A stretch of 64,000 bases of DNA from a virus. This document shows positions 1-64,000 of the stretch, in pieces. A program made the translations under genes and the position numbers. The stretch spans positions 64,001-128,000 of IMG/VR virus record IMGVR_UViG_3300033149_003715; one strand, given 5' to 3'. Positions within the stretch are counted from its first letter, which is position 1. The number at the start of each line of letters is the position of its first letter. The notes beneath the pieces were generated by a model. The model was not told where the DNA came from. It did no database searches and saw only the letters and a list, made by a program, of their open reading frames with translations.

Positions 1-78
1 TAGTTTAATAGCACGAGCAAATTCCTCCTTAGTACGTATATCTTTGCGAAAATTTATGCTTTTGTTTGTATTATTCAT
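1..78 (-). CDS. partial hypothetical protein (runs off left edge)
   Basis: ATG at 78; MNNTNKSINFRKDIRTKEEFARAIKL open to the window edge; same strand as neighbours. Confidence 0.45.
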   Translation of the reverse strand, partial: MNNTNKSINFRKDIRTKEEFARAIKL

Positions 79-179
79 GTTTTATTTTGTGGCTGAACAA
101 ACACCCGTTCTTGTTGCTAGATTGTATATTATTTTAGGCATTTTCAATCCACGCATTGTTGGCCATTCTAAATTTTTAT

Positions 180-1196
180 TTACTTATATATTTCCCGGTT
201 AGGATTACTCAAGTTATCATTTACATATTTCATTCCATGTTTATTAAGCAAGAAAAAAATATGTTCACATGCTGTCATATCTTGACCGTAATTATAGTAA
301 TTATCACGAAATTCTTGTTTTGCTGGCAGTAATCCGTTACTTATTTCGTAAAGTGATTTTTTTCCGGCATGACATAATTTACGACATTTCCATGATTTTT
401 TTTGTTGAGGGCATTGACAGTTTTTAATTTCTTCAAACTGTTTTTGTATCAAATGTTTAGTATGTTGTAAATCTTTTTCAGAAAATGGTACTGAAAACAA
501 GCCACCATGATCTGGATAGAATAATGAACATATAACATTCGTTTGTTTGTAAATTAAACTACATGCTAAATGATATATTTTAAGTTGTAAATCTACTTGT
601 ATATCTGCATAGGTTTTTTCTTGGCCAGTAATCCAATTTCTTCTTTGACCAGTTTTAAGATCGAAAACATTTAAAATATTGTCTTCATATAGTACCAAAT
701 CAATTATTCCCTTAAGTTTTAATTGTCCAGTAATGATTTTATTTTTGTATGTGTATTGGTATTTTGACCACGGTTCTTGAAATTCTATATCAAATCGTTT
801 TTCTGCATCAATTATTTTCCTATTACGCGGATCTAAATAACCATTTTCATATTCTATTACTTTATATACCCATCGCTTGATATCTTGAAAATCTGTTTGT
901 GTCCAATTGTGATTGGTATTATTATCATAATATTGATAAACTTGTTCTATAATCTTATCCAAATCGTATGAATCGCACAAAATATCGCCTACAATATCGT
1001 CTTGAATTTTTGAAACACAATTTTGCTGTGCTTTTTTAATTTTAGCTAATATTTCTATAATTTTATGTGCCGTCGTACCTTTATCTGCTTTAGAATTTGA
1101 TGGTCCAGTCCATTTTAATACGTATTCTATGTAGTATAGTAAAGGACACCATTTCCAGCGATTATACGATGAGCTACTGATATGTGTAATAATCAT
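180..1196 (-). CDS. PD-(D/E)XK / Cas4-like (RecB-family) exonuclease
   Basis: N-terminal SxSSY..W..CP, GIIDLV...VFDLKTG nuclease motifs, QLKIY, C-terminal Cys cluster (CRKLC). Confidence 0.8.
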   Translation of the reverse strand: MIITHISSSSYNRWKWCPLLYYIEYVLKWTGPSNSKADKGTTAHKIIEILAKIKKAQQNCVSKIQDDIVGDILCDSYDLDKIIEQVYQYYDNNTNHNWTQTDFQDIKRWVYKVIEYENGYLDPRNRKIIDAEKRFDIEFQEPWSKYQYTYKNKIITGQLKLKGIIDLVLYEDNILNVFDLKTGQRRNWITGQEKTYADIQVDLQLKIYHLACSLIYKQTNVICSLFYPDHGGLFSVPFSEKDLQHTKHLIQKQFEEIKNCQCPQQKKSWKCRKLCHAGKKSLYEISNGLLPAKQEFRDNYYNYGQDMTACEHIFFLLNKHGMKYVNDNLSNPNREIYK

Positions 1197-1200
1197 GTAA

Positions 1201-1566
1201 TTAAAATTGTTTTCCGTGTTTGTATGGTCTTTTTTGGTTATAAGTTATTTTATCTACAATAGCTTCAGCAATATTAAGTTGTCTTGCATGGGAAAAATCC
1301 ATTACACGAATAATCAAATCTGCCAATTCTACTTCTAATGATTTATACTTTGGTAATTTATCATCTTTTGGGTTACCATTTCGCAATGCTTCTAATGCTT
1401 CAGAAAGTTCGGAGTGCATTAAAGCAATCATTTCTCCATCATTTCTATCTTTTTTCCAAAATCCCTTTTCTTTTGCAACTTTGTGTGCATGATATTCCAT
1501 AGCATGAAAACCAGTAAGAAAAACATTAATATCAGCGTTACATAAACATGACTTAGATATATTCAT
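1201..1566 (-). CDS. MazG-like nucleotide pyrophosphohydrolase
   Basis: LMHSELSEALEA and EVELADLIIR motifs; N..R.YKHGK tail. Confidence 0.85.
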   Translation of the reverse strand: MNISKSCLCNADINVFLTGFHAMEYHAHKVAKEKGFWKKDRNDGEMIALMHSELSEALEALRNGNPKDDKLPKYKSLEVELADLIIRVMDFSHARQLNIAEAIVDKITYNQKRPYKHGKQF

Positions 1567-1578
1567 TATTAATGACTC

Positions 1579-2358
1579 CTAATCAAGTTGAATTTCTGGT
1601 ATAAAATCCCACTTTCTTAATAAAGGATAAAGATATATATTATTTTGCTCATATAAATCCATGTTTTTATTATCTATAACAGCATCAAATTTTTCCCAAT
1701 CATATCTATCTGGATCTAATAATATTTCACTAGTGTGTTGATCTTGATTTTCCAATGGATTTCTTGTGAATCGTATTACTTTACCATTAGCCTTTTGTAC
1801 AACTTCAACTTCATTTGGAAAGCGACAATCATCAATAATTGCTAACATTGGTGCGTCTTGATGTATACGGCGAATCGTAGCATTAGTCCAAATGTTATCA
1901 TCTATTTTGCGAAATATTTCTGTACCTATATATTGCATTACTTGTCTGGCTGTCATATATTCGCCATTTTGTTGACCATCATATCCTGGCATATTGTTCC
2001 ATTTTAAGTGCGTCAATGTATTTTTTTCTTCGTCAGAACCATAGCATTGTGAGTGCGTTAAACCTAATATAGTCATACAAACATCTCTCTTCAATAAATC
2101 AGCAAAACTATAAATTTTCACGTATGGATCAACATACTGTGTTAAAATTTCTTTCATAGCTGGCGTGTTTCTTTTAACGTCAAAAATACCTGCTCGTTTT
2201 ATGTCTCCGTTCCAATCTGAAATATGTAATTGTCCTGTATTCATTAGTGTAATTGTATCAACATAACCAAGTTTAGTTAAATATGCACCTAAAATATAAT
2301 TACATGCAGATGTTTTACCTGATTGTTTTTTTCCACTAAAAGCTAAAATGTTTGTCAT
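1579..2358 (-). CDS. deoxynucleoside monophosphate kinase
   Basis: P-loop FSGKKQSGKT, SFADLLK, R..MQ.IGTE, DDCRFPNE, HTSE. Confidence 0.85.
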   Translation of the reverse strand: MTNILAFSGKKQSGKTSACNYILGAYLTKLGYVDTITLMNTGQLHISDWNGDIKRAGIFDVKRNTPAMKEILTQYVDPYVKIYSFADLLKRDVCMTILGLTHSQCYGSDEEKNTLTHLKWNNMPGYDGQQNGEYMTARQVMQYIGTEIFRKIDDNIWTNATIRRIHQDAPMLAIIDDCRFPNEVEVVQKANGKVIRFTRNPLENQDQHTSEILLDPDRYDWEKFDAVIDNKNMDLYEQNNIYLYPLLRKWDFIPEIQLD

Positions 2359-3503
2359 GTATACGATTCCTTAATTTGTGGTTTAATGATATTATTTATT
2401 TGTTCTACTGTCATATCTCCAACATCATTATATTGGTTAGGTAATTTAATAGAATGAATATAATATTTATTATTTAATTGTTGTATAATTGATTGAGCAC
2501 CCTGATATCCAGCATTATCATTATCAAGTAGAAGATAAATTGTTAATGCTCCTGAAGTATTTAGTAAATATTCTTGGCCACTGCTTAAATGATTACCAAA
2601 TAATCCCACACTATTATATATACCACTTTCTTGTAATCTCCAAACATTACCTGGTGATTCTACCAAAATGGCAATTCTTTTTTGTGCAATGTATTTACGA
2701 GCAAACCAATAATTGTATAAATGATTTGCTCCCTTAAAATTGTGACTATGTTTCCATTTAGACCATTGACCTTTTTCTTTTTTTGTTGGACATGGTAATG
2801 TTTTAGGATGCCACATTTTACATAAAGAACACCTAGGATATAATGTTCGTCCTGTACAACCAACCAAATAACGATATTGATTGTCGTATATAGGCACTAC
2901 TACTCTATTATACATTGGTTTTTTATGATTGACACATAATCCAACATCATATTTATCTAATACAGATGACGAATAACCACGCTTTAAATAGTATTCTGAA
3001 GGAATTTTCAATAGTTGACGAACTTTGTTCCTAGTAATATTTGTATATTTATTTTCAGTGGGTATATTATTAACATATTGAATAAATTCTTCTGAATGAC
3101 TGATTGTGTGATTATATGTGTTTGATTTGACTTCCAATTGATTCGGATTAATTTTGAGAAATGAATATATAAATTGTAATGTATCATTAAATGATATTAT
3201 TTTGTCACCAAATCCTGACCAATTGTATCGTTGTTTAGATAACAAACCTCTAACAAAACCAATAATAGTATTAACAAATTGTTGTTCGCAATGTTGTGTG
3301 TAACAAATCCAATGACCTTTACGATTATCTCCGTTATAATAAATGTTTAAAGCACTTTCATTATCTCCACCATGTATAGGGCAACAACCCACATACATTT
3401 TTCTAGTACGACGTAATGATAACTTAAAAAACTCAAGCAATTTATCCAATTTGTCTGTAAGCTGATTAGATATTTCATTTAATTGTATTTGTGATAACTT
3501 CAT
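2355..3503 (-). CDS. dnaG: DNA primase (DnaG-type)
   Basis: CPIH...C..C zinc finger, RVVVPI, TOPRIM VESP and DND.AG motifs. Confidence 0.9.
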   Translation of the reverse strand: MKLSQIQLNEISNQLTDKLDKLLEFFKLSLRRTRKMYVGCCPIHGGDNESALNIYYNGDNRKGHWICYTQHCEQQFVNTIIGFVRGLLSKQRYNWSGFGDKIISFNDTLQFIYSFLKINPNQLEVKSNTYNHTISHSEEFIQYVNNIPTENKYTNITRNKVRQLLKIPSEYYLKRGYSSSVLDKYDVGLCVNHKKPMYNRVVVPIYDNQYRYLVGCTGRTLYPRCSLCKMWHPKTLPCPTKKEKGQWSKWKHSHNFKGANHLYNYWFARKYIAQKRIAILVESPGNVWRLQESGIYNSVGLFGNHLSSGQEYLLNTSGALTIYLLLDNDNAGYQGAQSIIQQLNNKYYIHSIKLPNQYNDVGDMTVEQINNIIKPQIKESYT

Positions 3504-3760
3504 TCATTATATAATTCTTGAATTAGTTTGACCAATATATCTCCATGACATTTATAAGGACGACACCAACAACCTAAAGTTTTACCTTTTAATTCTTTCA
3601 GTTTGGCTAATAAATGTGGTTGACTACGAATCCAATTTTCATATTTTTGTATCACTTCTTCTCGTGTACCATCTTTTCCAATTACAAATGGATTACCCCA
3701 TGGTCCAGGTCTACCTATATAGACATCATAGGGTTCCTTTTTACAATGTACAACTTTCAT
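3500..3760 (-). CDS. DUF4326-family protein
   Basis: VYIGRP..WGNPF and LKGKTLGCWC.P..CHGD motifs. Confidence 0.85.
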   Translation of the reverse strand: MKVVHCKKEPYDVYIGRPGPWGNPFVIGKDGTREEVIQKYENWIRSQPHLLAKLKELKGKTLGCWCRPYKCHGDILVKLIQELYNE

Positions 3761-3765
3761 AACGT

Positions 3766-5202
3766 TTATTCCTCATATTTATCCAAAAAACCATTTTTGT
3801 CAATTTTTTGTTTGTGTTCAATTTCGTAATTAGTTTCTCCTTCTTTGATTTGAGCACACCAACCTTTCATAATACAATTAATATATTCTCCAGCACGTAA
3901 ACCAGCACCGTGTCTGCTTACAATTGGTACTAGTTTACGATTACCATGTTGCGGACCATCTTTTGCTATTTCAGTATCTGATTTTTCTTTTAAAATTGTA
4001 AAATTTGAACATAACCAAATGATGCGATCAGAACCACTGGCAGTATCAGTACTTTCTTTGGTAATTCCATCTCTATTTAATTGAATAAAAGCTAAAATTG
4101 GTATTTTGTATCTTGTAGCAAAATTATGCAATGTTGTCATTAAAAATCCTAAAGCTTGAAACTCTTTAAGATCTTTATTTATATATGAAGTATCCATAAG
4201 TTTGAGATAATCGTATATAATTACACATGGTTTTGCTGTGCCATCTGTATGTAATCCAACTTCTCTAATTAACCATCTTCTCATAATAGCCAACTGATCT
4301 TCTATTGGTTTACCAGCAATACTTTTATGATATAGAGGCATTTTTTCTAATTTTTGTTTTATTTGGAATATTGAATCTTTTTTTGCTAAATCTTTACCAA
4401 ATTGACCAGTTTCAATGTCATTGATTGGTATTTCCGTCATCAATGCTAACGTTCTATGAATATGGTCCTCTTTAGTCATTTCAGTATCCATATTTAACAC
4501 TGGAATTTTTAAAGTACCAGCAATATGATAACCAATATTATCTGATAAAATAGTTTTACCTACCTTACTACGAGCACCAATTACATTTATTGTTGCTGGT
4601 CTTAATCCACCACCTATTGCTTGATCAAATGTGGGAAATCCAGTAGAAATGCCCACTTGTTCTTGAGGATCATTCATTAGGTACGTTAGATAATTATGTA
4701 TATCTTTACCTAATGTAGATGGAATGTCCTCCACATTGTTTAACCAAGACGTAAAATTAAAAATAGACTCTTCAGCAAGACCTAAAATATGTGTGATAGT
4801 TTCATCGCCAGTTAAGTGTGTAAGTTTATCTTTAGTAATTTCTAATTGTGTATGTAGTGATTTTGCAATTTCTAATTTACGTAATTTAGCTGCAAATTTA
4901 CGCACATTATCCAAACTAATCGGAAATTGAAATAATGATTGTATATATTTAGCATGTTTAGATAATTGATAACTAAATCCTAAATGATGTGCTGATGACT
5001 GAATTACCGCTGGATCTATAATTATACTCTCATCTTGCTCAATAGCTCTTTTAATGCATCGAAAAAGTATAATATGAATTTCATCATTAAAACTTGTTTC
5101 TTGAATTAAATCAATTATATCATAATATACAGTACTATTGTATTGACACAATCCGGCAAGTATGGCACGTTCAGAAGGTATATCTGCAAATAGCAGAGAC
5201 AT
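3766..5202 (-). CDS. dnaB: replicative DNA helicase (DnaB family)
   Basis: ERAILAGL, GISTGF..FD..IGG, Walker A ARSKVGKT, DTEM, IYDYLKL, QLNR. Confidence 0.92.
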   Translation of the reverse strand: MSLLFADIPSERAILAGLCQYNSTVYYDIIDLIQETSFNDEIHIILFRCIKRAIEQDESIIIDPAVIQSSAHHLGFSYQLSKHAKYIQSLFQFPISLDNVRKFAAKLRKLEIAKSLHTQLEITKDKLTHLTGDETITHILGLAEESIFNFTSWLNNVEDIPSTLGKDIHNYLTYLMNDPQEQVGISTGFPTFDQAIGGGLRPATINVIGARSKVGKTILSDNIGYHIAGTLKIPVLNMDTEMTKEDHIHRTLALMTEIPINDIETGQFGKDLAKKDSIFQIKQKLEKMPLYHKSIAGKPIEDQLAIMRRWLIREVGLHTDGTAKPCVIIYDYLKLMDTSYINKDLKEFQALGFLMTTLHNFATRYKIPILAFIQLNRDGITKESTDTASGSDRIIWLCSNFTILKEKSDTEIAKDGPQHGNRKLVPIVSRHGAGLRAGEYINCIMKGWCAQIKEGETNYEIEHKQKIDKNGFLDKYEE

Positions 5203-5205
5203 ATT

Positions 5206-5697
5206 TTATCCTCCTATGCAATTATCGCATGTGTATAACCATTCTCTTGTATCTGGATCTCTCATAATCATTGATCTATTAACAGTATACTCTTGGCCAC
5301 ATACTCTGCATATCACATTAACTAAATTTGAAGAACGTATCCTAGGAGTTATGTCTAATCCAGCAGATAATTTCCTATCTATAATAGAATCCTTTTTGTA
5401 CATATTATATTCAATCATTTCTAAAAATTTGTTAGGTCTATTACCAGAGGTATCAAAGCTTTTTATGCGTGTTGGTACTGAACGTGATTTTTTTGGCCGT
5501 GGTGTTTCTTGACCTTTTTGAATTCGTTTTACATGTTGTTTTTGTTTAGAATGTTTTTTTTGTTTTCTGTATGCCGATCTGCCCTTATGTTTTTTTGTTG
5601 ACTTAACTTTATTTGTTAAATGTTGGATAAGAATTTCTATTTCTTCTTGCGTTAAGTTGTCAACAACGTTTAGTATATCAGGTTGTTTTTGACTCAT
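5206..5697 (-). CDS. hypothetical basic protein with C-terminal zinc ribbon
   Basis: CRVCG...CDNC; tightly packed in operon. Confidence 0.6.
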   Translation of the reverse strand: MSQKQPDILNVVDNLTQEEIEILIQHLTNKVKSTKKHKGRSAYRKQKKHSKQKQHVKRIQKGQETPRPKKSRSVPTRIKSFDTSGNRPNKFLEMIEYNMYKKDSIIDRKLSAGLDITPRIRSSNLVNVICRVCGQEYTVNRSMIMRDPDTREWLYTCDNCIGG

Positions 5698-6188
5698 TTG
5701 TTTCTACCTATAGCTAAAATAGTTTCCGCTAGATGTTTAATTGATGTAGACAGAAATTCTAACCTTCTTATTCTTTGGTCAGCATAATAATAAATTCCAT
5801 ATATCTTATTAATTTCCTGATCTTGACGTGCTAATATAGCAATTTTACTTTCAAACGGAACGTAATTAAACTGTTGATTGGATGATGTACTTAAATAATC
5901 TGCAATGTATTTATGTAAACTTTTTTTAGACCATGATAACCGAGATTGTTCTCGATTGTATAATCTTTGAATGTAAAAAGCAAATTGCGACAATCTATAT
6001 GCTATTTCCGCACATTGATCTTTTGTGAGTTTTTCCAGAACATTGCGTGGCATTGATAAATATTGCTGCAATTCATCTTCTGTTCCAGGTGCATGTAATT
6101 TTGGTAAACCATGTTGATTTTCATATTCATCTAATGCCTGTTGTACTGCATCCATGCGTTGTATATTGGAGTTTATTGTACCACTCAT
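5694..6188 (-). CDS. hypothetical helical protein (possible recombination mediator)
   Basis: coiled-coil character; lies between recA and dnaB; function is inference. Confidence 0.5.
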   Translation of the reverse strand: MSGTINSNIQRMDAVQQALDEYENQHGLPKLHAPGTEDELQQYLSMPRNVLEKLTKDQCAEIAYRLSQFAFYIQRLYNREQSRLSWSKKSLHKYIADYLSTSSNQQFNYVPFESKIAILARQDQEINKIYGIYYYADQRIRRLEFLSTSIKHLAETILAIGRNK

Positions 6189-6558
6189 TTATGTTTTCAT
6201 TATATTGAAAAATTATTAACTTGATATTGTTAAGTATACACCACTCTTTTTTTTCCCTATCTCTTTTTTTACTTTGTACAAATTGTAATTTCGTTTTGTG
6301 AAAATGTGGTACATATTTAAAATGTTGTTCACCATGAACTTCTATTGCAATTTTATACAATGGAATATAAAAATCAAGATACAAATTTTGTTTCAATCTG
6401 ATTGGTATTGTAACTTCATTTAATATTTGTGCCGTTGGATATGTATTGTGTAATACTTCATAAGCAGTATAATGATATTTAGACTTATAATTACCAACTT
6501 TTGTTTTACCTCGAATAATCCAATGTTGTTCTTTGCCATCTAATCCAAAAACTTTCAT
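6127..6558 (-). CDS. restriction-fold endonuclease (DUF559/Vsr-like)
   Basis: LDFYIP..KIAIEVHGEQH and RD..K..WC..N.I.L motifs. Confidence 0.75.
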   Translation of the reverse strand: MKVFGLDGKEQHWIIRGKTKVGNYKSKYHYTAYEVLHNTYPTAQILNEVTIPIRLKQNLYLDFYIPLYKIAIEVHGEQHFKYVPHFHKTKLQFVQSKKRDREKKEWCILNNIKLIIFQYNENINEWYNKLQYTTHGCSTTGIR

Positions 6559-7586
6559 TACACACACATTTCTTTTACTTGTGTATATAGTTTATGATAT
6601 AAGTCTTGATTATTAAGTAAAAAATCTTTTGTTTTTTCTATACCTTGACCTAGATTTTTATTGTTATAGCTTAGCCAAGCACCACTTTTTTTAATAATAC
6701 CTAAATCTGTAGCTAATTCGATTATTTCTGCTTCTTTGTCCAACCCGTAATTATATCGTAATTTTGAAGTGCATTTACCTCCAGGTGGTCCTAATGCTGA
6801 TGTTTCGCAAATCCAATGCACATCTTGTCCAATCTGTGTATCCCTAGTTTCCCAAGGTGAAAAATGGGTGCATTTTAATTTTACATCTGCTTGATATTGT
6901 ATTTTACGTCCTGATGCTTCTGTCCATTTAGTATATCCTTGACCTTGATTGGCAATGATGTGTGTAATGCCGATGAAAATAATTTTATTAGTAGCTATTA
7001 CATTACTAATCCTCTTACAAAAGTTCGCTAAAAGTAGAGGGGTATCATCACGATAACGTCCCTCAATATTTGAATCAAAACGACCTTTTGTGCATAAGGC
7101 TGAAAAAGAATCAATAATAAATACATCACCAGGGCAAGCATTTATTAATTTTTCGGCAATATCTATATTCATTTCAGCGGTTAAGATATTGCCAAGTGTA
7201 GATTTAATAACAGTAAATCGTTCTTTAGAAATATTTAGGTGATGTATACCTTTTAAGTCTCTGCCTTTGATGCGTCCTTCAATATTGAAATAATAAATAT
7301 GTCGCCCTTCTGGCCTACCAATATCACATTTGTATTGAGGTTGTTGAGCAGTGGCCGCAAAATCCAATGCAGAAATAGTTTTTCCACATTTTGGTGGTCC
7401 GGTAGTAATTACAAAACTACCTTCCGGAATTCCACCTCCTAAAATAATATCTAACTTTGGGCTGACTGGAATTATTAAATCTTGTGTATCAATAATTGAT
7501 TGGCCGCTAACTAATATATTATCACCAAATTCTTTAATAATAGTATTTTCAATGTTAACAGGTTGTATAGATTTCTTTTTACCCAT
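6558..7586 (-). CDS. recA: RecA/UvsX recombinase
   Basis: LDIILGGGIPEG, Walker A GPPKCGKT, IIDS, GII.KSGAWLSY, GQG. Confidence 0.9.
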   Translation of the reverse strand: MGKKKSIQPVNIENTIIKEFGDNILVSGQSIIDTQDLIIPVSPKLDIILGGGIPEGSFVITTGPPKCGKTISALDFAATAQQPQYKCDIGRPEGRHIYYFNIEGRIKGRDLKGIHHLNISKERFTVIKSTLGNILTAEMNIDIAEKLINACPGDVFIIDSFSALCTKGRFDSNIEGRYRDDTPLLLANFCKRISNVIATNKIIFIGITHIIANQGQGYTKWTEASGRKIQYQADVKLKCTHFSPWETRDTQIGQDVHWICETSALGPPGGKCTSKLRYNYGLDKEAEIIELATDLGIIKKSGAWLSYNNKNLGQGIEKTKDFLLNNQDLYHKLYTQVKEMCV

Positions 7587-7989
7587 CTAACTGATTTAGC
7601 TTATCTATAATATTGTTGGTTGGTTGACGTGAACGTATTTTTGAATGAACAGTTTGCCTATTAATTATGCTTGGTTTTGTATCTTGTACTAATTTTTTTT
7701 CTTCTTGTTGAATAATGTTCTCTAGATATTTAGAAAATATAGAATAACGATTTTTCATTAATGGACTATTCAATGCATTAATGATTGCTCGTACATCATA
7801 TTTTTTGAGTAAACTGTGTACCTTACGTAAATTTTTTTTGAAAAACGCTTTCCATTCTGGTAACGTCCAAAATTTAAGTGGCAACTCATAACCATCAAAT
7901 TGTGCTTTTTTTTCGCATAGTAACTCTATAATATATTGTGCCGCAGTAATCTCTTTATCTGGAGAATATCGAGATTGGTATTTCATCAA
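7579..7989 (-). CDS. hypothetical protein
   Basis: 136-aa ORF overlapping recA start. Confidence 0.6.
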   Translation of the reverse strand: MMKYQSRYSPDKEITAAQYIIELLCEKKAQFDGYELPLKFWTLPEWKAFFKKNLRKVHSLLKKYDVRAIINALNSPLMKNRYSIFSKYLENIIQQEEKKLVQDTKPSIINRQTVHSKIRSRQPTNNIIDKLNQLDG

Positions 7990-7997
7990 TTGATACC

Positions 7998-8489
7998 TTA
8001 TTCGATTTTACCAGTTTCCATATTAAAAATATGACCTTTGATACTACGAGATTTTGTTTTTGGCATATTTTTCTTAAATTCGTCAGCTAACTGAGATGCT
8101 GCTTCTGTCATTATAGTTATATTATTTTTTTTGTTTGGTTCGTCTTCATTGGGTTTTTTATGAGTCATTAAATCTTTCATAGTAGTTTTGGATTTATTCT
8201 TTGGTTTTGATGGAAGTTGTGATTTCAATTCTTTTATCACACGTTCCTTTTTTTCAATAGTTTTGTGGGCCTTAGCAAGATCTTTTTCTAGACCCTTAGC
8301 AATTTCGTCGTTGGTTAATGCTGATTTGACAATTCCTTTTACGGTTTTGTCTAATTCTGTATCTATATATTTTTGAATAGAAACTTCTGAACGACCAAGA
8401 ATATTACTAATTTCTTTGACCGTTTTTTTATGATAGCACATGCCTTGTATGGCAAATTTTTCTTGTAATGTTAATCTACCGCGTTTCAT
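7998..8489 (-). CDS. HTH-domain protein
   Basis: N-terminal LT..EK..I......TVKEIS..LGRS..SI HTH pattern; GGAG RBS. Confidence 0.6.
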   Translation of the reverse strand: MKRGRLTLQEKFAIQGMCYHKKTVKEISNILGRSEVSIQKYIDTELDKTVKGIVKSALTNDEIAKGLEKDLAKAHKTIEKKERVIKELKSQLPSKPKNKSKTTMKDLMTHKKPNEDEPNKKNNITIMTEAASQLADEFKKNMPKTKSRSIKGHIFNMETGKIE

Positions 8490-8506
8490 AATAATCTCCC
8501 ATTAAT

Positions 8507-8986
8507 TTATATTACTTCTCTATTAGCATTTTTTAACCATGCTGGATTACGTGTTTTGAGAAAGTTCAAATAGAACATGAATGTTTTATAACCTACTTCC
8601 ATGAATTTATATAAATCAACACCAGCACGCTGTTTTTTCGCATGTCTATTTTCATCATACATTCCAGTAGGATTATAAAAACCATCTCTGCCACATTTAA
8701 TAAAATATCTATATGTATTATGACTTTTTACTGATTTAGCATACGCATTATCCAATTGATCTGCATATGTATAATTTCCATCTGCATATTCTATATCGTA
8801 TAACAGTGGAAATCCGTCTTTGTTTGGTTGACCATGTTCGTTAACTAATTCATCTTCTTGACCTTTTATTGTAAAAACTAATGTCTGTTGTACTGGCAAT
8901 TCATTTAGTTGTGCTTGTTTATTTTCATTTGGTCGCCATATTGCTTTTTCCATTTCTTCTTGACGAATTCTATGATGTTGTACCAT
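8507..8986 (-). CDS. hypothetical protein
   Basis: 159-aa ORF with GAGGAG RBS. Confidence 0.6.
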   Translation of the reverse strand: MVQHHRIRQEEMEKAIWRPNENKQAQLNELPVQQTLVFTIKGQEDELVNEHGQPNKDGFPLLYDIEYADGNYTYADQLDNAYAKSVKSHNTYRYFIKCGRDGFYNPTGMYDENRHAKKQRAGVDLYKFMEVGYKTFMFYLNFLKTRNPAWLKNANREVI

Positions 8987-9212
8987 GATTATACTCCTCT
9001 TTTATTATTTGTGAAATTTGTTTAATTAGTTTCTCTACTTCTTCTTTGCAATTCTGCAAGGAATTATTAGATAGGATATATGAATGACTAATCTTTTTAA
9101 TAGGTATCCCGGATACTTTGCCGTCTGGTAAAAGTTCCATAATTTCTGCTTTAAGCAAGATAACAGCTTTGTGTGGAATTTTTTTCTGATTTTTATTTTT
9201 GTTGGTGTCCAT
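8970..9212 (-). CDS. hypothetical protein
   Basis: 80-aa ORF in packed operon. Confidence 0.5.
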   Translation of the reverse strand: MDTNKNKNQKKIPHKAVILLKAEIMELLPDGKVSGIPIKKISHSYILSNNSLQNCKEEVEKLIKQISQIIKEEYNHGTTS

Positions 9213-9442
9213 TTTTCTAATACTTCTTGAAGTAAGTTTCGATATTGACGTGGTATAATTGTAAAAATTTCGTCATCGCTTTCAAAGTGTATAAAATTTC
9301 CACGATCACTTAACGGTAAATCAGGTGGTATTGGTTCCTGATGTAAATAATCTTGTAACGTATATTCACTTGGACAATGCTCGTGAAGATTATCTTGAGA
9401 TATAACTATAGGATTATGTTTTTTTGTAGGAATGTTTATCAT
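9035..9442 (-). CDS. hypothetical protein
   Basis: 135-aa ORF; 3' third overlaps the next gene, so C-terminus uncertain. Confidence 0.4.
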   Translation of the reverse strand: MINIPTKKHNPIVISQDNLHEHCPSEYTLQDYLHQEPIPPDLPLSDRGNFIHFESDDEIFTIIPRQYRNLLQEVLEKWTPTKIKIRKKFHTKLLSCLKQKLWNFYQTAKYPGYLLKRLVIHISYLIIPCRIAKKK

Positions 9443-9779
9443 GTTCTTGTTTTCTCATCCTTGTCATACCTTTTGGTAATTCTGGTTTAGGTTGAAATTT
9501 ATACTCGTTATGTTTGTAGTTAAGATAGGCTTTTTCGTCATCACTTAACCGATCTCTATTGCGTTCTGCTAATTGCCCTAAAGTAATTTGATCATCACCT
9601 TTGATTACAGAATGTGTCATTCCCGCTAAATCATCAGATAAACTTCTTTTTACTGGTTGAACTTTATGGCATTGTGGACATTGTTGTGTTTCTGAATATT
9701 CACACATATACATGAATATTGTAAATTTATGACCACATCCATTATTTTCTTTGTCGCAATAGAAAGTGTATTCTGGCAT
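9414..9779 (-). CDS. FmdB-like zinc-ribbon protein
   Basis: MPEYTFYC.....CGH.F...CPQC pattern. Confidence 0.75.
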   Translation of the reverse strand: MPEYTFYCDKENNGCGHKFTIFMYMCEYSETQQCPQCHKVQPVKRSLSDDLAGMTHSVIKGDDQITLGQLAERNRDRLSDDEKAYLNYKHNEYKFQPKPELPKGMTRMRKQEHDKHSYKKT

Positions 9780-9866
9780 AGTGATTCCTATATATTACTA
9801 GGTTGATAAACATTATAATCTTAAATAGTTATTTTTGACAAAAATTTGGGCTTGCTAGGCGTGTAG

Positions 9867-10012
9867 ATAGCCTCCAGAATCTTACCGTTAATATTCTATA
9901 CAGCGAAAATAAACACGCATTTCAAAATAGATATATTATCACTAGTAGCGGGTATGGGTCAAAAACAATGTTTTTTACGTAACTTTAGGATTGGTAAGGA
10001 GTTATATTTTTT
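9867..10012. repeat. dispersed intergenic repeat R1, copy 1
   Basis: gapless similarity to 50468..50613 (6 mismatches in first 47 nt). Confidence 0.8.
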
Positions 10013-13000
10013 TCATCTAATTTCACAGGCTTTACCAGAACATTCGGATGTAGCATCAAAATTGGTATTATCCTGTTCCTCAATCATTTTGGTATAATCT
10101 ACTGCTATTAATTTTTCTTGAATGTCACAATATAATTTCCAGTTGTGTACATCTTTTAGGCAATATGTTAATTTTTTATAATTACCATCAAAATATTTTT
10201 CGGCAAATTTTTTAGCTTTTTCAATAAATCTCATTTTATTAGAAGCAGTAAGAAGTTGAGCATGTTTAATACCATTACTAAATATACCATTGCTTAATTT
10301 AGTACCAAATTGACTATCTAATAAAGCATCACATGCTGCCCATAAATTATTATCAAAGGCGTGTAATCCTAATTCAATGAGTCCAGAACACCAAATAGCA
10401 GCATCTCCATATTCTCTAATTATTTCTCTTGAATTTAAAACAGAAGTAAATGGTGCTTGTGGAAAATCTTTGTCACAAGTGGTAGAAACAAGTGTTATTC
10501 CCGCAAGACTGTCTTTATGATCATAAATATATTTTGCTACATCATCCCATTCATGGGGTAACACTACAATCGTATTCGACACGTTATGGGTTAACCAGGG
10601 TTTTATACACAACAATGGATTTTTACCATATTCTACCCAATTTTCTTGTGTACTTTGAACAATTTTCAGCATTTCGATAGCTGGTAGTTGATTTTTAGTT
10701 TTTGCACCATCTGGTATTTCTATAGGAAAACGAATAACTTGATCTGTATCTGTTGCCGAATTTAAACTTGGTTCACATGCCTGTGGATTATGTTGTTTGA
10801 AAAACTGAAACGATGTTTCTAAATGATTAGCTTGTACTGTACGCAAAAATCTTTTAGAATGGTGTGGTGATATGCTAGATGAGGTACCCAAAAAACATCC
10901 AGAATTACCATCTGGCTTGATCAACGTTGTGCGAGCAGCAGCCCCAATATTAATTCTCTTGGAAATATCTTCATTTGTATCTCGTATAATATGAGCACCT
11001 TTTTGTTGTATTTGTGGGTTAAGTGTAATTTCAACGTTTTCCATCATACCAGTCATTGATACTCCAATTAAATATTCTTGTTCAATAATTTTTTGAGATA
11101 TTTTACCAAGATATCCAGCATCAGTAAAACCAGCTTGTAGTGTTCCTATAATTGCTGCTGCTTTACAACGATTATAAAAATCTTCTTCATTTCGCAAATT
11201 ACTACAATTAATAGTGCTTAAATTACATACTGCCCAACCGGAATACTGTCTATATCTTGGGTACATGCCTACTTCACCACATGGGTTGATAACCATTTCC
11301 GTTGAATCCGTCCACAAAAACCCTGGATCGCCAAATTCTTTCGTATATTGAATAATTTTTTCAAAATCTTTAAACGTTGTAGAATCTCTTAAAAGAACAA
11401 TTGAATTGTTTGCTCGTGCTCTTTGTGGATTTTCCTTATACCATTGACCAGTCTTACACTTTATCATTTCTTCGTCGTTGTGACTAAATAAACTTAAATA
11501 TGATGAGTTATGTGTAAGCACTCCATCAGCATAAAAACAATGATTTTTTTCTACCTCAAGATCGTATACATCTTTTATGATATTAGTTTCTTCAACTTTT
11601 TGCACTATGGCAGGAATGAAATTATTTATACCTAGTTTTTGTGCTTGTGTGTATGAAATGTAATTTTTATCACCCCAAATTTTACACTTGTCTTTACTTG
11701 TTGTAGCTAATGTGCGAGGAAATACCAATTCATCTTCTATTTTATTCCATTTATAGATAGTATAATACATTGAAGCTCTAACACAATACTTTTTAAGTAA
11801 TTTAGCAACTTTGTCATCAAACACAGGAGAAACTGTTCTAACTGTATATTTGGTAAGTTTATTTTCCTTATTTGGGTATTGTGTACTTAATTTTGTTGGA
11901 ATACCTAAAGATGAATATAAAATTTGAATATCCCGAGCAAAAGAATGATATCTTGTAGATACTAAACATAATTGTTTATGTTGTCTACTTGTTTGATGAT
12001 ATATTTGATCACTTGCATCTAATACTCCAGCCAAAAACATCAATTTAATCTTCGGTTTTGCCTCAAAAATACATTGTGGTACTACAATTGTTTGACTAGG
12101 TTGCTTAAAGTGAGTTAAAAAATATTCAGCGACTTGATATTGTTCATATTCCTGTATATGTTTCTTTGTATATATTGAATCATCAGTTAAAATATATCCA
12201 AATAGCCATAATGTGTCTTTATTGAGTTTTATTTTTGGTAACTTAAATTTTCGACCACGGCATACATCTTTATTTAAAATTAAGGTATGTTGTGGTTGTA
12301 GTTGAGATGTTGGTATCCACTGAATATCTCCATACATATTTTTTGCTACTGCCCACACATGTTCTTGCGTAGAATATAATTCCCCCAAATTAGTAGTAAT
12401 CTTAATAAGCTTCCTTTTTCCGTTGTACCATTTATTTGTTACTTTTCGGTATCCATTATTTGTTTTTACCAAATCCCCGATTTTAACATCTTGAATAAGT
12501 TTATATCCATATTTCGTATAAATTTTAGTATTTTTTGGTAAACATCGTCTTTGTCCACCACTTAACACCATATCTGAAATATAGCATATAATATCGTGAG
12601 CGTCGATTGGTTTTAGTTTTTTTTGGTTATTTGTTATACACCTGTCTAACAAATTTTGAATATTTTCCAAGGCTTTTTTTAATGGTGCTGGTCCGGGGGC
12701 TTTTCCAGTACCAGAACTTAAATACGATCCTTCTGGTCTAATGTGGGAAAAATCAAATTTAACATTACACATATAATAGTCTGGGAATACTGGATCTTCA
12801 AAATATGATGAAAGCAAAACCCCAACAGCATCTGCCCATCCCTCAATAGTATCTGGAATAATATATGTTTTTTCTTTAATTTTAGATTTATCTGCTATAT
12901 CTTGGGGGAGTTTAGCAAATTCTGGTAATTGTTTGATATGATGTTTTTGTATAGAAATACCACAACCAGCACCAACTAACAACATCCACGCAATTTCCTG

Positions 13001-13327
13001 AAAAACTCTTAATCTATCACAGTATGAAGCACTACAATTATAACAACGCATATTTTTCTTGAGCATTGATTGTCCGGCATGTTGTAAACATCTTTGACTA
13101 CCCAATACTCTTTTTTGTTTCATTAAACGATATGCCCATTTAATTTCTGTTTTTAATTTTGGATCTTGTTCAAAAAATGGAGCATATTTTACCAACATCA
13201 TATCAAGTACACGTGCTATTGCTTCCTCCCAAGTTTCACGACGTTTTTTGTCTGGTAACCAACGAGCATATTTAGATACAAAAGTGTATTTTTGCAATTC
13301 CTTTAAGGGTGTAAGAGGTTTGGTCAT
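10013..13327 (-). CDS. nrdJ: adenosylcobalamin-dependent (class II) ribonucleotide reductase, intein-containing
   Basis: SKYARW..RRETW, YNC, GGQRR/S, NPCGE, CNL, IKP.G, C-terminal CSGKACE. Confidence 0.93.
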   Translation of the reverse strand: MTKPLTPLKELQKYTFVSKYARWLPDKKRRETWEEAIARVLDMMLVKYAPFFEQDPKLKTEIKWAYRLMKQKRVLGSQRCLQHAGQSMLKKNMRCYNCSASYCDRLRVFQEIAWMLLVGAGCGISIQKHHIKQLPEFAKLPQDIADKSKIKEKTYIIPDTIEGWADAVGVLLSSYFEDPVFPDYYMCNVKFDFSHIRPEGSYLSSGTGKAPGPAPLKKALENIQNLLDRCITNNQKKLKPIDAHDIICYISDMVLSGGQRRCLPKNTKIYTKYGYKLIQDVKIGDLVKTNNGYRKVTNKWYNGKRKLIKITTNLGELYSTQEHVWAVAKNMYGDIQWIPTSQLQPQHTLILNKDVCRGRKFKLPKIKLNKDTLWLFGYILTDDSIYTKKHIQEYEQYQVAEYFLTHFKQPSQTIVVPQCIFEAKPKIKLMFLAGVLDASDQIYHQTSRQHKQLCLVSTRYHSFARDIQILYSSLGIPTKLSTQYPNKENKLTKYTVRTVSPVFDDKVAKLLKKYCVRASMYYTIYKWNKIEDELVFPRTLATTSKDKCKIWGDKNYISYTQAQKLGINNFIPAIVQKVEETNIIKDVYDLEVEKNHCFYADGVLTHNSSYLSLFSHNDEEMIKCKTGQWYKENPQRARANNSIVLLRDSTTFKDFEKIIQYTKEFGDPGFLWTDSTEMVINPCGEVGMYPRYRQYSGWAVCNLSTINCSNLRNEEDFYNRCKAAAIIGTLQAGFTDAGYLGKISQKIIEQEYLIGVSMTGMMENVEITLNPQIQQKGAHIIRDTNEDISKRINIGAAARTTLIKPDGNSGCFLGTSSSISPHHSKRFLRTVQANHLETSFQFFKQHNPQACEPSLNSATDTDQVIRFPIEIPDGAKTKNQLPAIEMLKIVQSTQENWVEYGKNPLLCIKPWLTHNVSNTIVVLPHEWDDVAKYIYDHKDSLAGITLVSTTCDKDFPQAPFTSVLNSREIIREYGDAAIWCSGLIELGLHAFDNNLWAACDALLDSQFGTKLSNGIFSNGIKHAQLLTASNKMRFIEKAKKFAEKYFDGNYKKLTYCLKDVHNWKLYCDIQEKLIAVDYTKMIEEQDNTNFDATSECSGKACEIR
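11507..12544 (-). mobile_element. intein (346 aa) with degenerate LAGLIDADG endonuclease
   Basis: starts CLPKNT (Cys262), T.EH block B, VYDLEV block F, ends THN followed by Ser; FLAGVLDASD motif. Confidence 0.9.
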
Positions 13328-13336
13328 TACGTTTTC

Positions 13337-13597
13337 CTATATATTTGATTCTTTTGAATAAATTTGATTAAGTATTTTTGTTGCTTGTTCTGCTGTAGGT
13401 AATTTATTTATATTAACAGATTTTTTCTTTCGTTTAGGCACTTGATGTTTAAACCAAAAAGACGCTAATTTTGCTGGTGAATTTGTTTTAATTGATTTTT
13501 GTTTATTGGTTGGATTGCCTTCGTGATCTTTAATCCATAATGTTAGTTCATACATGAAACTATTTTGAGGCTGTTGAAAATCAAATCTATTTAACAT
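13337..13597 (-). CDS. hypothetical protein
   Basis: 86-aa ORF with AAGGA RBS. Confidence 0.55.
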   Translation of the reverse strand: MLNRFDFQQPQNSFMYELTLWIKDHEGNPTNKQKSIKTNSPAKLASFWFKHQVPKRKKKSVNINKLPTAEQATKILNQIYSKESNI

Positions 13598-13606
13598 AAT
13601 ATTTCC

Positions 13607-14116
13607 TTAGTTATATTTAATTTCTCTTATTGATATTCCTGTAACATATTTAAATACTTCTATTTTAGCTTGATATTTTTGATCTTCCATCATTTTTGAT
13701 TTTTGACCTGCATGAACTATATATCTAATACCTACTTGCCACATTAACAAAAGACAATTTAAACAAGGGTGACCAGTAACATATGCTGTACAATTTTGGG
13801 TAGATTTACCTTGTCTAGCACAACTATATACTGCATTTGCTTCTGCGTGGATCATCCAGTCGTATTTGTCTGGTCTTGTATTTGGCAAGAGTTTATCGTT
13901 AATCCGACGTGGTAATCCATTATAGCCAGTTGATATAATTTCATTATCTTTATTAACCAATACACATCCATGTTTAGTTTGTGTGTCATGGCTTCTTATA
14001 GCACATTTAAAGGCTATGTCAATAAAAAAATGATCCCATGATATTCGATCAACTGGAACATGGTTGTTTTGATATGATATAAGTAGATTTTCGGCTTGTG
14101 TAGATAATGTTGTCAT
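13607..14116 (-). CDS. dCMP deaminase
   Basis: WD..F, RS.D..T..GC, STGYNG, HAEANA, PCLNC. Confidence 0.9.
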   Translation of the reverse strand: MTTLSTQAENLLISYQNNHVPVDRISWDHFFIDIAFKCAIRSHDTQTKHGCVLVNKDNEIISTGYNGLPRRINDKLLPNTRPDKYDWMIHAEANAVYSCARQGKSTQNCTAYVTGHPCLNCLLLMWQVGIRYIVHAGQKSKMMEDQKYQAKIEVFKYVTGISIREIKYN

Positions 14117-14158
14117 ATAGAAAGGTTACAAATATGAGACTTGTTGATTTATTACAAC

Positions 14159-14189
14159 ATTATAATACCATATTCAAGGCAAAAGTCAA
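14159..14189 (-). promoter_or_regulatory. sigma70-like promoter
   Basis: minus strand TTGACT then TGG-TATTAT (16 nt spacer) or TATAAT (19 nt), upstream of dCMP deaminase. Confidence 0.55.
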
Positions 14190-14207
14190 GTACTAATTAT
14201 TTTGAGA

Positions 14208-14882
14208 TCAATCATCCCATACGGGTGTAAATAGATAATTTAAGGCAGGAGAAAAAGCTAAATCACCGGGTTTTGTATAAGAATCTGCTAAATTTTTTAC
14301 AAGATCAAAATTGTGAACATTAAAACAATATGCAATTGATGTACTACATACCGGAGCTACTACATTGTATGATCTGTCGTCAGTAACTTTGTTTATATTA
14401 TAGAATAACCGTAATCCTGGAATATAATTTTGTATAAATCTTAATATTCGCTTTAAACCATATGGCAAACCTGTAAGTTGTCTCATAGTATCTGTAATTG
14501 ATTTATTTTTAAGATATAACATTCTTTTTGAAAAAAAATTATATTTAGGGTCATACGTGTATCTTGGAAAAGATGAAGATGGTCGATAAATATCAATAAG
14601 TCCAGAGTTATTTTTAACTTCTCTGTCGAAGTTTTTAATAATACCACCGGCACCAACATTAAATTCAATAAGTTCTAATATTGGTGATAAACTATTTGCT
14701 TCTATAGTTTTTATATTACCATTATGCCATGACAAAAGAGCAGCATGACTATATGGACTTCTAGTAAATTTTTGAACAATTTTAGCAAAAAGATTCTTAC
14801 TACGCCATAATGTTATATCAGCTTCCTCGATTAGGTGGCGAACTTGAGAATATGGTACAAATATACGATCTGAAGATTTCAT
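14208..14882 (-). CDS. permuted papain-like amidase (YiiX/YaeF, NlpC/P60 permuted)
   Basis: D.TL, SPYSHAAL (His), G.PY, VCST (Cys), PGDL. Confidence 0.75.
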   Translation of the reverse strand: MKSSDRIFVPYSQVRHLIEEADITLWRSKNLFAKIVQKFTRSPYSHAALLSWHNGNIKTIEANSLSPILELIEFNVGAGGIIKNFDREVKNNSGLIDIYRPSSSFPRYTYDPKYNFFSKRMLYLKNKSITDTMRQLTGLPYGLKRILRFIQNYIPGLRLFYNINKVTDDRSYNVVAPVCSTSIAYCFNVHNFDLVKNLADSYTKPGDLAFSPALNYLFTPVWDD

Positions 14883-15286
14883 GGAGATGATGAGTTATAT
14901 TTATTCAAAATTGTCTCAAAAGTCTGTAATTTATTTTCAATATTTTGTTGAATATATTTCTGTTCTTTTAATTGTTGGCAAATTGCCTCCAAACGTTCTG
15001 AAAATGCTTTATCTCTTAATAATTGTACCTGTTTTTGAGTTTCAATATAATGTCGTAAATCTACTTCTAATATTTTAGTTTCTTGAGTTATATTTTCTAC
15101 TTTTTTAATAGCATCTGCCGAATTTGTTGCGGCTGCACTTGCTCGACTTTCCGAATATGTTACCAACCCTAAAAACAGTGTGCATATACCAATGACTACA
15201 GAAATAAATAATACACATACCCATTTAGGTAAATGTAATTTGTTTTTACATTCTTCAATAGTTACATATTTTGGTACTGGTGTCAT
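14879..15286 (-). CDS. single-TM coiled-coil membrane protein
   Basis: hydrophobic segment aa ~22-43 followed by coiled coil. Confidence 0.6.
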   Translation of the reverse strand: MTPVPKYVTIEECKNKLHLPKWVCVLFISVVIGICTLFLGLVTYSESRASAAATNSADAIKKVENITQETKILEVDLRHYIETQKQVQLLRDKAFSERLEAICQQLKEQKYIQQNIENKLQTFETILNKYNSSSP

Positions 15287-15310
15287 TCTATACTCCTGTT
15301 GGTTAAAATT

Positions 15311-15362
15311 AAAAAGCGTGGAGTTAAATGCACATTATAAAATAAGAAACAACTCCACGCTT
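15311..15362 (-). terminator. Rho-independent terminator with long loop
   Basis: perfect 12-bp IR AAGCGTGGAGTT/AACTCCACGCTT, 25-nt loop, U-tract on minus strand. Confidence 0.65.
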
Positions 15363-15380
15363 CATTGCGTTGAATAAGAG

Positions 15381-16013
15381 TTAGAATGAATATTTAGGTT
15401 TATATGCATCTTGGAATGGCATATTACCAGAACCAAAATGATATGCTAATTCACCTGGTACTTCACCACTTGGAATTGCAGCGTGATCTGCTAAGCCAAC
15501 GTTTGTGAATCGTGAATTTACAATATCGTAAACACCACTATTAACACTTTCTGGTTTATTTGCATCCCATGTGCCTGTAACTTGATTCCATTGATTAGCT
15601 CGTAGTGCAGTAGCAACTTGTGTATTACGTAGTGCTTCTACTTTATGAATTAATCTGCGATCTCCAAAATCAGCAGCACCAGAACGTAATGTGGTATCAG
15701 AAGTACCAGCAATATATTCTGTATTTGAACCACCACGCATCATAATATAGCGGTTTTCAGTCATGGTGGCAAAATTGCGACCACTAATGGCCATTTCACG
15801 AATATCTACCGTTTGTACAACGGTGCTTCCAAAAACATCGTTCATAGCATATGCTCTGGCCGCATTATCTAACAATGAAGTATCGCTACCAAGTCCTAAA
15901 GCAGCACCACCAGTTACACTTGGTTGATTAGAACTTGTAATTGCTGAACCGGCTGTGTCAAAATAGTCATTACCGCGACTGGGATTTACAATTAGATAAT
16001 TAAAATCTGACAT
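15381..16013 (-). CDS. hypothetical protein, possible virion protein
   Basis: G/A/S/T-rich composition unlike neighbours; own RBS, upstream motif and terminator. Confidence 0.6.
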   Translation of the reverse strand: MSDFNYLIVNPSRGNDYFDTAGSAITSSNQPSVTGGAALGLGSDTSLLDNAARAYAMNDVFGSTVVQTVDIREMAISGRNFATMTENRYIMMRGGSNTEYIAGTSDTTLRSGAADFGDRRLIHKVEALRNTQVATALRANQWNQVTGTWDANKPESVNSGVYDIVNSRFTNVGLADHAAIPSGEVPGELAYHFGSGNMPFQDAYKPKYSF

Positions 16014-16084
16014 ATTAAATTAACCTCATAAAAGCATTTTTTATATCCTACACGTCCTAAAAATAATTCCCATGTCTAATATAG

Positions 16085-16102
16085 TATACACTAAATATTA
16101 TT
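16085..16102 (-). promoter_or_regulatory. putative phage-specific promoter (AATAATATTT-N-GTGTATA)
   Basis: same motif at 24801..24820, related motif at 50358..50366. Confidence 0.4.
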
Positions 16103-16126
16103 TTCTCTTGATATTTTTTGTTAAAT

Positions 16127-16795
16127 TTAGTATTTTGCTCTGATTTGATATAAATCTTGATATCCTTCATCTCCTAAAACTGCGTCTGCGAATCCATACC
16201 GTACAGCTTCTCTAGCAGTCATGTACCAGTCCTCTTTTTTATCCATTTTGTCTTTAAGAAATTTTTTGATTTTATCTATATTCCAATTTTTAAAATATTG
16301 TCCTCCGCAACATTTTTCGGCATAAATATTTAGCATTTCTTGTGTGGATTTGTTATTCCATTCAATTTCTGTAGTAACTTGTTTATTAGTTCCTTGTGTG
16401 GAAATAAAACCTTCGTGAATCATAAATAAACAATTTTGGGTTAAAACTCTGTATGTTGCTGCTTGTGGAATTAAACTTGACATTGATCTTGCATGTGCAT
16501 ATGATAAAACCGTTGTGGGGGCTTCACTCATTTTTAATGCATCGTACATTGCCATTCCATATTCCCAAGAACCTCCACATGTCATCATATGAATCAAAAT
16601 ATCATCTTTACCAAAATTATTTAAAATTCTTAAATTCCTAATAAATAATGACGCAACATTAAAATCAATATCTTCTGTGTTATCTGATGGTCGCACAAAT
16701 ATGTCACGATTTTCAATGTCTATACCATAATAATGTATTTCTTCAATAGCTTGAGATTTTTGTGTTCTAGTTAACCTTTTCATTGTTGTGTTCAT
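16127..16795 (-). CDS. clpP: ClpP-like serine protease
   Basis: GGS...GMAMYD, ARSMSS (catalytic Ser), FMIHEG, D.YMTA.EA..YGFAD. Confidence 0.85.
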   Translation of the reverse strand: MNTTMKRLTRTQKSQAIEEIHYYGIDIENRDIFVRPSDNTEDIDFNVASLFIRNLRILNNFGKDDILIHMMTCGGSWEYGMAMYDALKMSEAPTTVLSYAHARSMSSLIPQAATYRVLTQNCLFMIHEGFISTQGTNKQVTTEIEWNNKSTQEMLNIYAEKCCGGQYFKNWNIDKIKKFLKDKMDKKEDWYMTAREAVRYGFADAVLGDEGYQDLYQIRAKY

Positions 16796-17240
16796 TATTT
16801 TTTTTATTTGAAAGATATTTATTTACTGCGACTGCAATTGAATTCATTACATTTCGTGGCACAAACAATTTTCCAATACCAACCCTCATACGATATCTGG
16901 TATATATATCAAGAGTTTCTACTCCATCTATTTTATTAATGATGTGCAGTATATTATTATCTAGATCAAAATTACAGTGCCCAATCCAAAAATTAAACAA
17001 TTTACCAGGAGTAGTTTGTTCTGTTAATGGAACTACACCATTTGGAGTAGAAAGAAGGCTCACTTTAGGGTTTTGTTCGCTATTATTTGGTATATTATCA
17101 TTGTATGAACTATCATATTCATCGTCTTGATTAAAATTTTTTACTAATTCAGAGTATGGATCTTGCCATTTTTCCCATGCAATCATAAACTTCTGCTTAT
17201 TATATTCGATATTTTTGGTTTGCATTTTATGTAATATCAT
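16767..17240 (-). CDS. hypothetical protein
   Basis: 157-aa ORF in packed operon. Confidence 0.6.
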   Translation of the reverse strand: MILHKMQTKNIEYNKQKFMIAWEKWQDPYSELVKNFNQDDEYDSSYNDNIPNNSEQNPKVSLLSTPNGVVPLTEQTTPGKLFNFWIGHCNFDLDNNILHIINKIDGVETLDIYTRYRMRVGIGKLFVPRNVMNSIAVAVNKYLSNKKNNEHNNEKVN

Positions 17241-17940
17241 TAAAAATTATAGGGATATTATTTTGTAACTCTTTTAATAATGGTTGCATTATTTCACGCA
17301 TTTGTGGATGTGCAGCACGAGATGTTCTTAATGCTAAAATATGTCTCCATTCTCTTAAATTTGCTGTACAAACAATTTCTGTTTTTAGTGCGTGTGGTAA
17401 AACAGAACGTGCTTGTTGTGGTGACCAATTATTGTTCAATAAATTATTATATATTAAAGAAGAAGAAAATAAGGACGATAACCAGTCGTATGTATTATCA
17501 TCAATATCATTTCTAGACAAAAAACTACCATCACGATGCACATTACCGCTTAAACTTTGTTGATATTTACCCGGTAATAAATTAACCCAAGGTGGAATAA
17601 TAAATGTAATATTGTTATTGTATCTACAATACCTTGTACTTTCCACAGAATAAGAAGCTAATCTATGCCGTGTTAATTCTGCTAAAAATCCTCTATCTAC
17701 TATAAATTTTACTGATAAATTGATATGTTCAATAACAGATAAATGTCCTATTTTGATAATTTTTTCTACAAAATTTAAATAAGAATCAGTTGTTATTTTA
17801 TATTCAGATTTATAACATGTACGAGCCGCATATTCAATTAATTTCAGGGCTTGTATACCCCATTGTTTCAGATCCGAATCAGGATGTATGATTTGATAAA
17901 ATGGTTTGATTAAATATATCTCGCTTATTGTATGTCGCAT
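17227..17940 (-). CDS. thyX: FAD-dependent thymidylate synthase
   Basis: GHLSVIEH, ELTRHRLASYSVESTRY signature, QARSVLP, NLREWRH..LR. Confidence 0.95.
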   Translation of the reverse strand: MRHTISEIYLIKPFYQIIHPDSDLKQWGIQALKLIEYAARTCYKSEYKITTDSYLNFVEKIIKIGHLSVIEHINLSVKFIVDRGFLAELTRHRLASYSVESTRYCRYNNNITFIIPPWVNLLPGKYQQSLSGNVHRDGSFLSRNDIDDNTYDWLSSLFSSSLIYNNLLNNNWSPQQARSVLPHALKTEIVCTANLREWRHILALRTSRAAHPQMREIMQPLLKELQNNIPIIFNDIT

Positions 17941-17984
17941 ATTACTAACACCTTTTATTTATATATTATCTATATTCATGTAAT

Positions 17985-18383
17985 TTAATCAACAAAGGTA
18001 AAGTTTGTCGATGTTGGTGTTGTTAAAGCAGATAATGGCGATATAACAGGATGTGTATTTGCTGTTTTATCAGCAGTTTCCCAGCTTTTCAAAACATTCT
18101 GCACAAAGCTTTTAAGTAAAATATTTTGACTATTATGCGATAATATTCTGTTTTTAATACCATCATCTAAACAACCATTTGTTATATAATATATCAATTC
18201 TCCCAAATATTTAGCTACATCTTGATTAGCTAATATCCACTCACAATCTATATGTATTTTACCATTAAGCAATAATGTGAAACTAACATTGGCAACTGGT
18301 GTTAATTCTGGGGGTAAATTTTGTAATTCTTGTTTATCTAATTGATCTGAAGATTCTTGTTGGTTTGTATTATTTGTTGTCAT
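17985..18383 (-). CDS. hypothetical protein
   Basis: 132-aa ORF. Confidence 0.55.
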   Translation of the reverse strand: MTTNNTNQQESSDQLDKQELQNLPPELTPVANVSFTLLLNGKIHIDCEWILANQDVAKYLGELIYYITNGCLDDGIKNRILSHNSQNILLKSFVQNVLKSWETADKTANTHPVISPLSALTTPTSTNFTFVD

Positions 18384-18392
18384 ATTTTACCC

Positions 18393-18704
18393 TTAAGCTA
18401 CTAGATGTTTTGATGCCTGTACCCAATTGTATCCATGATTTAATTTAGTTTCTAAAGGAATCATACACTTATAAACAATGTATAAATTTTCATTTATTGT
18501 TGATACTTCATACAATTCTGGGTTAACCCATGCAATATCTAGATCTACACATTGTTCAAATAATTCCGTTAACGTATGATATATACTCTTATCGGTTAAT
18601 AAAATTTCTGGTTGATTGCCGTTATCATTGCCAACAAAATACATGGAACCGTTTTGCAAATTTACACCAATGATTGTTAATTTAATTTTAACTATGTATT
18701 TCAT
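18393..18704 (-). CDS. hypothetical protein
   Basis: 103-aa ORF overlapping upstream stop. Confidence 0.55.
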   Translation of the reverse strand: MKYIVKIKLTIIGVNLQNGSMYFVGNDNGNQPEILLTDKSIYHTLTELFEQCVDLDIAWVNPELYEVSTINENLYIVYKCMIPLETKLNHGYNWVQASKHLVA

Positions 18705-19272
18705 CTTGATAGTGTTTTCTAAGTTTTCTTATGGCTTTTTTGTATGTATATTCGACAGCAGACTTGGTTATACCAAATTTTGCACCAATGGCTTGAAATG
18801 TTAGGTTATCAACGTGATACATATGTACATATTGGCGTTCTCGTGTGGTTAATAGTTGGGATTGTAATAATTCCTCAATAGTTTCTTGCTTAATGATATG
18901 ATCTAATGGTGTTTTGTTCTGAATAAATGTAAAATGATAATTGTTTGGTTGAACATCTTTGCAATTAAAGTAATTATGTATAATTTTTTTAAGTACCCAA
19001 TATACTTTTTGGTACCTATAAGCAGATTTGGTTGTATTATTACAACGTTTTTCTTCCCATGTCCAATCCGCCATCATAATTGCCGTAGCTACATTACCCA
19101 CAATATCATCACTATTTAACATAATATTTCTTAAGTATGAGCAATGCTTTGTAGTAAAATAATTAATACATCGTCTTGATAAATTCAAATATATTGATAA
19201 GGGCTCAAATTCATCATTTGTTTTGGTGGGTTTAGATTTACGTGGATTTTTTATGGCAGTTAAATCAATCAT
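18688..19272 (-). CDS. RNA polymerase sigma-factor-like protein
   Basis: region-4 HTH LT.RERQYV.M....LTFQAIG..FGITKSAV.....KAIRKLR; weak region-2-like segment. Confidence 0.75.
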   Translation of the reverse strand: MIDLTAIKNPRKSKPTKTNDEFEPLSIYLNLSRRCINYFTTKHCSYLRNIMLNSDDIVGNVATAIMMADWTWEEKRCNNTTKSAYRYQKVYWVLKKIIHNYFNCKDVQPNNYHFTFIQNKTPLDHIIKQETIEELLQSQLLTTRERQYVHMYHVDNLTFQAIGAKFGITKSAVEYTYKKAIRKLRKHYQDEIHS

Positions 19273-19276
19273 ATAT

Positions 19277-19471
19277 TTATCTTTTGTGTGTTTTTGTTTT
19301 ATTTCTGATTCTTTCTATTTCAATCATTAGACCTTTTTCAATTATAGCCGACGATGTTGGTGAACATTGTAGTTTTTCAGCTTCAGATAAAGCCCAATCT
19401 GGAACTTTACCGTTTGGCCAAATACCAGTAGTTTTTAATGTTTTGATGTCATCGTATTCACTCATTATCAT
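19277..19471 (-). CDS. hypothetical protein
   Basis: small ORF with AGGAG RBS. Confidence 0.5.
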   Translation of the reverse strand: MIMSEYDDIKTLKTTGIWPNGKVPDWALSEAEKLQCSPTSSAIIEKGLMIEIERIRNKTKTHKR

Positions 19472-19494
19472 ACTCCTAAGATTATTCTCATATT

Positions 19495-20583
19495 TTATTC
19501 AAGTATATTAATAAGTTTCTGTACTGAATTTTCCCAAGTGAATTGTTTAGCCGTTTCAATACCCTCCTGATTAGACGGTCTTTCTTTATAGACATAACGC
19601 ATATAATCTACTATTTGATCTATATGCTTATCAGTGATTTTACCCCATTGTCCTTGTCCATAAAACCATTTTGTATGAGGAAAAACATTGGATACGTTAT
19701 CATATGCATCTTCTAATTCATCAATTTCTAATAGATAAGAATTATCATCATTAACGTATTCTGAATGTCCACTATAATTTGTTGTAATAACTGGTTTACC
19801 GCATGATAAAGACTGTAAAATTGGTAATCCAAATCCTTCTGCTCGTGTTGGAAATATACAGCAGTGTGCAGTATTAATTATATGTGCTAATAATTTATCA
19901 GTTTCAACTGGTGGTACAAAAATTATTTTATTACCAAGTGGTGTAGATTTATAATATTTTTCCCATTCTTGTATCTCCTGTGGTGTTAGAAATGGATTGT
20001 GCCACATCATACCTAAGACTACATTGTCTTTTTGGGTAAATGCTTTATTAAACGCCTGAATAAGTACATCATGTCCTTTTCTTTTTTCGATTTTGGCTAT
20101 GTTTAAAAAGTAAAAATTGTCTGTATGTTGGTATACTGTTTGTGGATAAAAAATTGATCTATCTACGCCTAATGGCACAACAGATACATTACATTTTACC
20201 CGATGGTTACATAAAATATTTGCTGCCCACTCAGAAGCTACACATATATGATCCATGTAATTGATATTATATAAACTAACAGTACCTAATTTGTTTAATT
20301 CAAAAAATGGAAATCCAATATATTTACCTTTACCAATTGTTTTTTCAATTAAACCAAATTCATGCCATATAATTAAACATGGATCATTGATATTTATATC
20401 GTAGTTAGATTTAATACATTGTTTTAGTGTATCTTGATATTCCGACGGAATTAACGGTTGACCAATTGAAAAATATTTAACATTATAATATTGTTGCAAA
20501 TTTATTAATAAATTAAAACATGCGTGTCCATATCCCAACTGAATATTTGATGGACCGTGAATTATTAAATTATTTTTAGACAT
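19495..20583 (-). CDS. GT-B glycosyltransferase (GT4-like)
   Basis: GYG, VVPLGVD..IF, RKGHDVLI.AF, PTRAEGFGLP....CGKPVI. Confidence 0.88.
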   Translation of the reverse strand: MSKNNLIIHGPSNIQLGYGHACFNLLINLQQYYNVKYFSIGQPLIPSEYQDTLKQCIKSNYDININDPCLIIWHEFGLIEKTIGKGKYIGFPFFELNKLGTVSLYNINYMDHICVASEWAANILCNHRVKCNVSVVPLGVDRSIFYPQTVYQHTDNFYFLNIAKIEKRKGHDVLIQAFNKAFTQKDNVVLGMMWHNPFLTPQEIQEWEKYYKSTPLGNKIIFVPPVETDKLLAHIINTAHCCIFPTRAEGFGLPILQSLSCGKPVITTNYSGHSEYVNDDNSYLLEIDELEDAYDNVSNVFPHTKWFYGQGQWGKITDKHIDQIVDYMRYVYKERPSNQEGIETAKQFTWENSVQKLINILE

Positions 20584-20610
20584 ATACTTTAAGTTCTTTG
20601 TTTTTTATTA

Positions 20611-20895
20611 TTAATGTTCTTCTACTCTATTGTAAAATTTTACTCCAATTTTTTTGAGTGTTGGTATAATTTTTTGTACAAAACATTGTGGACATATATC
20701 TGCTTTTGTAACATCCGCATAGTATGAATCAGGATATTGTTTACCTGTTCTTATTTCAATGGTTGTTTCTTGTATGTCGTATAGTCCATCATCCCAAACA
20801 CTTTGGTGTTTTTTTTGTTTCCCACACAAATCGCATTGAATATAATCTACCTGCGTAACTTGTTGTGTTATTGTTTTTTTTGTGTACTTAATCAT
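20611..20895 (-). CDS. hypothetical protein (CxxC...CxxC)
   Basis: CDLCG and DICPQC. Confidence 0.6.
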   Translation of the reverse strand: MIKYTKKTITQQVTQVDYIQCDLCGKQKKHQSVWDDGLYDIQETTIEIRTGKQYPDSYYADVTKADICPQCFVQKIIPTLKKIGVKFYNRVEEH

Positions 20896-21166
20896 TTTTT
20901 ATCTCTTGAGATGTTATAGTTAAATCAACATATTCATTCATATATTGTAACATAGCCCTAGATAAAGTTTGTTGAAATTTCAGTCTTTTTAATTGTTGTT
21001 CGTTCATGTTTGCTAAAGATCCATATTGACGTTTTAACCGATTGTGTTTCTTACGTGCCCTGCAAACTTCTTTTTTAGGTGGTAAGTTAGCAAGAATTTT
21101 GCCCCATTGTAACATTTTTTCTATGCGATATTTTTCTTTTTGTTTAGTATTCATATATAATACCAT
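20888..21166 (-). CDS. hypothetical protein
   Basis: basic 92-aa ORF. Confidence 0.5.
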   Translation of the reverse strand: MVLYMNTKQKEKYRIEKMLQWGKILANLPPKKEVCRARKKHNRLKRQYGSLANMNEQQLKRLKFQQTLSRAMLQYMNEYVDLTITSQEIKND

Positions 21167-21185
21167 TTTCGATAGGAGTAGAATT

Positions 21186-21318
21186 GTGATTTAGGAAGGA
21201 ATAAAAAAATATCATCCTCCACCCCACCCTCCAACCGCCACTTTTTATAGTGCTTAGCACGCACTGTTAGTAATCTCTTCCTAAATGATAGCGAGTCATT
21301 TAGTATTTAGTTCGCTAG
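21186..21318 (-). other. candidate structured non-coding element with G-rich tract
   Basis: 10-bp IR 21189..21198/21277..21286 enclosing a 5-bp hairpin and GGCGGTTGGAGGGTGGGGTGGAGG; extra TAGCGA/TCGCTA hairpin. Confidence 0.4.
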
Positions 21319-21417
21319 AAATGTATAATGATATCTATGAATATTACCCGTTCTTTTTGTGAACCCAGTATATATTATCATAAATATCTTAGAATACATC
21401 TCACTAAATCGAGATTA

Positions 21418-21687
21418 CTATTTGGGTCTTCCGATAACAGCTTTAATACCATCCGCCAAAGAAATAGTACGAAAACTATCAGGTTTAAATTCGGTTGGTT
21501 CTTTTTGTCTTAATCGAAAACTCTTACTTGTTTCATCCACATTTGATGATTTAAAACCGTGATTTTTAGCCCATTTTTTAGCTTGTTGTTTAGTAAATTT
21601 ATCTTTACTAAAAATTAAAGTTTGTATAGTAGTCTTTTCTTGTGCTATATTTAAATTTGTCAATACTTCATTAATAATTTTATTCAT
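21418..21687 (-). CDS. hypothetical phage protein
   Basis: F.K.KFT..QAKKW..HGF...FRLRQ..P..F...FRT pattern seen in phage proteins. Confidence 0.6.
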   Translation of the reverse strand: MNKIINEVLTNLNIAQEKTTIQTLIFSKDKFTKQQAKKWAKNHGFKSSNVDETSKSFRLRQKEPTEFKPDSFRTISLADGIKAVIGRPK

Positions 21688-21695
21688 AAGTACAA

Positions 21696-21971
21696 TTATC
21701 TCCTAAATAATCGAAACCCACGCCGAACAGAGTATGTATTTATAGTATTGTTCATGCTTTGTATAGTCGGGGTTTTTTCTTTCACATTTTGCTTATTCAA
21801 CTTTTCTTGAATTGTCGAAGTAGTAGTAGGAGTTGATGTTTCTTCTTTCATAATAATTAACGTAATTGTACTAGCTATCAACGATTTATATTCATAAGCA
21901 AATGTAGATTGTAATAAAAGAAAGAATGTTACTAACGCAAAAATTAGTTTTTTAAACATGATATGCTCCAT
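21696..21971 (-). CDS. secreted/signal-peptide protein
   Basis: MFKKLIFALVTFFLLLQSTFA signal; C-terminal RRGFRLFRR. Confidence 0.6.
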   Translation of the reverse strand: MEHIMFKKLIFALVTFFLLLQSTFAYEYKSLIASTITLIIMKEETSTPTTTSTIQEKLNKQNVKEKTPTIQSMNNTINTYSVRRGFRLFRR

Positions 21972-21974
21972 AAA

Positions 21975-22904
21975 TTACAAATATGTGTTAAATCCATAGT
22001 CTGGTATATTTTGTGCCCTAAAACCTTTATAATCAGAATATGCAAAACAATCATTACCAGCAAAAACTTTATCGCAAATATCAGCCTCTTCCCACCAAGA
22101 ACATACTTTCATATTATTTGGCATATCATCAGGCCAATGTCCACCACTAACGTGATCTCCCCAGCCAGTATTTGTTTTTAATAATGCCGGCTTTGGTTCC
22201 CATCGTACACCAATATAATTCATTGCATGTGCAATTTTACTACCACCATATCCATATCCATTTTTATCCCGTCTACGTGGTACTGGATTGCGACTATGTG
22301 CATTTGTAATTGGGTATCCATTTTGAATAAATCGTGCCGCAGTTTCAAAATCTTTGATTAACGTAGTATCTTTAACAATGTGTTCTCTAGCAATGGGTTC
22401 TAAACTATCAGGTACACCAACACGTCCATATTGTTTTGCTCGTTTACCACTGTATTGTCTAAAGTCATATTTATTAAGATATGTTGTTCTATGTAATGTA
22501 CCACATTGAATAACCGATTTAGCTCCTGCGGAACCGTATGATCCATCCCTACTATAATTTGGCCTTCCAAAAATTTCCACACGCATAAAACCATATGAAG
22601 TTTCACTACAAACTTGAAACATTGCCTGTTCTGGTAGATTTTTAAGATAAATTTGTACACCCATTAACACATCTATCGCATGTGCTGTGGACCAAGAAAC
22701 ACAATCACCAATTCCTTGATAACCATAATTCCAATTTTGAAAAGCTTGAAATAAATATGGATATAATATTACATTTTTTTTCTCATCCCTAAATTTTTGT
22801 TGTGCAATTTTCTTACCATCGGGTTCATTACCCAGTTTTGCCCATAAATTTAGAAAAAGATCAGTTTCTCTAGGGTTTGGAATATATCCTGTATATTGTG
22901 TCAT
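21975..22904 (-). CDS. papain-like (C1-type) cysteine peptidase
   Basis: QGIGDCVSW (Gln/Cys), DGS.G, AHAM (His), NTGWG (Asn). Confidence 0.78.
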   Translation of the reverse strand: MTQYTGYIPNPRETDLFLNLWAKLGNEPDGKKIAQQKFRDEKKNVILYPYLFQAFQNWNYGYQGIGDCVSWSTAHAIDVLMGVQIYLKNLPEQAMFQVCSETSYGFMRVEIFGRPNYSRDGSYGSAGAKSVIQCGTLHRTTYLNKYDFRQYSGKRAKQYGRVGVPDSLEPIAREHIVKDTTLIKDFETAARFIQNGYPITNAHSRNPVPRRRDKNGYGYGGSKIAHAMNYIGVRWEPKPALLKTNTGWGDHVSGGHWPDDMPNNMKVCSWWEEADICDKVFAGNDCFAYSDYKGFRAQNIPDYGFNTYL

Positions 22905-22932
22905 ATTAATACCTTATCATATATTTTACAAC

Positions 22933-23004
22933 AGCCGGTTGTAGGATTTGAACCCACTTTCTCTGATTACAAATCAGTTGCTCTACCAATTGAGCTAAAC
23001 CGGC
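22933..23004 (-). tRNA. tRNA-Thr(UGU)
   Basis: GCCGGTT/AACCGGC acceptor, GCTC-AATTGGTA-GAGC D-arm, CTGA-TTTGTAA-TCAG anticodon arm, GTGGG-TTCAAAT-CCTAC T-arm; no encoded CCA. Confidence 0.93.
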
Positions 23005-23009
23005 ACTTC

Positions 23010-23546
23010 TTATACTTCATTACCCCAAGCATCCCAACCTTTTATTTTTTCTCTTGCAAATAATTCGATACGTGGTAAATCACCAACAAGTTTAACAATT
23101 CGTTTTCTCACCTCGTTTGGTTTCTTACTATGTTCTTCGATGGATGTATCAATAATCGAGTGAATTCCTGCATTTATTCTTTTTGGTTTTCCTTTTGTTG
23201 CTAAAAGGCACAATTCAGCATTTGCCCTAGTCCAATTACCCATTCCCCAAAACCAACTATTAGATTTTTTATTTCTTTTTACCCAAGTAAACGCTACTGT
23301 TTTATATTTGAAACCCCATTTTTCTATTAAATCCCAACACTCATTAAGTTTTGGCATTGTTACCCAAAGAAAAAGAATACAATTTTTATCAGTTATTTGA
23401 GTAACAGGCAAATTATCAAGATAATTTTTATCCAATGTTTGATATTTACACCCAGCCCCTCTATTACCTGCAAGAGCTTTATCTTTATAGCTCCACGGCG
23501 GATCGGCATAAATGATTTGATATTTCTTATTAGGAAATGGTATCAT
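23010..23546 (-). CDS. MT-A70 family adenine methyltransferase
   Basis: IYADPPW, LFLWVT, WGFKYKT..F.W.K, HSKKP, ELFAR. Confidence 0.92.
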   Translation of the reverse strand: MIPFPNKKYQIIYADPPWSYKDKALAGNRGAGCKYQTLDKNYLDNLPVTQITDKNCILFLWVTMPKLNECWDLIEKWGFKYKTVAFTWVKRNKKSNSWFWGMGNWTRANAELCLLATKGKPKRINAGIHSIIDTSIEEHSKKPNEVRKRIVKLVGDLPRIELFAREKIKGWDAWGNEV

Positions 23547-24388
23547 TTTTTGCCACTTTCCAAACAAGCCCACGCAATTGCTTTAAAAGTATCTTGAGCA
23601 TATTGCCTCGTAGTGTTAGTTAATTCTTTATCTTCTAATCCAAGAACTTCTTTTACAATATTATTTAACATTTCAGATAAACCGGGATACTTACCTTGCA
23701 TACCAGTTTGTTGAAACATTAAATTACCAGCACTAACATTAGCTTCTCTAATATGCCTTACATGTGTAATGATTTCCTTATCACGCATAATAATATTAGC
23801 GAAGTCTAAATAAAATTTAGCTAATTCAATACTATCCTTTTTAGCATCAGGACCATTTAATAATGTAGTAATAGGTATTACTTTTTGTTTATAGTATTCG
23901 TGAGGTTCTGGTACAACAATAGAATCAGGATTAGGATTTGGTAGTGGATTTGGTGTCCCATTAATAAGTACGTGTTCTGCAATATCAGCCTTATTATTTT
24001 GTACCGCAACAAAAATAAAATAATATGTTCCTGCTGTTTTGCTCGTAAAGTGTGCTAAATAATGAACAATTGGTTGTCCGTTACTATCCATTCCACCAAA
24101 CAATGGTAATTCAGTCAAATTGCTTTGGGCTTCTGTTGGATATACTCGCCAATAAAATGTGTTACCAACAGAACCAGTTGTTCTTAACCAAACTGTATCA
24201 CCAATTTCAACAGATTCAGGAGCTTCTATAATAGCTTTTGGAATATCGGATGTACTAATTGCATCAGGTTTTATAATATTTGGTGTAACCACATTTGTTT
24301 GTGGTTTGTTATCTTCTATAATTTGAGAATTAACTACGGCGTTCCATAATCCTACCACAAGTCCTAAAATTACAATAAACTTTTTCAT
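23543..24388 (-). CDS. secreted protein with beta-rich domain and PN linker
   Basis: signal peptide, GTYYF.FVA, PNPLPNPNP linker, helical C-domain. Confidence 0.65.
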   Translation of the reverse strand: MKKFIVILGLVVGLWNAVVNSQIIEDNKPQTNVVTPNIIKPDAISTSDIPKAIIEAPESVEIGDTVWLRTTGSVGNTFYWRVYPTEAQSNLTELPLFGGMDSNGQPIVHYLAHFTSKTAGTYYFIFVAVQNNKADIAEHVLINGTPNPLPNPNPDSIVVPEPHEYYKQKVIPITTLLNGPDAKKDSIELAKFYLDFANIIMRDKEIITHVRHIREANVSAGNLMFQQTGMQGKYPGLSEMLNNIVKEVLGLEDKELTNTTRQYAQDTFKAIAWACLESGKK

Positions 24389-24406
24389 AACATATCCTTT
24401 GATCAA

Positions 24407-24754
24407 TTATGAATCAATTGTATTATACAATTCTTCAATTTCTTTTGATGTAGCTTGGGCTCCGGTTTTTAATAGAGCGTTTACTACATCTGGACCATAT
24501 TCTCGATATGCCCTGCGACCTAATACACGACGAGTTTTGGTGACTAACACACGTCTTTGTAGCCAGGTTGGTGACTTGGCCATTTGAGGTATATCTTCTG
24601 GGGTTTTATCACACCATTCAATAATTTGGGGAATGATTGTAGAAAGTAGCTCCATAATTAATAAGATAATAGTTGGATCAAATCTTGCAGAATTGTGCTT
24701 TGAATCAATATTTCCAACAACTCTTTCGGTAAAATTTCGTAGTGGATCGTTCAT
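24407..24754 (-). CDS. hypothetical protein with hydrophobic helix
   Basis: DPTIILLIMELLSTIIPQIIEWC segment. Confidence 0.6.
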   Translation of the reverse strand: MNDPLRNFTERVVGNIDSKHNSARFDPTIILLIMELLSTIIPQIIEWCDKTPEDIPQMAKSPTWLQRRVLVTKTRRVLGRRAYREYGPDVVNALLKTGAQATSKEIEELYNTIDS

Positions 24755-24800
24755 TTCAATTATCCTTTTCTAAATTAAGATTTATGTTACTCTTTATATA

Positions 24801-24820
24801 TATACACAAAAAATATTATT
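24801..24820 (-). promoter_or_regulatory. putative phage-specific promoter (AATAATATTT-N3-GTGTATA)
   Basis: matches motif at 16085..16102. Confidence 0.4.
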
Positions 24821-24882
24821 TCTTAACAAACTCATTAAAGTTCAATAACACTAATTAACCAAAAAATATACTTTTTATCCCA

Positions 24883-25047
24883 TTAAGTATAAATCTGATA
24901 TTTTTTCTTTGGCTTTTTTGGGTGTTCTTTCTTTTTTACACATTTTAGGCATAATTTATTATTTGAGATGGGAACATGGTACACTTTACATTGTGGACAC
25001 TTTACCGTATCATATATGTACACCTGCTGTGGAAAAATTGTTTGCAT
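24883..25047 (-). CDS. small zinc-finger-like protein (not in ORF track)
   Basis: MQTIFPQQVYIYDTVKCPQC...LCLKC..., fills gap after Hsp20. Confidence 0.45.
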   Translation of the reverse strand: MQTIFPQQVYIYDTVKCPQCKVYHVPISNNKLCLKCVKKKEHPKKPKKKYQIYT

Positions 25048-25053
25048 TATTAG

Positions 25054-25464
25054 TTAGTTACTAATTTTCAACTTAATCGGCTCCTCGATTTGTTTTTTGG
25101 GAATCTTAATATATAAAACACCATTGTTGAGAGAAACTGATGCTTTTTTGAGCATATATGTTTCACTATCCACGTAGAAATCTGTTCTTAGTTTATCACT
25201 ACGATTTCTAGATTGGTATTTAATATTTGCAGATTTTTGTTGTACAGTAGCTTTATTACATTTTACAGTTAATGTATGATCTCTGACAGAAATATCAATT
25301 TCATCCTCGGTAAAACCAGGAACTTCTATTTCTAAAATTAATTCTGTATCAGTTGTTATAACATTTGATTTTGGTTTTGGTACTGATGTTGTTTTTGGAT
25401 AGAGATCAGAAAAAATGAACGGATAACTAAATAAATTATCAAATAATCGTGTTGTATTAGACAT
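25054..25464 (-). CDS. Hsp20 / alpha-crystallin small heat-shock protein
   Basis: EVPGF..DEIDI...LTV and L.NGVL.I.IPK motifs; AGGAGG RBS. Confidence 0.9.
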   Translation of the reverse strand: MSNTTRLFDNLFSYPFIFSDLYPKTTSVPKPKSNVITTDTELILEIEVPGFTEDEIDISVRDHTLTVKCNKATVQQKSANIKYQSRNRSDKLRTDFYVDSETYMLKKASVSLNNGVLYIKIPKKQIEEPIKLKISN

Positions 25465-25498
25465 TTGTTCCTCCTATTCGTATACTTTTAAAATATTA

Positions 25499-26302
25499 TT
25501 ACGTAAAATTCATCCAAAGACATTCTTTTTTTCGATTCTTTTTCTTACTGCCTGAAGCATGATTTGCAATATTAAATTCTACTCTATTCCATGTCGAATA
25601 AAGTTCGTCATAAAGTTTAGACGGATAACCACTTATAACAACCATACTTTTGCACGTAGTCAAAATCGCTGCCAAATTTCTATGGTCTTCATCAGTCATT
25701 TCCTGGTTGTATATATTGCGACTGTTTTGTTGTCTCGTAGATGAAACATAAGGTGGATCACAATAAATCAAAGTTTCGGGACTATCCCATTTCTGGATAA
25801 CTTTTTCTGCTGGACGATTTAAAATTTCTACTGATCGGAGTCTTTCTACTATCATAGGAAGTTGTTCATCAATAATAGAAAGATACCCAGATACCACATC
25901 AGCCATTCCTTTTCTAGCACGATGTAATGTAAAACTAAAAGAATCACCACGTCCACCAAGTGATAATCTCCATCGTATAAAATCTCGACGAGCTTGCTCT
26001 ATTTCATCTTTTGCCGACTCTGTTGATTCATAAAATTCGATTTCACTGTAAGGTGTCAAGGTAAGTCGTTTTTGTAATTCTTTCCCGTGATCACGAAGTA
26101 CCCGAAATAGTCGAGTTATCCTAGAATCAATGTCATTATAAACTTCAATCATAGAAGGAGATTTATTTAATAATACTGAAGCTGCACCACCAAACGGTTC
26201 TAGGTAAGTATGATGAGGTGGAAAATACTTAATAATAAGATGTGCTAAATAATACTTTCCACCATGCCATTTTACTGGTGGTCTAAGTTTCTTTTTCTGC
26301 AT
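25499..26302 (-). CDS. dam: D12-class DNA adenine methyltransferase (Dam-like)
   Basis: WHGGK, YLEPFGG, VYND, YCDPPY, ISGY. Confidence 0.9.
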   Translation of the reverse strand: MQKKKLRPPVKWHGGKYYLAHLIIKYFPPHHTYLEPFGGAASVLLNKSPSMIEVYNDIDSRITRLFRVLRDHGKELQKRLTLTPYSEIEFYESTESAKDEIEQARRDFIRWRLSLGGRGDSFSFTLHRARKGMADVVSGYLSIIDEQLPMIVERLRSVEILNRPAEKVIQKWDSPETLIYCDPPYVSSTRQQNSRNIYNQEMTDEDHRNLAAILTTCKSMVVISGYPSKLYDELYSTWNRVEFNIANHASGSKKKNRKKECLWMNFT

Positions 26303-26315
26303 TTACTTTTATATT

Positions 26316-26606
26316 TTAGTTTTCTAATTTAAAATATCGCTTTGCTCTTTCTTTCATCTCCTTGATGGTTTCACCTATAATATCATAATCCCATGATGAA
26401 CGAATAGCTGGATGTACATTGCTACCTTTTTTAGCTCGGCCGATTGCAATTTCTAATCCTCGTTTTTTGTCGAATTTATCGCGTGGACAACACTGTGACC
26501 AACCTATTTTATCTTTATCAAGTGCGACTACTACTCCTATGGGTTTATCGCAAAATCTCACATATTTTACTAAAACCTTTTTACCATTTTCTGTTAATTG
26601 ACTCAT
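26316..26606 (-). CDS. hypothetical phage protein
   Basis: GWS.C...DKFDKKRG..IA..RA pattern. Confidence 0.6.
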   Translation of the reverse strand: MSQLTENGKKVLVKYVRFCDKPIGVVVALDKDKIGWSQCCPRDKFDKKRGLEIAIGRAKKGSNVHPAIRSSWDYDIIGETIKEMKERAKRYFKLEN

Positions 26607-27058
26607 TGGCTAATTTTCCTCACAACAATATTTACATCTTCTAAAGCTTCAAAATGTCCTTCCCACGGTTTATATTTACCATCATATGTATTGTTACGTA
26701 TGGATTCAACAATTTTCTCTGCTTGTTTGTAATTGTTATATATATCTTCAATGTACCATGCACCATGTGTTATACCAAATGTTCCTCCAGTTTGAAATCT
26801 GACTAATACTATATAAACTTCTTGACCAACATTTGGTTTAAATGATACATTATGTAATTCTCTGAAAAAATTTGCATTTTGTTTGTTTAGGTGTATGTTT
26901 TGTAATTCAAAGTTAATATATGATGGTTGAAGATTTGGCCACTCAGTATCTTCTTCTCCTGGACAGATTTCTCCGCCACTCTCATATTCTATATAATCTA
27001 CATATAATGGATATTTAGTAACAGTATATTTTTCTTTAATAGTTGATGATATTGTCAT
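26603..27058 (-). CDS. hypothetical phage protein
   Basis: 151-aa ORF, PW.G.FE.LE C-terminus. Confidence 0.6.
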   Translation of the reverse strand: MTISSTIKEKYTVTKYPLYVDYIEYESGGEICPGEEDTEWPNLQPSYINFELQNIHLNKQNANFFRELHNVSFKPNVGQEVYIVLVRFQTGGTFGITHGAWYIEDIYNNYKQAEKIVESIRNNTYDGKYKPWEGHFEALEDVNIVVRKISQ

Positions 27059-27085
27059 ACTATTTTCCTTTATATTTTTTGTAGT

Positions 27086-27349
27086 TTATACGTCAACTTC
27101 TTTCCAATGTATTAGAATTGCCTCAGCCATACACAAATAGTTTGCTTTTTTCGCTTGTTTATATGCTTCTTGACTATTTCCATTTTGTAAATATTGACGA
27201 CATTTTACTAATGTTTCAATCCTATCTCCATCTATCCAATTACGTTTTTTATTATGAAGAAAAAAGGCAATATCAAGATTATAGAGTATTGATTCTTTAT
27301 GTGGATAGCATTTTAATACTAATTCGTTTGACAACCTATGTGATGACAT
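27086..27349 (-). CDS. hypothetical protein
   Basis: 87-aa ORF. Confidence 0.5.
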   Translation of the reverse strand: MSSHRLSNELVLKCYPHKESILYNLDIAFFLHNKKRNWIDGDRIETLVKCRQYLQNGNSQEAYKQAKKANYLCMAEAILIHWKEVDV

Positions 27350-27360
27350 TCTTTGTGTTG

Positions 27361-27573
27361 TTATAATTTTTGCTTTATTGTTGTTCGTATTTGTTCATTT
27401 ATAAGAATTAGAAATGTAACGACAAACAAAATAGATGCAAATGGTGTTAGAGTAATTAACAACAAACATACAGTGAATATAAACACAAAAGCCAATAATG
27501 TATGAAATATAAAAAATAATAGACTTAAAGGTATATTTACAATTTTCTTAAGAAAAGCAATAATCATGATCAA
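27361..27573 (-). CDS. small membrane protein
   Basis: long hydrophobic stretch (about two TM helices). Confidence 0.5.
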   Translation of the reverse strand: MIMIIAFLKKIVNIPLSLLFFIFHTLLAFVFIFTVCLLLITLTPFASILFVVTFLILINEQIRTTIKQKL

Positions 27574-27579
27574 TTTCCA

Positions 27580-28482
27580 TTATGTATAGGAATCTAATAG
27601 TTGAATCCAATGTTTTTTAATTTTTTCTTTACTAAAATGTTTGATAGCAATATTGCGGCATATTTTTGATAAATCTTGTGCTAAGTCTGGTTTATTTAGC
27701 AGATTTTTTATGATTTGTCTTAACCCTAATATGGAATCAGAACATAATTCTTTTGGTAACAGTTGATGTATCTCATAGGTAGTACCATAATATTTTGTGT
27801 CAAATCCTTTATAAAATAATTCTGGTCCTATAGCTACAATTGGTATACCGATCATAAGACATTCAATAAAACCCAACGTATAACTAGCCGGAAAGGTACC
27901 CGTATAAAGCATACAGCGATTTTGTTTTAATGTTCTAACTAATTCGGACGATGGCACTTCTTGATGTCGAATTACTCCTTGATTTAAATCCTCATTTCCT
28001 TTACCATATAATACTCTTGCAAATCCATCTGTAATCTGCAAAAATTCTTGAAATTTAACATGTTTTGGTCTTTTTAATACTTTTTTGGAAAAACCACATA
28101 CTCTTTTAATTTCTCCCGTGTATCCTTTCCAGATATTGGGATCTTTGTAGAATCTAATCACGCTACCACCGGCATATTGTGGAATATTGACTTCACATGG
28201 CGAACAACGAACAATGTTAATCCCTGATTTTGTATATTTTTTGAGGGCTATTTCCATACCAAGATGAGATTGCCCAATAGTTCTAAATAAAATTGGTTTA
28301 TGTTTAATAAGATGGTGGAAATTTTCAAGCCAGTGAAGTCGGTGGACTATTATATAAAGATCACAAGTTAGGTCTGGTGGTTCATCTAACTTTCCAACAA
28401 TAATTTCATATCTTAGTTCTTTTAATAAAGATACTTCTGAAGCCATTAAAGAACTATGACATGGATAATAAAAAATTTTCAT
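27580..28482 (-). CDS. GT-B-fold glycosyltransferase
   Basis: YTLGFIECLMIGIPIV (E..A.G.P type motif), A..HFS...I...W C-terminal helix. Confidence 0.75.
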   Translation of the reverse strand: MKIFYYPCHSSLMASEVSLLKELRYEIIVGKLDEPPDLTCDLYIIVHRLHWLENFHHLIKHKPILFRTIGQSHLGMEIALKKYTKSGINIVRCSPCEVNIPQYAGGSVIRFYKDPNIWKGYTGEIKRVCGFSKKVLKRPKHVKFQEFLQITDGFARVLYGKGNEDLNQGVIRHQEVPSSELVRTLKQNRCMLYTGTFPASYTLGFIECLMIGIPIVAIGPELFYKGFDTKYYGTTYEIHQLLPKELCSDSILGLRQIIKNLLNKPDLAQDLSKICRNIAIKHFSKEKIKKHWIQLLDSYT

Positions 28483-28697
28483 ATATTGTTTTGTGAAGTA
28501 TTGTGTGAATAGATATTAGCATCTATCCAACATTTTTCATTACATACAGGACAAATAAATATATAATAACTTTCATTTCTTGGACTAAAGAAAAATTTAC
28601 CTTCACTGGGTTTAGAACTAATAATAGATTTACAATAAATACACGTCCATAGTCTTTCTATTTCTTTTTCTGGTAGTGAACGTTTTATAATTTTCAT
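28479..28697 (-). CDS. small zinc-ribbon protein
   Basis: CIYC...CPVC. Confidence 0.55.
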   Translation of the reverse strand: MKIIKRSLPEKEIERLWTCIYCKSIISSKPSEGKFFFSPRNESYYIFICPVCNEKCWIDANIYSHNTSQNNI

Positions 28698-28715
28698 TTT
28701 TAAATAATTGCAAAT

Positions 28716-28982
28716 TTATTTCGATTGTCTAAAAGGTAATAACCATTGCAAAAATTGCCACAAGAAATCGTCTCTATTTCTCTCTCCAGCATCAATTTCG
28801 GCTTTTACAGCGTCATAATCCATATAAACTTCTTGATCTGTTTTGAGACTATAAATCAGATTAAATTTAGCCCACTTATCTTTTTGACTGCCTGTTAATG
28901 GGTGTGAATACACTATTTTTCCTTCATATTTTTCTTGGGAACTTTTACCTTTATTTTGCCGGTTCCGCAACAGTGTGGACAT
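28716..28982 (-). CDS. hypothetical protein
   Basis: 88-aa ORF. Confidence 0.45.
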   Translation of the reverse strand: MSTLLRNRQNKGKSSQEKYEGKIVYSHPLTGSQKDKWAKFNLIYSLKTDQEVYMDYDAVKAEIDAGERNRDDFLWQFLQWLLPFRQSK

Positions 28983-29122
28983 ATCTTCTCTATTTGTACT
29001 GCATCTACAATTTCCGTTCCGTATTGTATTTTTCCATTTTTTAACGGTAATGGAACTCGAATTTTTGTAGGATCTAAATCAATAGGATCAATGATATACA
29101 TTTGTGAAACCTTTCTATTCAT
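28913..29122 (-). CDS. hypothetical protein
   Basis: CPHCCGTG motif. Confidence 0.45.
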   Translation of the reverse strand: MNRKVSQMYIIDPIDLDPTKIRVPLPLKNGKIQYGTEIVDAVQIEKICPHCCGTGKIKVKVPKKNMKEK

Positions 29123-30083
29123 ATGTATATGTCCAACATTTTTCGCAGGGAGTACCTGTCATATCACCTTTTAACATAGCAGCCCTCAAATCTTGATACT
29201 TTTGACTATGCCAAGCTCCCATGATACCAATTTCTTTTACATTACCCATATCAAAACTGTGATCGTGATTAAAACAACATCCAGCAGCGATATTATCGTA
29301 AGTAATACGTAACTCAGAAAATAATGCAAAACAATAACCTTGCTGATTGTTGTTTTGTACTCCATATCGTCCAAAATTACCTTTTACTGGTTTTTTACCC
29401 ATTAATTCTAAATCTTCAATTGCCATACCACCAGAAGAATATAATGGAAGATAATACATTTCATCAACATATGGTGCAATTTCTTTTAATGCTTTTTCCA
29501 TTTTCTCAAATTGTTCGTCGTCATATTTTACACTAGATGCAAATAATCCGCACGAGTAATTATGTTCTTGGCGAAGATAGTATGCGTCCTTAATATTACG
29601 AATAATGGTATGAAAATGTTTTTTATTAACACCAGTTATTTCTTCGTATTGATTTTCATCTGCATAATTAAAACTCCATTTGAGACTATCCAAACCAGCA
29701 TCCATGCATTGTTTTACTTTCTCTTTATTAGCTTCTTTTCCATTGGTTGTTAAAAATACATATTCAATGCCAGCATCTTTGGCATATTTGATGGCTTGTG
29801 GTAATCGTTTATCTAGCATTGATTCCCCGAGATAGAACATACCTGCTTCTTTAATTCCCAAATCCACCATTTCATTAATGATTGATTTGTAGTCGTCAAA
29901 GTTCATATATCCAGGTTTTCTAAGATTTTGGGCAACACCACAATATTTACATTTGTGAGAACAAATTCCACCAACTAATTCAATTTTGATACTTTTTGGT
30001 GGTGGTGGTTTTAAGCACAATCGTTCTGGTGAAACTTGTGTAACTTGATCTACTTTATCTGTAATTGTAAACTTTTTTGTCAT
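29115..30083 (-). CDS. radical SAM / SPASM(twitch) domain protein
   Basis: CSHKCKYC, GES, LTTNG, C-terminal C...CC...GN....W.S..C..C. Confidence 0.88.
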   Translation of the reverse strand: MTKKFTITDKVDQVTQVSPERLCLKPPPPKSIKIELVGGICSHKCKYCGVAQNLRKPGYMNFDDYKSIINEMVDLGIKEAGMFYLGESMLDKRLPQAIKYAKDAGIEYVFLTTNGKEANKEKVKQCMDAGLDSLKWSFNYADENQYEEITGVNKKHFHTIIRNIKDAYYLRQEHNYSCGLFASSVKYDDEQFEKMEKALKEIAPYVDEMYYLPLYSSGGMAIEDLELMGKKPVKGNFGRYGVQNNNQQGYCFALFSELRITYDNIAAGCCFNHDHSFDMGNVKEIGIMGAWHSQKYQDLRAAMLKGDMTGTPCEKCWTYTYE

Positions 30084-30108
30084 TTTCAAAGTCCTTTTGT
30101 TGGTATAG

Positions 30109-30933
30109 TTATTGCCATTTATTAACCATGCTATCTCTTTCACTTTGACTAAAACTGCTATCAATGGGCAATCCTCTATGTAGACGCGACCTCATATCTA
30201 CAACTTTGCTACAAAGTGTATTATATACAGTACCACATATGTTCGTATCATATTGAGCAATAGCTGATGTTTTAATGCCGAGACTTCTTCCTTCATCAAA
30301 AGCATTAATATCGGCACCTAAAAATTGAAAATGCCAATTATACTTATTCTGTTGATGTTCAATCATTTCTTTAACTTGTGTTTTTGTAAACTCTATACTG
30401 CTATTTTCGTGACCATCCGTAACTATAATAAAGATAACACATCCAGGTTTTTGGTTTTCTTCTAATTTATCTAAACGTAAACCAACTTCATTAATTGTTC
30501 GCCCTACAGCATCTAAAAGAGCAGTACAACCCCGTGGTACTAACTTATATGATCCCACATCTTGAATTGGTGTTCCATTATATAAAAAATTATACTTTGT
30601 ATCAAATTCTACCAAGGTAAAATTAGCATTTCCAATAGCTTCTTTTTGTTTTTGTATAAATGTGTTAATTCCACCTTCTGCATCAGATTGACATGATACC
30701 ATAGAACCACTTCTATCTACTACTAATGTAATATCTGTTAAATCTTTTCTCATTATAAATATCTTTCTATTATCATTTTGAACTTGAATTGGTGTTCCAT
30801 TATATAAAAAATTATATTTTGTACCAAATTCTACCAAAGTAAAATTAGCATTTCCAATAGCTTCTTTTTGTTTTTGTATAAATGTGTTAATTCCACTTTC
30901 TGCAAATGTAATATCTGTTAAATCTTTTCTCAT
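30109..30933 (-). CDS. von Willebrand A domain protein with duplicated N-terminus
   Basis: MIDAS DRSGSM, TALLDA, TDGHENSS; ancestral start at 30753. Confidence 0.85.
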   Translation of the reverse strand: MRKDLTDITFAESGINTFIQKQKEAIGNANFTLVEFGTKYNFLYNGTPIQVQNDNRKIFIMRKDLTDITLVVDRSGSMVSCQSDAEGGINTFIQKQKEAIGNANFTLVEFDTKYNFLYNGTPIQDVGSYKLVPRGCTALLDAVGRTINEVGLRLDKLEENQKPGCVIFIIVTDGHENSSIEFTKTQVKEMIEHQQNKYNWHFQFLGADINAFDEGRSLGIKTSAIAQYDTNICGTVYNTLCSKVVDMRSRLHRGLPIDSSFSQSERDSMVNKWQ

Positions 30934-30959
30934 TATAAATATCTTTCTATTATCATTTT
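30561..30959. repeat. tandem partial duplication (30561..30779 and 30783..30959)
   Basis: near-identical copies with 4 substitutions; second copy lacks the 42 nt at 30683..30724. Confidence 0.9.
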
Positions 30960-30962
30960 ATA

Positions 30963-31643
30963 TCAAATGTTTTTAATATATTCTTCTAATCGACAAATTT
31001 TTCCTTTGTTGATTAAATTATCTGTAAATTGTTTTTCTAAATCTCCGCGATGATATTGATGATCTTTTGGTTTGGTGGGAAAATAATGCAAAATTTGACC
31101 AGATTGTGATGGTACCAAATGGTCAAAGCCGTGAATTACTATTGGTTCACTTACTATAATACCATAATACACATTGTTGGTCAAGGTCAAATCCCCATTT
31201 TGGCCACTATTTTCCAAGCTAAAATCACTACTGAATTGATGAACAAAGTAATCAATCGCCAAGATTCCTTGGCTACACCATTCCTTCATTGGTTGATTCA
31301 GGCCAAGTTTTTCTCCTGTTACCTTGGTGACATCAGGTGGTAGTACTTTACAAATATCGCCGTAGACTCCTAATACATATTTGACTACTGTTGACATCCA
31401 TGGTGTCCACTTACAATATGTCATTGCACACACTATAAGTTTAAACCATTCTTTAGGATGCCATATTACATCATCACACGCTCGACGAAATAGAATATCT
31501 GTTTTTGTACCAATATATTTTTCGTAACCTTTAATTTGAAAATTATTGAATCGTATAACGATATCAAATTTATTAATGTATTGTCCAAGTTCTTGATTAA
31601 ATACTGATGGACCATTACCAACTAAAATCATTGTTTGTTGCAT
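30963..31643 (-). CDS. GT29-like sialyl/Kdo-transferase
   Basis: sialylmotif-L-like ILVGNGPS...I..FDIVIRFNN...GYEKYIGTKT; SQG, HGFD, HY, H..E motifs. Confidence 0.75.
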   Translation of the reverse strand: MQQTMILVGNGPSVFNQELGQYINKFDIVIRFNNFQIKGYEKYIGTKTDILFRRACDDVIWHPKEWFKLIVCAMTYCKWTPWMSTVVKYVLGVYGDICKVLPPDVTKVTGEKLGLNQPMKEWCSQGILAIDYFVHQFSSDFSLENSGQNGDLTLTNNVYYGIIVSEPIVIHGFDHLVPSQSGQILHYFPTKPKDHQYHRGDLEKQFTDNLINKGKICRLEEYIKNI

Positions 31644-31645
31644 TA

Positions 31646-32242
31646 TTATTCTTTTTCGAATTTATAATTGAAATACACAATATCTGTATTAAAATAATCT
31701 TTCACTATTTGTCGAATTTGATTATTATAATATGTAGAATAATGTTTGTGATTTGTTTTTAACAAATGTGGTAATTTATGAAATTTTTCTTCAAGTTTTA
31801 AAATGGTGCATAAATTTAACCGATCTTGCTGTAAATTTTCAAATCGTAAAATATGGTTAACGATGATCTGCCCAATAGGCTTGTTATTGTTAGTTAAATA
31901 ACACAATTGTGGTATACGACATATATGTGGTACATCTTTAATGTTTCTTTTGTTTTTACATACTAAATTCACAAATTGCTCAAATGATATTTTTTTAGCA
32001 ATTACATTTGTTTGAATACAATATTTGTAAGCTGATACCATACGATCATATGGGTTTCTAACTACTGAAAATGATACAAAATCATGCCAATTAATTTTAT
32101 TTTGTAAATCAGATGCAGAAATATGTTTATTTAATTTAATGAACTTGTTATCATTTGTAGGAAAAAAAGATTTAATACTAGTACCGCCAGTTTTTGGTAT
32201 ATGTATTTGTACAAACCTATAATTTTTATTTACAATAACCAT
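31646..32242 (-). CDS. sulfotransferase family 2 protein
   Basis: PAPS-binding HIPKTGGTS and RNPYDRMVS.Y. Confidence 0.88.
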   Translation of the reverse strand: MVIVNKNYRFVQIHIPKTGGTSIKSFFPTNDNKFIKLNKHISASDLQNKINWHDFVSFSVVRNPYDRMVSAYKYCIQTNVIAKKISFEQFVNLVCKNKRNIKDVPHICRIPQLCYLTNNNKPIGQIIVNHILRFENLQQDRLNLCTILKLEEKFHKLPHLLKTNHKHYSTYYNNQIRQIVKDYFNTDIVYFNYKFEKE

Positions 32243-32984
32243 CAACAAATCTATCGTAATCTTTTTGACAATCAATATTTAAAGATTTCGTAGTTTGTAT
32301 TGATTGAATTAAAAATCTATTTTCCAACCACCATAATTGTTCTAATTTCTCGGTTGTGTTATGGAAAGAATTCATAATTGATTCTGATCCATAAATAAGA
32401 TCCAACATATGCGAACTCATAGCATAAACACCAACATTGATATTAAGTGTTTTCGATTTCCATGGAATAGGATATCTTGAATAATATATGGCAAAATCAA
32501 ATTGATTCAATACTACTTTGGTACGATTATAATTTGGCATATCTAATTCAGTATTTGGCACAACATAGTGCATAGCAGCAATGCTAGGAATACCATCTTT
32601 AAGTATTTTTGATAATGGTAAAAGATTTACATTTGGGGCATCCCCTTGTACATTGATATAAAAACCTTTACCAATTTGTTGACTAGCTAAATAAGTTCTT
32701 TCAACACCACATGAAGCTTGACCAGTTGATATTGTGGATGCACCAAATTTTTTACATACTTGTTCAATTTTTGGAGAATCCGTAGCAATATATACGTCAT
32801 TAATTCGACAGTTACATGGCAATAACTTATTGAGTTTATTTTTGTTTTCAATTACATTTTCCCATGTATGTTGAATTAAAGGTTTACCAGTTTTATCTAG
32901 CAACATCTTGTTTGGTAAACGACTACTATTTAATCGTGCCGGAATTACAATATAATTATTCATTCTATATGGCTTGGTTGACAA
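32226..32984 (-). CDS. kdsB: CMP-Kdo synthetase (3-deoxy-manno-octulosonate cytidylyltransferase)
   Basis: IPARL.SSRLPNKML, ATD, INVQGD, KVV, YYSR.PIP, EKLEQL. Confidence 0.85.
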   Translation of the reverse strand: MSTKPYRMNNYIVIPARLNSSRLPNKMLLDKTGKPLIQHTWENVIENKNKLNKLLPCNCRINDVYIATDSPKIEQVCKKFGASTISTGQASCGVERTYLASQQIGKGFYINVQGDAPNVNLLPLSKILKDGIPSIAAMHYVVPNTELDMPNYNRTKVVLNQFDFAIYYSRYPIPWKSKTLNINVGVYAMSSHMLDLIYGSESIMNSFHNTTEKLEQLWWLENRFLIQSIQTTKSLNIDCQKDYDRFVDGYCK

Positions 32985-33430
32985 GTGATTGTTTTACCAG
33001 AAATATTTGACGGATTTGGTGGAAGATCAATCTTAATTATATTATCTTCCGTATTGGTATTATTGTTTGTTATACCACCACTAGTAACACGTTGAATATC
33101 TTTAGGATTCAACTCATCAATCCAATAAATTTCCAAACATAATGTATCCTGCAAAGCTTCAAATTTGTGTTTAATATTTGGTGGAACGTCACTAGTCATA
33201 CCATCTGTCAATATTGTTACATCTTCGCCATATTTTTTGTATAAAGTAATCTTTAGTTTGCCACTGATTACGTGAAACCTATTCCATTTATATAGATGAC
33301 TATGCTGTGAACAATATCCACCAGCTTTTGCGTTAATGATATGTGTTTCAGAAAAAGGTCCAACATAAACGCATCTAGTTGTACCCCATACTTTACCATT
33401 TTCGCTACCACATAAAGTTTTATGTCCCAT
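32960..33430 (-). CDS. cupin-fold protein (sugar isomerase-like)
   Basis: KVWG, CS.HSH..K.N.F.V.SG, P....HKF.AL, E.Y. Confidence 0.75.
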   Translation of the reverse strand: MGHKTLCGSENGKVWGTTRCVYVGPFSETHIINAKAGGYCSQHSHLYKWNRFHVISGKLKITLYKKYGEDVTILTDGMTSDVPPNIKHKFEALQDTLCLEIYWIDELNPKDIQRVTSGGITNNNTNTEDNIIKIDLPPNPSNISGKTITCQPSHIE

Positions 33431-33439
33431 ATTATACCT

Positions 33440-34842
33440 TCAATATTTTACATATACTCCATATTTTTTAGCCCAAACCCTAAAATAAATACAAACGGCT
33501 TGAGTTTTAAAGTTGTGTGTAAATAATGATTTCATTAATGCTTTACTTTCTGGATGATAATTAAGAAAGCTTTCTGGTACACGAGTGATACCTTCTAAAA
33601 ATAATTGGTTGTTAATATGGTCATTACCAAGTACATCAGGACACCATGATAACATATATTCTAATGTTGTAGATAATTGTTTTTTAGATAAGGATGGATA
33701 ATAAATATTTTCTAATTCAATCCATTGTAATAAGTAATGTGATAATTTTGTTTGCGGCTTAATGCGTAAATGTCTAACATACCCTATAAAGATTTCATCT
33801 CAACCATCACCAGCTAAAGTAACAATTACTCCATTTTTGTGATGGGTTCACTAAAAATCTTAGTAGTTTTTTCTAAATTATTTATAAAATCATCCAAAGA
33901 AATATTAAGTTCATGGTGTTTGGTATTATACAAGTTGGTCAATTTTTTAGCTGTTAATGCATCATCATTATATCGTTTGTTGTGCTTATCGTTATATTTG
34001 AAACTGGTAGTAAACGTATTGATATTTTTATGATATTTTGATGCTTCGTGTAATATTATAGACGAATCTAATCCTCCGCTAAGAAATAAACCTATCTTGC
34101 GTTTACCCATTAAGCATTTTTTGGTTGTTTTACTAATATAATCTTGTAATTCTTCTGGATGATATTCTACATCAATTAATTGTTTATGCAGATGTAAATC
34201 TTCAATAATTCTTTTACTTTTTAAGTCAAATACCAAAACTTGACCGGGATATAATTTTTGAACATATTTGAAGCACGTTTTAGGTCCCGGTACAAATCCA
34301 AAATATGAATATAAACTAAATGCAAACTTATCAAGTTGTGTATCAATGTCACACGCCATTAATGAATCAACACTAGATGAAAACGCTATTTTATTGCGTG
34401 TTGTATAATATAAAGGCTTAACACCGGATTGGTCTCGTGCTAATGACAATGTATTTTTATTCTTGTCGTACCATGCTATAGCAAACATTCCATCTAATTT
34501 ATATAAAAATTCCTTACCGTATAATTTTAATCCAGTTGCCAAAATTTCTGTATCGGATTCTGTCTGAAAAATACATCCTTGATTTTCTAGTTCGATTTTT
34601 AAATCAAGATAATTATATATTTCACCATTATATGATAATACGTGTGTATTTTTGTTTGTTTTAATGGTCCACGGCTGTTTTGATATATTAGCATCATCTG
34701 TAATAGCTAATAAATTATGTCCAATACTTATATTCTCATCGCAATAAGTACCGTTATTATCAGGCCCTCTGTATTTAGAAGCCTTCATTATTTTAGTTAA
34801 TATTTTTGGTTGATAACCAATAATACCGTAGATACCACACAT
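33440..34842 (-). pseudogene. asnB: asparagine synthase (glutamine-hydrolysing)-like amidotransferase, disrupted
   Basis: MCGI, RGPD, NGEIYN, SDTE, LSGGLDSS in 33826..34842; continuation VTLAGDG*DEIFIGY in another frame with TGA at 33800..33802. Confidence 0.8.
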
Positions 34843-35735
34843 TATTTTTTATATTTTTGTGGATTATAATGGATGCCTTTAAAATGTCGAATATAATTTC
34901 TCAATATTCCATTTTCTACAACATTCATGGATTGTGTTTGAGTATTTACCATGTCTTTAAATTTGATGGTTTTTACTTCTTCTAGTAATTTTTGTAATAT
35001 AAAGCTATCATCCCACCGACGATACTGTTTAAATTGATTTGTAAAATAGATGTTTATAAGTTGTCTAAGGAAACGGGTTCCGTTTTGATTGCGAAATCCA
35101 ATAAATCCTGATTCTACACCATACTGTTGTTTTTTTCTATATTCACCCAAATGACCAAAAACATCATATTGATCAAAAGTGTCATTAATTAATTGTTGTG
35201 TAATTTGTTTTTTGAAAAGAATATCGGAATCAACAAAAATAATAGTAGTGTATATGTTGGTAAACTGTAACGCCAAATGAAGAGCAACAATTTTTTTGAA
35301 CCACAATAGTACTTTTTGATTAAAATTTGTTTCATTAGCATCAAATGCTTTAAATGGACAATCTTTTACATGAATAATTTTCTTGATTGTGGTAATTTTT
35401 AATGCTTTAAATTTTTTAGTTGGTTTTTTTACTTTAACAAACTTTTTCTTTCGTATAATTTTACATTTACAATCTTCTATATTGCCTCCATATTGTTTTG
35501 GAATAATATCTTTGTTATCTTGGAACCATTTTGTTAATTCTGGTACATTATTCAAATTATGATAATAAAACTGTTGTGTATTAGATGTTGGTAGTTCATG
35601 TATAATACCATCTTCATACACAATCAACATATCACCTTCTATTTGTTTAGTAATAAAAGATGACAACATATTTTTACCAGTAAGATTAAATAATCTCTTA
35701 TTAAAAGATGTTACATATAAAATGTTATATTTCAT
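34842..35735 (-). CDS. GT-A-like glycosyltransferase
   Basis: VTSFN, WF.KI, DSD (DxD), ESGF, WDD, HFKG; paralog of 39195..40046. Confidence 0.7.
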   Translation of the reverse strand: MKYNILYVTSFNKRLFNLTGKNMLSSFITKQIEGDMLIVYEDGIIHELPTSNTQQFYYHNLNNVPELTKWFQDNKDIIPKQYGGNIEDCKCKIIRKKKFVKVKKPTKKFKALKITTIKKIIHVKDCPFKAFDANETNFNQKVLLWFKKIVALHLALQFTNIYTTIIFVDSDILFKKQITQQLINDTFDQYDVFGHLGEYRKKQQYGVESGFIGFRNQNGTRFLRQLINIYFTNQFKQYRRWDDSFILQKLLEEVKTIKFKDMVNTQTQSMNVVENGILRNYIRHFKGIHYNPQKYKK

Positions 35736-35737
35736 AG

Positions 35738-36376
35738 TTAATTTTGTGTTAATGTAACTTTTACTACCTGAACTTTAATTAGAATTTTGTTGCTAGTGTA
35801 TATATTATCAATGGGTAACAAATTTGTAACATGATATCGTGGATTTGTTTTCAAATAGTCTATTAATACATGGCACCCTACATGTTTATGATTTAAATAA
35901 TAATCGTCAAATAAAACTACAGTATTTGAATGTAAAAATTTTTTAACATTATTCCAATCTTGAGTTATTGTATCAACAGAATGTCCACCATCTATAAAAA
36001 TAAAATCAATAGGTTTATTAGGTACAAATTTTAGTAAAGTGTTTTTCGTATTTCCTTTTATTAATTGATATTCACACTTACATTCATCTAATATTCGACA
36101 TACTTGTTGATATGTCGGTTCAAGTTTTTTACCATGAAATTCATATTCTCGAATTTCTGGTGTTATTTCCTCAAATAAATCAAACCCATAATAAAAAACG
36201 TTATCATTAAATTGTTTAGCTAGTTTTGTCATTTTTATTGCGTTAACACCATTGTATGTTCCAATTTCTAAAATAGTTTTTGGTCTATATTCTTTAATAA
36301 GAAGAAAAATATTATTATAACGTTGTGCTTTTTTTTTATTCTGTTTCTTCATTAATCTCTTTCCACGCCTGACCAC
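35738..36376 (-). CDS. class I SAM methyltransferase (Methyltransf_24-like)
   Basis: ILEIGT..G, GFDLF, FIFIDGGHS, VLFDDY. Confidence 0.88.
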   Translation of the reverse strand: MVRRGKRLMKKQNKKKAQRYNNIFLLIKEYRPKTILEIGTYNGVNAIKMTKLAKQFNDNVFYYGFDLFEEITPEIREYEFHGKKLEPTYQQVCRILDECKCEYQLIKGNTKNTLLKFVPNKPIDFIFIDGGHSVDTITQDWNNVKKFLHSNTVVLFDDYYLNHKHVGCHVLIDYLKTNPRYHVTNLLPIDNIYTSNKILIKVQVVKVTLTQN

Positions 36377-37112
36377 TTTTCATTTCTGATACCGTCCATT
36401 GGTAGTGAACCAAATCCTTCAAAAAATCTCTTTCATATATAGGACTTTCTATATTATCTCGAATGGTGCCGATTTTCCTCATCGGGGAAGTAGTAATTAC
36501 TGGTATTCCAGCAATTAATGCATCAACTTGTGCGTTTGAATGATCGGTTACCAACGTCCATGCATTTGGTAAAACATCTTGTAATTTTATACTGCCACAC
36601 TTAGTACATATAATAATTTTTCTATCTGAATATTTTTTAATTTCTGCAATTGTATCTTTTAACCATTGATCAGGGTTTAATCCTAAAAATTTTGACATAG
36701 GAGCAATATTATTTTTATGTGGAAGAGTAGTTGGTGGTGCTATAATAATATGACTACCGTGTTTTTTCCAAGGTTGTAATGGTCTATTAAATTTTTCAAA
36801 TTTCTCCCACGAATGATCTCTACGTATATTTTTTATATCATGTAGTATACTATTATATACTATACGGTAATAACCGTTAAATAAAGCTGGCGATCCTTTT
36901 CCTAAATATCCATGATCTATATACAGAAAATCTTTAGCTTCTTTAAGATATTTAGCAGTACCATACATTACACCTAATGTACAAATAAATTTACCAGCAG
37001 CACTTTTTGGATTTTTCTCTACTTTTGCTCCACAGCCCTGTGCAAAAGCATTACCAATAACTTCAGTTTTATGTTGATTAACTGTTATTACTATAGGCGT
37101 TTGATATTTCAT
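36336..37112 (-). CDS. capsule-synthesis (KpsC/KpsS-like) glycosyltransferase
   Basis: D.GY, HSNA.VDALIAGIPV, QW...E...G..W; one of four paralogs. Confidence 0.65.
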   Translation of the reverse strand: MKYQTPIVITVNQHKTEVIGNAFAQGCGAKVEKNPKSAAGKFICTLGVMYGTAKYLKEAKDFLYIDHGYLGKGSPALFNGYYRIVYNSILHDIKNIRRDHSWEKFEKFNRPLQPWKKHGSHIIIAPPTTLPHKNNIAPMSKFLGLNPDQWLKDTIAEIKKYSDRKIIICTKCGSIKLQDVLPNAWTLVTDHSNAQVDALIAGIPVITTSPMRKIGTIRDNIESPIYERDFLKDLVHYQWTVSEMKSGQAWKEINEETE

Positions 37113-37137
37113 TACTAGATATCTTGTAAATCATTTG

Positions 37138-37166
37138 TGTATAATACATCCAAATCTTTTAGTCAA
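37138..37166 (-). promoter_or_regulatory. sigma70-like promoter
   Basis: TTGACT-17 nt-TATACA on minus strand. Confidence 0.55.
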
Positions 37167-37329
37167 GATTTCCATAAACCTATTGTTTAAGTAATACTCC
37201 TCCAAATTCTTGCAATGAACCACCATGTTTAGTTTTTATTTCCATATAGATATTACACGGATCCTGTTAAACAATAAAACTTTTTACAATATTAATTTCC
37301 CACTTTGTCAATGCAAACTGCGATACTCA

Positions 37330-38238
37330 TCATCTATCATTTAGTAAGCAAGTTGTAAAATATTCCCAATAATCTCCTTGTGATAATTCATATAGTGACC
37401 AATGTGAATACGCTATATCATTTAACCATTGCTGTCTATCCATAGAACGTGGACTATTAACAGTGTCTACAATACTTTTTTGTGACATTGGAAACGACAG
37501 GCAATTAGGGTTAAGAGTATATATTGAAACCCCTTCCATAACAGCCTGAAAAGCTAATTTAGAACTAACCGTTATTAGACTTTGTGTTAAAGATAAGTCA
37601 TCAATACTATCAGAAACTATAATATCATTAAATATATCTAAACTTAAATCTTCTCCCAAACGCCCCCATCTTGGTCTTCCAGGATGTAATTTAACTAAAA
37701 TAGGTAGCTTTGTATGTGTTTGAATAATCTTGCAAGTACGGATAAACCATTTTTTCCAGGATTTCCTGTCTTTAATGTTATGACCAAGACCTTCTGGTCT
37801 AAATTGTTCTGGAATTAGAATATAATCACCGTTTTCATGCTGTGTTTTTAGTTTAATATTAAATTTACGTAATCTATCGTTGGGTTGATTACGAATATAA
37901 AAATGCGTTTGATAGTCCCTATCTAGTAAATCAGCAAATATATAAATGGATTTGGGATCATTTTGTGGTGATGTTTTCTTTTCTCTATTAAAAAAATCTA
38001 CAATACCAGATTCATCAAACAATGGAGATTTAATGGTTAAAAATAATCCGTTACATTGTTTTTGTGACTGAATGATTTGTTGTGCTTTATTATTAAAGGT
38101 AAATGAAACTATTAAATCATATTTTTCCTTTACGTTGAAAAGTTTATACTTCTGATTATGTTTGTTTAATCCATTACAAAAATGATAACAAAAATTGTCA
38201 AGTACTTTTGTGGGTTTTCTAAGTATACCTATTTTCAT
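37330..38238 (-). CDS. capsule-synthesis (KpsC/KpsS-like) glycosyltransferase
   Basis: ILI..Q, VKLHP, SS..A..A..EG, R.QWL..IAY.HW...E...G..W. Confidence 0.65.
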   Translation of the reverse strand: MKIGILRKPTKVLDNFCYHFCNGLNKHNQKYKLFNVKEKYDLIVSFTFNNKAQQIIQSQKQCNGLFLTIKSPLFDESGIVDFFNREKKTSPQNDPKSIYIFADLLDRDYQTHFYIRNQPNDRLRKFNIKLKTQHENGDYILIPEQFRPEGLGHNIKDRKSWKKWFIRTCKIIQTHTKLPILVKLHPGRPRWGRLGEDLSLDIFNDIIVSDSIDDLSLTQSLITVSSKLAFQAVMEGVSIYTLNPNCLSFPMSQKSIVDTVNSPRSMDRQQWLNDIAYSHWSLYELSQGDYWEYFTTCLLNDR

Positions 38239-38318
38239 ATTGAACCTCCAAATTAAGCAATTTCTAAGTTTAAGAGTTTTTAAGTTTTACGATACTAGCA
38301 AAAAATTTTTTGTCAAAA

Positions 38319-39194
38319 TTACATATCACTTATGCCTTTTCTTAGATGGTCCCATGTTTCACCAGATTTCAATTCTTCTAAATTCCATTGTGTGTATGCC
38401 AAGTTATATACCCATTGTTGTCGAAATTCAATTGGAGGTGGTTGTACATCATCAATATGTTCTAAGTCTTTAGTGCAAATATCCCATACCATTGATCCTT
38501 CATCGTAGGCGTATACTGGTATATTATGTAACAATGAGTCTACGCCAGTATTAGAATTAAAAGTAACTGTACACCACGTATTAGATAAATCAGCCACCAA
38601 GTCTTTATTTTGTGATGTTGGCACTCCTTTTATTTTTTTAAATATATTTTTACCACTAGGATGTGGTCTGAATATAATTTTACGTTTTGTGTATTTTTGT
38701 AGTTTTTTGACTGTGTTATGACACCACTTTATAAAATCAATATGTTGTACAGATGAATCCCAAGGAATTTGTCCGCATAACAAAATATTATCACCGCGTT
38801 TTGCCGACCAATCTTCTAATGCTATACCAAGTTTATTCCATCTATCCGGAGGACTATTATCATTTAGAAAATTTGCACGATTGTTTAGTCCCCCCCAGCC
38901 AACCATGTAATATCTATCTCTATGTAAAAATCCTCGTTCAACAACAATGTTTGATTTGCCATCGAAGGGTTTTTGTAAATGCTTATAATGTTGTGTAATT
39001 AATCTTTCAGTTAGTTTACCTCTAAAAGACACTTTTTTAAGAATACCAAAAGTAACTAATATGTCACATGGTTGATAGCGACTATGTATATTGTGGCATT
39101 GTACTTTAACATTATATTTAGAAATACCTTTAGCAAATCCATAAATAATTGGTTTGTGATATTTATTATTTATAGTATACAATCTAACTAACAT
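38319..39194 (-). CDS. capsule-synthesis (KpsC/KpsS-like) glycosyltransferase
   Basis: ERGF, GQ.PWDSS, FRPHP, NSNTGVDSLL..IPV, LAYTQW...E...G..W. Confidence 0.72.
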   Translation of the reverse strand: MLVRLYTINNKYHKPIIYGFAKGISKYNVKVQCHNIHSRYQPCDILVTFGILKKVSFRGKLTERLITQHYKHLQKPFDGKSNIVVERGFLHRDRYYMVGWGGLNNRANFLNDNSPPDRWNKLGIALEDWSAKRGDNILLCGQIPWDSSVQHIDFIKWCHNTVKKLQKYTKRKIIFRPHPSGKNIFKKIKGVPTSQNKDLVADLSNTWCTVTFNSNTGVDSLLHNIPVYAYDEGSMVWDICTKDLEHIDDVQPPPIEFRQQWVYNLAYTQWNLEELKSGETWDHLRKGISDM

Positions 39195-40046
39195 CTACTT
39201 AGAATTTAGTTTTATTAATCCCATTCTTCTATGGCAACCCTTAAAATGACTAACATAATCCTTAAAGGGTCCATGAATAATAACGTGTGCTCCATATTGT
39301 TCTATATGTGGTCTTACCAAATCTAACCCATTAATTTGATATTGTTCTAAAATCTTTCTTACAACATATCCATCATCCCATCGTCGATGTTGTCGAAAAT
39401 GACCGCTTTTATATTCATTGATGAGTAAATCTATAACACGAAATTGATTATTAGTTTTACGAAAGATAGTAAATCCCATTTCTACACCAGTATCTCTTCT
39501 ACGACGATTTTCACCCATATGATAACAAAATTCAAAATTACCACAAATATTGTTTAGTAATTCCAGGGTAATATTTTGCATGAATACAATATCACAATCA
39601 CACAAAATTACTGTATCAAATTTATCCAATCCTGCAACAATAGTGCGTTTTTCTGTAAATGCATGTAGTGTGGCAATTTTTCTAAACCATCGTGCTGTTT
39701 GTCTATTGAAATTATTACACCAATTTGGTCTATTTTTTTTGTCATAATCTATACATATTCCCCCATATTCTGGAGGAATAATATCACGATTTTGTGTAAT
39801 CCAATCTTTCATAAATTGATTTTGCGATAAATCATGCAAATAACAAAAACCTCTAAAATCACGTAGTGCATTAGTAACTTTATTATATAAATCTCCTTCC
39901 ATACCAATAGATAGATCACCTTCTGTTTTAGATTTAGCAAAAGATTGCAACATATTTTTTCCAGTTGCATTAAATAATTTCTGGTTAAAAGTAGTAATGT
40001 ATAATACATTTTTTATGGGTTCCAACTGGTTTATTATCTTTTCCAT
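39195..40046 (-). CDS. GT-A-like glycosyltransferase
   Basis: TTFN, WFRKI, DCD (DxD), EMGF, RRWDD, HFKG; paralog of 34842..35735. Confidence 0.7.
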   Translation of the reverse strand: MEKIINQLEPIKNVLYITTFNQKLFNATGKNMLQSFAKSKTEGDLSIGMEGDLYNKVTNALRDFRGFCYLHDLSQNQFMKDWITQNRDIIPPEYGGICIDYDKKNRPNWCNNFNRQTARWFRKIATLHAFTEKRTIVAGLDKFDTVILCDCDIVFMQNITLELLNNICGNFEFCYHMGENRRRRDTGVEMGFTIFRKTNNQFRVIDLLINEYKSGHFRQHRRWDDGYVVRKILEQYQINGLDLVRPHIEQYGAHVIIHGPFKDYVSHFKGCHRRMGLIKLNSK

Positions 40047-40101
40047 AGTCTTAAATTTACCATTTCTGTAATCTGTTAAGGGTTGTTCAACAATTTATGG
40101 A

Positions 40102-40287
40102 TCAAGAAGCATAGTATTCTTTTAATTGTTCCAAAGTACTAACTAATTTTTTTTTGTATTTATGTGTACGATTACTTCTACAATAGTTACAAGAACCATG
40201 ATTTCTACAAGTTCTATCAAATCGTTTCGATTTACGGTATTGTTGGCGTTTTTCTTTGCCGTATAAAATCGCCTTATTTAAACTCAT
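40102..40287 (-). CDS. small conserved phage protein
   Basis: MSL.KAI..GKEKR..Y..SK.FD.TCRNHG.C.YC..NR. Confidence 0.65.
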   Translation of the reverse strand: MSLNKAILYGKEKRQQYRKSKRFDRTCRNHGSCNYCRSNRTHKYKKKLVSTLEQLKEYYAS

Positions 40288-41218
40288 AGTTTTTCTCGAT
40301 GTACTTCTTTAGGTGTTCCCATGGTAATCCTTTGGCCATTTCTTTAATTGACCACTGTGCATATGCTAAATCATATAAAAACTGCGTGCGGTCGTGAAAT
40401 CGCGGACTATTTACGTGTGATAATTCTGTTTCTGCTATATTATACACAATATTCATTGGATCATTACAAATAACTTGAACACCTGCTAAAATAGAATCAA
40501 CAGAAGCATTTGTAGTTTTTGCTATAGTTACATATGACTTTTGTAAGTCATCGTAAATATTAGATGGAAAATGGAGATTAGAAAAAAAGAGTTCCCCGTG
40601 GTAGAGAAATTTATTGGGGAACTTTTTTTGATTTGGATGACAACGATAAAGAATTGGCCGGTCTGTATGCTTATTTAGCTTTACAAGAAGTTGTTCAAAC
40701 CAACCTATGGTATCTATGTTTTGAGTTGAGATACCTTTTTCGTGTTGTCCCAAGATAAGAATATAACTACGAGTTTTAGAAAAATGTTGCCAAGGGTCTA
40801 GTTTAAGTAAGACATTTGGTACATCTGAATTCTTAAGTAATGTTTCCCATCTATCTGGCGGACTATTTAAGTTGTTGTATATTGCATTTCCTTTAATACC
40901 CCCGATACCAACAGCCATGTATCGGTCAAGTGATTGTGAATTCCTATTATTTAATAAGCTAAAAAATCCCGTATCAATAATAATTCTTGGTTTGTTGTAA
41001 TGCTGACAATGTTCCTTAATAACATATCTTAAATCTTTACCTAGATAATGTGTATAATCACATACTTGAACTGTTACATCACAATGTTGTAGTAAGTGTG
41101 TGTTATATTCATATATAGAAATCGGTGTATCACCTTGACTTAATACACCATTACTAAATGCGTTGCATGCTCCTATACCTACTTTATCTTTTTTAGTATA
41201 ACAAATGCCTACTTTCAT
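40274..41218 (-). CDS. capsule-synthesis (KpsC/KpsS-like) glycosyltransferase
   Basis: DTGF, PPDRW, ILGQ, YRCHP, TNASVDSILAG, LAYAQW...E...G..W. Confidence 0.7.
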   Translation of the reverse strand: MKVGICYTKKDKVGIGACNAFSNGVLSQGDTPISIYEYNTHLLQHCDVTVQVCDYTHYLGKDLRYVIKEHCQHYNKPRIIIDTGFFSLLNNRNSQSLDRYMAVGIGGIKGNAIYNNLNSPPDRWETLLKNSDVPNVLLKLDPWQHFSKTRSYILILGQHEKGISTQNIDTIGWFEQLLVKLNKHTDRPILYRCHPNQKKFPNKFLYHGELFFSNLHFPSNIYDDLQKSYVTIAKTTNASVDSILAGVQVICNDPMNIVYNIAETELSHVNSPRFHDRTQFLYDLAYAQWSIKEMAKGLPWEHLKKYIEKNYEFK

Positions 41219-41231
41219 TATTAGATTCCTT

Positions 41232-41366
41232 TTAATTTGTTAAATGATGCTCGATAATACTTAATTGTCCACACGCAGCACCATTATCAATTTCTGCTTG
41301 TGTAGCTAATGCAACAGCGTATTCGTAACCACTTTCTTCTAGACTTTGCACAATAGTTTCCATCAT
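41232..41366 (-). CDS. 44-aa peptide carrying the RlmN/Cfr C-terminal AACGQL motif (not in ORF track)
   Basis: MMETIVQSLEESGYEYAVALATQAEIDNGAACGQLSIIEHHLTN; AAGGAG RBS at 41370..41375. Confidence 0.8.
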   Translation of the reverse strand: MMETIVQSLEESGYEYAVALATQAEIDNGAACGQLSIIEHHLTN

Positions 41367-41378
41367 AATCTCCTTAAT

Positions 41379-42188
41379 TTAAACTAGGTTCATACCTGTA
41401 ATAATACCATTTCCAAGGGCATGTTTCTCAGAAATTTCATTTTTATTAATTGGGGATAACTTAACAAAAAAATGTTCAGGAGGAAAAAACTTCTTTAATT
41501 GTGTGATATCAAAATCGTCTTCACTCACTAAAGTTAAATTTAATGTTGTTTTCAGCCTTGAATTAGTACGAATCTGACCTAACTCTTCAATCGGTATTTT
41601 GTTTTTATATGGAATTAATTCATTACGATATTTATCTACTAACGAATGTAATGAAACCTGTAGTGTAATGTTATTTTTAATCCAGCTAAAATCAGATCCA
41701 CAAATACCTATAGTTGATACGTAATGATGTGTATTAGGATATTTCGCGGATATTTTTTGTATAGCTTCTTTTACCGCATTAATATTCAAAAACGGTTCAC
41801 CCATTCTAGTATAGTTAATCTTAAATTCTTGACTATCTTGTGGGTGATGTTGTGAGTTTCGATTTAAAACAAGTTCTATCTGTGCTACAATTTCATCCAC
41901 CGATAAATTTCTCCACTTTTTTAACTTTCCAGTAGCACAAAATTTACATCTGACCGGACAACCACTCATAACAGATACTCCGATCATCCATCTTTCAGAT
42001 CTATCACCTAATTTTGTATTGGATAATTTGTTTTGCTTTCTTCCTATAGCATTTTTAGTATAAAAGGGTAAAAATGAGTCTGTAGTTTCTATTGGATATC
42101 CGTCTGGCGTTTGTAATGCATACACAACACCATTAGCAAACCGTTTATACTTACTGATTTTTAACATATGCTTTCTCAAATTCTTCAC
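41379..42188 (-). CDS. RlmN/Cfr-like radical SAM enzyme lacking the C-terminal Cys segment
   Basis: IET, VS..SGCPVRCKFCATG, RNL..DEIV.Q, MGEP..N, VST.G, SLH, R..LIP. Confidence 0.85.
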   Translation of the reverse strand: MKNLRKHMLKISKYKRFANGVVYALQTPDGYPIETTDSFLPFYTKNAIGRKQNKLSNTKLGDRSERWMIGVSVMSGCPVRCKFCATGKLKKWRNLSVDEIVAQIELVLNRNSQHHPQDSQEFKINYTRMGEPFLNINAVKEAIQKISAKYPNTHHYVSTIGICGSDFSWIKNNITLQVSLHSLVDKYRNELIPYKNKIPIEELGQIRTNSRLKTTLNLTLVSEDDFDITQLKKFFPPEHFFVKLSPINKNEISEKHALGNGIITGMNLV

Positions 42189-42721
42189 TCAAAAAATACC
42201 CACCTGTTATCATCATCAATTTTGGGCGACTCATCTATATGAGCAATATAATTTTTTAATTCTTTCCAGGTAGAAAAAATATACTGATGAGGAATGGTTC
42301 CAAACAACCAGTTAGGAGTATTTTGTTTACTTTGTTTTATCATAACTAGACACGGTTTTTTAAGTCGATTACACCAAAACAATTCTTCCCAAGTACCACA
42401 CATTACAATATCTAAATCAAGATATGTAATGGTAAAGCTTGCAAGATCCACGCACCTTAAATCAAAATGACGAATTTGCTTAATAATTTTAGTCAACTTG
42501 TCATATTCTTCATTCTCCCTCCATTTTTTCATTTGTGGTAGAAGTTGTATTTCGTCATTGACACAATTATTTTTAGGTTTATTGGTGGGATCAAGAACTA
42601 TAATTTTTCTATCTACCAAAAATTTGGTAATATTTCTTCTCCAACCTGTACCCTGATCTACCGCATAATCAATCGGACCAATTAAGTAACACACATTATT
42701 TGCTAAACGGTTTAGTTTCAT
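42185..42721 (-). CDS. nucleoside 2-deoxyribosyltransferase-like protein
   Basis: YL.GPID...G.GWR, DP, DL..VD.A, GT.EE. Confidence 0.72.
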   Translation of the reverse strand: MKLNRLANNVCYLIGPIDYAVDQGTGWRRNITKFLVDRKIIVLDPTNKPKNNCVNDEIQLLPQMKKWRENEEYDKLTKIIKQIRHFDLRCVDLASFTITYLDLDIVMCGTWEELFWCNRLKKPCLVMIKQSKQNTPNWLFGTIPHQYIFSTWKELKNYIAHIDESPKIDDDNRWVFFE

Positions 42722-42807
42722 TTGTACTTTACACAATGTGCCATATGAAGATAAAGAAGCCAAATTTTATGTATTCGTCCCATCAATATTTAGGTTAACA
42801 ATAAAAT

Positions 42808-43002
42808 GAATGGCCAATAAGTAAAATTATCAAATATTGTTAAGTTTCTCAAACATACCTTTTTCTTACTGGTTAGTCTAACCTTAATTTTTCATCTTCC
42901 CTACAAAAGTTTATAAAGGGGGGAAAGTTATATGATGGTAGATGATTTCACGATTGCCGACAATCTTTTGGTAGTTTTGCGTTTTAGTTCTCTTCAATAA
43001 AG
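42808..43002. repeat. dispersed intergenic repeat R2, copy 1
   Basis: similar to 50753..50944; contains perfect palindrome GGTTAGTCTAACC at 42871..42883. Confidence 0.75.
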
Positions 43003-43076
43003 AATACGTCCCTAATATGACGACACGACCAAAATTGGAAACGATTCAATTTCGCTTGTGTCTGTATAACTATTGT

Positions 43077-43105
43077 AGTATACCTTACGGAGGTAGAAAA
43101 GTCAA
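43077..43105 (-). promoter_or_regulatory. sigma70-like promoter
   Basis: TTGACT-17 nt-TATACT on minus strand. Confidence 0.7.
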
Positions 43106-43220
43106 GTTTTTATGTGATAATTTTATTCCCACAGTGGGAAATTTATCGCCAACAACCATAATGGTTGATTTTGTTTTACAATGATACAATATGAGGCACA
43201 ATATACCGTAATTATATTAA

Positions 43221-44123
43221 TCATTTTATATTGTACATTCTTCCCTTACTTGTCTTTAGAACATACCCCTTGTTAACCAAAAATGGCTCAATAATATTTT
43301 CTATTGTGTAACGGTCAATTTTTGTCATTTCCATTAATGGTTTTAATCCAACAGGACGCTTTATTTTCAGTAGACATGAAAGATATAATTTATCATTAGT
43401 AGTTAATCCGTTCTTATCTACCCCTTTTAGTTTAAGAGCAAATTGAACAGTTTTTTCATCAACTAATCGTACAGATTGGCTAACTATATAATCTCTAATC
43501 CAAATTAAATATGTATTCAAAATACGTGGCGTACCACGTGCAATTTTTGCTATATGTTTAATGCAATTGTGTGGCATATTAATATTAAGCTTTGATAAAT
43601 GCAATTGTGCCAATGTAGTCAACTCATCCACCGAATACAATTGTAAATGTTCTTGTATGGGAAATCTGTCAATCAATGGTAAATTTAAACTACCAATCTG
43701 AGTAGAACATGCTATGCAAGTAAATTTTGGCAAATCTATAACAATTGCTTCTTTGTCTATTTTATTAGCAACTAAATTAAGTTTAAAATCTTCCAATACT
43801 GTTAATAGTAAATCTTGACACCGCCTATTAAGGCAATGTATTTCGTCTGCAATCAAAATGTCTTGATATTGTAATCTAACTAAATATGGTAATAATTGTT
43901 TAGGATTGGTAACATTTGCACAGTTAACAACTATAGGAGTTTTGTTAAACTCACGACTAATTGCTAACGCTATAGTTGTTTTACCTAAACCTGGTCCACG
44001 GGACCCTAATAATATATGAGGCAGTATATCTTGCCTTTTTTGAGAAGATTTAATGTGGATTTTCAATCTAGTAAGTACATTTGATTGCCCTATGATATCA
44101 GACAATGATGTTGGTCTTAACAT
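43221..44123 (-). CDS. ruvB: Holliday junction branch migration helicase RuvB
   Basis: LRP.SL.D.IGQ, PGLGKTT, DEIH, L.DRF, RGTPR, IEPFL, T..GR. Confidence 0.9.
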   Translation of the reverse strand: MLRPTSLSDIIGQSNVLTRLKIHIKSSQKRQDILPHILLGSRGPGLGKTTIALAISREFNKTPIVVNCANVTNPKQLLPYLVRLQYQDILIADEIHCLNRRCQDLLLTVLEDFKLNLVANKIDKEAIVIDLPKFTCIACSTQIGSLNLPLIDRFPIQEHLQLYSVDELTTLAQLHLSKLNINMPHNCIKHIAKIARGTPRILNTYLIWIRDYIVSQSVRLVDEKTVQFALKLKGVDKNGLTTNDKLYLSCLLKIKRPVGLKPLMEMTKIDRYTIENIIEPFLVNKGYVLKTSKGRMYNIK

Positions 44124-44130
44124 AAACTTA

Positions 44131-44499
44131 TTACATTTGGCTTAAAATTTTTTTGACTAAATCTTGTACTTTCCACTCTTTTTTATTATTTGCTAAAATA
44201 TGCATAACTTTTTGTTTAACTAACTTAACTGAAAAACCCTGAGCACTAAGAATATCTACCACTTGTTGTATTAATTTCTTATATTGTGACCGATTATCAC
44301 TAATACAATGTTTGTTTCCGTTACCAGTTGTAAAGTTAACTTCTATATTTTGCAATGGTGTAGTAGATAAAATCTGTCCACAGTAACATTCTACGTTATT
44401 ACACATCTGCGATTCTTTCATAGAAAACCAATGTGTGGACTTGCAGTATGGACAATTATATCCAAAGTGTAAGTCAATATCGGCAGGTTTTATTTTCAT
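44131..44499 (-). CDS. zinc ribbon fused to a RuvA C-terminal-like domain
   Basis: CPYC...C.CG N-terminus; V..L.AQGFS...V......V.DLVKKIL C-terminus; directly upstream of ruvB. Confidence 0.55.
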   Translation of the reverse strand: MKIKPADIDLHFGYNCPYCKSTHWFSMKESQMCNNVECYCGQILSTTPLQNIEVNFTTGNGNKHCISDNRSQYKKLIQQVVDILSAQGFSVKLVKQKVMHILANNKKEWKVQDLVKKILSQM

Positions 44500-44765
44500 A
44501 TATTATTTTCGTCATGATCAAAATCGAGAAATGTATCTTCGCCAATGACACAGTATACTCTATCTTTTGGTATAGAATATTGTGGAAGATCACCTTTAAT
44601 ATACTTGTTAAGATCTGGACCACGAAAACCACGTTCATCCACAAAGAAAAAATGATCTATTATTTCACCATTTGCCATATTTAATGCTTTTTGTGCCGCT
44701 TCTACTGGAGCAGAAGCTATTACAATTTTATGTAATTGACCTGATTTAACATAATACTTAGACAT
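44496..44765 (-). CDS. hypothetical phage protein
   Basis: MSKYYVKSG...VDERGF. Confidence 0.6.
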   Translation of the reverse strand: MSKYYVKSGQLHKIVIASAPVEAAQKALNMANGEIIDHFFFVDERGFRGPDLNKYIKGDLPQYSIPKDRVYCVIGEDTFLDFDHDENNI

Positions 44766-44850
44766 AATTATTTTTTTTGCTTCCAGTTATAAAACTAATT
44801 TTCATATTTTTCAATAGCATAGTAAATAAAGATCTAACAGATCATATCGT

Positions 44851-45363
44851 TTAACCATTGTTTTGCGTGTTATAAAGTCGGTGTCGTCGTTGAAAAAGAA
44901 AACGCACTATTAGTATATGGTTTACAACCTGAAAGCCTGAGTAACTTATTAAGAAACCAAGAATTCCAAAAGATATGTCAAGAAAGTATTTTGACCATAA
45001 GTCTGGTTTTGCAAACGCCCACAATACTAATATATAACCAATCAATGTTAAAAGAGTGAAAGCCGTCCATACAAGCCAATCAACAATTTTCTCAGCGACT
45101 AGTTTTATTTTTGAATCGTTTGACCAAGAACAAGCCGCCCAAGCTTGAAATAAAAGCATTATTAGCATAAAACCAAGCATGATATTTGTTGCAACAAACA
45201 AATCTCCAAAATGTGAGCGGATATGGAAAATAGCTTCTGCGTCGTAATGACACCATATTCCAACACTAATTCCAATTACTAGAGCCGTCCAAAATTCACC
45301 ATCTTTCCAAAGGAAAGGATTTTTTAGTATCTTTGGAATAAATTCGCCTATTTCGTAATACAT
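44851..45363 (-). CDS. multi-pass membrane protein
   Basis: about four hydrophobic helices. Confidence 0.6.
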   Translation of the reverse strand: MYYEIGEFIPKILKNPFLWKDGEFWTALVIGISVGIWCHYDAEAIFHIRSHFGDLFVATNIMLGFMLIMLLFQAWAACSWSNDSKIKLVAEKIVDWLVWTAFTLLTLIGYILVLWAFAKPDLWSKYFLDISFGILGFLISYSGFQVVNHILIVRFLFQRRHRLYNTQNNG

Positions 45364-45436
45364 TGTAACAAATTTCTACCTATTTTTGGTTTTTTGACTG
45401 TTAGAAATGGAAACTATTACAGTTTTATGTAATTGG

Positions 45437-45685
45437 CTAGGCATAATTAATTTCTTCGCAAATTGGTGATTGTCTTGCTAGATTTAAAATTTGTATAATG
45501 TGCAATAAATGAATGTATTGATCGTCATTATGTTTGTCAAATCCATATCTGGATATTCTAAATATAAGCGGTATGTTATCTTGATAACTATTTAAATATT
45601 GTTTCAACGCTTTAATACATGCATGATATATATTGCCAGCCATATATAGATATTTTTTTTGTCCATACGTAATATAATATTTCAT
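45437..45685 (-). CDS. hypothetical protein (distant similarity to 44496..44765)
   Basis: MKYYITYG...IS.YGF. Confidence 0.5.
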   Translation of the reverse strand: MKYYITYGQKKYLYMAGNIYHACIKALKQYLNSYQDNIPLIFRISRYGFDKHNDDQYIHLLHIIQILNLARQSPICEEINYA

Positions 45686-45687
45686 TA

Positions 45688-45870
45688 TTACCCTTTCGTA
45701 TTTTGATTATCCTTTAATTTTTCGTTATGTTGATTCTGAATAGATCGTCGAATTTGTATCAATTCATTTTTTATTTCTTCCTTATGCATTTTCAATGATA
45801 CATTTAATCCAATATTAGTGCCAAATACTGCACCTAAGATTAACCAAGGTAATATACTATTATCTTTCAT
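45688..45870 (-). CDS. small single-TM protein
   Basis: N-terminal hydrophobic helix. Confidence 0.45.
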   Translation of the reverse strand: MKDNSILPWLILGAVFGTNIGLNVSLKMHKEEIKNELIQIRRSIQNQHNEKLKDNQNTKG

Positions 45871-45879
45871 GCGTATTTC

Positions 45880-46338
45880 CTATTTATTATAAGGTTTAGC
45901 TGAATATACTTCTTTAATTAATTTTACTGCATCTACAAACAATGTTCCATTCGGTGGTCTTATTAAATGCACTAAGTGTTTGAACCTTTTTTTATATTTT
46001 CTTAATTTCCACGCTTTGATAACAGTTTGCCAATTATTCCTTAAACTATCAGCAACAATACCATTTTTTGATGGATTGTGTACTTCACACATCCAAATAG
46101 TCCCTCTATCAAAAATTGAAAAAGTAGAAAATTGATATTTAAGATTCATATTTGTATGTAAAAATTCCATAGCATTTTCAATAGTATCGAATACAAACAA
46201 TTTAGAACCTTTTATGGTTGGATATGTCCATTCGTTGATTTCATATTTGAGTATACGACCGTATCGGTGTTTTAATCCTCTATGGAAAATAGATAGCAAA
46301 CCATTATCACGAATGACAAGCTTATATGCTATAAACAT
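45880..46338 (-). CDS. paralog family A (YKVV...KL.VF...P.GT) protein
   Basis: shared motifs with 10 other loci in the window. Confidence 0.7.
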   Translation of the reverse strand: MFIAYKLVIRDNGLLSIFHRGLKHRYGRILKYEINEWTYPTIKGSKLFVFDTIENAMEFLHTNMNLKYQFSTFSIFDRGTIWMCEVHNPSKNGIVADSLRNNWQTVIKAWKLRKYKKRFKHLVHLIRPPNGTLFVDAVKLIKEVYSAKPYNK

Positions 46339-46377
46339 AATTATATAATTATTTTATATTTTAGAATACTGCTTACA

Positions 46378-46758
46378 TTAAGAACAACGATTGTGAATCA
46401 ATTTATAAAAATTCTCCGGATTGTGGCAAAACTTAGTGTAAATTTCTTTACGAATTTTTTCCCTGTTGGTATTTAATTTCCATAGCAAATACAACACCAA
46501 ATCACTTTCGCTAATATGTTCTAGTTGACATAGTGGACAATATTTTTCTGGAATTTCGTATCTCCAATCATTAGAGTTTTTCAACTGTTCCATAACATTC
46601 TTATTAAGATAACTTTCGTTAAAAACATGTCCTCTTACACACTCTACCATCCATGCATCTTCAAGGGTAAAATCCCATCCTGATACAGTTTGTCCTGAAA
46701 TATCACATGTAAAACTTGAACTACTTGAATTACTGACAAAACCAGTTCTAATTTTCAT
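46378..46758 (-). CDS. MKxRxGFVSNSSSSSF-family protein
   Basis: N-terminal motif, plus CD.SG, C..GH, CPLC. Confidence 0.7.
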   Translation of the reverse strand: MKIRTGFVSNSSSSSFTCDISGQTVSGWDFTLEDAWMVECVRGHVFNESYLNKNVMEQLKNSNDWRYEIPEKYCPLCQLEHISESDLVLYLLWKLNTNREKIRKEIYTKFCHNPENFYKLIHNRCS

Positions 46759-46769
46759 TGTTTTTCCTC

Positions 46770-47063
46770 CTATTTGTTGTTCTTACAATTATTAATTTTT
46801 TCTGCAATCTCACGAGCCTTAATTAGTGCTTGCCCTAATAAACTCCTTGATGTTTGTTGACATTGACTGTATCCTTCTCCACAGTAAATAATTTTTATTC
46901 CTCGTTTTTGAGCAACCTTTCTATTCAAAACTTTAAGTTTCTCCACATTATCAGGTACTACTTGAACTGCTACATACACATCTGGTCCACCAAATTGATG
47001 AGCACTTGATCCTCTTGAACGTTGTTTGCGAATTTCTACGTATGCTTTCATAATTTTTTCCAT
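46770..47063 (-). CDS. hypothetical protein
   Basis: 97-aa ORF. Confidence 0.55.
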   Translation of the reverse strand: MEKIMKAYVEIRKQRSRGSSAHQFGGPDVYVAVQVVPDNVEKLKVLNRKVAQKRGIKIIYCGEGYSQCQQTSRSLLGQALIKAREIAEKINNCKNNK

Positions 47064-47635
47064 TTATTACCAGAATACGGTTTTGCTAAAGTATTTTTAT
47101 CAAGGGATGGACAATACGTAAATTCTTTGTTGTTAATTTCTTCTTCTAACGGATGATATGTTTGCGTAAAATCTTCATCATATGATGCTTTAATCAAAAA
47201 ACACCCAGCTAATTCAGCACATTTTACTAATAAGTCTTCGGTTAATGCTACACCTCCATGAAATGTATATCTATTTTGAAAAACTTTAACATCATTTGTA
47301 AGATCAATACAATCACCACATGAAAAACCTAAAGCACTTTTAAATCCTATTTTATTTATATGCCCAGCACGACTAGACCACGGTCCTTTTAAACATTTTT
47401 GTACAATTTGATTATCTTCTTGAAGTTTAATATTAAATGTATGTCCGCCAAATCCTCGTCCAGGGCCTTTATAATAGTAAAAACTAACAAAACCATCTTT
47501 TTCTGCATAATACGTATTATTTTTTTCTGTGAATATCATATCCGATAATGCAGGAAGTTTGTCCACTAAAACCTCAAAAATTGGATCACTATCAAAATAA
47601 TGCATCCAATTAACACGCGATTTCAAAATTTTCAC
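47048..47635 (-). CDS. hypothetical phage protein
   Basis: GFGG..F.I.L...L.GPWSSRA motif. Confidence 0.6.
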   Translation of the reverse strand: MKILKSRVNWMHYFDSDPIFEVLVDKLPALSDMIFTEKNNTYYAEKDGFVSFYYYKGPGRGFGGHTFNIKLQEDNQIVQKCLKGPWSSRAGHINKIGFKSALGFSCGDCIDLTNDVKVFQNRYTFHGGVALTEDLLVKCAELAGCFLIKASYDEDFTQTYHPLEEEINNKEFTYCPSLDKNTLAKPYSGNKWKKL

Positions 47636-47900
47636 TATTCTATCCTTTTAATTAATTTTACCGCTTTAGCTGCAACAGTACCTTTAGGAATACATACAAT
47701 ACCACCGTAATCTATTACTTTTTTCTTTTGTTTCTTTTTGTATAAAATTTCTATTAGAGACTCTAAATCAAAGGTAAATGGTATTTTTCTAAATCTACCT
47801 TTACCCTATAGGTAATAGCAGCTTCTCGTATACTATGCTCGTAATATGTAGAACATACTGACTTCATTTCCTGCGTAACAACTTTATAATAGATTTTCAT
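47635..47900 (-). pseudogene. family A relic
   Basis: MKIYYKVV start and IPKGTVAAKAVKLIKRIE* end in different frames; middle deleted. Confidence 0.65.
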
Positions 47901-47914
47901 AATTATTCACTTAA

Positions 47915-48313
47915 TTAGCAGTTCAAGTATACTCGTTTTAATAGTTTAACTGCGGATACAAACACTGTTCCTTTTGGTACAGCCTTTTTTTCAAAGAACT
48001 TTTTATGTTGTTTTTGTTTTTTTCTTATCAAGTTCCATTTTCTTAAAAATACTGATGCTGAATGTATACTACCAATATAAGGTACAAACACACTTGAACA
48101 AGAAGGATTCTCTATCATACAATTATAAACATGTGATCCAAAATAACAAAATTTACGTGCATCTTTTAAATTATTAAAGACCATTAATTTTGTACCCTCA
48201 ACCTTAGGATATACCCACTCTCCAATCTCGTATTTAACTACAAATTCTTTCGGCAAATGTTTATAAAGATACGATTTTAGATCAAATGAAACAACTTTAT
48301 AATAGGTTTTCAT
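47915..48313 (-). CDS. paralog family A protein
   Basis: YYKVV, W.YPK, KLMVF, NP, PKGTVF..AVKL; close to 49331..49750. Confidence 0.75.
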   Translation of the reverse strand: MKTYYKVVSFDLKSYLYKHLPKEFVVKYEIGEWVYPKVEGTKLMVFNNLKDARKFCYFGSHVYNCMIENPSCSSVFVPYIGSIHSASVFLRKWNLIRKKQKQHKKFFEKKAVPKGTVFVSAVKLLKRVYLNC

Positions 48314-48315
48314 AG

Positions 48316-48657
48316 TTATTCACCTAAAATTTGGGGGGAATTTTGAAGACCGTGAGAACGATCTAACTGTCCAAGTACGTTAGCAGTAGCAGTTACAATA
48401 CCATTTCCAAATTGTTGGTTGTACGCATTTTTAATATCTTCATTAGGTTCTAATTGAAATAAGATATGATTTTTGGATATTACGACTTTTTTTTCGTTGG
48501 AGAATGGCATCCACGGTCTCATTGCTATACCTATTTTACCAGTTGCATCTTGACCAACAGACATAGCTACCGGATTTATTAAACATACTTGATCTTTACA
48601 TGATTCGATTTGTGCTATAATTTCTTCACCATAAATTAATTTAATGTATTTAACCAT
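48316..48657 (-). CDS. conserved phage protein (possible Sm-like beta-barrel)
   Basis: KL..GEEIIA...L.NP...PW.PFS...EP...Y...FG.GIV. Confidence 0.6.
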   Translation of the reverse strand: MVKYIKLIYGEEIIAQIESCKDQVCLINPVAMSVGQDATGKIGIAMRPWMPFSNEKKVVISKNHILFQLEPNEDIKNAYNQQFGNGIVTATANVLGQLDRSHGLQNSPQILGE

Positions 48658-48668
48658 AGTTCAACTCC

Positions 48669-49064
48669 TTAACTACTTTGTAACAACCATTTTTTAAATG
48701 GTTCATAGGGGTTTTTGGTACTATACCATAACTGTGTACAATTAAAATCTAGTAACAATTTTTGGCAACATTTACATGGTTTAGACATGCCCAACATACC
48801 ATTGGCCATGATCCTAATGTTAACAAATGTAAATTTAGGTAACAATGAGACAGGATATGGAAAATTTTGAATAGCTTTTAATTCAGAATGAATGTTATTA
48901 AATCTATAACCATATCGACCTGCCAGCGGATGTGTCTTAAAAGATAAATTATACCCTACGGAAATCACTCTTTTCTTAAGCAAAATAAAAGTAAAATGTT
49001 TTTGACGTGCATCGGGCAAATCTATCATTTTATAGGATAGTTTGATCAGTTTGTCAAATTTCAT
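48669..49064 (-). CDS. zinc-dependent cytidine-deaminase-fold protein
   Basis: H, S.G.N..KTHP, IHSE, SKPC..C, YST. Confidence 0.78.
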   Translation of the reverse strand: MKFDKLIKLSYKMIDLPDARQKHFTFILLKKRVISVGYNLSFKTHPLAGRYGYRFNNIHSELKAIQNFPYPVSLLPKFTFVNIRIMANGMLGMSKPCKCCQKLLLDFNCTQLWYSTKNPYEPFKKWLLQSS

Positions 49065-49081
49065 AACACTAAGTTTTATGA

Positions 49082-49330
49082 TTATGAAGGATTAAGATCG
49101 TAATATGGACAGTTTCGATTATTTGCCAACAAGTGTTTACGAAAATCTTGTGTAATTTGATGTTCCCATATATTTTTAAAACTGCTTACATCAAAAATAT
49201 TAATGCCAAATTTCCATTCCTTTATTCCTTCACAAAAAGAACATGCGTAACAATTTCCTAAACAGTTAATATACATTGAAAACAATGTAGATTCACATGG
49301 TTCACATAATTGTTGTTTTTGTATAAAATC
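49082..49330 (-). pseudogene. C-terminal (SPASM-like) remnant of a radical SAM gene
   Basis: EPCESTLFSMYIN..G..Y.CSF.E...W...FR..L...R.CP.Y with no CxxxCxxC or N-terminus. Confidence 0.55.
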
Positions 49331-49750
49331 TTAATTGTTCAATTCTGTTAATTGTAGTGATTTGTCTACTGGTTCTAGTAATTTAATTCCGTCCACAAAT
49401 ACTGTTCCTTTTGGTACAGCTTTTCTTTTAAAGAACTTTTTATGCTGTTTTTGTTTTTTTTGTAAGGAAAACCACTTCTCCAAAAACTGTGATGGAAAAT
49501 GTAGATTACCAACATGAGGCACAAATACACCTGAATAAGAAGGATTCTTGACTAAACAAGTATAAATATAGTTAATATCAAAACAGAAGTTATATGCATT
49601 TCTAAGACTATTAAAAACCATTAGCTTCGTACCTTTAATTTTAGGGTATACCCATTTTCCAACTTTGTATTGTACAACAAACTCTTTCGGTAAAAGATAA
49701 TAGATTCGTGATTTTAATCTATATGAAACAACTTTGTAATAAATTTTCAT
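49331..49750 (-). CDS. paralog family A protein
   Basis: YYKVV, WVYPK, KLMVF, NP, PKGTVF. Confidence 0.75.
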   Translation of the reverse strand: MKIYYKVVSYRLKSRIYYLLPKEFVVQYKVGKWVYPKIKGTKLMVFNSLRNAYNFCFDINYIYTCLVKNPSYSGVFVPHVGNLHFPSQFLEKWFSLQKKQKQHKKFFKRKAVPKGTVFVDGIKLLEPVDKSLQLTELNN

Positions 49751-49835
49751 TCTCAAAATTTCCCAAGCGGAATGTTTACTATTAACATATCATTTAAAAA
49801 TACCTTGATACATTACCATTGAAATAAAACAATTA

Positions 49836-50051
49836 TTAAGTAGGGCTCGAATTTGCTTTAATTGTTTCTAAATGATATGTATTATCTTCTGTCCAAATAC
49901 TAACAGACATACCCCAAAGTTTTGATAGGAGTGATGCATACTGTACAGCTTCGTGATAACAAGAAAACTTCCTATTTTCGTCAAACATAGGCATACTTTT
50001 ATCACGATACTTTTTATAGTTTTTTCCGTAAAAATTGTATACTTCGGCCAC
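49836..50051 (-). CDS. hypothetical protein
   Basis: GTG start with AAGGAG RBS. Confidence 0.5.
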   Translation of the reverse strand: MAEVYNFYGKNYKKYRDKSMPMFDENRKFSCYHEAVQYASLLSKLWGMSVSIWTEDNTYHLETIKANSSPT

Positions 50052-50077
50052 GATAATCTCCTTTATATCACTTATAT

Positions 50078-50263
50078 TTAATTAAGTGTACGCGAGATTT
50101 CTTTTAGTAGTTGTTCTGACCTATCAATTTTTCCATTCGCTTGGTTGATTTTAATAGCTTGACCCTGTTTAACAGCTTGCTTTCTGGTTGGAAAACATTT
50201 ACCAGATTGACCGAATTTCCATCCTAATTTTCCATTAGGAAGTTTGCATCGCATAATAGGCAT
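50078..50263 (-). CDS. small conserved phage protein
   Basis: MP...C....G.KFG.SGKC......A..QG.AI. Confidence 0.6.
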   Translation of the reverse strand: MPIMRCKLPNGKLGWKFGQSGKCFPTRKQAVKQGQAIKINQANGKIDRSEQLLKEISRTLN

Positions 50264-50467
50264 TTCTCATTCATTTTACAAAATTCGTAGAAATTGAATC
50301 TTGAAGGTAGCCTTTCATCTACCTAAAAATAAATACATTACTATGTTAATTAACTTATAATACACCCTTTAAGATTTTCACGAAGCTTTCAAGGCTTACC
50401 TTATAAGTTTGTCGTCACTAAACTATCCTGTTTACCCACTACTACCTTGGTTCTGATTGGCACCAAA

Positions 50468-50613
50468 ATAGCTCCCAGAATCTTACCATCAATATTCTAT
50501 ACAGCAAAAATGAATAACTTAAGACTAATAGGTATCAAACTACCAATAGAAGCAATGGGCCAAAAACTATCTTTTTTACGTAAGTCTAAAACTGACAAGG
50601 ACTTATATTTTTA
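50468..50613. repeat. dispersed intergenic repeat R1, copy 2
   Basis: gapless match to 9867..10012. Confidence 0.8.
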
Positions 50614-50752
50614 TCAGCTATTATTATGTAAAACTTTGTAAAAAATTCAAAAAAATCCCAGAATTATTGGCCATATTTCTGAGTTCAGCTATATAATAAA
50701 ATAGATACTATTTGTGAAGAATTGAGTTAATTATTTAAAGGCCGTATATTAC

Positions 50753-50944
50753 GAAGGGCCAGTAAGTAAAAATACTAAATTTTGGATGTCTTAAGTATAC
50801 CTTTTTCTATTGGTTAGTCTAACTTAAGTTTTTTAGTTTTCCCCGAAAAGTTCGTAAAGGGAAGAAAGTTTAATGACTAAAAAAGATCTCACAATAACCA
50901 ATAACCTTTAGTAGTTTTACGTGTTTGGTTGTACCTCAGTAAAG
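50753..50944. repeat. dispersed intergenic repeat R2, copy 2
   Basis: similar to 42808..43002. Confidence 0.75.
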
Positions 50945-51043
50945 TACGGAACCCCAGAAATAAAGATTCAAGAATTGTTATTAATAGTTAAATAGGTTTC
51001 TATATGATTCTATTGTTACTATAGATTCTAATTGTATAATACA

Positions 51044-51397
51044 TTAATTAGACACAATAACAATTAAATTATTTTCTTCTGGATAAATACAACATTTTTT
51101 ATTCAGTGTGATTTTATTTAAAATTTTACATGTACGTGTAAGATTGTTATATGGCTTAGTTGGTAATTTAAGAAATGGAACCTCTATAAGGTTTTTTATG
51201 TACTGTTTACTAAATCTGCGATAACAAGATATTTCAAAATTCCATCCTTCTATATAATTTGCTGTTGTATTGGTAATATATATTAATCTATGGGTACCTG
51301 GTTTTGATCCAGAATAATACTCAAAGCTAACAACATTACCTTTAAATAGAATCATAGTAGATAATATAGTATCAAGATTGGATTGTTTTTGATTCAT
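51044..51397 (-). CDS. WYL-like domain protein
   Basis: VSFEY.....R.I......YIEGW......RRF....I..L. Confidence 0.5.
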   Translation of the reverse strand: MNQKQSNLDTILSTMILFKGNVVSFEYYSGSKPGTHRLIYITNTTANYIEGWNFEISCYRRFSKQYIKNLIEVPFLKLPTKPYNNLTRTCKILNKITLNKKCCIYPEENNLIVIVSN

Positions 51398-51420
51398 TGT
51401 TATGATTTGTTAGAGTAAAC

Positions 51421-51462
51421 TCCAACCCCGAGTGGAATAATTAATATAAACTCGGGGCTGGA
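51421..51462 (-). terminator. GC-rich hairpin / probable terminator
   Basis: 13-bp stem TCCAGCCCCGAGT/ACTCGGGGTTGGA with one G-U pair on minus strand, 16-nt AT loop. Confidence 0.55.
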
Positions 51463-51476
51463 TATGAATTTTTTAT

Positions 51477-51803
51477 TTATTTAGTATTACTGTTTATATC
51501 AATACCATACTTTTTACTTAATTCTTCCAAATTACACGAATCTGGAAGATCTAATGATTCTGCTAATTCTTTTAGGTTTAAAGTAATTTCTTTTGACTTC
51601 TTACGTCTTGGAAGTTTTTTGAGTTCTATTCCTTTCTTTCTGTATGACTTGATTTTTTGTTGTAATGAAGACGGTTTGATTTTTAACAATTCTGCTGCAT
51701 CTTCAACAGTTTCTGATGTTTGTACAGCAAAAATAAATTTAACTAAATCTTGTGGTACTCCATTGTCTAATGCTTGTTTAATCGCGTTTTGTACTTCTGA
51801 CAT
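51477..51803 (-). CDS. HTH-like DNA-binding protein
   Basis: VEDAAELL.IK..S.......YRKKGI.LK; GGAGG RBS. Confidence 0.6.
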   Translation of the reverse strand: MSEVQNAIKQALDNGVPQDLVKFIFAVQTSETVEDAAELLKIKPSSLQQKIKSYRKKGIELKKLPRRKKSKEITLNLKELAESLDLPDSCNLEELSKKYGIDINSNTK

Positions 51804-51867
51804 AATTCCTCCAATTTCATATTAATTCTTATGATAACCCTACACTAATTAATATTTTACCTCCTTT

Positions 51868-52020
51868 CTAATTGTAAAATTCTTTTAAAAATCGTGTTTG
51901 ATCTTGACGTGTTTTTTGCCTTCTAGGTTTACGTGGTGATTTTGGTATTTTATTTTCTATATTTTTTTTGTTACGTTTGTTGCGGTATTTTTGTTTGTTT
52001 TCGTACTTATTTAAACGCAT
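51868..52020 (-). CDS. small basic protein (not in ORF track)
   Basis: MRLNKYENKQKYRNKRNKK... K/R-rich ORF filling a gap. Confidence 0.4.
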   Translation of the reverse strand: MRLNKYENKQKYRNKRNKKNIENKIPKSPRKPRRQKTRQDQTRFLKEFYN

Positions 52021-52035
52021 TACTATATTTATCTA

Positions 52036-52416
52036 TTAAAATTTAGATGGTGGTAAGACCATTATCTTATCTGTGATAATACAACAGTACATTTTACCAT
52101 CAATGTCTTCTATACCTTCTGCAATAATCTTTGTGAAAAGTACCTGACATATGATTTCATCAGATTCTTTGTATCTTTGTGCTGCTTTTTTGCTTGTCCA
52201 TACGTGAAACCCACATTCATATAATTTATTATCTTCTGCTCGGATTTTATTATAACCTGATTGATTTTTTAGCCATTTCAGAAATGGTTTATTGTCATTA
52301 TACAATGTCGAGAAAGTTTTATCTGTTTTACTTAATTCGACAACTTTATATCCTGTATAATATGTTCCATCTTTTTTGATTTTTGTTTTAGTAGATGTAA
52401 CTTTCGAGAGACACAT
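52036..52416 (-). CDS. paralog family B (MCL...GYKV...GFH) protein
   Basis: true start MCLSKV with AAGGAG RBS; six homologs in window. Confidence 0.75.
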   Translation of the reverse strand: MCLSKVTSTKTKIKKDGTYYTGYKVVELSKTDKTFSTLYNDNKPFLKWLKNQSGYNKIRAEDNKLYECGFHVWTSKKAAQRYKESDEIICQVLFTKIIAEGIEDIDGKMYCCIITDKIMVLPPSKF

Positions 52417-52420
52417 TTTT

Positions 52421-52834
52421 TTACTCCTTTTTAAGTACTTTATAGTTTGGAGGTAAAACAAAGATTTTGTCGGTAACAACGCAACGATAATTATAATCAA
52501 TTTCATGTTTATTAAGATTATAGATGTCTTCTATACCTTCCGCAATAATTTTTGTGAAGAGTACATAACATATTATTTCTCCATCTTGTTTGTATTTTTG
52601 TGCTGCTTTTTTGCTTGTCCATACGTGAAATCCATTTTTGTATAATTTGTTATCTTTTGCTTCGATTTCATTATTTGATCGACTCTTTAGCCATTTTAAG
52701 AATGATCTATTAACATTGTATAATGATGAAAAAGTTTTACCTGTTTTGCTTAAAACAACTACTTTGTATCCTATATAACAGGATCCATCTTTTTTAGTTT
52801 TTGTTTTAGTAGATGTAACTCTTGTAAGACACAT
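52421..52834 (-). CDS. paralog family B protein
   Basis: MCLT, GYKVV, FLKW, GFH.W, IC.V, IIAEG. Confidence 0.75.
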   Translation of the reverse strand: MCLTRVTSTKTKTKKDGSCYIGYKVVVLSKTGKTFSSLYNVNRSFLKWLKSRSNNEIEAKDNKLYKNGFHVWTSKKAAQKYKQDGEIICYVLFTKIIAEGIEDIYNLNKHEIDYNYRCVVTDKIFVLPPNYKVLKKE

Positions 52835-52865
52835 TTTTTACTCCTTTTTAAGTACTTTATAGTAA

Positions 52866-53252
52866 TTAGTATCCAATTGGTGGCAAAACATACATCTGAT
52901 CGGTAACAACGCAACGATATTCTTTATTACCAATATTTTCTATACCTTCCGCAATAATTTTTGTGAAGAGTACTTGGCATATTACCTCATCAGGATGATC
53001 TTTCCATTCTTCTGCTGCTTTTTTGTTTGTCCATATATGAAATCCAAGTTTATACAATTTACTATCATCTGCTATTATATAACCTGTTGCTTTTTTTGCT
53101 CTATTTAACCATTTCAAGAATGGTCTGTTTTTATTGTAAAATGTCGAAAAAGTTTTACCTGTTTCACTTAATTCTACTACTTTGTATCCTATATAGTACA
53201 ATCCATCTTTTTTTATTTTTTCTTTAGCTGATATAACCTTTGTAAGACACAT
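52866..53252 (-). CDS. paralog family B protein
   Basis: same motifs. Confidence 0.75.
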   Translation of the reverse strand: MCLTKVISAKEKIKKDGLYYIGYKVVELSETGKTFSTFYNKNRPFLKWLNRAKKATGYIIADDSKLYKLGFHIWTNKKAAEEWKDHPDEVICQVLFTKIIAEGIENIGNKEYRCVVTDQMYVLPPIGY

Positions 53253-53263
53253 TTTTATTTCTC

Positions 53264-54238
53264 CTAATTAGCCATTTCTAGTGCAATTGTTAATGCTTTG
53301 CGATTAATTTGAGCATTTTGCCCAAACCATAAACTATTTAAACGACGATCCTGATTTTTTCCAAAATTATAATTTAAATATTCGTTTACTGCGTTATATG
53401 CACCCCAATATGTACCTTTGACATGTGGAATATTAATACCTATACCTGTTTCCATTTTTTGTGTGATTGCATCAATTTTGTTACTTAGTCTTGTAGAAAG
53501 TTTATATTCTGGCTGTTCTGGATCAATACCTAAGACAACTTTAACATATTTTCTTAGATCGCGTTGGTTAATTGACTTGTTTGCCAAATATTTATATTGT
53601 TCTATGGTTGATTCAAAAGTAGCATTGAACGTATTAATAGTTTGTCTTACTTGTTCCAAATTGTATGTAAGTTGTGATGTATGACGAATCCTGATAGATT
53701 CACCGTGTTTTAGTGCCAACGACAAAGTATTCCAGCAAACAGTTCTAATAGGTGTAAGTGTAACCCGAACTGACATTGTGCCGTCGTGTGAATTTGAAAG
53801 CATTAAGTATTTTGCTATATCATCTCCTTTTACTACTTCAGAATTTATACCTTTAAGTTTAGCCATTACCCATACTTTAGTTCCACCACATAATGAACCT
53901 GCTGTTTCTAGTTCGCATGATCCTGAATCCAAAAACGGTTGAAACCATTCAAACGCTTCTATGTTTTGTAGTGGTGTGTATTGTGGGCCGACTATACCCA
54001 ATACATTATCTTTGTCTGTACGTACAACAGCTTTATGCTTGATTTCAGTAACTTGTTGTTGTAGGTAATGGTCAATTTTATCCGCTATAACCAAAGGTTT
54101 TAGTGCAACTGACCAATCCAAGCCGGCTGCAATTATACCACGTTTAACGTCAATTCTTTCATTTTGCGGGATAATATTACCTTGTCTGTGCCAAGGAACT
54201 AACCCGCGAGACATCATTGTTTCAACAAAACTAGACAT
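53264..54238 (-). CDS. DUF932/DUF945 (TIGR03299-like) protein
   Basis: VETM....PWH..G, AGLDW.V, Y.PLQN.EAF, ETAGSL, NSHDG, R.VC.NTL, GT.WGAYNAV.EY. Confidence 0.88.
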   Translation of the reverse strand: MSSFVETMMSRGLVPWHRQGNIIPQNERIDVKRGIIAAGLDWSVALKPLVIADKIDHYLQQQVTEIKHKAVVRTDKDNVLGIVGPQYTPLQNIEAFEWFQPFLDSGSCELETAGSLCGGTKVWVMAKLKGINSEVVKGDDIAKYLMLSNSHDGTMSVRVTLTPIRTVCWNTLSLALKHGESIRIRHTSQLTYNLEQVRQTINTFNATFESTIEQYKYLANKSINQRDLRKYVKVVLGIDPEQPEYKLSTRLSNKIDAITQKMETGIGINIPHVKGTYWGAYNAVNEYLNYNFGKNQDRRLNSLWFGQNAQINRKALTIALEMAN

Positions 54239-54629
54239 TGCTTTCTCCTTGATTTTCGTTGTGAACTACGTACATTTTTTTGGCAACTACGCATCCTTTG
54301 TCTTCTTGGTATCCTTCTGCTACCACTCTACGGTAATATACTTTTACAACAATATCGTTATCAATATAAGGTTCTAAGTATCTTATTGCATCTTTTTTTT
54401 CTTTAAAAATATGAAATCCTGCTGGATATTGTTTACCATCGTCTGCTGTGATTTTGGTGGTTGGTCTTTTGTAGCACACAATCCATTTGTTAAATGGTTT
54501 TTCTTTTCTAAACCATAAAAACTGAAACTTTTTATAATTACTTGATATAACAACAACTTTATATCCAACACCATATTTTTTTGGAGGAAAGTTTTTCTTT
54601 TCAAGAGATGTAATTTTTGTAAGACACAT
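54231..54629 (-). CDS. paralog family B protein (subtype 2)
   Basis: MCLT, GYKVV, FNKW, YPAGFHIF. Confidence 0.72.
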   Translation of the reverse strand: MCLTKITSLEKKNFPPKKYGVGYKVVVISSNYKKFQFLWFRKEKPFNKWIVCYKRPTTKITADDGKQYPAGFHIFKEKKDAIRYLEPYIDNDIVVKVYYRRVVAEGYQEDKGCVVAKKMYVVHNENQGESNV

Positions 54630-54659
54630 AATAGTTTTTCTGTTTTCTGTTCTCTGGAT

Positions 54660-55100
54660 TTATACGTATAAGAATGGTTTATTAAGATTGATGATTGTTG
54701 TTTTGCGTAATTCTACCCCTTTATTATTTTTATCGTAAACTACGTATATTTTTTTAGCGATTACGCATTTAGCTCCATCTTGAAATCCTCGTGCTACTAT
54801 TCTGCGATATCGCACTTGTACAACAATTTCGTCGAAATGAGGTGTTTTATATTGTTCTGCATCCGATCTTTTTTCAAAAATATGAAATCCGGCTGGATAA
54901 TTCCAACCATTTAATGCCATAATTTTTGTATTCGGTCTTTTATAACATATAATCCACTTATTAAACGGTCTTTCTCCCTCAAACCATAAAAATTGAAATT
55001 TTCCCTTTTTAGTTGATAAGCGAATTACCTTATACCCGATACCATACTGCTTTCGCGGAAAATTTTCTTTTCTGACTAATGTAACTTTTGTAAGACACAC
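54660..55100 (-). CDS. paralog family B protein (subtype 2)
   Basis: close to 54231..54629. Confidence 0.72.
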   Translation of the reverse strand: MCLTKVTLVRKENFPRKQYGIGYKVIRLSTKKGKFQFLWFEGERPFNKWIICYKRPNTKIMALNGWNYPAGFHIFEKRSDAEQYKTPHFDEIVVQVRYRRIVARGFQDGAKCVIAKKIYVVYDKNNKGVELRKTTIINLNKPFLYV

Positions 55101-55115
55101 TTTTGTTTTTCCTAT

Positions 55116-55613
55116 TTATTTACTTTTAGATGGAGGTAAAACAAAAATTTTATCGGTAACAACGCAACGATAACCATGTTCAATTTCATGTTTATTAAGA
55201 TTATAGATGTCTTCTACACCCTCTGCAATAATTTTTGTGAAGAGTACTTGACATATTATTTCTCCATATCGTTTGTATCTTTGTGCTGCTTTTTTACTTG
55301 TCCATATGTGAAATCCATTTTTGTATAATTTGCCATCTTTTGCTTTAATTTCATCAACAGTTATATCCATATGTAGTCGATTTAATCCACTCTTTAGCCA
55401 TTTTAAGAATGGTTTATTAAGATTATATAATGATGAAAAAAAAGGTTTATCTGTTTTTATCCTATTTAACCATTTCAAGAATGGTCTGTGTTTGTTAAAA
55501 AATGTCGAAAAAGTTTTACCTGTTTTACTTAATTTTACTACTTTGTATCCTGTATAGTACAATCCGTCTTTTTTAGTTTTTGTTTTAGTAGATGTAACTC
55601 TTGTAAGATTCAT
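55116..55613 (-). CDS. paralog family B protein with internal duplication
   Basis: two successive FS..xN..PFLKWL segments. Confidence 0.72.
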   Translation of the reverse strand: MNLTRVTSTKTKTKKDGLYYTGYKVVKLSKTGKTFSTFFNKHRPFLKWLNRIKTDKPFFSSLYNLNKPFLKWLKSGLNRLHMDITVDEIKAKDGKLYKNGFHIWTSKKAAQRYKRYGEIICQVLFTKIIAEGVEDIYNLNKHEIEHGYRCVVTDKIFVLPPSKSK

Positions 55614-55623
55614 AATGGTTTCC

Positions 55624-56340
55624 TTATTTTTTTGGTTGAGTACCGTGTTTCAATAAAGCAAAATCCCCCATTTCCGGAGAATAAATTGCATGACAATCAT
55701 TATAATCTACAGGAAGCTTTAATTTATGTGCTTCTATAACATTGTTGACAATTTTAACAGATGAAAAATACCTGTAATGGATATCGTTTTGTAATAACCA
55801 TATTAAATGATCATGTGTACCTCCGTATGATAATACCAGTCTAAGATTATTTGGTAATTTGCCTTGTTTATTGATGTAGTTGACTATGTATGGAAATGCT
55901 TTTGTATATCCGTAAAAAATGACATTCTTATGGTTTTTCACAAAGGAAACGAAACCATTAAAGTATGTTTGACTAAAGAAATCGCCGCTTACATGCATAC
56001 GACATATACCACAATCAGAAGGAAAAGAAGACTCGAAAAGAGTTGTGATTTGTTTTGCTGATTTGCATTGTCGTAATTTTTTATAGTTTTGATGTCGTTG
56101 TTTCCTTACGTTTTGGTACATCAGTTCCTGTTGTGTTGCATAACACCTTATTTTAGTGTAACGACCATCTTTAATTTTTACACAATTGTCATTTGTTGTT
56201 ACAACGCATGAACGACATATTTTAGCAAACCTACATGAATAACCAGCCGGCAAAGATAACGAGTAAATTTTCTTTTGTTGTAGTTTTTCGGTTTTTACTA
56301 ATTTTTTATTATTAATACCTTGGCCAAATTTCAACATCAT
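55624..56340 (-). CDS. GP88-like phage protein
   Basis: N.KL, SLPAG.SC..A..C, CYA, R.H.SGDF, YTK, P.NL...LS. Confidence 0.7.
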   Translation of the reverse strand: MMLKFGQGINNKKLVKTEKLQQKKIYSLSLPAGYSCRFAKICRSCVVTTNDNCVKIKDGRYTKIRCYATQQELMYQNVRKQRHQNYKKLRQCKSAKQITTLFESSFPSDCGICRMHVSGDFFSQTYFNGFVSFVKNHKNVIFYGYTKAFPYIVNYINKQGKLPNNLRLVLSYGGTHDHLIWLLQNDIHYRYFSSVKIVNNVIEAHKLKLPVDYNDCHAIYSPEMGDFALLKHGTQPKK

Positions 56341-56365
56341 ATCATTACTTGTATGTTTCTTGTAA

Positions 56366-56797
56366 TTACTTTAAATTTTTCAATAATTGTGACGCCGAAC
56401 ATAATTTTTCGATTAATTTTACTTTTTTGACAGCAATAGTACCAGCAGGGATTAACGTACCACGCAAACTCCTTCTTTTTTGTTTCTTTAATTTTATATT
56501 ATATTGAAGTGTTGATAAACTTCCAAATAATGGAATTACTTTCATGTAGCCTTTCATGTACGCTATATATACATCCATAAACTGTAAATATTTATTATTC
56601 TTATAATTCTCATAATAAGTTCGAAGAAATTCACATGTATTTCGTAAATTATCAAAAACAAACAACGCTGAATGTTTAAGTTTTGGTTCAATCCATTTTC
56701 CAATTTTGTATTGTATGCCGATGTCAGTAAAATCATTATTGAATATGGTAGAAAGTGATTTCAAATCTTTCGTAACAATTTTGTAACATATTTCCAT
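56366..56797 (-). CDS. paralog family A protein
   Basis: YKIV..DLKS, Y.IGKW..PK, LFVF, PAGT....VKL. Confidence 0.72.
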   Translation of the reverse strand: MEICYKIVTKDLKSLSTIFNNDFTDIGIQYKIGKWIEPKLKHSALFVFDNLRNTCEFLRTYYENYKNNKYLQFMDVYIAYMKGYMKVIPLFGSLSTLQYNIKLKKQKRRSLRGTLIPAGTIAVKKVKLIEKLCSASQLLKNLK

Positions 56798-56811
56798 TTT
56801 TATCTTTCCTG

Positions 56812-57291
56812 TTAGAATGGCCTAAAACACCATAAAGCACAACTATATACACAACAATTTTTTACTTCTTTTTTAACATACCCCGAACAATCTAAGCATT
56901 TTAATTCAACAGCAGATTTTAAACTGCCTTTTTTGACTTTGTTGACCCTATTGTGCAGATTTTGTGGTGTGACTTCTTTTAATTTTTTAAGAGATTCTAA
57001 ATACTCAGAACTTTGAAATTTCTGCGTTTTAGACATTCTTTTTTGAGAATATGATGTAACTTTACGTGCTGGTTGTGTTTTTGTTTGAATATTCCACTCT
57101 CTCATTCTCAAATAAACAATAGATGGTGTAATTTCTGGTAGGTTTTGTAATGTTCTATCTGTACTACAGTTATAAATCTCACTCACTTTTGTACATAAAT
57201 TTCTCAATGTTGAAAATATTTCTTTTTGTTCGGCTTGTTCAACGGCCGTATTTAATGCTTTTTGACTAACCTTTATTTTAGTTTTTGCCAT
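56812..57291 (-). CDS. hypothetical protein with C-terminal Cys domain
   Basis: A...KCLDCSG....EV..C....C.LW.FRP. Confidence 0.6.
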   Translation of the reverse strand: MAKTKIKVSQKALNTAVEQAEQKEIFSTLRNLCTKVSEIYNCSTDRTLQNLPEITPSIVYLRMREWNIQTKTQPARKVTSYSQKRMSKTQKFQSSEYLESLKKLKEVTPQNLHNRVNKVKKGSLKSAVELKCLDCSGYVKKEVKNCCVYSCALWCFRPF

Positions 57292-57303
57292 TAAAATAAT
57301 CCT

Positions 57304-58719
57304 TTACTGTAGACTTCTTTGTCTGATTGTATCGAATTTTTGAGTGACTAATAATCGTCCATTACGATATACCTCCACTAATTTATTTATGTGCTGGGGT
57401 AGATAGTCATAATTTACTGTCTTAAAACATTTTTCGTCGTCCGCATAAATAAGCCTCAATCGTCCCTTTTTTGATTGTTTATTTTTGTCTTTAGGTCGTT
57501 TAGATATATCATGCCATGTATTACATCTTTTTTGTGCTGAACATTTGAAGGCGAAAGCTTGGGTGTCTCTGTTAATTTTTTGTAGTAATCCGCCACCCAT
57601 ACCAAATACTAGGCTTTCTACTGAGAATTTGTTTTCTACAACGATTTTACATATTTCTGTGATAGTATTTACACTCAAACCATCTCCCCATAACACACCT
57701 ACAACTGGATTTATTACAGTATACCCTTTGGAATTAACATGATATCCAAACGTATTTGCCAATTGTTTTAATATCCAGACTATTTGCTTACCTGGATGTT
57801 TGTGTTGTTGTGTTATACTATCTGGTCTAATAACCACTTTAGCTATACCAGATTTGTTTGCTTTTCTGTTAATTATTTGCTGTTTGAATTTGGGTATAAT
57901 GTTTTCCACAAAGTTATAAATATCATACGAATCCGCGACTATACTTAGAATTCCATTCGGGTATTTTTGGAGCAATTCGTTAACTAACGTTACTTCTCCT
58001 TGATGATCGTATGATGTCATTATTGAGTGTTCGGTTGCGGGGACACTAAAACCTAATGTTTTTGGATCAGCTTGGTAATATTCTATACCTTCTAATAGGG
58101 CTGGAACTGTATCGGTTCCTTTGAAATTAATTAAGTGTGCTAATCCACCTAAACTTGCAGATTCATTAGAGCTTACACCACGATAACCAAAATCGTGAAG
58201 CATAAAATCTAAACACTGTGTTTGTTCTGACGATATATTAAGATATTCAGCCAGTGTTCTTTTAGTGTAATAACTAATAGTAGCTACAGTTGATGGATAC
58301 CATACATGTGTTAGCAAAGATTCCACAAAATTAGTTAACCAATAACATTTTGGATCTGTATTTTCCACTGTCATCATTACATTATTAATATCAACTGGCG
58401 TACCTTCTGGCACTGCCTTGATTGATAGTGGTAAATACCCATTGTGCTTTTTAACTATATGCAACCAGCCATCTTCGTTGAATAAATTTTGTCCAAAATG
58501 ATTTTGGATAATTGTTTTGGCCACTGTAATTTTTTCTCGCGTGACTCTCCTTCCTACCATATTTTTAAGTAAAATAGATTGTAAACCAAAAAAAACAGTT
58601 TTTGGATATTTTGCCCATTTTCTACATTCTAAGTAGGAATAAATTGTCCGTGTGTTTTTTGGGTACATTTTGTAATGAGCAAATTTGTAACTATCCGATA
58701 ATAAACAGATATTATCCAT
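57304..58719 (-). CDS. nadV: nicotinamide phosphoribosyltransferase (NAMPT)
   Basis: DSYK..H...YP, FFGLQ, WYP.TVAT, LHDFG.RG, VPATEHS, DSYD, IRPDS, GDG, FGMGGGLLQK.NRDT..FA.K. Confidence 0.93.
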   Translation of the reverse strand: MDNICLLSDSYKFAHYKMYPKNTRTIYSYLECRKWAKYPKTVFFGLQSILLKNMVGRRVTREKITVAKTIIQNHFGQNLFNEDGWLHIVKKHNGYLPLSIKAVPEGTPVDINNVMMTVENTDPKCYWLTNFVESLLTHVWYPSTVATISYYTKRTLAEYLNISSEQTQCLDFMLHDFGYRGVSSNESASLGGLAHLINFKGTDTVPALLEGIEYYQADPKTLGFSVPATEHSIMTSYDHQGEVTLVNELLQKYPNGILSIVADSYDIYNFVENIIPKFKQQIINRKANKSGIAKVVIRPDSITQQHKHPGKQIVWILKQLANTFGYHVNSKGYTVINPVVGVLWGDGLSVNTITEICKIVVENKFSVESLVFGMGGGLLQKINRDTQAFAFKCSAQKRCNTWHDISKRPKDKNKQSKKGRLRLIYADDEKCFKTVNYDYLPQHINKLVEVYRNGRLLVTQKFDTIRQRSLQ

Positions 58720-58752
58720 TTGTTATCTCCATCAGTTCAATCTGATTAGACA

Positions 58753-58976
58753 TTATACTATCCTTTTTGTCAATTTAACGCCCTAACAAAAGACAGTGTT
58801 TTGTGGATATTTTTCACATAAGTATCTATATTTCTTTTTTGTAACTTTAACTTTCCTATTTTCTTTAAAAGTTGTAATTGTAATGTTTGAATTCCCTGAA
58901 TAAAAACACCGAAGCGTGCTGGATTTAATACTTGACATTCATATATTCGATAGTTATGTGGTTTATGGTAATTCAT
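58753..58976 (-). pseudogene. family A relic (C-terminal half)
   Basis: IYECQVLNP then frameshifted PQNTVFC*GVKLTKRIV*. Confidence 0.6.
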
Positions 58977-59295
58977 TTATTTCTCGTGTAAGTTTTACGG
59001 CATCTACCAGATATGTACCCTTTGGAGCAAATATTCTTGGTGGGTACATTTTTTGTTCATACTGTGTTAATGCCCAGAAATCTTCTAAAAATAGATTACG
59101 ACTACAAATAATATGGGCTTTGTGTGGGTTTTTAACCTCACACTCAAAAAGACGATATTGTGTAGAAATAGTATTTTGACTTTGCTGAAGTAGTCTAGCT
59201 GGTTTTATGTCATTAAACACGAAAAGCTTTGAGTATTTGAGAGTTGGTTTAACCCACTTATTTATTATATTTTAACAAAAAATTGTACCTTCGTT
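58963..59295 (-). pseudogene. family A copy, 5'-eroded duplicate of 63577..63951
   Basis: long identical nucleotide blocks with 63583..63875; N-terminal YKV segment lost. Confidence 0.7.
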
Positions 59296-59300
59296 TGATT

Positions 59301-59663
59301 TTATAAAATTTCTCTAATTAATTTAACCTTACTTGTAGTATATGTACCTGGGTAAATTATTGTTGAACAAGGTCTTTTTTTATGTTGTTTTACTGATTTC
59401 CAAAATTTTTCAAATGCTTTTTCTGTGTAACATGCATATTTTATCCGGGCGGGATCTTTTACTTCACATTCAAAAATACGTTCTTCACCAATTCTGTAAC
59501 AACGAGCAGTTCTTAAATCACAAAATACAAATAATTTTGAGTGCTTTAGTTTAGGTTTGATCCACTTATTTATGACATACTGTATCCTAAATTTATCATT
59601 ACAGGTATTTGAAGATCCAAGATCTTTACTAACAACTTTATAAAATTTTTTGTTTTTGGACAT
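59301..59663 (-). CDS. paralog family A protein
   Basis: FYKVV, Y.INKW.KP, KLFVF, FECEV.DP, PGT....VKL. Confidence 0.75.
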   Translation of the reverse strand: MSKNKKFYKVVSKDLGSSNTCNDKFRIQYVINKWIKPKLKHSKLFVFCDLRTARCYRIGEERIFECEVKDPARIKYACYTEKAFEKFWKSVKQHKKRPCSTIIYPGTYTTSKVKLIREIL

Positions 59664-59667
59664 TGAA

Positions 59668-60552
59668 TTACTTCTGTGTAAGTTGTTGTGTTAATTTTTG
59701 GAAATATTTTTTAAATATAATTGCCGTTTGACGATTTATTTCTTTTTCTACAGGCTTAGACCAAGCAATTTCACCTCTTGCTTCTCGTTTAATGTCTTCG
59801 CACATACTGATTAGAATTTCCCTCATATTTTCAATACTTGGCGGCTGCTGGTTTTTTGAATGAATTTTATCTAAAACGTGTTTTAATCTGTTTATTGTGA
59901 CCCATTCTGTTGCTATATCTTGAGCTTGTTTAAGAACTTCTAATTTTTTAGGATCTTTAATTTGCCGTTTCTTTTTTGTTTCTCGGAAGTCGTCATTTTT
60001 ATACTTTGCAATTACTCGTTCATTATTATTTTTCCTTAATTCAATAAGAGGGCGAATAACAATTCCTTCTCGGGTTTGATTGTGGTTACCTGCCCATTCT
60101 GCTACAACAGATGGTTTATCTCGTTCTTCTGTAAGAATATCTAAATCAGTAGAACATTTTATATATGGGACAAATGTAAGCCCACATCTTTTTACTATTT
60201 TTTCGGCTGTAGGAACATCTAACCAGCAATCACCTATTTTTACATCAAAGGCAATAAATTTTAGGTTACTACCATACTTTTTTGATTGACCTTGTACTTT
60301 TCCACCATATCCTTCGCCGTAGATTATAATATCATCTACTTTAGGTAAATTAGCTAAAATTTCTTCTTGGTTGAATAAATTGGTGAAGTTTTCGTGTTTA
60401 ATACAGCCAGAGAAAAATGATAACTGTGGTTGTCTTGTTACTTTATACTTTATATGTGTGCTTGTACCATCCACCTTCTCCAGAGCGTACACTTCCTTAA
60501 ATAGTAAAACTTCTTGAGCTTTATATAAATTATTTATATGTAAGTAACCCAT
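59668..60552 (-). CDS. RNA ligase (Rnl2-type)
   Basis: motif I EKVDGT, GEGYG..VQ, FDV, EGIVIRP, AKYK. Confidence 0.85.
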   Translation of the reverse strand: MGYLHINNLYKAQEVLLFKEVYALEKVDGTSTHIKYKVTRQPQLSFFSGCIKHENFTNLFNQEEILANLPKVDDIIIYGEGYGGKVQGQSKKYGSNLKFIAFDVKIGDCWLDVPTAEKIVKRCGLTFVPYIKCSTDLDILTEERDKPSVVAEWAGNHNQTREGIVIRPLIELRKNNNERVIAKYKNDDFRETKKKRQIKDPKKLEVLKQAQDIATEWVTINRLKHVLDKIHSKNQQPPSIENMREILISMCEDIKREARGEIAWSKPVEKEINRQTAIIFKKYFQKLTQQLTQK

Positions 60553-60728
60553 TACTGTTTCCTCAAAAGACTTTTTGGAAATTTCCAATAATACTCACAT
60601 TTTTTGGTTGATTTGTCATATGGTGGTGCAATAAAATATGATTGGTATTTACTTGGTTTAATTAAATATCGAAGACAACTTTCTTTGTGTGGACAATCTT
60701 TTCCATAACACATGGTAATATCAGGCAT
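60552..60728 (-). CDS. small Cys-rich phage protein (not in ORF track)
   Basis: MPDITMC....CP....C.RY...P...QS.F...P......CEYYW; GGAGG RBS. Confidence 0.65.
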   Translation of the reverse strand: MPDITMCYGKDCPHKESCLRYLIKPSKYQSYFIAPPYDKSTKKCEYYWKFPKSLLRKQ

Positions 60729-61146
60729 CTGTTTGTACCTCCATTTGATTACAAAAAATAATTTTAGTAAGTTTTACTGCTGAACAAAAAATTGTACCAC
60801 TCGGTGGAAACGCACATTTATCTAAAAACCTTTTGTTACATTTTTTTAGACGTAAAATATCTTTTAACCCTTCAAGATTTACGAAAATCAAGAAAATACC
60901 ATACTTTTTTGGATGTTTTGCTTGACATTCGCAAATAACAAATTCTTTAATATCATTATTAATTATAAAATGGTATACTTTTTTCAAATCATCAAAAACC
61001 ATTAAATCTGAGTCTTCAAATCCTGGGTTGGGGTATGTCCATTGATTCATATTATATTGGACTACTAATGGTTTTAGTTTTACATTTGGCGAATTAACAC
61101 AAATTGATTCAAGTGTTGGTGTTAAAATCTTGTAATACTTTTTCAT
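60721..61146 (-). CDS. paralog family A protein
   Basis: YYKIL, W.YPN, LMVF, CEC, PSGTIFCSAVKL; close to 61405..61815. Confidence 0.75.
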   Translation of the reverse strand: MKKYYKILTPTLESICVNSPNVKLKPLVVQYNMNQWTYPNPGFEDSDLMVFDDLKKVYHFIINNDIKEFVICECQAKHPKKYGIFLIFVNLEGLKDILRLKKCNKRFLDKCAFPPSGTIFCSAVKLTKIIFCNQMEVQTDA

Positions 61147-61186
61147 TTAATTGCTCCTGATTTTTTAACAATTTTGGTTAAGTGAT

Positions 61187-61360
61187 TTAGTTCCATATTC
61201 TTTTTAAGCGATATCCGCAATGTAAACAAAAATGTGCCCACCAGGATTGTTTTGTGCATTTATAACAGTAATATGCTCCACAATTTTTACACAAAAAGAA
61301 ACAGTGTAAAATACCTCGACATATACGTCCGCAATTAACACAACAAACTTTGGCAAACAT
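61187..61360 (-). CDS. small Cys-rich zinc-finger protein (not in ORF track)
   Basis: 57 aa with four CxxC pairs; AAGGA RBS. Confidence 0.55.
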   Translation of the reverse strand: MFAKVCCVNCGRICRGILHCFFLCKNCGAYYCYKCTKQSWWAHFCLHCGYRLKRIWN

Positions 61361-61404
61361 GGTTTTGTCCTTTTAATATGGTATATTGGACGACTAATTT
61401 TTCT

Positions 61405-61815
61405 TTATTCTATGGTTCTACATTGAATAATTTTTGTAAGTCTTACCGCTGAACAAAAAATTGTACCTCGTGGTGGATATGTTTTTGTTAAGAACTTTTT
61501 CTTATTTTTCTTTTTACGTAAAATAACATTTAGTTCTGATATTAACATTAAGTGTAAGAAGATACCTATTTTTCGTGGATTTTTGACCTTACATTCACAA
61601 ACTGCATATTTTTGAAGATTATTAAAAGTTACAAATCCATGTACACTATCTAAGTCATCAAAAACCATTAGATTTGAGCCTTCAAATCCTGGATTTGGAT
61701 ACACCCATTGATTAATATGGTATTGAACAGCCAGTTTATCTTTTTCTTTATTATTCAACCATGTTGTACTGATTGACTTGAGATCTGGCGTGAGAACTTT
61801 GTAGTATTTTTTCAT
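61405..61815 (-). CDS. paralog family A protein
   Basis: YYKVL, WVYPN, LMVF, CECKV.NP, PRGTIFCSAV.L. Confidence 0.75.
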   Translation of the reverse strand: MKKYYKVLTPDLKSISTTWLNNKEKDKLAVQYHINQWVYPNPGFEGSNLMVFDDLDSVHGFVTFNNLQKYAVCECKVKNPRKIGIFLHLMLISELNVILRKKKNKKKFLTKTYPPRGTIFCSAVRLTKIIQCRTIE

Positions 61816-61837
61816 TTTAAGCAATCTATTTTTGTTG

Positions 61838-62320
61838 TTAGTTTACATTTTGTAGACGATTCATAGCAGATGTTAGATCACCTTGGAGTAATTCCCAGCC
61901 TGTTGTACCTATTGCATTAACGGGTCTATCCATGTAAAAACCAAATAGACTTTCAACAAACTGTGCTTTTTGTTTTACTTCTTTTAACAATTTTTTGTAA
62001 TTTGAACCACGTTTTGTAATGACTGGTACAGAAATACCATAAGCATACAATGCGTAAACCAATTGTTTATCATCTATGATTGTTTTAAATCCACAACAAT
62101 TTTTAGCTGCTTCAATGTTTTCTTTTCTGGCTTGTTCCGGACTAACCACAGATAAAGTTACTAGATATTGTGGCTGATCTTCATCAACCGCATCCCACCA
62201 ATTGATGAGTTCTAGCATAAAATAGTAATTGAATTCGCCATTGTTTAGTTTTTGAGAAATCCATGTACCGCCGTATTGTCGGTAGTTTACGTCGCCTGAT
62301 AACCAAAAAAATCTAATCAT
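61838..62320 (-). CDS. hypothetical phage protein
   Basis: GDVNY..YGG.W ... N.IG.TGW. Confidence 0.6.
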   Translation of the reverse strand: MIRFFWLSGDVNYRQYGGTWISQKLNNGEFNYYFMLELINWWDAVDEDQPQYLVTLSVVSPEQARKENIEAAKNCCGFKTIIDDKQLVYALYAYGISVPVITKRGSNYKKLLKEVKQKAQFVESLFGFYMDRPVNAIGTTGWELLQGDLTSAMNRLQNVN

Positions 62321-62322
62321 AA

Positions 62323-62448
62323 TTAACCTTTCTGTGTGACAATTAGAATGAAAAAACTACACCAACACAAAAGAAGTACAATTAGAAAAAACCACCCGGG
62401 TAGTTTAGTTCTAACATACTTGCGACTAATAAAGTTTTTTATTTTCAT
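62323..62448 (-). CDS. small membrane peptide (not in ORF track)
   Basis: 41-aa ORF with one hydrophobic helix. Confidence 0.35.
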   Translation of the reverse strand: MKIKNFISRKYVRTKLPGWFFLIVLLLCWCSFFILIVTQKG

Positions 62449-62454
62449 TTGATC

Positions 62455-62964
62455 TCATCCTAAATCGTAAACGGTCCATACGATATTTGTATCACCAAAT
62501 GCGAATTCGATACATTCTTGAATATTTTCCCATTTACCTCCAGCTAAACCGCAACCAAATCTTGGACTATGTAGAGATACTTGATGTTGTATTTTGGTAG
62601 TATTTAAATGTAAACGTAAACGGATTAATCCTTCTTTGATTGCTTCATATCTAATAGGAGGAATTATAATTCTGTTAAATCGAAGTGGTTTGATATTTTT
62701 TTGTCCTATTAAATTGCATACGAATTGCGTTAGTGTTGGTGATTTGTGTACTTGTATAAGTTGTATATCTCCTAGCTTTTGACGATCTATGTTGGCTTGA
62801 TATGTTAATTTAGTTTGTGGCCATTTTTTAGCCAAAGGAATTACAAAACCTGCACCCCATGCTCCAATATCATTACAACAGTGTACAATAATTTGTTGTT
62901 CGTATCCGTTGGGGTAAACACGGATTGGGTTTGTTGCATCACCTTTAACGGTTTGTAGTTTCAT
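62455..62964 (-). CDS. macrodomain (ADP-ribose processing) protein
   Basis: GDAT, IVHCCN..G.WGAGF...LAKKWP, NL.GQ, PRFGCGLAGG.W. Confidence 0.88.
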   Translation of the reverse strand: MKLQTVKGDATNPIRVYPNGYEQQIIVHCCNDIGAWGAGFVIPLAKKWPQTKLTYQANIDRQKLGDIQLIQVHKSPTLTQFVCNLIGQKNIKPLRFNRIIIPPIRYEAIKEGLIRLRLHLNTTKIQHQVSLHSPRFGCGLAGGKWENIQECIEFAFGDTNIVWTVYDLG

Positions 62965-63131
62965 TTTTGGTATCCTTGAGTGTGAAGTTTATAAACTTTA
63001 CCTAGTTTACGTCGAAATTTTGAGGCTTGTCTTGGTGTTGGTTTTACGTTTGCCAATTCACATAATTTGATAAATCTTTCTTGTTTGGCATATTCTTTGT
63101 TACTTAGGTCAATGTGCAATTGATTCATCAT
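62961..63131 (-). CDS. small conserved phage protein (not in ORF track)
   Basis: F...CE.A.V.PT.RQASKFR...G; ATGA overlap with macrodomain start. Confidence 0.55.
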   Translation of the reverse strand: MMNQLHIDLSNKEYAKQERFIKLCELANVKPTPRQASKFRRKLGKVYKLHTQGYQK

Positions 63132-63141
63132 TAGGTTCCTA

Positions 63142-63432
63142 TTAGGAGTTGTCTAAAATTTTGATTGGTTCGTCTTCTGTTGGAATATGTTGCTTTGTTT
63201 TTTTGCACCAATCCAAATATTCAGCATCTGGATTTTCTAAACGATAAATAGAACCGCTTTTCGTGTAAATAACATTTCCTTTCACTTTGGTAACTGTCGA
63301 TGTTTGTATGAAACTGCCATTGTTAAATTCTGGGTGATTGTAAACATTACCTTTTAAGTAAATTTTATGACATTCTGGTGGAGTATACGGATTACTATCA
63401 CTAAAAACCGCCCAATTTTTTAGTACAAACAT
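63142..63432 (-). CDS. hypothetical phage protein
   Basis: L.NW....PY.PPE....L.G.VY.HP.F..G..I.TS...T.SGS.Y.L; start re-set to 63432 (GGAG RBS). Confidence 0.65.
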   Translation of the reverse strand: MFVLKNWAVFSDSNPYTPPECHKIYLKGNVYNHPEFNNGSFIQTSTVTKVKGNVIYTKSGSIYRLENPDAEYLDWCKKTKQHIPTEDEPIKILDNS

Positions 63433-63470
63433 AAGAATTCTCCCTATTTTTAGAGGAAAAGAAAAATAGA

Positions 63471-63561
63471 TTGGACTACGGGGAATCGAACCCCACGGAG
63501 TTACCATCCGCAATTATTTATACTCCCACAAGTTTATAAGACTTGCTGCGGCTATAGTCCA
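63471..63561 (-). tRNA. atypical tRNA-Ile(UAU)-like RNA lacking a canonical D-arm
   Basis: acceptor TGGACTA/TAGTCCA, anticodon arm CAAGT-CTTATAA-ACTTG, T-arm TGGGG-TTCGATT-CCCCG, long variable arm GGAGT/ACTCC. Confidence 0.7.
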
Positions 63562-63576
63562 AGTTTGCTGTTTGGG

Positions 63577-63951
63577 TTAAGTAATTTCTCGTGTAAGTTT
63601 TACGGCATCTACCTGATATGTACCTTTTGGAGTAGGCATCCTTGTTAGGGGCATTTTTTGCTTTTGGTGTCTTGATGTCCAGAAATCTTCCAAAAATAGA
63701 TTGCAACTACAAACAACAAGTGCTTTGCGTGGGTTTTTAACTTCACACTCGAAAAGACGATATTGTGTAGAAATAATATTTTGACTTTGCTGAAGTAGTT
63801 TAATTTGTTTTATATCATTAAACACGAAAAGTTTTGAGTATTTAAGAACTGGTTTAACCCACTTATTTATTATATATTGTACGCAAAATCTATTCCCAGT
63901 ATTATTAATAGATTTAAGTTGTAAGTCAGTAACTTTATAAAATTTTTTCAT
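63577..63951 (-). CDS. paralog family A protein
   Basis: FYKV, Y.INKW.KP, KLFVF, FECEVKNP, PKGTY.VDAVKL. Confidence 0.75.
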   Translation of the reverse strand: MKKFYKVTDLQLKSINNTGNRFCVQYIINKWVKPVLKYSKLFVFNDIKQIKLLQQSQNIISTQYRLFECEVKNPRKALVVCSCNLFLEDFWTSRHQKQKMPLTRMPTPKGTYQVDAVKLTREIT

Positions 63952-64000
63952 TATTACCATTTTTCTATTTCTTGTACAAGCTTGATTTCATCTACTTGAT

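Follow-up and report, generated by a model that had tools for sequence, protein, structure and literature searches.

The window (64,000 nucleotides, positions 64,001 to 128,000 of the IMG/VR virus record IMGVR_UViG_3300033149_003715) carries on its minus strand two consecutive genes related to the methyltransferases RlmN and Cfr. The larger gene, a 269-aa ORF read from a GTG codon (41379..42188), encodes an RlmN/Cfr-like radical SAM core according to domain and PDB matches, while the smaller one (41232..41366) encodes a 43-44-aa acidic peptide that is homologous to the end of RlmN and Cfr, covering their final helix, final strand, and Cys loop. Both ORFs had been described in an earlier note on this DNA as a 269-aa core and a 44-aa peptide, and both are found in the ORF list and in the DNA. 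The in-frame spacing and the AAGGAG motif given there can likewise be read in the sequence: the core stop codon TAA (41379-41381) is followed by ATT AAG GAG ATT (41367-41378) and then by ATG ATG (41361-41366), and the peptide ORF lies in frame with the core ORF at a distance of TAA plus four codons. The stop codon and the 12-nt spacer (41367..41381) include the Shine-Dalgarno-like AAGGAG (41370-41375), whose spacing favors the second ATG of the peptide, so that the product is probably 43 aa long. The core probably starts at Met8 (42167), giving 262 aa, because its homologs start at the equivalent of this residue.

The virus genome record comprises 144,173 bp, with terminal repeats and a G+C content of 32%. 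Its DnaB shows no more than 29% identity to the DnaB of any cultured phage; consequently, the phage was not assigned to a family and is not called crAss-like here. The gene upstream of the core belongs to a phage nucleoside 2-deoxyribosyltransferase family, and its stop codon overlaps the GTG of the core ORF. No homolog of this gene was found beside the module in the other loci, and the genes downstream in the window gave no family matches. When ORFs located up to 3.5 kb away from the core were clustered over 103 loci, only lineage-specific neighbors emerged, none of them common with the window.

Among Pfam families, the core matches Radical_SAM (PF04055, E 3.9e-8) and otherwise only Fer4_12; no SPASM or RRE domain was found in this search. 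The NCBIfam RlmN model (TIGR00048) is matched with an E of 2.9e-20 and 72.5 bits, far below its cut-off of 290 bits, and the Cfr family model (TIGR04432) with 56.2 bits, well below its cut-off of 550. In a phmmer search against PDB, the core matched RlmN and Cfr chains only. RlmN, the C2-methyltransferase of 23S rRNA A2503 and tRNA A37 (reference model TIGR00048; PDB ID: 3RF9/3RFA, 4PL1, 5HR6/5HR7, and 6FZ6), has the same radical SAM fold with a β-hairpin extension, the motifs CxxxCxxC, MGEP, and SLH...R..L.P, and the C-terminal helix, strand, and AACGQL loop. In the phage core, the CxxxCxxC motif of the [4Fe-4S]/SAM cluster is CPVRCKFC (41937..41960, minus strand; Cys77, Cys81, and Cys84 of the 269-aa ORF). 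The phage enzyme differs from RlmN in that its C-terminal element is a separate gene product and C118 is replaced by an invariant Gly; besides, the core is devoid of the N-terminal helical domain (RlmN residues 1-78) and contains an insertion of about 25 residues.

The substitution is evident from the phmmer alignments with PDB chains, in which the C118 segment of E. coli RlmN corresponds to SERWMIGVSVMSGC of the window (wider stretch, SERWMIGVSVMSGCPVRCKFC) and C118 falls on a Gly. This residue, encoded by GGA (41979..41981, minus strand) at the position of RlmN C118 and Cfr C105, is aligned exactly with the one mutated in the C118A structures 4PL1 and 5HR6/7, which bears out the earlier assignment of Gly as the C118 equivalent. 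In 26 diverse cores of the Gly type (alignment A1), the Gly is invariant, as are only three cysteines, those of the cluster. In genome contigs, this residue is likewise Gly in 42 of 42 split-type cores. No other conserved Cys was found in these cores; the fourth Cys of the window core (GICGSDF) is not conserved. The peptide alignment contains no additional conserved Cys either. The resolving Cys is indeed missing, as had been claimed. The insertion (LPFYTKNAIGRKQNKLSNTKLGD; LPFYTKNAIGRKQN...; 42015..42089, minus strand) is located between the β-hairpin extension and the Gly-bearing strand, and is present only in Gly-type cores, being missing from all fused relatives (alignment A3). The pI of the cores ranges from 6.1 to 9.5 with no steady trend, so that net charge is uninformative on nucleic-acid binding.

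The peptide consists, in order, of a helix, the strand GYEYAVALAT, and the loop AEIDNGAACGQL, each of which has its counterpart in the fused relatives (alignment A3). Its end (...ATQAEIDNGAACGQL) aligns without gaps to that of Cfr (...RSQFGIDIDAACGQL), so Cys32 (codon TGT, 41271..41273, minus strand) is the equivalent of Cfr C338 and RlmN C355, the methyl-carrying cysteine. The earlier placement of the AACGQL segment, the counterpart of the C355/C338 loop in RlmN and Cfr, on a separate small ORF is therefore correct. Cys32 is the single Cys of the peptide and is invariant (alignment A2). Conservation extends over the whole length of the peptide, with no distinct leader or variable core. In a comparison of 46 distinct DNA versions of its 23-codon core, 11,514 synonymous and 4,347 nonsynonymous codon differences were counted, indicating strong purifying selection, and the residues that never vary (G, A, T, E, C, G, and Q) are encoded by all of their possible codons. 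A single copy of the gene is present in each of the 104 loci checked. In Vibrio phage D479, the peptide ORF is composed of two tandem 32-residue modules that differ at 20 of 96 nucleotides; as most of the codon differences are synonymous (15 versus 2 nonsynonymous), both module copies are maintained.

Structure predictions agree with this assignment. Co-folding of the core and the peptide, from their two alignments together with the [4Fe-4S] cluster and SAM, gave a score of 0.86 (best control, 0.07), a mark that 58 of the 80 solved complexes but just 2 of the 110 mismatched pairs attained; in this co-fold, which the earlier note had proposed as a check, the peptide takes the predicted place of the RlmN C-terminus, although, given the solved single-chain RlmN structures, such a pass may reflect fold memory and denotes likeness rather than binding. 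At least 84% of the contacts are shared between runs, with a pLDDT of 70 or more for the partner. In the model, the peptide pairs through residues 14-18 with core strand 233-237, and its loop contacts residues 76-79 (the cluster motif) and 120-122 (preceding MGEP). Further predicted contacts of the peptide involve the N-terminal hairpin and the insertion (residues 33, 37, 40-42, 45, 48, and 53 in the 262-aa numbering). A read-through fusion of the two ORFs, used as a modeling device only, was predicted with a pLDDT of 89.5 and a pTM of 0.90. It superposes on residues 79-366 of E. coli RlmN (PDB ID: 5hr6 and 3rfa) with Z of 26.8-27.0 and an rmsd of 2.4-2.5 Å over 260-267 residues. With Cfr, the Z is 18.4 and the alignment begins at Cfr residue 65; the next family reaches 13.6. 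As the structural alignment starts at RlmN residue 79, the N-terminal helical RNA-binding domain is absent from the phage enzyme.

The in-frame arrangement in the window, with TAA and four codons between the two ORFs, could point to a nonsense mutation, a sequencing error, or TAA readthrough, in which case the locus would encode a single-chain enzyme or a dead gene. This explanation can be practically dismissed. Across more than 100 related loci, the core stop codon never changes its position (...GMNLV in the window). Among the best 120 of 2034 homologs, the proteins are, apart from the window's own copy, 63-71% identical and, with one exception, 257-287 aa long, and the sequences read among them end at the same ...G.NL. 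position. Homolog P0072 (324 aa) was considered as a fused form and rejected, because its extension is N-terminal and involves no fusion. In 29 loci found with the core in viral contigs, a CGQL-motif scan gave a peptide ORF in all except one (L026), and a search of viral contigs with the peptide profile recovered 232 encoding stretches. The 103 core-peptide pairs of the viral contigs include no fusion: 85 have the two genes side by side, and in 18 a distance of 0.3-2.7 kb, occupied by other genes, lies between them. Relative to the core, the peptide is read in frame 2 in 68 pairs, in frame 1 in 19, and in frame 0 in 16, i.e., it is out of frame in 87 of the 103. Depending on the collection, the peptide gene is found 0.3-2.7 kb downstream in about 20-50% of the loci, mostly at 0.8-1.8 kb. 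Similarly, none of the 42 Gly-type cores in genome contigs is fused, and 33 of the 42 have a peptide within 3 kb. Purifying selection acts on core and peptide alike; moreover, none of the four tRNAs encoded by the genome is a suppressor, and TAA terminates 106 of the 158 long ORFs, which makes it the main stop codon. Thus, the caveat of a nonsense mutation or readthrough, raised in the earlier note, is ruled out for the family by the three reading frames, the intervening genes, and the shared stop position.

The split is also preserved across phage families, the two-gene layout being kept down to about 35% core identity. The cultured phages Kehishuvirus, MTATph1, D479, and Arno162 share 35-64% core identity with the window, and all four keep both the split and the Gly. 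The separate peptide is 43 aa long in Kehishuvirus 'tikkala', 40 aa in Moorella phage MTATph1, and 60 aa in Pectobacterium phage Arno162 (Ounavirinae), where it lies two small ORFs downstream. Other carriers of the module among cultured phages include Pectobacterium Wc4 and Yersinia P778. The presence of the same design in many unrelated phages indicates a real enzyme variant, and the two-piece RlmN-like enzyme is almost certainly a functional two-gene arrangement. A homolog search, proposed earlier as a check, thus recovered both the split and the Gly at the C118 position as conserved traits; the strong ribosome-binding site before the peptide, by contrast, is not general among the relatives.

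The residue at the C118 position correlates with the state of the tail, which is split or missing in proteins with Gly and fused in those with Cys. In a class survey of the best 150 representatives at 50% identity, all 27 Gly-type proteins are without the CGQ tail, and 22 of the 31 Cys-type proteins match this tail in cis; some of the other nine have CGM variants or are truncated. In genome contigs, each of the 26 Cys-type proteins is fused to its tail and has no separate peptide. A third class (19 representatives) combines Ile, Val, Met, Thr, or Asn at the C118 position with a fused SNCGQ tail; only four cysteines are conserved in this class, with no substitute Cys. One gene of the SNCGQ class overlaps a thioredoxin-reductase-like gene. 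A quick tree of 87 representatives, which is unsuited to counting independent origins, places the Cys-type and SNCGQ-type proteins in one clade (support 94) with the Gly-type proteins outside, and its topology suggests that Gly and the split may have become linked in only one or a few events. A derived Gly-type sublineage (RKIGVS...) retains the strand and lacks the cysteine loop; the single contig available for it yielded no peptide with such a loop. This sublineage, with neither a loop nor a nearby peptide, suggests that Gly-type cores may perform other chemistry. Taken together with the structural comparison, the picture of a two-subunit RlmN-like enzyme is firm.

Class A radical SAM methylation is defined by RlmN and Cfr, whose pair of cysteines is considered the hallmark of the class. 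C355 (RlmN) or C338 (Cfr) carries the methyl group and forms a covalent adduct with the substrate, while C118 or C105, respectively, is indispensable for resolution and is now thought to abstract the C2 or C8 proton; replacement of the latter residue by Ala or Ser results in isolable protein-RNA crosslinks (PMC9692996; bioRxiv 10.64898/2026.02.27.707579). The Cfr C105A variant has been visualized crosslinked to rRNA by cryo-EM (bioRxiv 10.64898/2026.02.27.707579). The engineered RlmN C118A/S and Cfr C105A/S enzymes lack the same Cys as the phage core and accumulate stable protein-S-CH2-adenine RNA crosslinks. They are, however, laboratory dead ends in which the whole enzyme is trapped, whereas the phage form is natural and conserved and bears the attacking Cys on a small peptide.

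The comparison with Cfr, the C8-methyltransferase of A2503 (PDB ID: 9P0P), also bears on the acceptor of the phage enzyme. Cfr belongs to the same class A type, its methyl-carrying Cys lies at the same distance from the last strand, and the phage chemistry may be considered by analogy to it. The backbone atoms of F330 and A336 in Cfr bind N1 and N6 of adenine, and its N-terminal helical domain anchors the RNA (bioRxiv 10.64898/2026.02.27.707579). Both backbone positions have equivalents in the peptide, and the matching length of the strand-to-Cys loop makes an adenine-type acceptor a reasonable assumption. The side chains of R327 and T325, which contact the RNA ribose in Cfr, correspond to invariant Ala residues in the peptide; in addition, C105 is replaced by Gly in the phage core and the N-terminal domain is absent. 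Due to the loss of these contacts and of the RNA-anchoring domain, the targets of the known enzymes (A2503 of rRNA and A37 of tRNA) should not be assumed for the phage enzyme.

A possible reaction course follows from the co-fold model and from the chemistry of RlmN and Cfr. The peptide is predicted to dock by adding a strand to the core strand FFVKLS, with the insertion acting as a clamp. A first SAM molecule would then S-methylate Cys32 of the peptide, and a second would be cleaved to a 5'-deoxyadenosyl radical that takes a hydrogen from the S-methyl group. The resulting thiomethylene radical would add to an sp2 carbon of an adenine-type substrate. With no Cys of the C118 type at hand, the methyl group would not be released and the peptide-S-CH2-base adduct would persist; it would subsequently leave the core, and a fresh peptide would bind. 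The adduct might constitute the end product or be trimmed later by other enzymes, and the target might be RNA, DNA, or a free nucleotide. A stable crosslink between the peptide and a nucleic acid is plausible. The module is best explained as a two-gene variant of the class A radical SAM methylases; that its peptide serves as a detachable Cys carrier consumed stoichiometrically is a serious possibility, with somewhat less than even confidence. Its more specific form, a multiple-turnover 'peptidyl-methylene transferase' that attaches the 43-aa peptide through Cys-S-CH2 to C2 or C8 of adenine in RNA, DNA, or a nucleotide as the final product, is more tentative and should be regarded as rather doubtful.

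Consumption of the peptide is supported by the invariable loss of the resolving residue together with the strict relocation of the attacking Cys to a cheap separate peptide, as well as by the lack of a substitute Cys and by the tandem peptide of D479. The fused SNCGQ clade argues against it: unless these proteins are suicidal, crosslinks can be resolved without C118. The single-copy state of the peptide gene (104 loci) and the scarcity of strong ribosome-binding sites before it point in the same direction, and we are not aware of any function that a 43-aa acidic peptide might serve when attached to a nucleic acid.

Some of these observations lend weight to a true catalytic C-methyltransferase, with the peptide as a permanent, recycled subunit and methylated adenine or a similar compound as the product. 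Overall, this alternative seems unlikely, though not negligible. The fused relatives devoid of C118 are presumably catalytic and render C118-independent resolution conceivable; for the SNCGQ enzyme, the overlap with the thioredoxin-reductase-like gene suggests help in trans. As C118 is now viewed as a general base and not as a disulfide partner, it is replaceable in principle, and its part might be taken by a carboxylate (e.g., the invariant Glu25 of the peptide), by a water molecule admitted by the Gly, or by a host thiol or redoxin acting in trans. A permanent subunit would also accord with the single-copy gene, with the tight docking of the peptide in the model, and with the spacing of the adenine-binding loop, which is exactly that of Cfr. 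Nevertheless, RlmN and Cfr with Ala or Ser in place of C118 or C105 are not rescued (PMC9692996; bioRxiv 10.64898/2026.02.27.707579). Furthermore, a methyltransferase of this kind leaves unexplained both the constant pairing of the Cys loss with the tail split and the tandem peptide of D479.

The genes found between core and peptide in many relatives allow yet another interpretation. In part of the loci, they encode a 243-aa radical SAM protein and a 148-aa class I methyltransferase; in others, a protein of about 100 aa ending in DPC...SxC and a second radical SAM protein of about 295 aa. None of these four (the second radical SAM protein, the DPC...C protein, the 243-aa radical SAM protein, and the small methyltransferase) was found in the genome to which the window belongs; the accessory genes are thus not required for the basic function. 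If the crosslinking reading is adopted, the radical SAM and methyltransferase genes of the relatives may serve to trim the adduct to a small thio-alkyl mark. Alternatively, the location of a small peptide gene beside a radical SAM gene, the many relatives with such extra genes between the two, and the repeated module of D479, a feature known from some RiPP precursors, would fit a RiPP-like substrate or product, in which Cys32 is S-methylated or otherwise modified and the peptide, perhaps after additional processing by the radical SAM and methyltransferase proteins of the relatives, acts as an active molecule or as a carrier of methyl or sulfur for another enzyme. This interpretation is improbable, since the peptide is a residue-for-residue homolog of the RlmN/Cfr C-terminus, conserved throughout and with no leader or variable core, Pfam detects neither SPASM nor RRE in the core, and the accessory genes are lacking in the phage of the window. 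When the module was assessed as a RiPP precursor with its radical SAM maturase, the peptide proved RlmN-like throughout and the core was without SPASM or RRE, and the assignment was not adopted.

In the literature searched, we found no account of RlmN or Cfr in split form, nor of any RlmN-like function in a phage. The module thus adds a natural and widespread phage lineage in which one hallmark cysteine has been removed and the other moved to a separate small peptide. If these enzymes still methylate, they show how the chemistry is completed without C118; if they do not, nature uses the "trapped" crosslink as a product. Should the adduct form as outlined above, it would constitute a new kind of nucleic-acid or nucleotide modification employed by phages. 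The target of the enzyme could point to a phage strategy of a new type, e.g., host takeover, marking of nucleic acids, or interference with nucleotide signals.

Phage genes divided into two ORFs whose products reassemble, e.g., after the insertion of a homing endonuclease, provide a further comparison, as adjacent ORFs there likewise encode one fold. In one relative (L020), a GIY-YIG/NUMOD1 endonuclease gene is located between the two halves, the only such case among more than 100 loci. An endonuclease as the cause of the split was rejected, because the two halves lie just 12 nt apart in the window and the endonuclease is confined to L020. Unlike the split phage genes, the RlmN-like split is ancient, fixed in position, and coupled to the loss of a catalytic residue.

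Directly upstream of the core, the RlmN/Cfr-like radical SAM gene of the window, lies a gene on the minus strand (42185-42763) whose stop codon shares bases with the GTG that opens the core ORF. The ESM Atlas places its product among the phage nucleoside 2-deoxyribosyltransferases, with a feature score of 0.97 and a structure TM of 0.94. There are zero matches in Pfam, NCBIfam and PHROGs, and residue 15 is probably the start of the protein. No such gene accompanies the module, i.e., the core and its separate cysteine-bearing peptide, in the other loci.

In some relatives, a two-gene pair is nested between core and peptide (L008 6799-8004, L018 6817-8165, L019 4327-5884, L022 6794-7995, L023 6804-7969, and L094 2745-3077). 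The first gene encodes a protein of 95-150 residues, present twice in L019, that always ends in D-P-C-x(8-11)-[ST]-x-C, while the second encodes a radical SAM enzyme of ~295 residues with only generic similarity to MoaA, viperin, and PflA. The pair, which is missing from the genome of the window's phage, looks like a separate precursor-plus-maturase module. A distinct insert occupies L005 (6826-7991): a 243-residue radical SAM protein and a 148-residue class I methyltransferase, which place the peptide ~1.15-1.2 kb downstream. The same spacing recurs in about half of the peptide-bearing genome-contig loci (L121, L122, L124, L125, L128, L132-L135, L137, L140, L144, and others, listed with L005), the insert content having been examined in L005 only. 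In one further relative, core and peptide are separated by a GIY-YIG/NUMOD1-type homing endonuclease gene (L020 6792-7607).

In Vibrio phage D479 (L003 3863-4087), the ORF of the peptide comprises two tandem 32-residue modules (…AGFDAGLAIATDAEV.AGAACGQMAIL), whose codons differ by 15 synonymous and 2 nonsynonymous changes.

Among the cores with glycine at the position of RlmN C118, one sublineage, marked by RKIGVSL.SGC... (P0181 at L115 3039-3878, plus 12 other representatives), still carries both the final helix and the final strand in cis, up to ...GF.YA.R, and is devoid of the cysteine loop. The single contig inspected yielded no CGQ peptide, and members of this sublineage would possess neither mechanistic cysteine. 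Another clade, found in cellular-looking contigs, consists of fused RlmN-like proteins with a ...SNCGQ tail, Ile, Val, Met, Thr, or Asn at the C118 position, and only four conserved cysteines; in its member P0205 (L200 419-2186), the gene is overlapped by that of a thioredoxin-reductase-like flavoprotein.

Shortly downstream of the peptide gene, the window encodes two paralogs of ~300 residues on the minus strand (38319-39194 and 40274-41218, the latter beginning 13 nt past the peptide stop), which have the motifs NSPPDRW and LAY.QW in common and no match in Pfam, NCBIfam, or PHROG. A 61-residue Cys-rich ORF is located at 40102-40287. A second radical SAM gene (29115-30164, minus strand, 349 residues; PF04055, E 3.2e-16) has no PHROG match and is unrelated to any of the accessory radical SAM families that other loci carry. 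The minus strand also encodes a RuvB-like AAA+ protein (43221-44123), a nicotinamide phosphoribosyltransferase (57304-58719), and a ribonucleotide reductase-like ORF of 1104 residues (10013-13327), in which the reductase match falls into two stretches with a helicase-like piece between them.

What the first reader, a model, noticed from the sequence alone, without database searches (positions are those of the whole stretch)
63471..63561. tRNA-Ile(UAU)-like RNA with its D-arm apparently rewired into a pseudoknot
Seen (minus strand): TGGACTA TA GCCGCAG CAAGT CTTATAA ACTTG TG GGAGT ATAAATAATTGCGGATGGTA ACTCC G TGGGG TTCGATT CCCCG TAGTCCA A. The acceptor, anticodon and T arms are canonical, but only 7 nt lie where the D-arm should be. 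Their CCGCAG can pair with TTGCGG in the 20-nt variable-arm loop, and a D-loop-like TGGTA follows immediately. Inference: the D-stem and D-loop/T-loop elbow are rebuilt from the variable arm, a permuted tRNA topology that standard tRNA finders would probably miss. Established: bacteria usually read AUA with lysidine-modified CAU, so a UAU anticodon is rare. This RNA could supply AUA decoding for an AT-rich phage or act as a decoy for anticodon nucleases.
Basis: partly seen in the sequence, partly recalled or inferred. Interest (0 to 1): 0.85.

Follow-up and report, generated by a model that had tools for sequence, protein, structure and literature searches.

The report
Phage isoleucine tRNA with rewired D-arm
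This 91-base phage gene is most likely a working tRNA for the isoleucine codon AUA. Its D-arm is not a hairpin but a helix between the 5' connector and the loop of the variable arm, a non-cloverleaf pseudoknot that standard tRNA finders miss and that I found in no paper.

Summary
Window 63471-63561 (minus strand) lies between two genes of a complete 144-kb, 32% GC phage. It has an acceptor stem, a UAU anticodon arm, a consensus T-loop and A73, but no D hairpin. ARAGORN and Rfam miss it.

I found 12 more distinct sequences with the same layout in viral and metagenome contigs, mostly inside tRNA gene arrays.
- **D-like helix:** in an alignment not fitted to it, connector bases 11-15 pair with variable-loop bases 50-54 in 86% of cells, against 55% when shuffled (0/500). 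All five pairs change on both sides.
- **Variable-arm stem:** it crosses that helix and also covaries, so the fold is a pseudoknot.
- **Closest relative (L142):** 74% identical, and 20 of its 24 differences are paired compensatory changes.

Refinements: the acceptor/T helix is 8/4, not 7/5; the anticodon stem has 6 pairs; G16 pairs with U34, not U49.

AUA makes up 33% of this phage's Ile codons and aligns with Ile/Val columns in homologues. Expression, charging and decoding are untested.

This scan has noted the same rewired family on other DNA, and I checked that partly. I found no published description. The nearest is the 8/4 allo-tRNAs.

The parts
63554..63561 (-). Acceptor stem, 5' strand (RNA positions 1-8). 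The 8th pair is U8.G83.
   Evidence: Pairs 1-7 with 84-90 are 100% paired and all 7 covary. Position 8 pairs with the last T-stem 3' base in 9 of 9 subgroup members, using 5 pair types.
63552..63553 (-). Two-base linker, AG (RNA 9-10).
   Evidence: Read from the sequence.
63547..63551 (-). 5' strand of the D-like helix, CCGCA (RNA 11-15). It abuts the anticodon stem.
   Evidence: Pairs with 50-54. 86% of cells are paired against 55% shuffled, 0/500, and 5 of 5 pairs change on both sides. There are 3 double compensatory changes against L142.
63528..63546 (-). Anticodon arm (RNA 16-34): a 6-bp stem and the loop CUUAUAA. The anticodon UAU is at 63536-63538.
   Evidence: The 5-bp core is 100% paired and 4 of its pairs covary. 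The G16.U34-type pair forms in 7 of 8 sequences.
63522..63526 (-). Variable-arm stem, 5' strand, GGAGU (RNA 36-40).
   Evidence: Pairs with 61-65. 100% of cells are paired and 5 of 5 pairs covary, on an alignment fitted to this stem. The alignment-free permutation test gives 0/20000 with Watson-Crick pairs only.
63513..63521 (-). A-rich linker, AUAAAUAAU (RNA 41-49).
   Evidence: Eight of its nine bases are identical in L142. The region is A-rich in all relatives.
63508..63512 (-). 3' strand of the D-like helix, UGCGG (RNA 50-54), inside the variable-arm loop.
63502..63507 (-). D-loop-like segment AUGGUA carrying the GG dinucleotide (RNA 55-60).
   Evidence: A UGGU motif follows the 3' strand in every relative, but it was part of the search pattern. 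Its role as a partner of the T-loop is inferred.
63497..63501 (-). Variable-arm stem, 3' strand, ACUCC (RNA 61-65).
63480..63494 (-). T-arm (RNA 68-82): a 4-bp stem, GGGG/CCCC, and the loop UUCGAUU.
   Evidence: The loop matches the tRNA consensus.
63471..63479 (-). Acceptor stem, 3' strand (RNA 83-90), and discriminator A (RNA 91). No CCA is encoded.
   Evidence: A follows the acceptor in 13 of 13 family members.

Best explanation
The element is a functional phage tRNA gene, most likely an isoleucine tRNA that reads AUA, with a non-cloverleaf core.

Shown by comparison of sequences:
- an 8-bp acceptor stem stacked on a 4-bp T-stem;
- a 6-bp anticodon stem with a standard 7-nt loop (U33, UAU, A37);
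- a 5-bp 'D-like' helix between connector bases 11-15 and bases 50-54;
- a 5-bp variable-arm stem (36-40 with 61-65) that encloses the second strand and so crosses the D-like helix, making a pseudoknot.

Inferred:
- The connector strand plays the part of the canonical D-stem 3' strand (22-25), because it runs straight into the anticodon stem.
- The relocated strand plus AUGGUA plays the part of the D-stem 5' strand plus D-loop (10-21).
- Its GG docks on the T-loop, so an L-shape is kept.
- Every changed connection joins residues that are neighbours in a normal tRNA core.
- The RNA is cut from a longer transcript, receives CCA from the host, is charged by the host's IleRS, and supplements decoding of AUA.
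For: - Covariation: across 9 distinct sequences aligned without reference to the D-like helix, all five helices give 96.4% paired cells against 60.8% shuffled (0/500). The D-like helix alone gives 86% against 55% (0/500), a covariation score of 0.87 against 0.31, and 14-46% when the partner is slid.
- Alignment-free test: pairing each connector with its own downstream strand against other members' strands gives 0/20000 for the D-like helix and 0/20000 (Watson-Crick only) for the variable stem.
- Closest relative: against L142 (67 of 91 bases identical), 20 of the 24 differences form 10 compensatory pairs, three of them in the D-like helix. L142's neighbouring genes show no protein similarity to this phage, so it is the RNA itself that is conserved.
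- tRNA arrays: relatives lie within 7-35 nt of ordinary tRNA genes in arrays.
- Conserved tRNA features: A73 in 13 of 13; the anticodon and T loops are consensus, though both were part of the search pattern.
- Demand for AUA: 1072 codons, 33% of Ile, 26.9 per 1000. The phage's four ordinary tRNAs read ACA, UUA and AAA, also its commonest codons for those amino acids.
- Meaning of AUA: in the phage's NAMPT gene, AUA codons align with Ile (42%) and Val (23%) in 100 homologues, much as AUU codons do.
- Precedent: a synthetic D-arm-less tRNA is accepted by the E. coli charging enzyme, EF-Tu and ribosome (PMC11551756).
Against: - There is no evidence of transcription, processing, CCA addition or aminoacylation.
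- No strong promoter or terminator is predicted nearby.
- In this phage the gene stands alone between protein genes, not in an array.
- The amino-acid identity is inferred only from the anticodon and A73. The host and its IleRS are unknown, and the E. coli Ile determinants outside the anticodon (recalled from the literature, not tested here) are not visibly kept.
- The family was collected with patterns that fix the UAU loop, a UGGU motif and the T-loop, so conservation of those motifs is partly built in.
- The three-dimensional equivalence to a normal tRNA core is reasoning, not a model.
Confidence: 0.65

Rival explanations
1. A conserved tRNA-like RNA that is not used in translation. It could be a decoy or sponge for host anticodon nucleases or other tRNA-targeting defences, or a substrate that titrates a modification or repair enzyme.
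For: - The fold is unusual, and nothing shows that it is charged.
- The phage carries an RNA ligase gene 3 kb away (window 59668-60588) and two tRNA-Lys(UUU) genes. This is the kind of equipment that phages facing anticodon nucleases carry (my own knowledge of T4 and T5).
- The abundant allo-tRNA(UAU) group was inactive in E. coli translation tests and was proposed to be non-translational (PMC5389517).
Against: - A decoy need not keep A73, a 12-bp acceptor/T helix, and a position inside tRNA arrays with tRNA-like spacing.
- The anticodon matches a codon the phage uses heavily, as do its four ordinary tRNAs.
- No nuclease that targets tRNA-Ile(UAU) is known to me.
Confidence: 0.2
2. An allo-tRNA-like missense tRNA with an 8/4 helix and a long variable arm. 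SerRS or LeuRS would charge it, so it would insert the wrong amino acid at AUA, as a toxin-like or recoding device.
For: It shares the 8/4 acceptor/T split, a 6-bp anticodon stem, a long variable arm and a weak tRNA-Sec model hit with the allo-tRNAs, among which UAU is a predominant anticodon (PMC5389517). A73 is also the Leu discriminator in E. coli (my own knowledge).
Against: - A73 in 13 of 13, whereas most allo-tRNAs have G73 or U73 (PMC5389517).
- There is no long-stem, tetraloop D hairpin.
- The variable-arm loop is tied up in the D-like helix, so the arm cannot point as it does in tRNA-Ser.
- The phage's own AUA codons sit at Ile/Val columns, four of them more than 88% Ile, with no serine signal. 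Misreading would damage its own proteins.
Confidence: 0.07
3. A decaying tRNA pseudogene that lost its D-arm by deletion. The complementarity to the variable loop would then be chance.
For: - In this one sequence the 5-bp match has a 1-5% chance expectation.
- A large phage family of roughly 90-nt tRNA(UAU) genes with a normal D-arm and a long variable arm exists. Ours aligns to it as if 8 D-arm bases were missing.
Against: - Thirteen distinct sequences share the layout, and both long-range helices covary.
- 20 of the 24 differences from L142 are compensatory.
- All helices are intact.
Confidence: 0.03

Closest known systems
(8/4) allo-tRNAs, including allo-tRNA(UAU), of Mukai et al. 2017 (PMC5389517; reviewed in PMC7609411)
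   Same: - A 12-bp acceptor/T helix split 8/4.
- A longer anticodon stem and a long variable arm.
- Found through weak tRNA-Sec model hits.
- UAU is a predominant anticodon.
- Some occur in phages.
   Different: - Allo-tRNAs keep a D hairpin (long stem, tetraloop), and most have G73 or U73 and serine identity.
- Here there is no D hairpin, A73 is invariant, and the variable-arm loop pairs with the 5' connector.
- I could not read their supplementary sequences, so some overlap with their 'irregular' UAU set cannot be excluded.
TilS-independent class I tRNA-Ile(UAU) of bacteria such as Mycoplasma mobile, and ordinary phage tRNA-Ile(UAU) genes
   Same: A UAU anticodon for AUA, A73, and the presumed role of reading AUA without lysidine.
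   Different: Those are ordinary 7/5 cloverleaves of about 76 nt with a D hairpin. The comparison rests on my own knowledge and on earlier notes of this scan. I did not align them here.
Phage tRNA(UAU) genes of about 90 nt with a normal D-arm and a long variable arm whose 7-nt loop reads CAGAUUA
   Same: Phage-borne, with a UAU anticodon loop, A73, often an encoded CCA, and an extra arm between the anticodon and T arms.
   Different: They have a normal D hairpin and a small conserved variable loop, and ARAGORN calls them. Ours has no D hairpin and a 20-nt variable loop that supplies the D-like strand. The GAU motif is not conserved in our subgroup.
Mitochondrial D-arm-less tRNAs (for example mammalian mt tRNA-Ser(AGY)) and the synthetic 'mini HisT' (PMC11551756)
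   Same: No D hairpin between the acceptor and anticodon stems. They show that translation can tolerate this.
   Different: Those simply lack the arm and fold into a Y shape. Here the helix and a GG loop are kept but wired differently, and the setting is a bacteriophage.
Shorter 'rewired' phage tRNAs without the variable stem: Ile(UAU) L030, L095; Ile(GAU) in Kehishuvirus 'tikkala'; Arg(UCU) 'tRNA-OTHER' of Escherichia phage Antha and relatives
   Same: A short connector pairs with a strand downstream of the anticodon arm. A UAAUUGG-type D-loop motif follows. They sit in tRNA arrays and are missed or left unnamed by annotation.
   Different: They are 75-80 nt with a 7/5 helix, U8 and a 3-bp helix, and they have no enclosing variable stem, so there is no pseudoknot. 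Ours belongs to an 8/4 subgroup with a 5-bp helix and a variable stem, and I found no cultured-phage member of it.

Membership tests
Canonical elongator tRNA (Rfam RF00005 cloverleaf) | Acceptor plus T helix of 12 bp, and a T-loop of consensus sequence | tested here: met
   8 + 4 = 12 bp. The loop is UUCGAUU.
Canonical elongator tRNA (Rfam RF00005 cloverleaf) | Anticodon arm with a 7-nt loop, U33 and a purine at 37 | tested here: met
   The loop is CUUAUAA and the stem covaries.
Canonical elongator tRNA (Rfam RF00005 cloverleaf) | D-arm hairpin between positions 9 and 26 | tested here: not met
   Only 7 nt lie between the 8-bp acceptor and the 6-bp anticodon stem, so no hairpin is possible.
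Canonical elongator tRNA (Rfam RF00005 cloverleaf) | Reaches the model's gathering score, or is called by ARAGORN | tested here: not met
   No Rfam hit at gathering scores. ARAGORN at default settings is silent. Only 2 of 11 relatives reach RF00005's cut-off.
Canonical elongator tRNA (Rfam RF00005 cloverleaf) | Is processed, CCA-ended, aminoacylated and used by the ribosome | not testable with these tools
Rewired-D-arm phage tRNAs (informal group; no published definition found) | A short 5' connector pairs with a strand 3' of the anticodon arm, with covariation | tested here: met
Rewired-D-arm phage tRNAs (informal group; no published definition found) | A GG-bearing, D-loop-like segment directly follows the relocated strand | tested here: met
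   AUGGUA is at RNA 55-60. The spacer to UGGU is 0-4 nt in relatives. UGGU was part of the search pattern.
Rewired-D-arm phage tRNAs (informal group; no published definition found) | Lies within a tRNA gene array | tested here: not met
   Here the gene stands alone between protein genes. Fourteen of the 16 relatives share a locus with ordinary tRNA genes.
Allo-tRNA (PMC5389517) | 8/4 or 9/3 acceptor/T split | tested here: met
   Position 8 pairs with the last T-stem 3' base in 9 of 9 subgroup members. In ours it is U.G, which is ambiguous on its own.
Allo-tRNA (PMC5389517) | D hairpin with a long stem and a tetraloop | tested here: not met
   There is no D hairpin.
Allo-tRNA (PMC5389517) | G73 or U73 discriminator (serine identity) | tested here: not met
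   A73 in 13 of 13.
tRNA-Sec (Rfam RF01852) | Gathering score reached, and a UCA anticodon | tested here: not met
   33.3 bits against a cut-off of 47. The anticodon is UAU.
TilS-independent tRNA-Ile(UAU) | UAU anticodon with A73 | tested here: met
TilS-independent tRNA-Ile(UAU) | Charged with isoleucine by IleRS | not testable with these tools
   The only indirect evidence is that AUA codons of the phage align with Ile/Val columns.

The most novel reading that the evidence does not exclude
Bacteriophages, and some bacterial MAG contigs, carry a natural class of working elongator tRNAs that are not cloverleaves. The D-stem is formed between the 5' connector and a strand placed after the anticodon arm. 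In the subgroup represented here that strand is closed off by a variable-arm stem into a pseudoknot on an 8/4 acceptor/T helix, and the RNA is still charged and used on bacterial ribosomes.
Probability: 0.55. Interest if true: 0.9.

Novelty: new variant of a known kind. Interest (0 to 1): 0.8.

Why it matters
[quoted passage not shown] A conserved, covarying, differently wired tRNA core would be a natural counter-example.

If it holds:
- tRNA gene finders and covariance models systematically undercount phage tRNAs. ARAGORN missed all 17 copies examined here.
- RNase P, CCA-adding enzyme, synthetase, EF-Tu and the ribosome would be shown to accept a pseudoknotted core.
- It would give a natural scaffold for orthogonal tRNA design.
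- A core that looks different may also escape host nucleases or modification enzymes that read the D-arm. That would be a new form of phage counter-defence, and it is speculation.

Short-form relatives in cultured E. coli, Salmonella, Vibrio and Bacteroides phages make the question testable at the bench.

Tried and rejected
- The flanking proteins (127 aa and 96 aa) have no relatives in IMG/VR, so synteny could not be used.
- blastn of the element, and of 7.9 kb around it, against 50,697 phage records found nothing useful. L142 and L193 have no cultured-phage match either.
- A first pattern that fixed the acceptor sequence found nothing.
I discarded it.
- The nested-only minimum-energy fold finds the 11-16/49-54 helix but breaks the anticodon arm (z = -2.4). 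It is not informative for a pseudoknot.
- The MAFFT alignment A2 of 13 members was too poor in the variable region to use. I used the covariance-model alignment A4 instead.
- L207 and L172/L223 have the general layout but an ambiguous long-range helix. They were left out of A4 or treated cautiously.
- The GAU-mimic idea noted for the long-armed family is not conserved in this subgroup. GAU is present here and in L193 but absent from L142 and L134.
- No second copy exists in this genome. No Ile(UAU) copy of this subgroup was found in five cultured-phage genomes.
- A pattern for close relatives returned only L142, plus an unrelated odd RNA family.
- The supplementary sequences of PMC5389517 are not held.

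Full report
**What is in the window.** The quoted 91 bases are present on the minus strand at 63471-63561. The window is bases 64001-128000 of a complete virus record of 144,173 bp with direct terminal repeats and 32% GC. The element fills most of a 144-nt gap. The gap runs from the stop codon of a 127-aa gene (63577-63579) to the ATG (63432) of a 96-aa gene with a GGGAG ribosome site, all on the minus strand.

ARAGORN at default settings finds four tRNAs in the genome, Thr-UGU, Leu-UAA and two Lys-UUU, but not this element. Rfam finds nothing here at gathering scores. With relaxed thresholds the only match is tRNA-Sec at 33.3 bits against a cut-off of 47, with the D-arm positions deleted.

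In this one sequence, the 5-bp Watson-Crick match between the connector and the 20-nt loop arises in 1.1% of shuffled loops and 4.9% of shuffled connectors. That is suggestive but not decisive.

**Finding relatives.** The flanking proteins and blastn gave nothing. A pattern for a UAU anticodon loop followed at long distance by a consensus T-loop returned 119 IMG/VR loci. Most hold ARAGORN-callable 'tRNA-Ile(tat)' genes of about 90 nt, 65 distinct sequences in all. These have a normal D-arm and a long variable arm whose 7-nt loop reads CAGAUUA or similar. Against those, our element looks like a copy with 8 D-arm bases missing. That was my first reading.

Earlier notes of this scan described two things on other DNA: that long-armed family, and a 'rewired D-arm' family of phage Ile and Arg tRNAs. 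I took the second as a lead. I searched for a UGGU motif between the anticodon loop and the T-loop in IMG/VR, in metagenome contigs and in one genome per species.

**The same layout recurs.** Twelve further distinct sequences share every element of ours in the same order. They are L142, L193, L134, L214, L188, L185, L168, L123, L155, L183, L218 and L207. The order is:
- acceptor;
- an 8-10-nt connector;
- a UAU anticodon arm;
- a short stem strand;
- an A-rich linker of 7-12 nt;
- a 3-7-nt strand complementary to the connector;
- 0-4 nt and then UGGU;
- the partner of the short stem strand;
- the T-arm.

The connector/downstream pairs differ from sequence to sequence but stay complementary. 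Examples are CCGCA/UGCGG here, UGACA/UGUCA in L142, UACCA/UGGUA in L134, CCAAU/AUUGG in L193 and CUCAA/UUGAG in L214.

**Formal tests.** I aligned nine distinct members with a covariance model built from our sequence alone. That model contains the acceptor, anticodon, variable and T helices but not the long-range helix (alignment A4).
- With the long-range helix written as a pseudoknot, 96.4% of cells pair against 60.8% in shuffles (0/500), and 24 of 27 pairs change on both sides.
- The long-range helix alone gives 86% paired against 54.8 ± 6.2% (0/500). Its covariation score is 0.872 against 0.310 (0/500), and 14-46% of cells pair when the partner is slid by 1-3 columns. All five pairs change on both sides. 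Its unpaired cells come largely from two rows (L134, L155) where an indel misplaces the strand.
- An alignment-free check on 13 members compared each connector with its own downstream window against those of other members. The observed sum was reached by 0 of 20,000 permutations, with or without G-U pairs.
- The same test for the variable stem gave 0/20,000 with Watson-Crick pairs only, and 256/20,000 with G-U pairs allowed.

**The closest relative.** L142 and the identical L200 align to ours without gaps at 67 of 91 bases. Of the 24 differences, 20 form ten compensatory pairs: four in the acceptor, the 8-83 pair, three in the long-range helix (C-G to U-A, C-G to G-C, G-C to A-U), one in the variable stem and one in the T-stem. 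L142's 12.7-kb neighbourhood has no protein similarity to our phage. So it is the RNA that is conserved, not the surrounding genome.

**Refinements to the drawing.**
- In the subgroup that includes ours, position 8 pairs with the last base of the T-stem 3' strand in 9 of 9 members, using five pair types. The first T-stem 5' base pairs with that same base in only 3 of 9. The acceptor/T helix is therefore 8/4. A second subgroup (L155, L183, L218, L207) keeps U8 and 7/5.
- G16 pairs with U34 in 7 of 8 sequences, using four pair types. It pairs with U49 in only 3 of 8. The anticodon stem therefore has 6 pairs and the D-like helix abuts it.
- These features (8/4, a 6-bp anticodon stem and a long extra arm) explain the weak tRNA-Sec hit.

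**How it probably folds (inference).** The connector strand runs directly into the anticodon stem, as the canonical D-stem 3' strand does. The relocated strand is followed by A-UGGU-A, as the canonical 5' strand is followed by A14...G18G19...A21. The three changed connections are acceptor to '22', variable region to '10', and '21' to the T-stem. In a normal tRNA core each of these joins residues that are neighbours. An L-shape with a GG/T-loop elbow is therefore plausible.

**Is it a tRNA gene?**
- ARAGORN misses all 16 relatives checked, but 14 of them share a locus with ordinary tRNA genes. Several lie 7-35 nt from the next tRNA inside arrays of 11-32 genes (L123, L188, L183, L218).
- Rfam's tRNA model reaches its cut-off for only two of eleven relatives, both of the 7/5 subgroup.
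- A73 is invariant.
- In this phage AUA accounts for 1072 of 3287 Ile codons (33%; 26.9 per 1000). The four ordinary phage tRNAs read ACA, UUA and AAA, each the commonest codon for its amino acid.
- In the phage's NAMPT gene, the 15 AUA codons align in 100 homologues with Ile 42%, Val 23% and Leu 8%, and four columns are more than 88% Ile. AUU codons give Ile 36%, Val 32% and Leu 24%. AUA therefore means isoleucine here, and a tRNA inserting serine would harm the phage.

**What is not shown.** Transcription, processing, charging and decoding are untested. No convincing promoter or terminator is predicted nearby. The gene is probably cut from a longer transcript. An RNA ligase gene lies 3 kb away, which keeps the anticodon-nuclease decoy idea alive but does not test it.

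**Comparison with the literature.** Five full-text searches found no description of a tRNA whose D-stem is formed with the variable region.
- The nearest published class is the 8/4 and 9/3 allo-tRNAs, among which UAU is a predominant anticodon (PMC5389517; review PMC7609411). Those keep a long-stem, tetraloop D hairpin, and most have G73 or U73. Ours fails both features. I could not inspect their supplementary sequences.
- PMC11551756 states that all known bacterial tRNAs are cloverleaves. It also shows that a synthetic D-arm-less tRNA works in E. coli translation.

**Wider family.**
- Shorter forms (75-77 nt, 7/5, a 3-bp helix, no variable stem) occur in IMG/VR contigs (L030, L095) and in tRNA arrays of two Planctomycetota MAG contigs (L266, L282).
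- blastn with relatives reached cultured phages. An Arg(UCU) short form was found in 101 records. Those inspected were Escherichia phage Antha, where it is annotated 'tRNA-OTHER' in an array just downstream of NAMPT, Salmonella phage SSBI34 and Listeria phage LPML1.
- An Arg(UCU) long form with a variable stem occurs in 26 Vibrio phages.
- An Ile(GAU) short form lies in an unannotated gap of the tRNA array of crAss-like Kehishuvirus 'tikkala'.
- I found no cultured-phage member of the 8/4 pseudoknotted Ile(UAU) subgroup.

**Verdict.** The most likely function is an AUA-reading isoleucine tRNA; I put this at about 0.65. A non-translational tRNA mimic is the main rival. This scan has noted the rewired layout before on other DNA. 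I confirmed its recurrence on my own data. I also add that this copy belongs to an 8/4 subgroup in which a variable-arm stem makes the fold a true pseudoknot.

Noticed in passing
L002-L120 (IMG/VR), e.g. L007:7918-8012(-), L016:4684-4773(+): A large phage family (65 distinct sequences among 119 loci) of roughly 90-nt tRNA(UAU) genes. They have a normal D-arm and a long variable arm whose 7-nt loop is conserved as CAGAUUA or CAGAUAA, which displays GAU. They usually have A73 and an encoded CCA. ARAGORN calls them tRNA-Ile(tat).
   Followed up: partly
L289:1499-1577 (Escherichia phage Antha PP925826.1), L290:~1501-1579 (Salmonella phage SSBI34), L292:~1196-1275 (Listeria phage LPML1): Cultured phages carry a 79-nt Arg(UCU) tRNA-like gene with no D hairpin. 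Its connector UAUCUCA pairs with a GAG placed after the anticodon arm, and UAAUUGG follows. It is annotated 'tRNA-OTHER' or not annotated at all. blastn hit 101 records, of which 50 are Escherichia and 37 Klebsiella phages.
   Followed up: partly
L291:~1196-1285 (Vibrio phage 184E37.3a MW824372.1) and 25 other Vibrio phage records: An unannotated Arg(UCU) long form with a variable-arm stem lies next to an annotated tRNA-Gly. Its acceptor register is ambiguous, because two alternative 5' strands are possible.
   Followed up: partly
L293:~1196-1275 (Kehishuvirus 'tikkala' OQ198717.1): An unannotated rewired short-form tRNA with anticodon GAU (Ile) fills the gap between the annotated tRNA-Trp and tRNA-Met in a crAss-like phage's tRNA array. 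The array also has an ordinary tRNA-Ile.
   Followed up: partly
L008:5453-5532(-), L123:3251-3330(+): In these Arg(UCU) rewired copies from uncultured phages, the best connector pairing (AAUC/GAUU and UAGC/GCUG) places the GG motif before the downstream strand, not after it. This may be a second kind of rewiring. The pairing register is uncertain.
   Followed up: partly
L127, L140, L141, L144, L146, L147, L153, L014, L145; L299-L303: This is another odd RNA family. An acceptor-like 6-7-bp stem lies directly beside a consensus T-arm, with AAUGGUUAAU-like bases between them. One or two hairpins precede it, one of which has a CUUAUAA loop. It may be a permuted tRNA-like domain. It was not analysed.
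   Followed up: no
L266:619-693(+), L282:7146-7220(-) (Planctomycetota MAG contigs): Short-form rewired Ile(UAU) genes sit inside arrays of 13-14 ordinary tRNA genes on contigs binned as bacterial. These may be prophage or mis-binned phage DNA.
   Followed up: no
window 57304-58719(-), 59668-60588(-), 62455-62964(-): Near the element lie genes for nicotinamide phosphoribosyltransferase, an RNA ligase (PF09414) and a PHROG 'phosphatase'. NAMPT also lies just upstream of the odd tRNA in Escherichia phage Antha and Salmonella phage SSBI34.
   Followed up: partly
window 10013-13327(-): A 1104-aa ribonucleotide reductase ORF matches the RNR profile in two stretches, with an unrelated segment (weak 'helicase' hits at residues 254-340) between them. 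This may be an intein or an inserted domain.
   Followed up: no
L207:2586-2994(+): A phage-contig tmRNA gene (Rfam RF00023, 74 bits) lies in the same tRNA cluster as a rewired Ile(UAU) copy.
   Followed up: no
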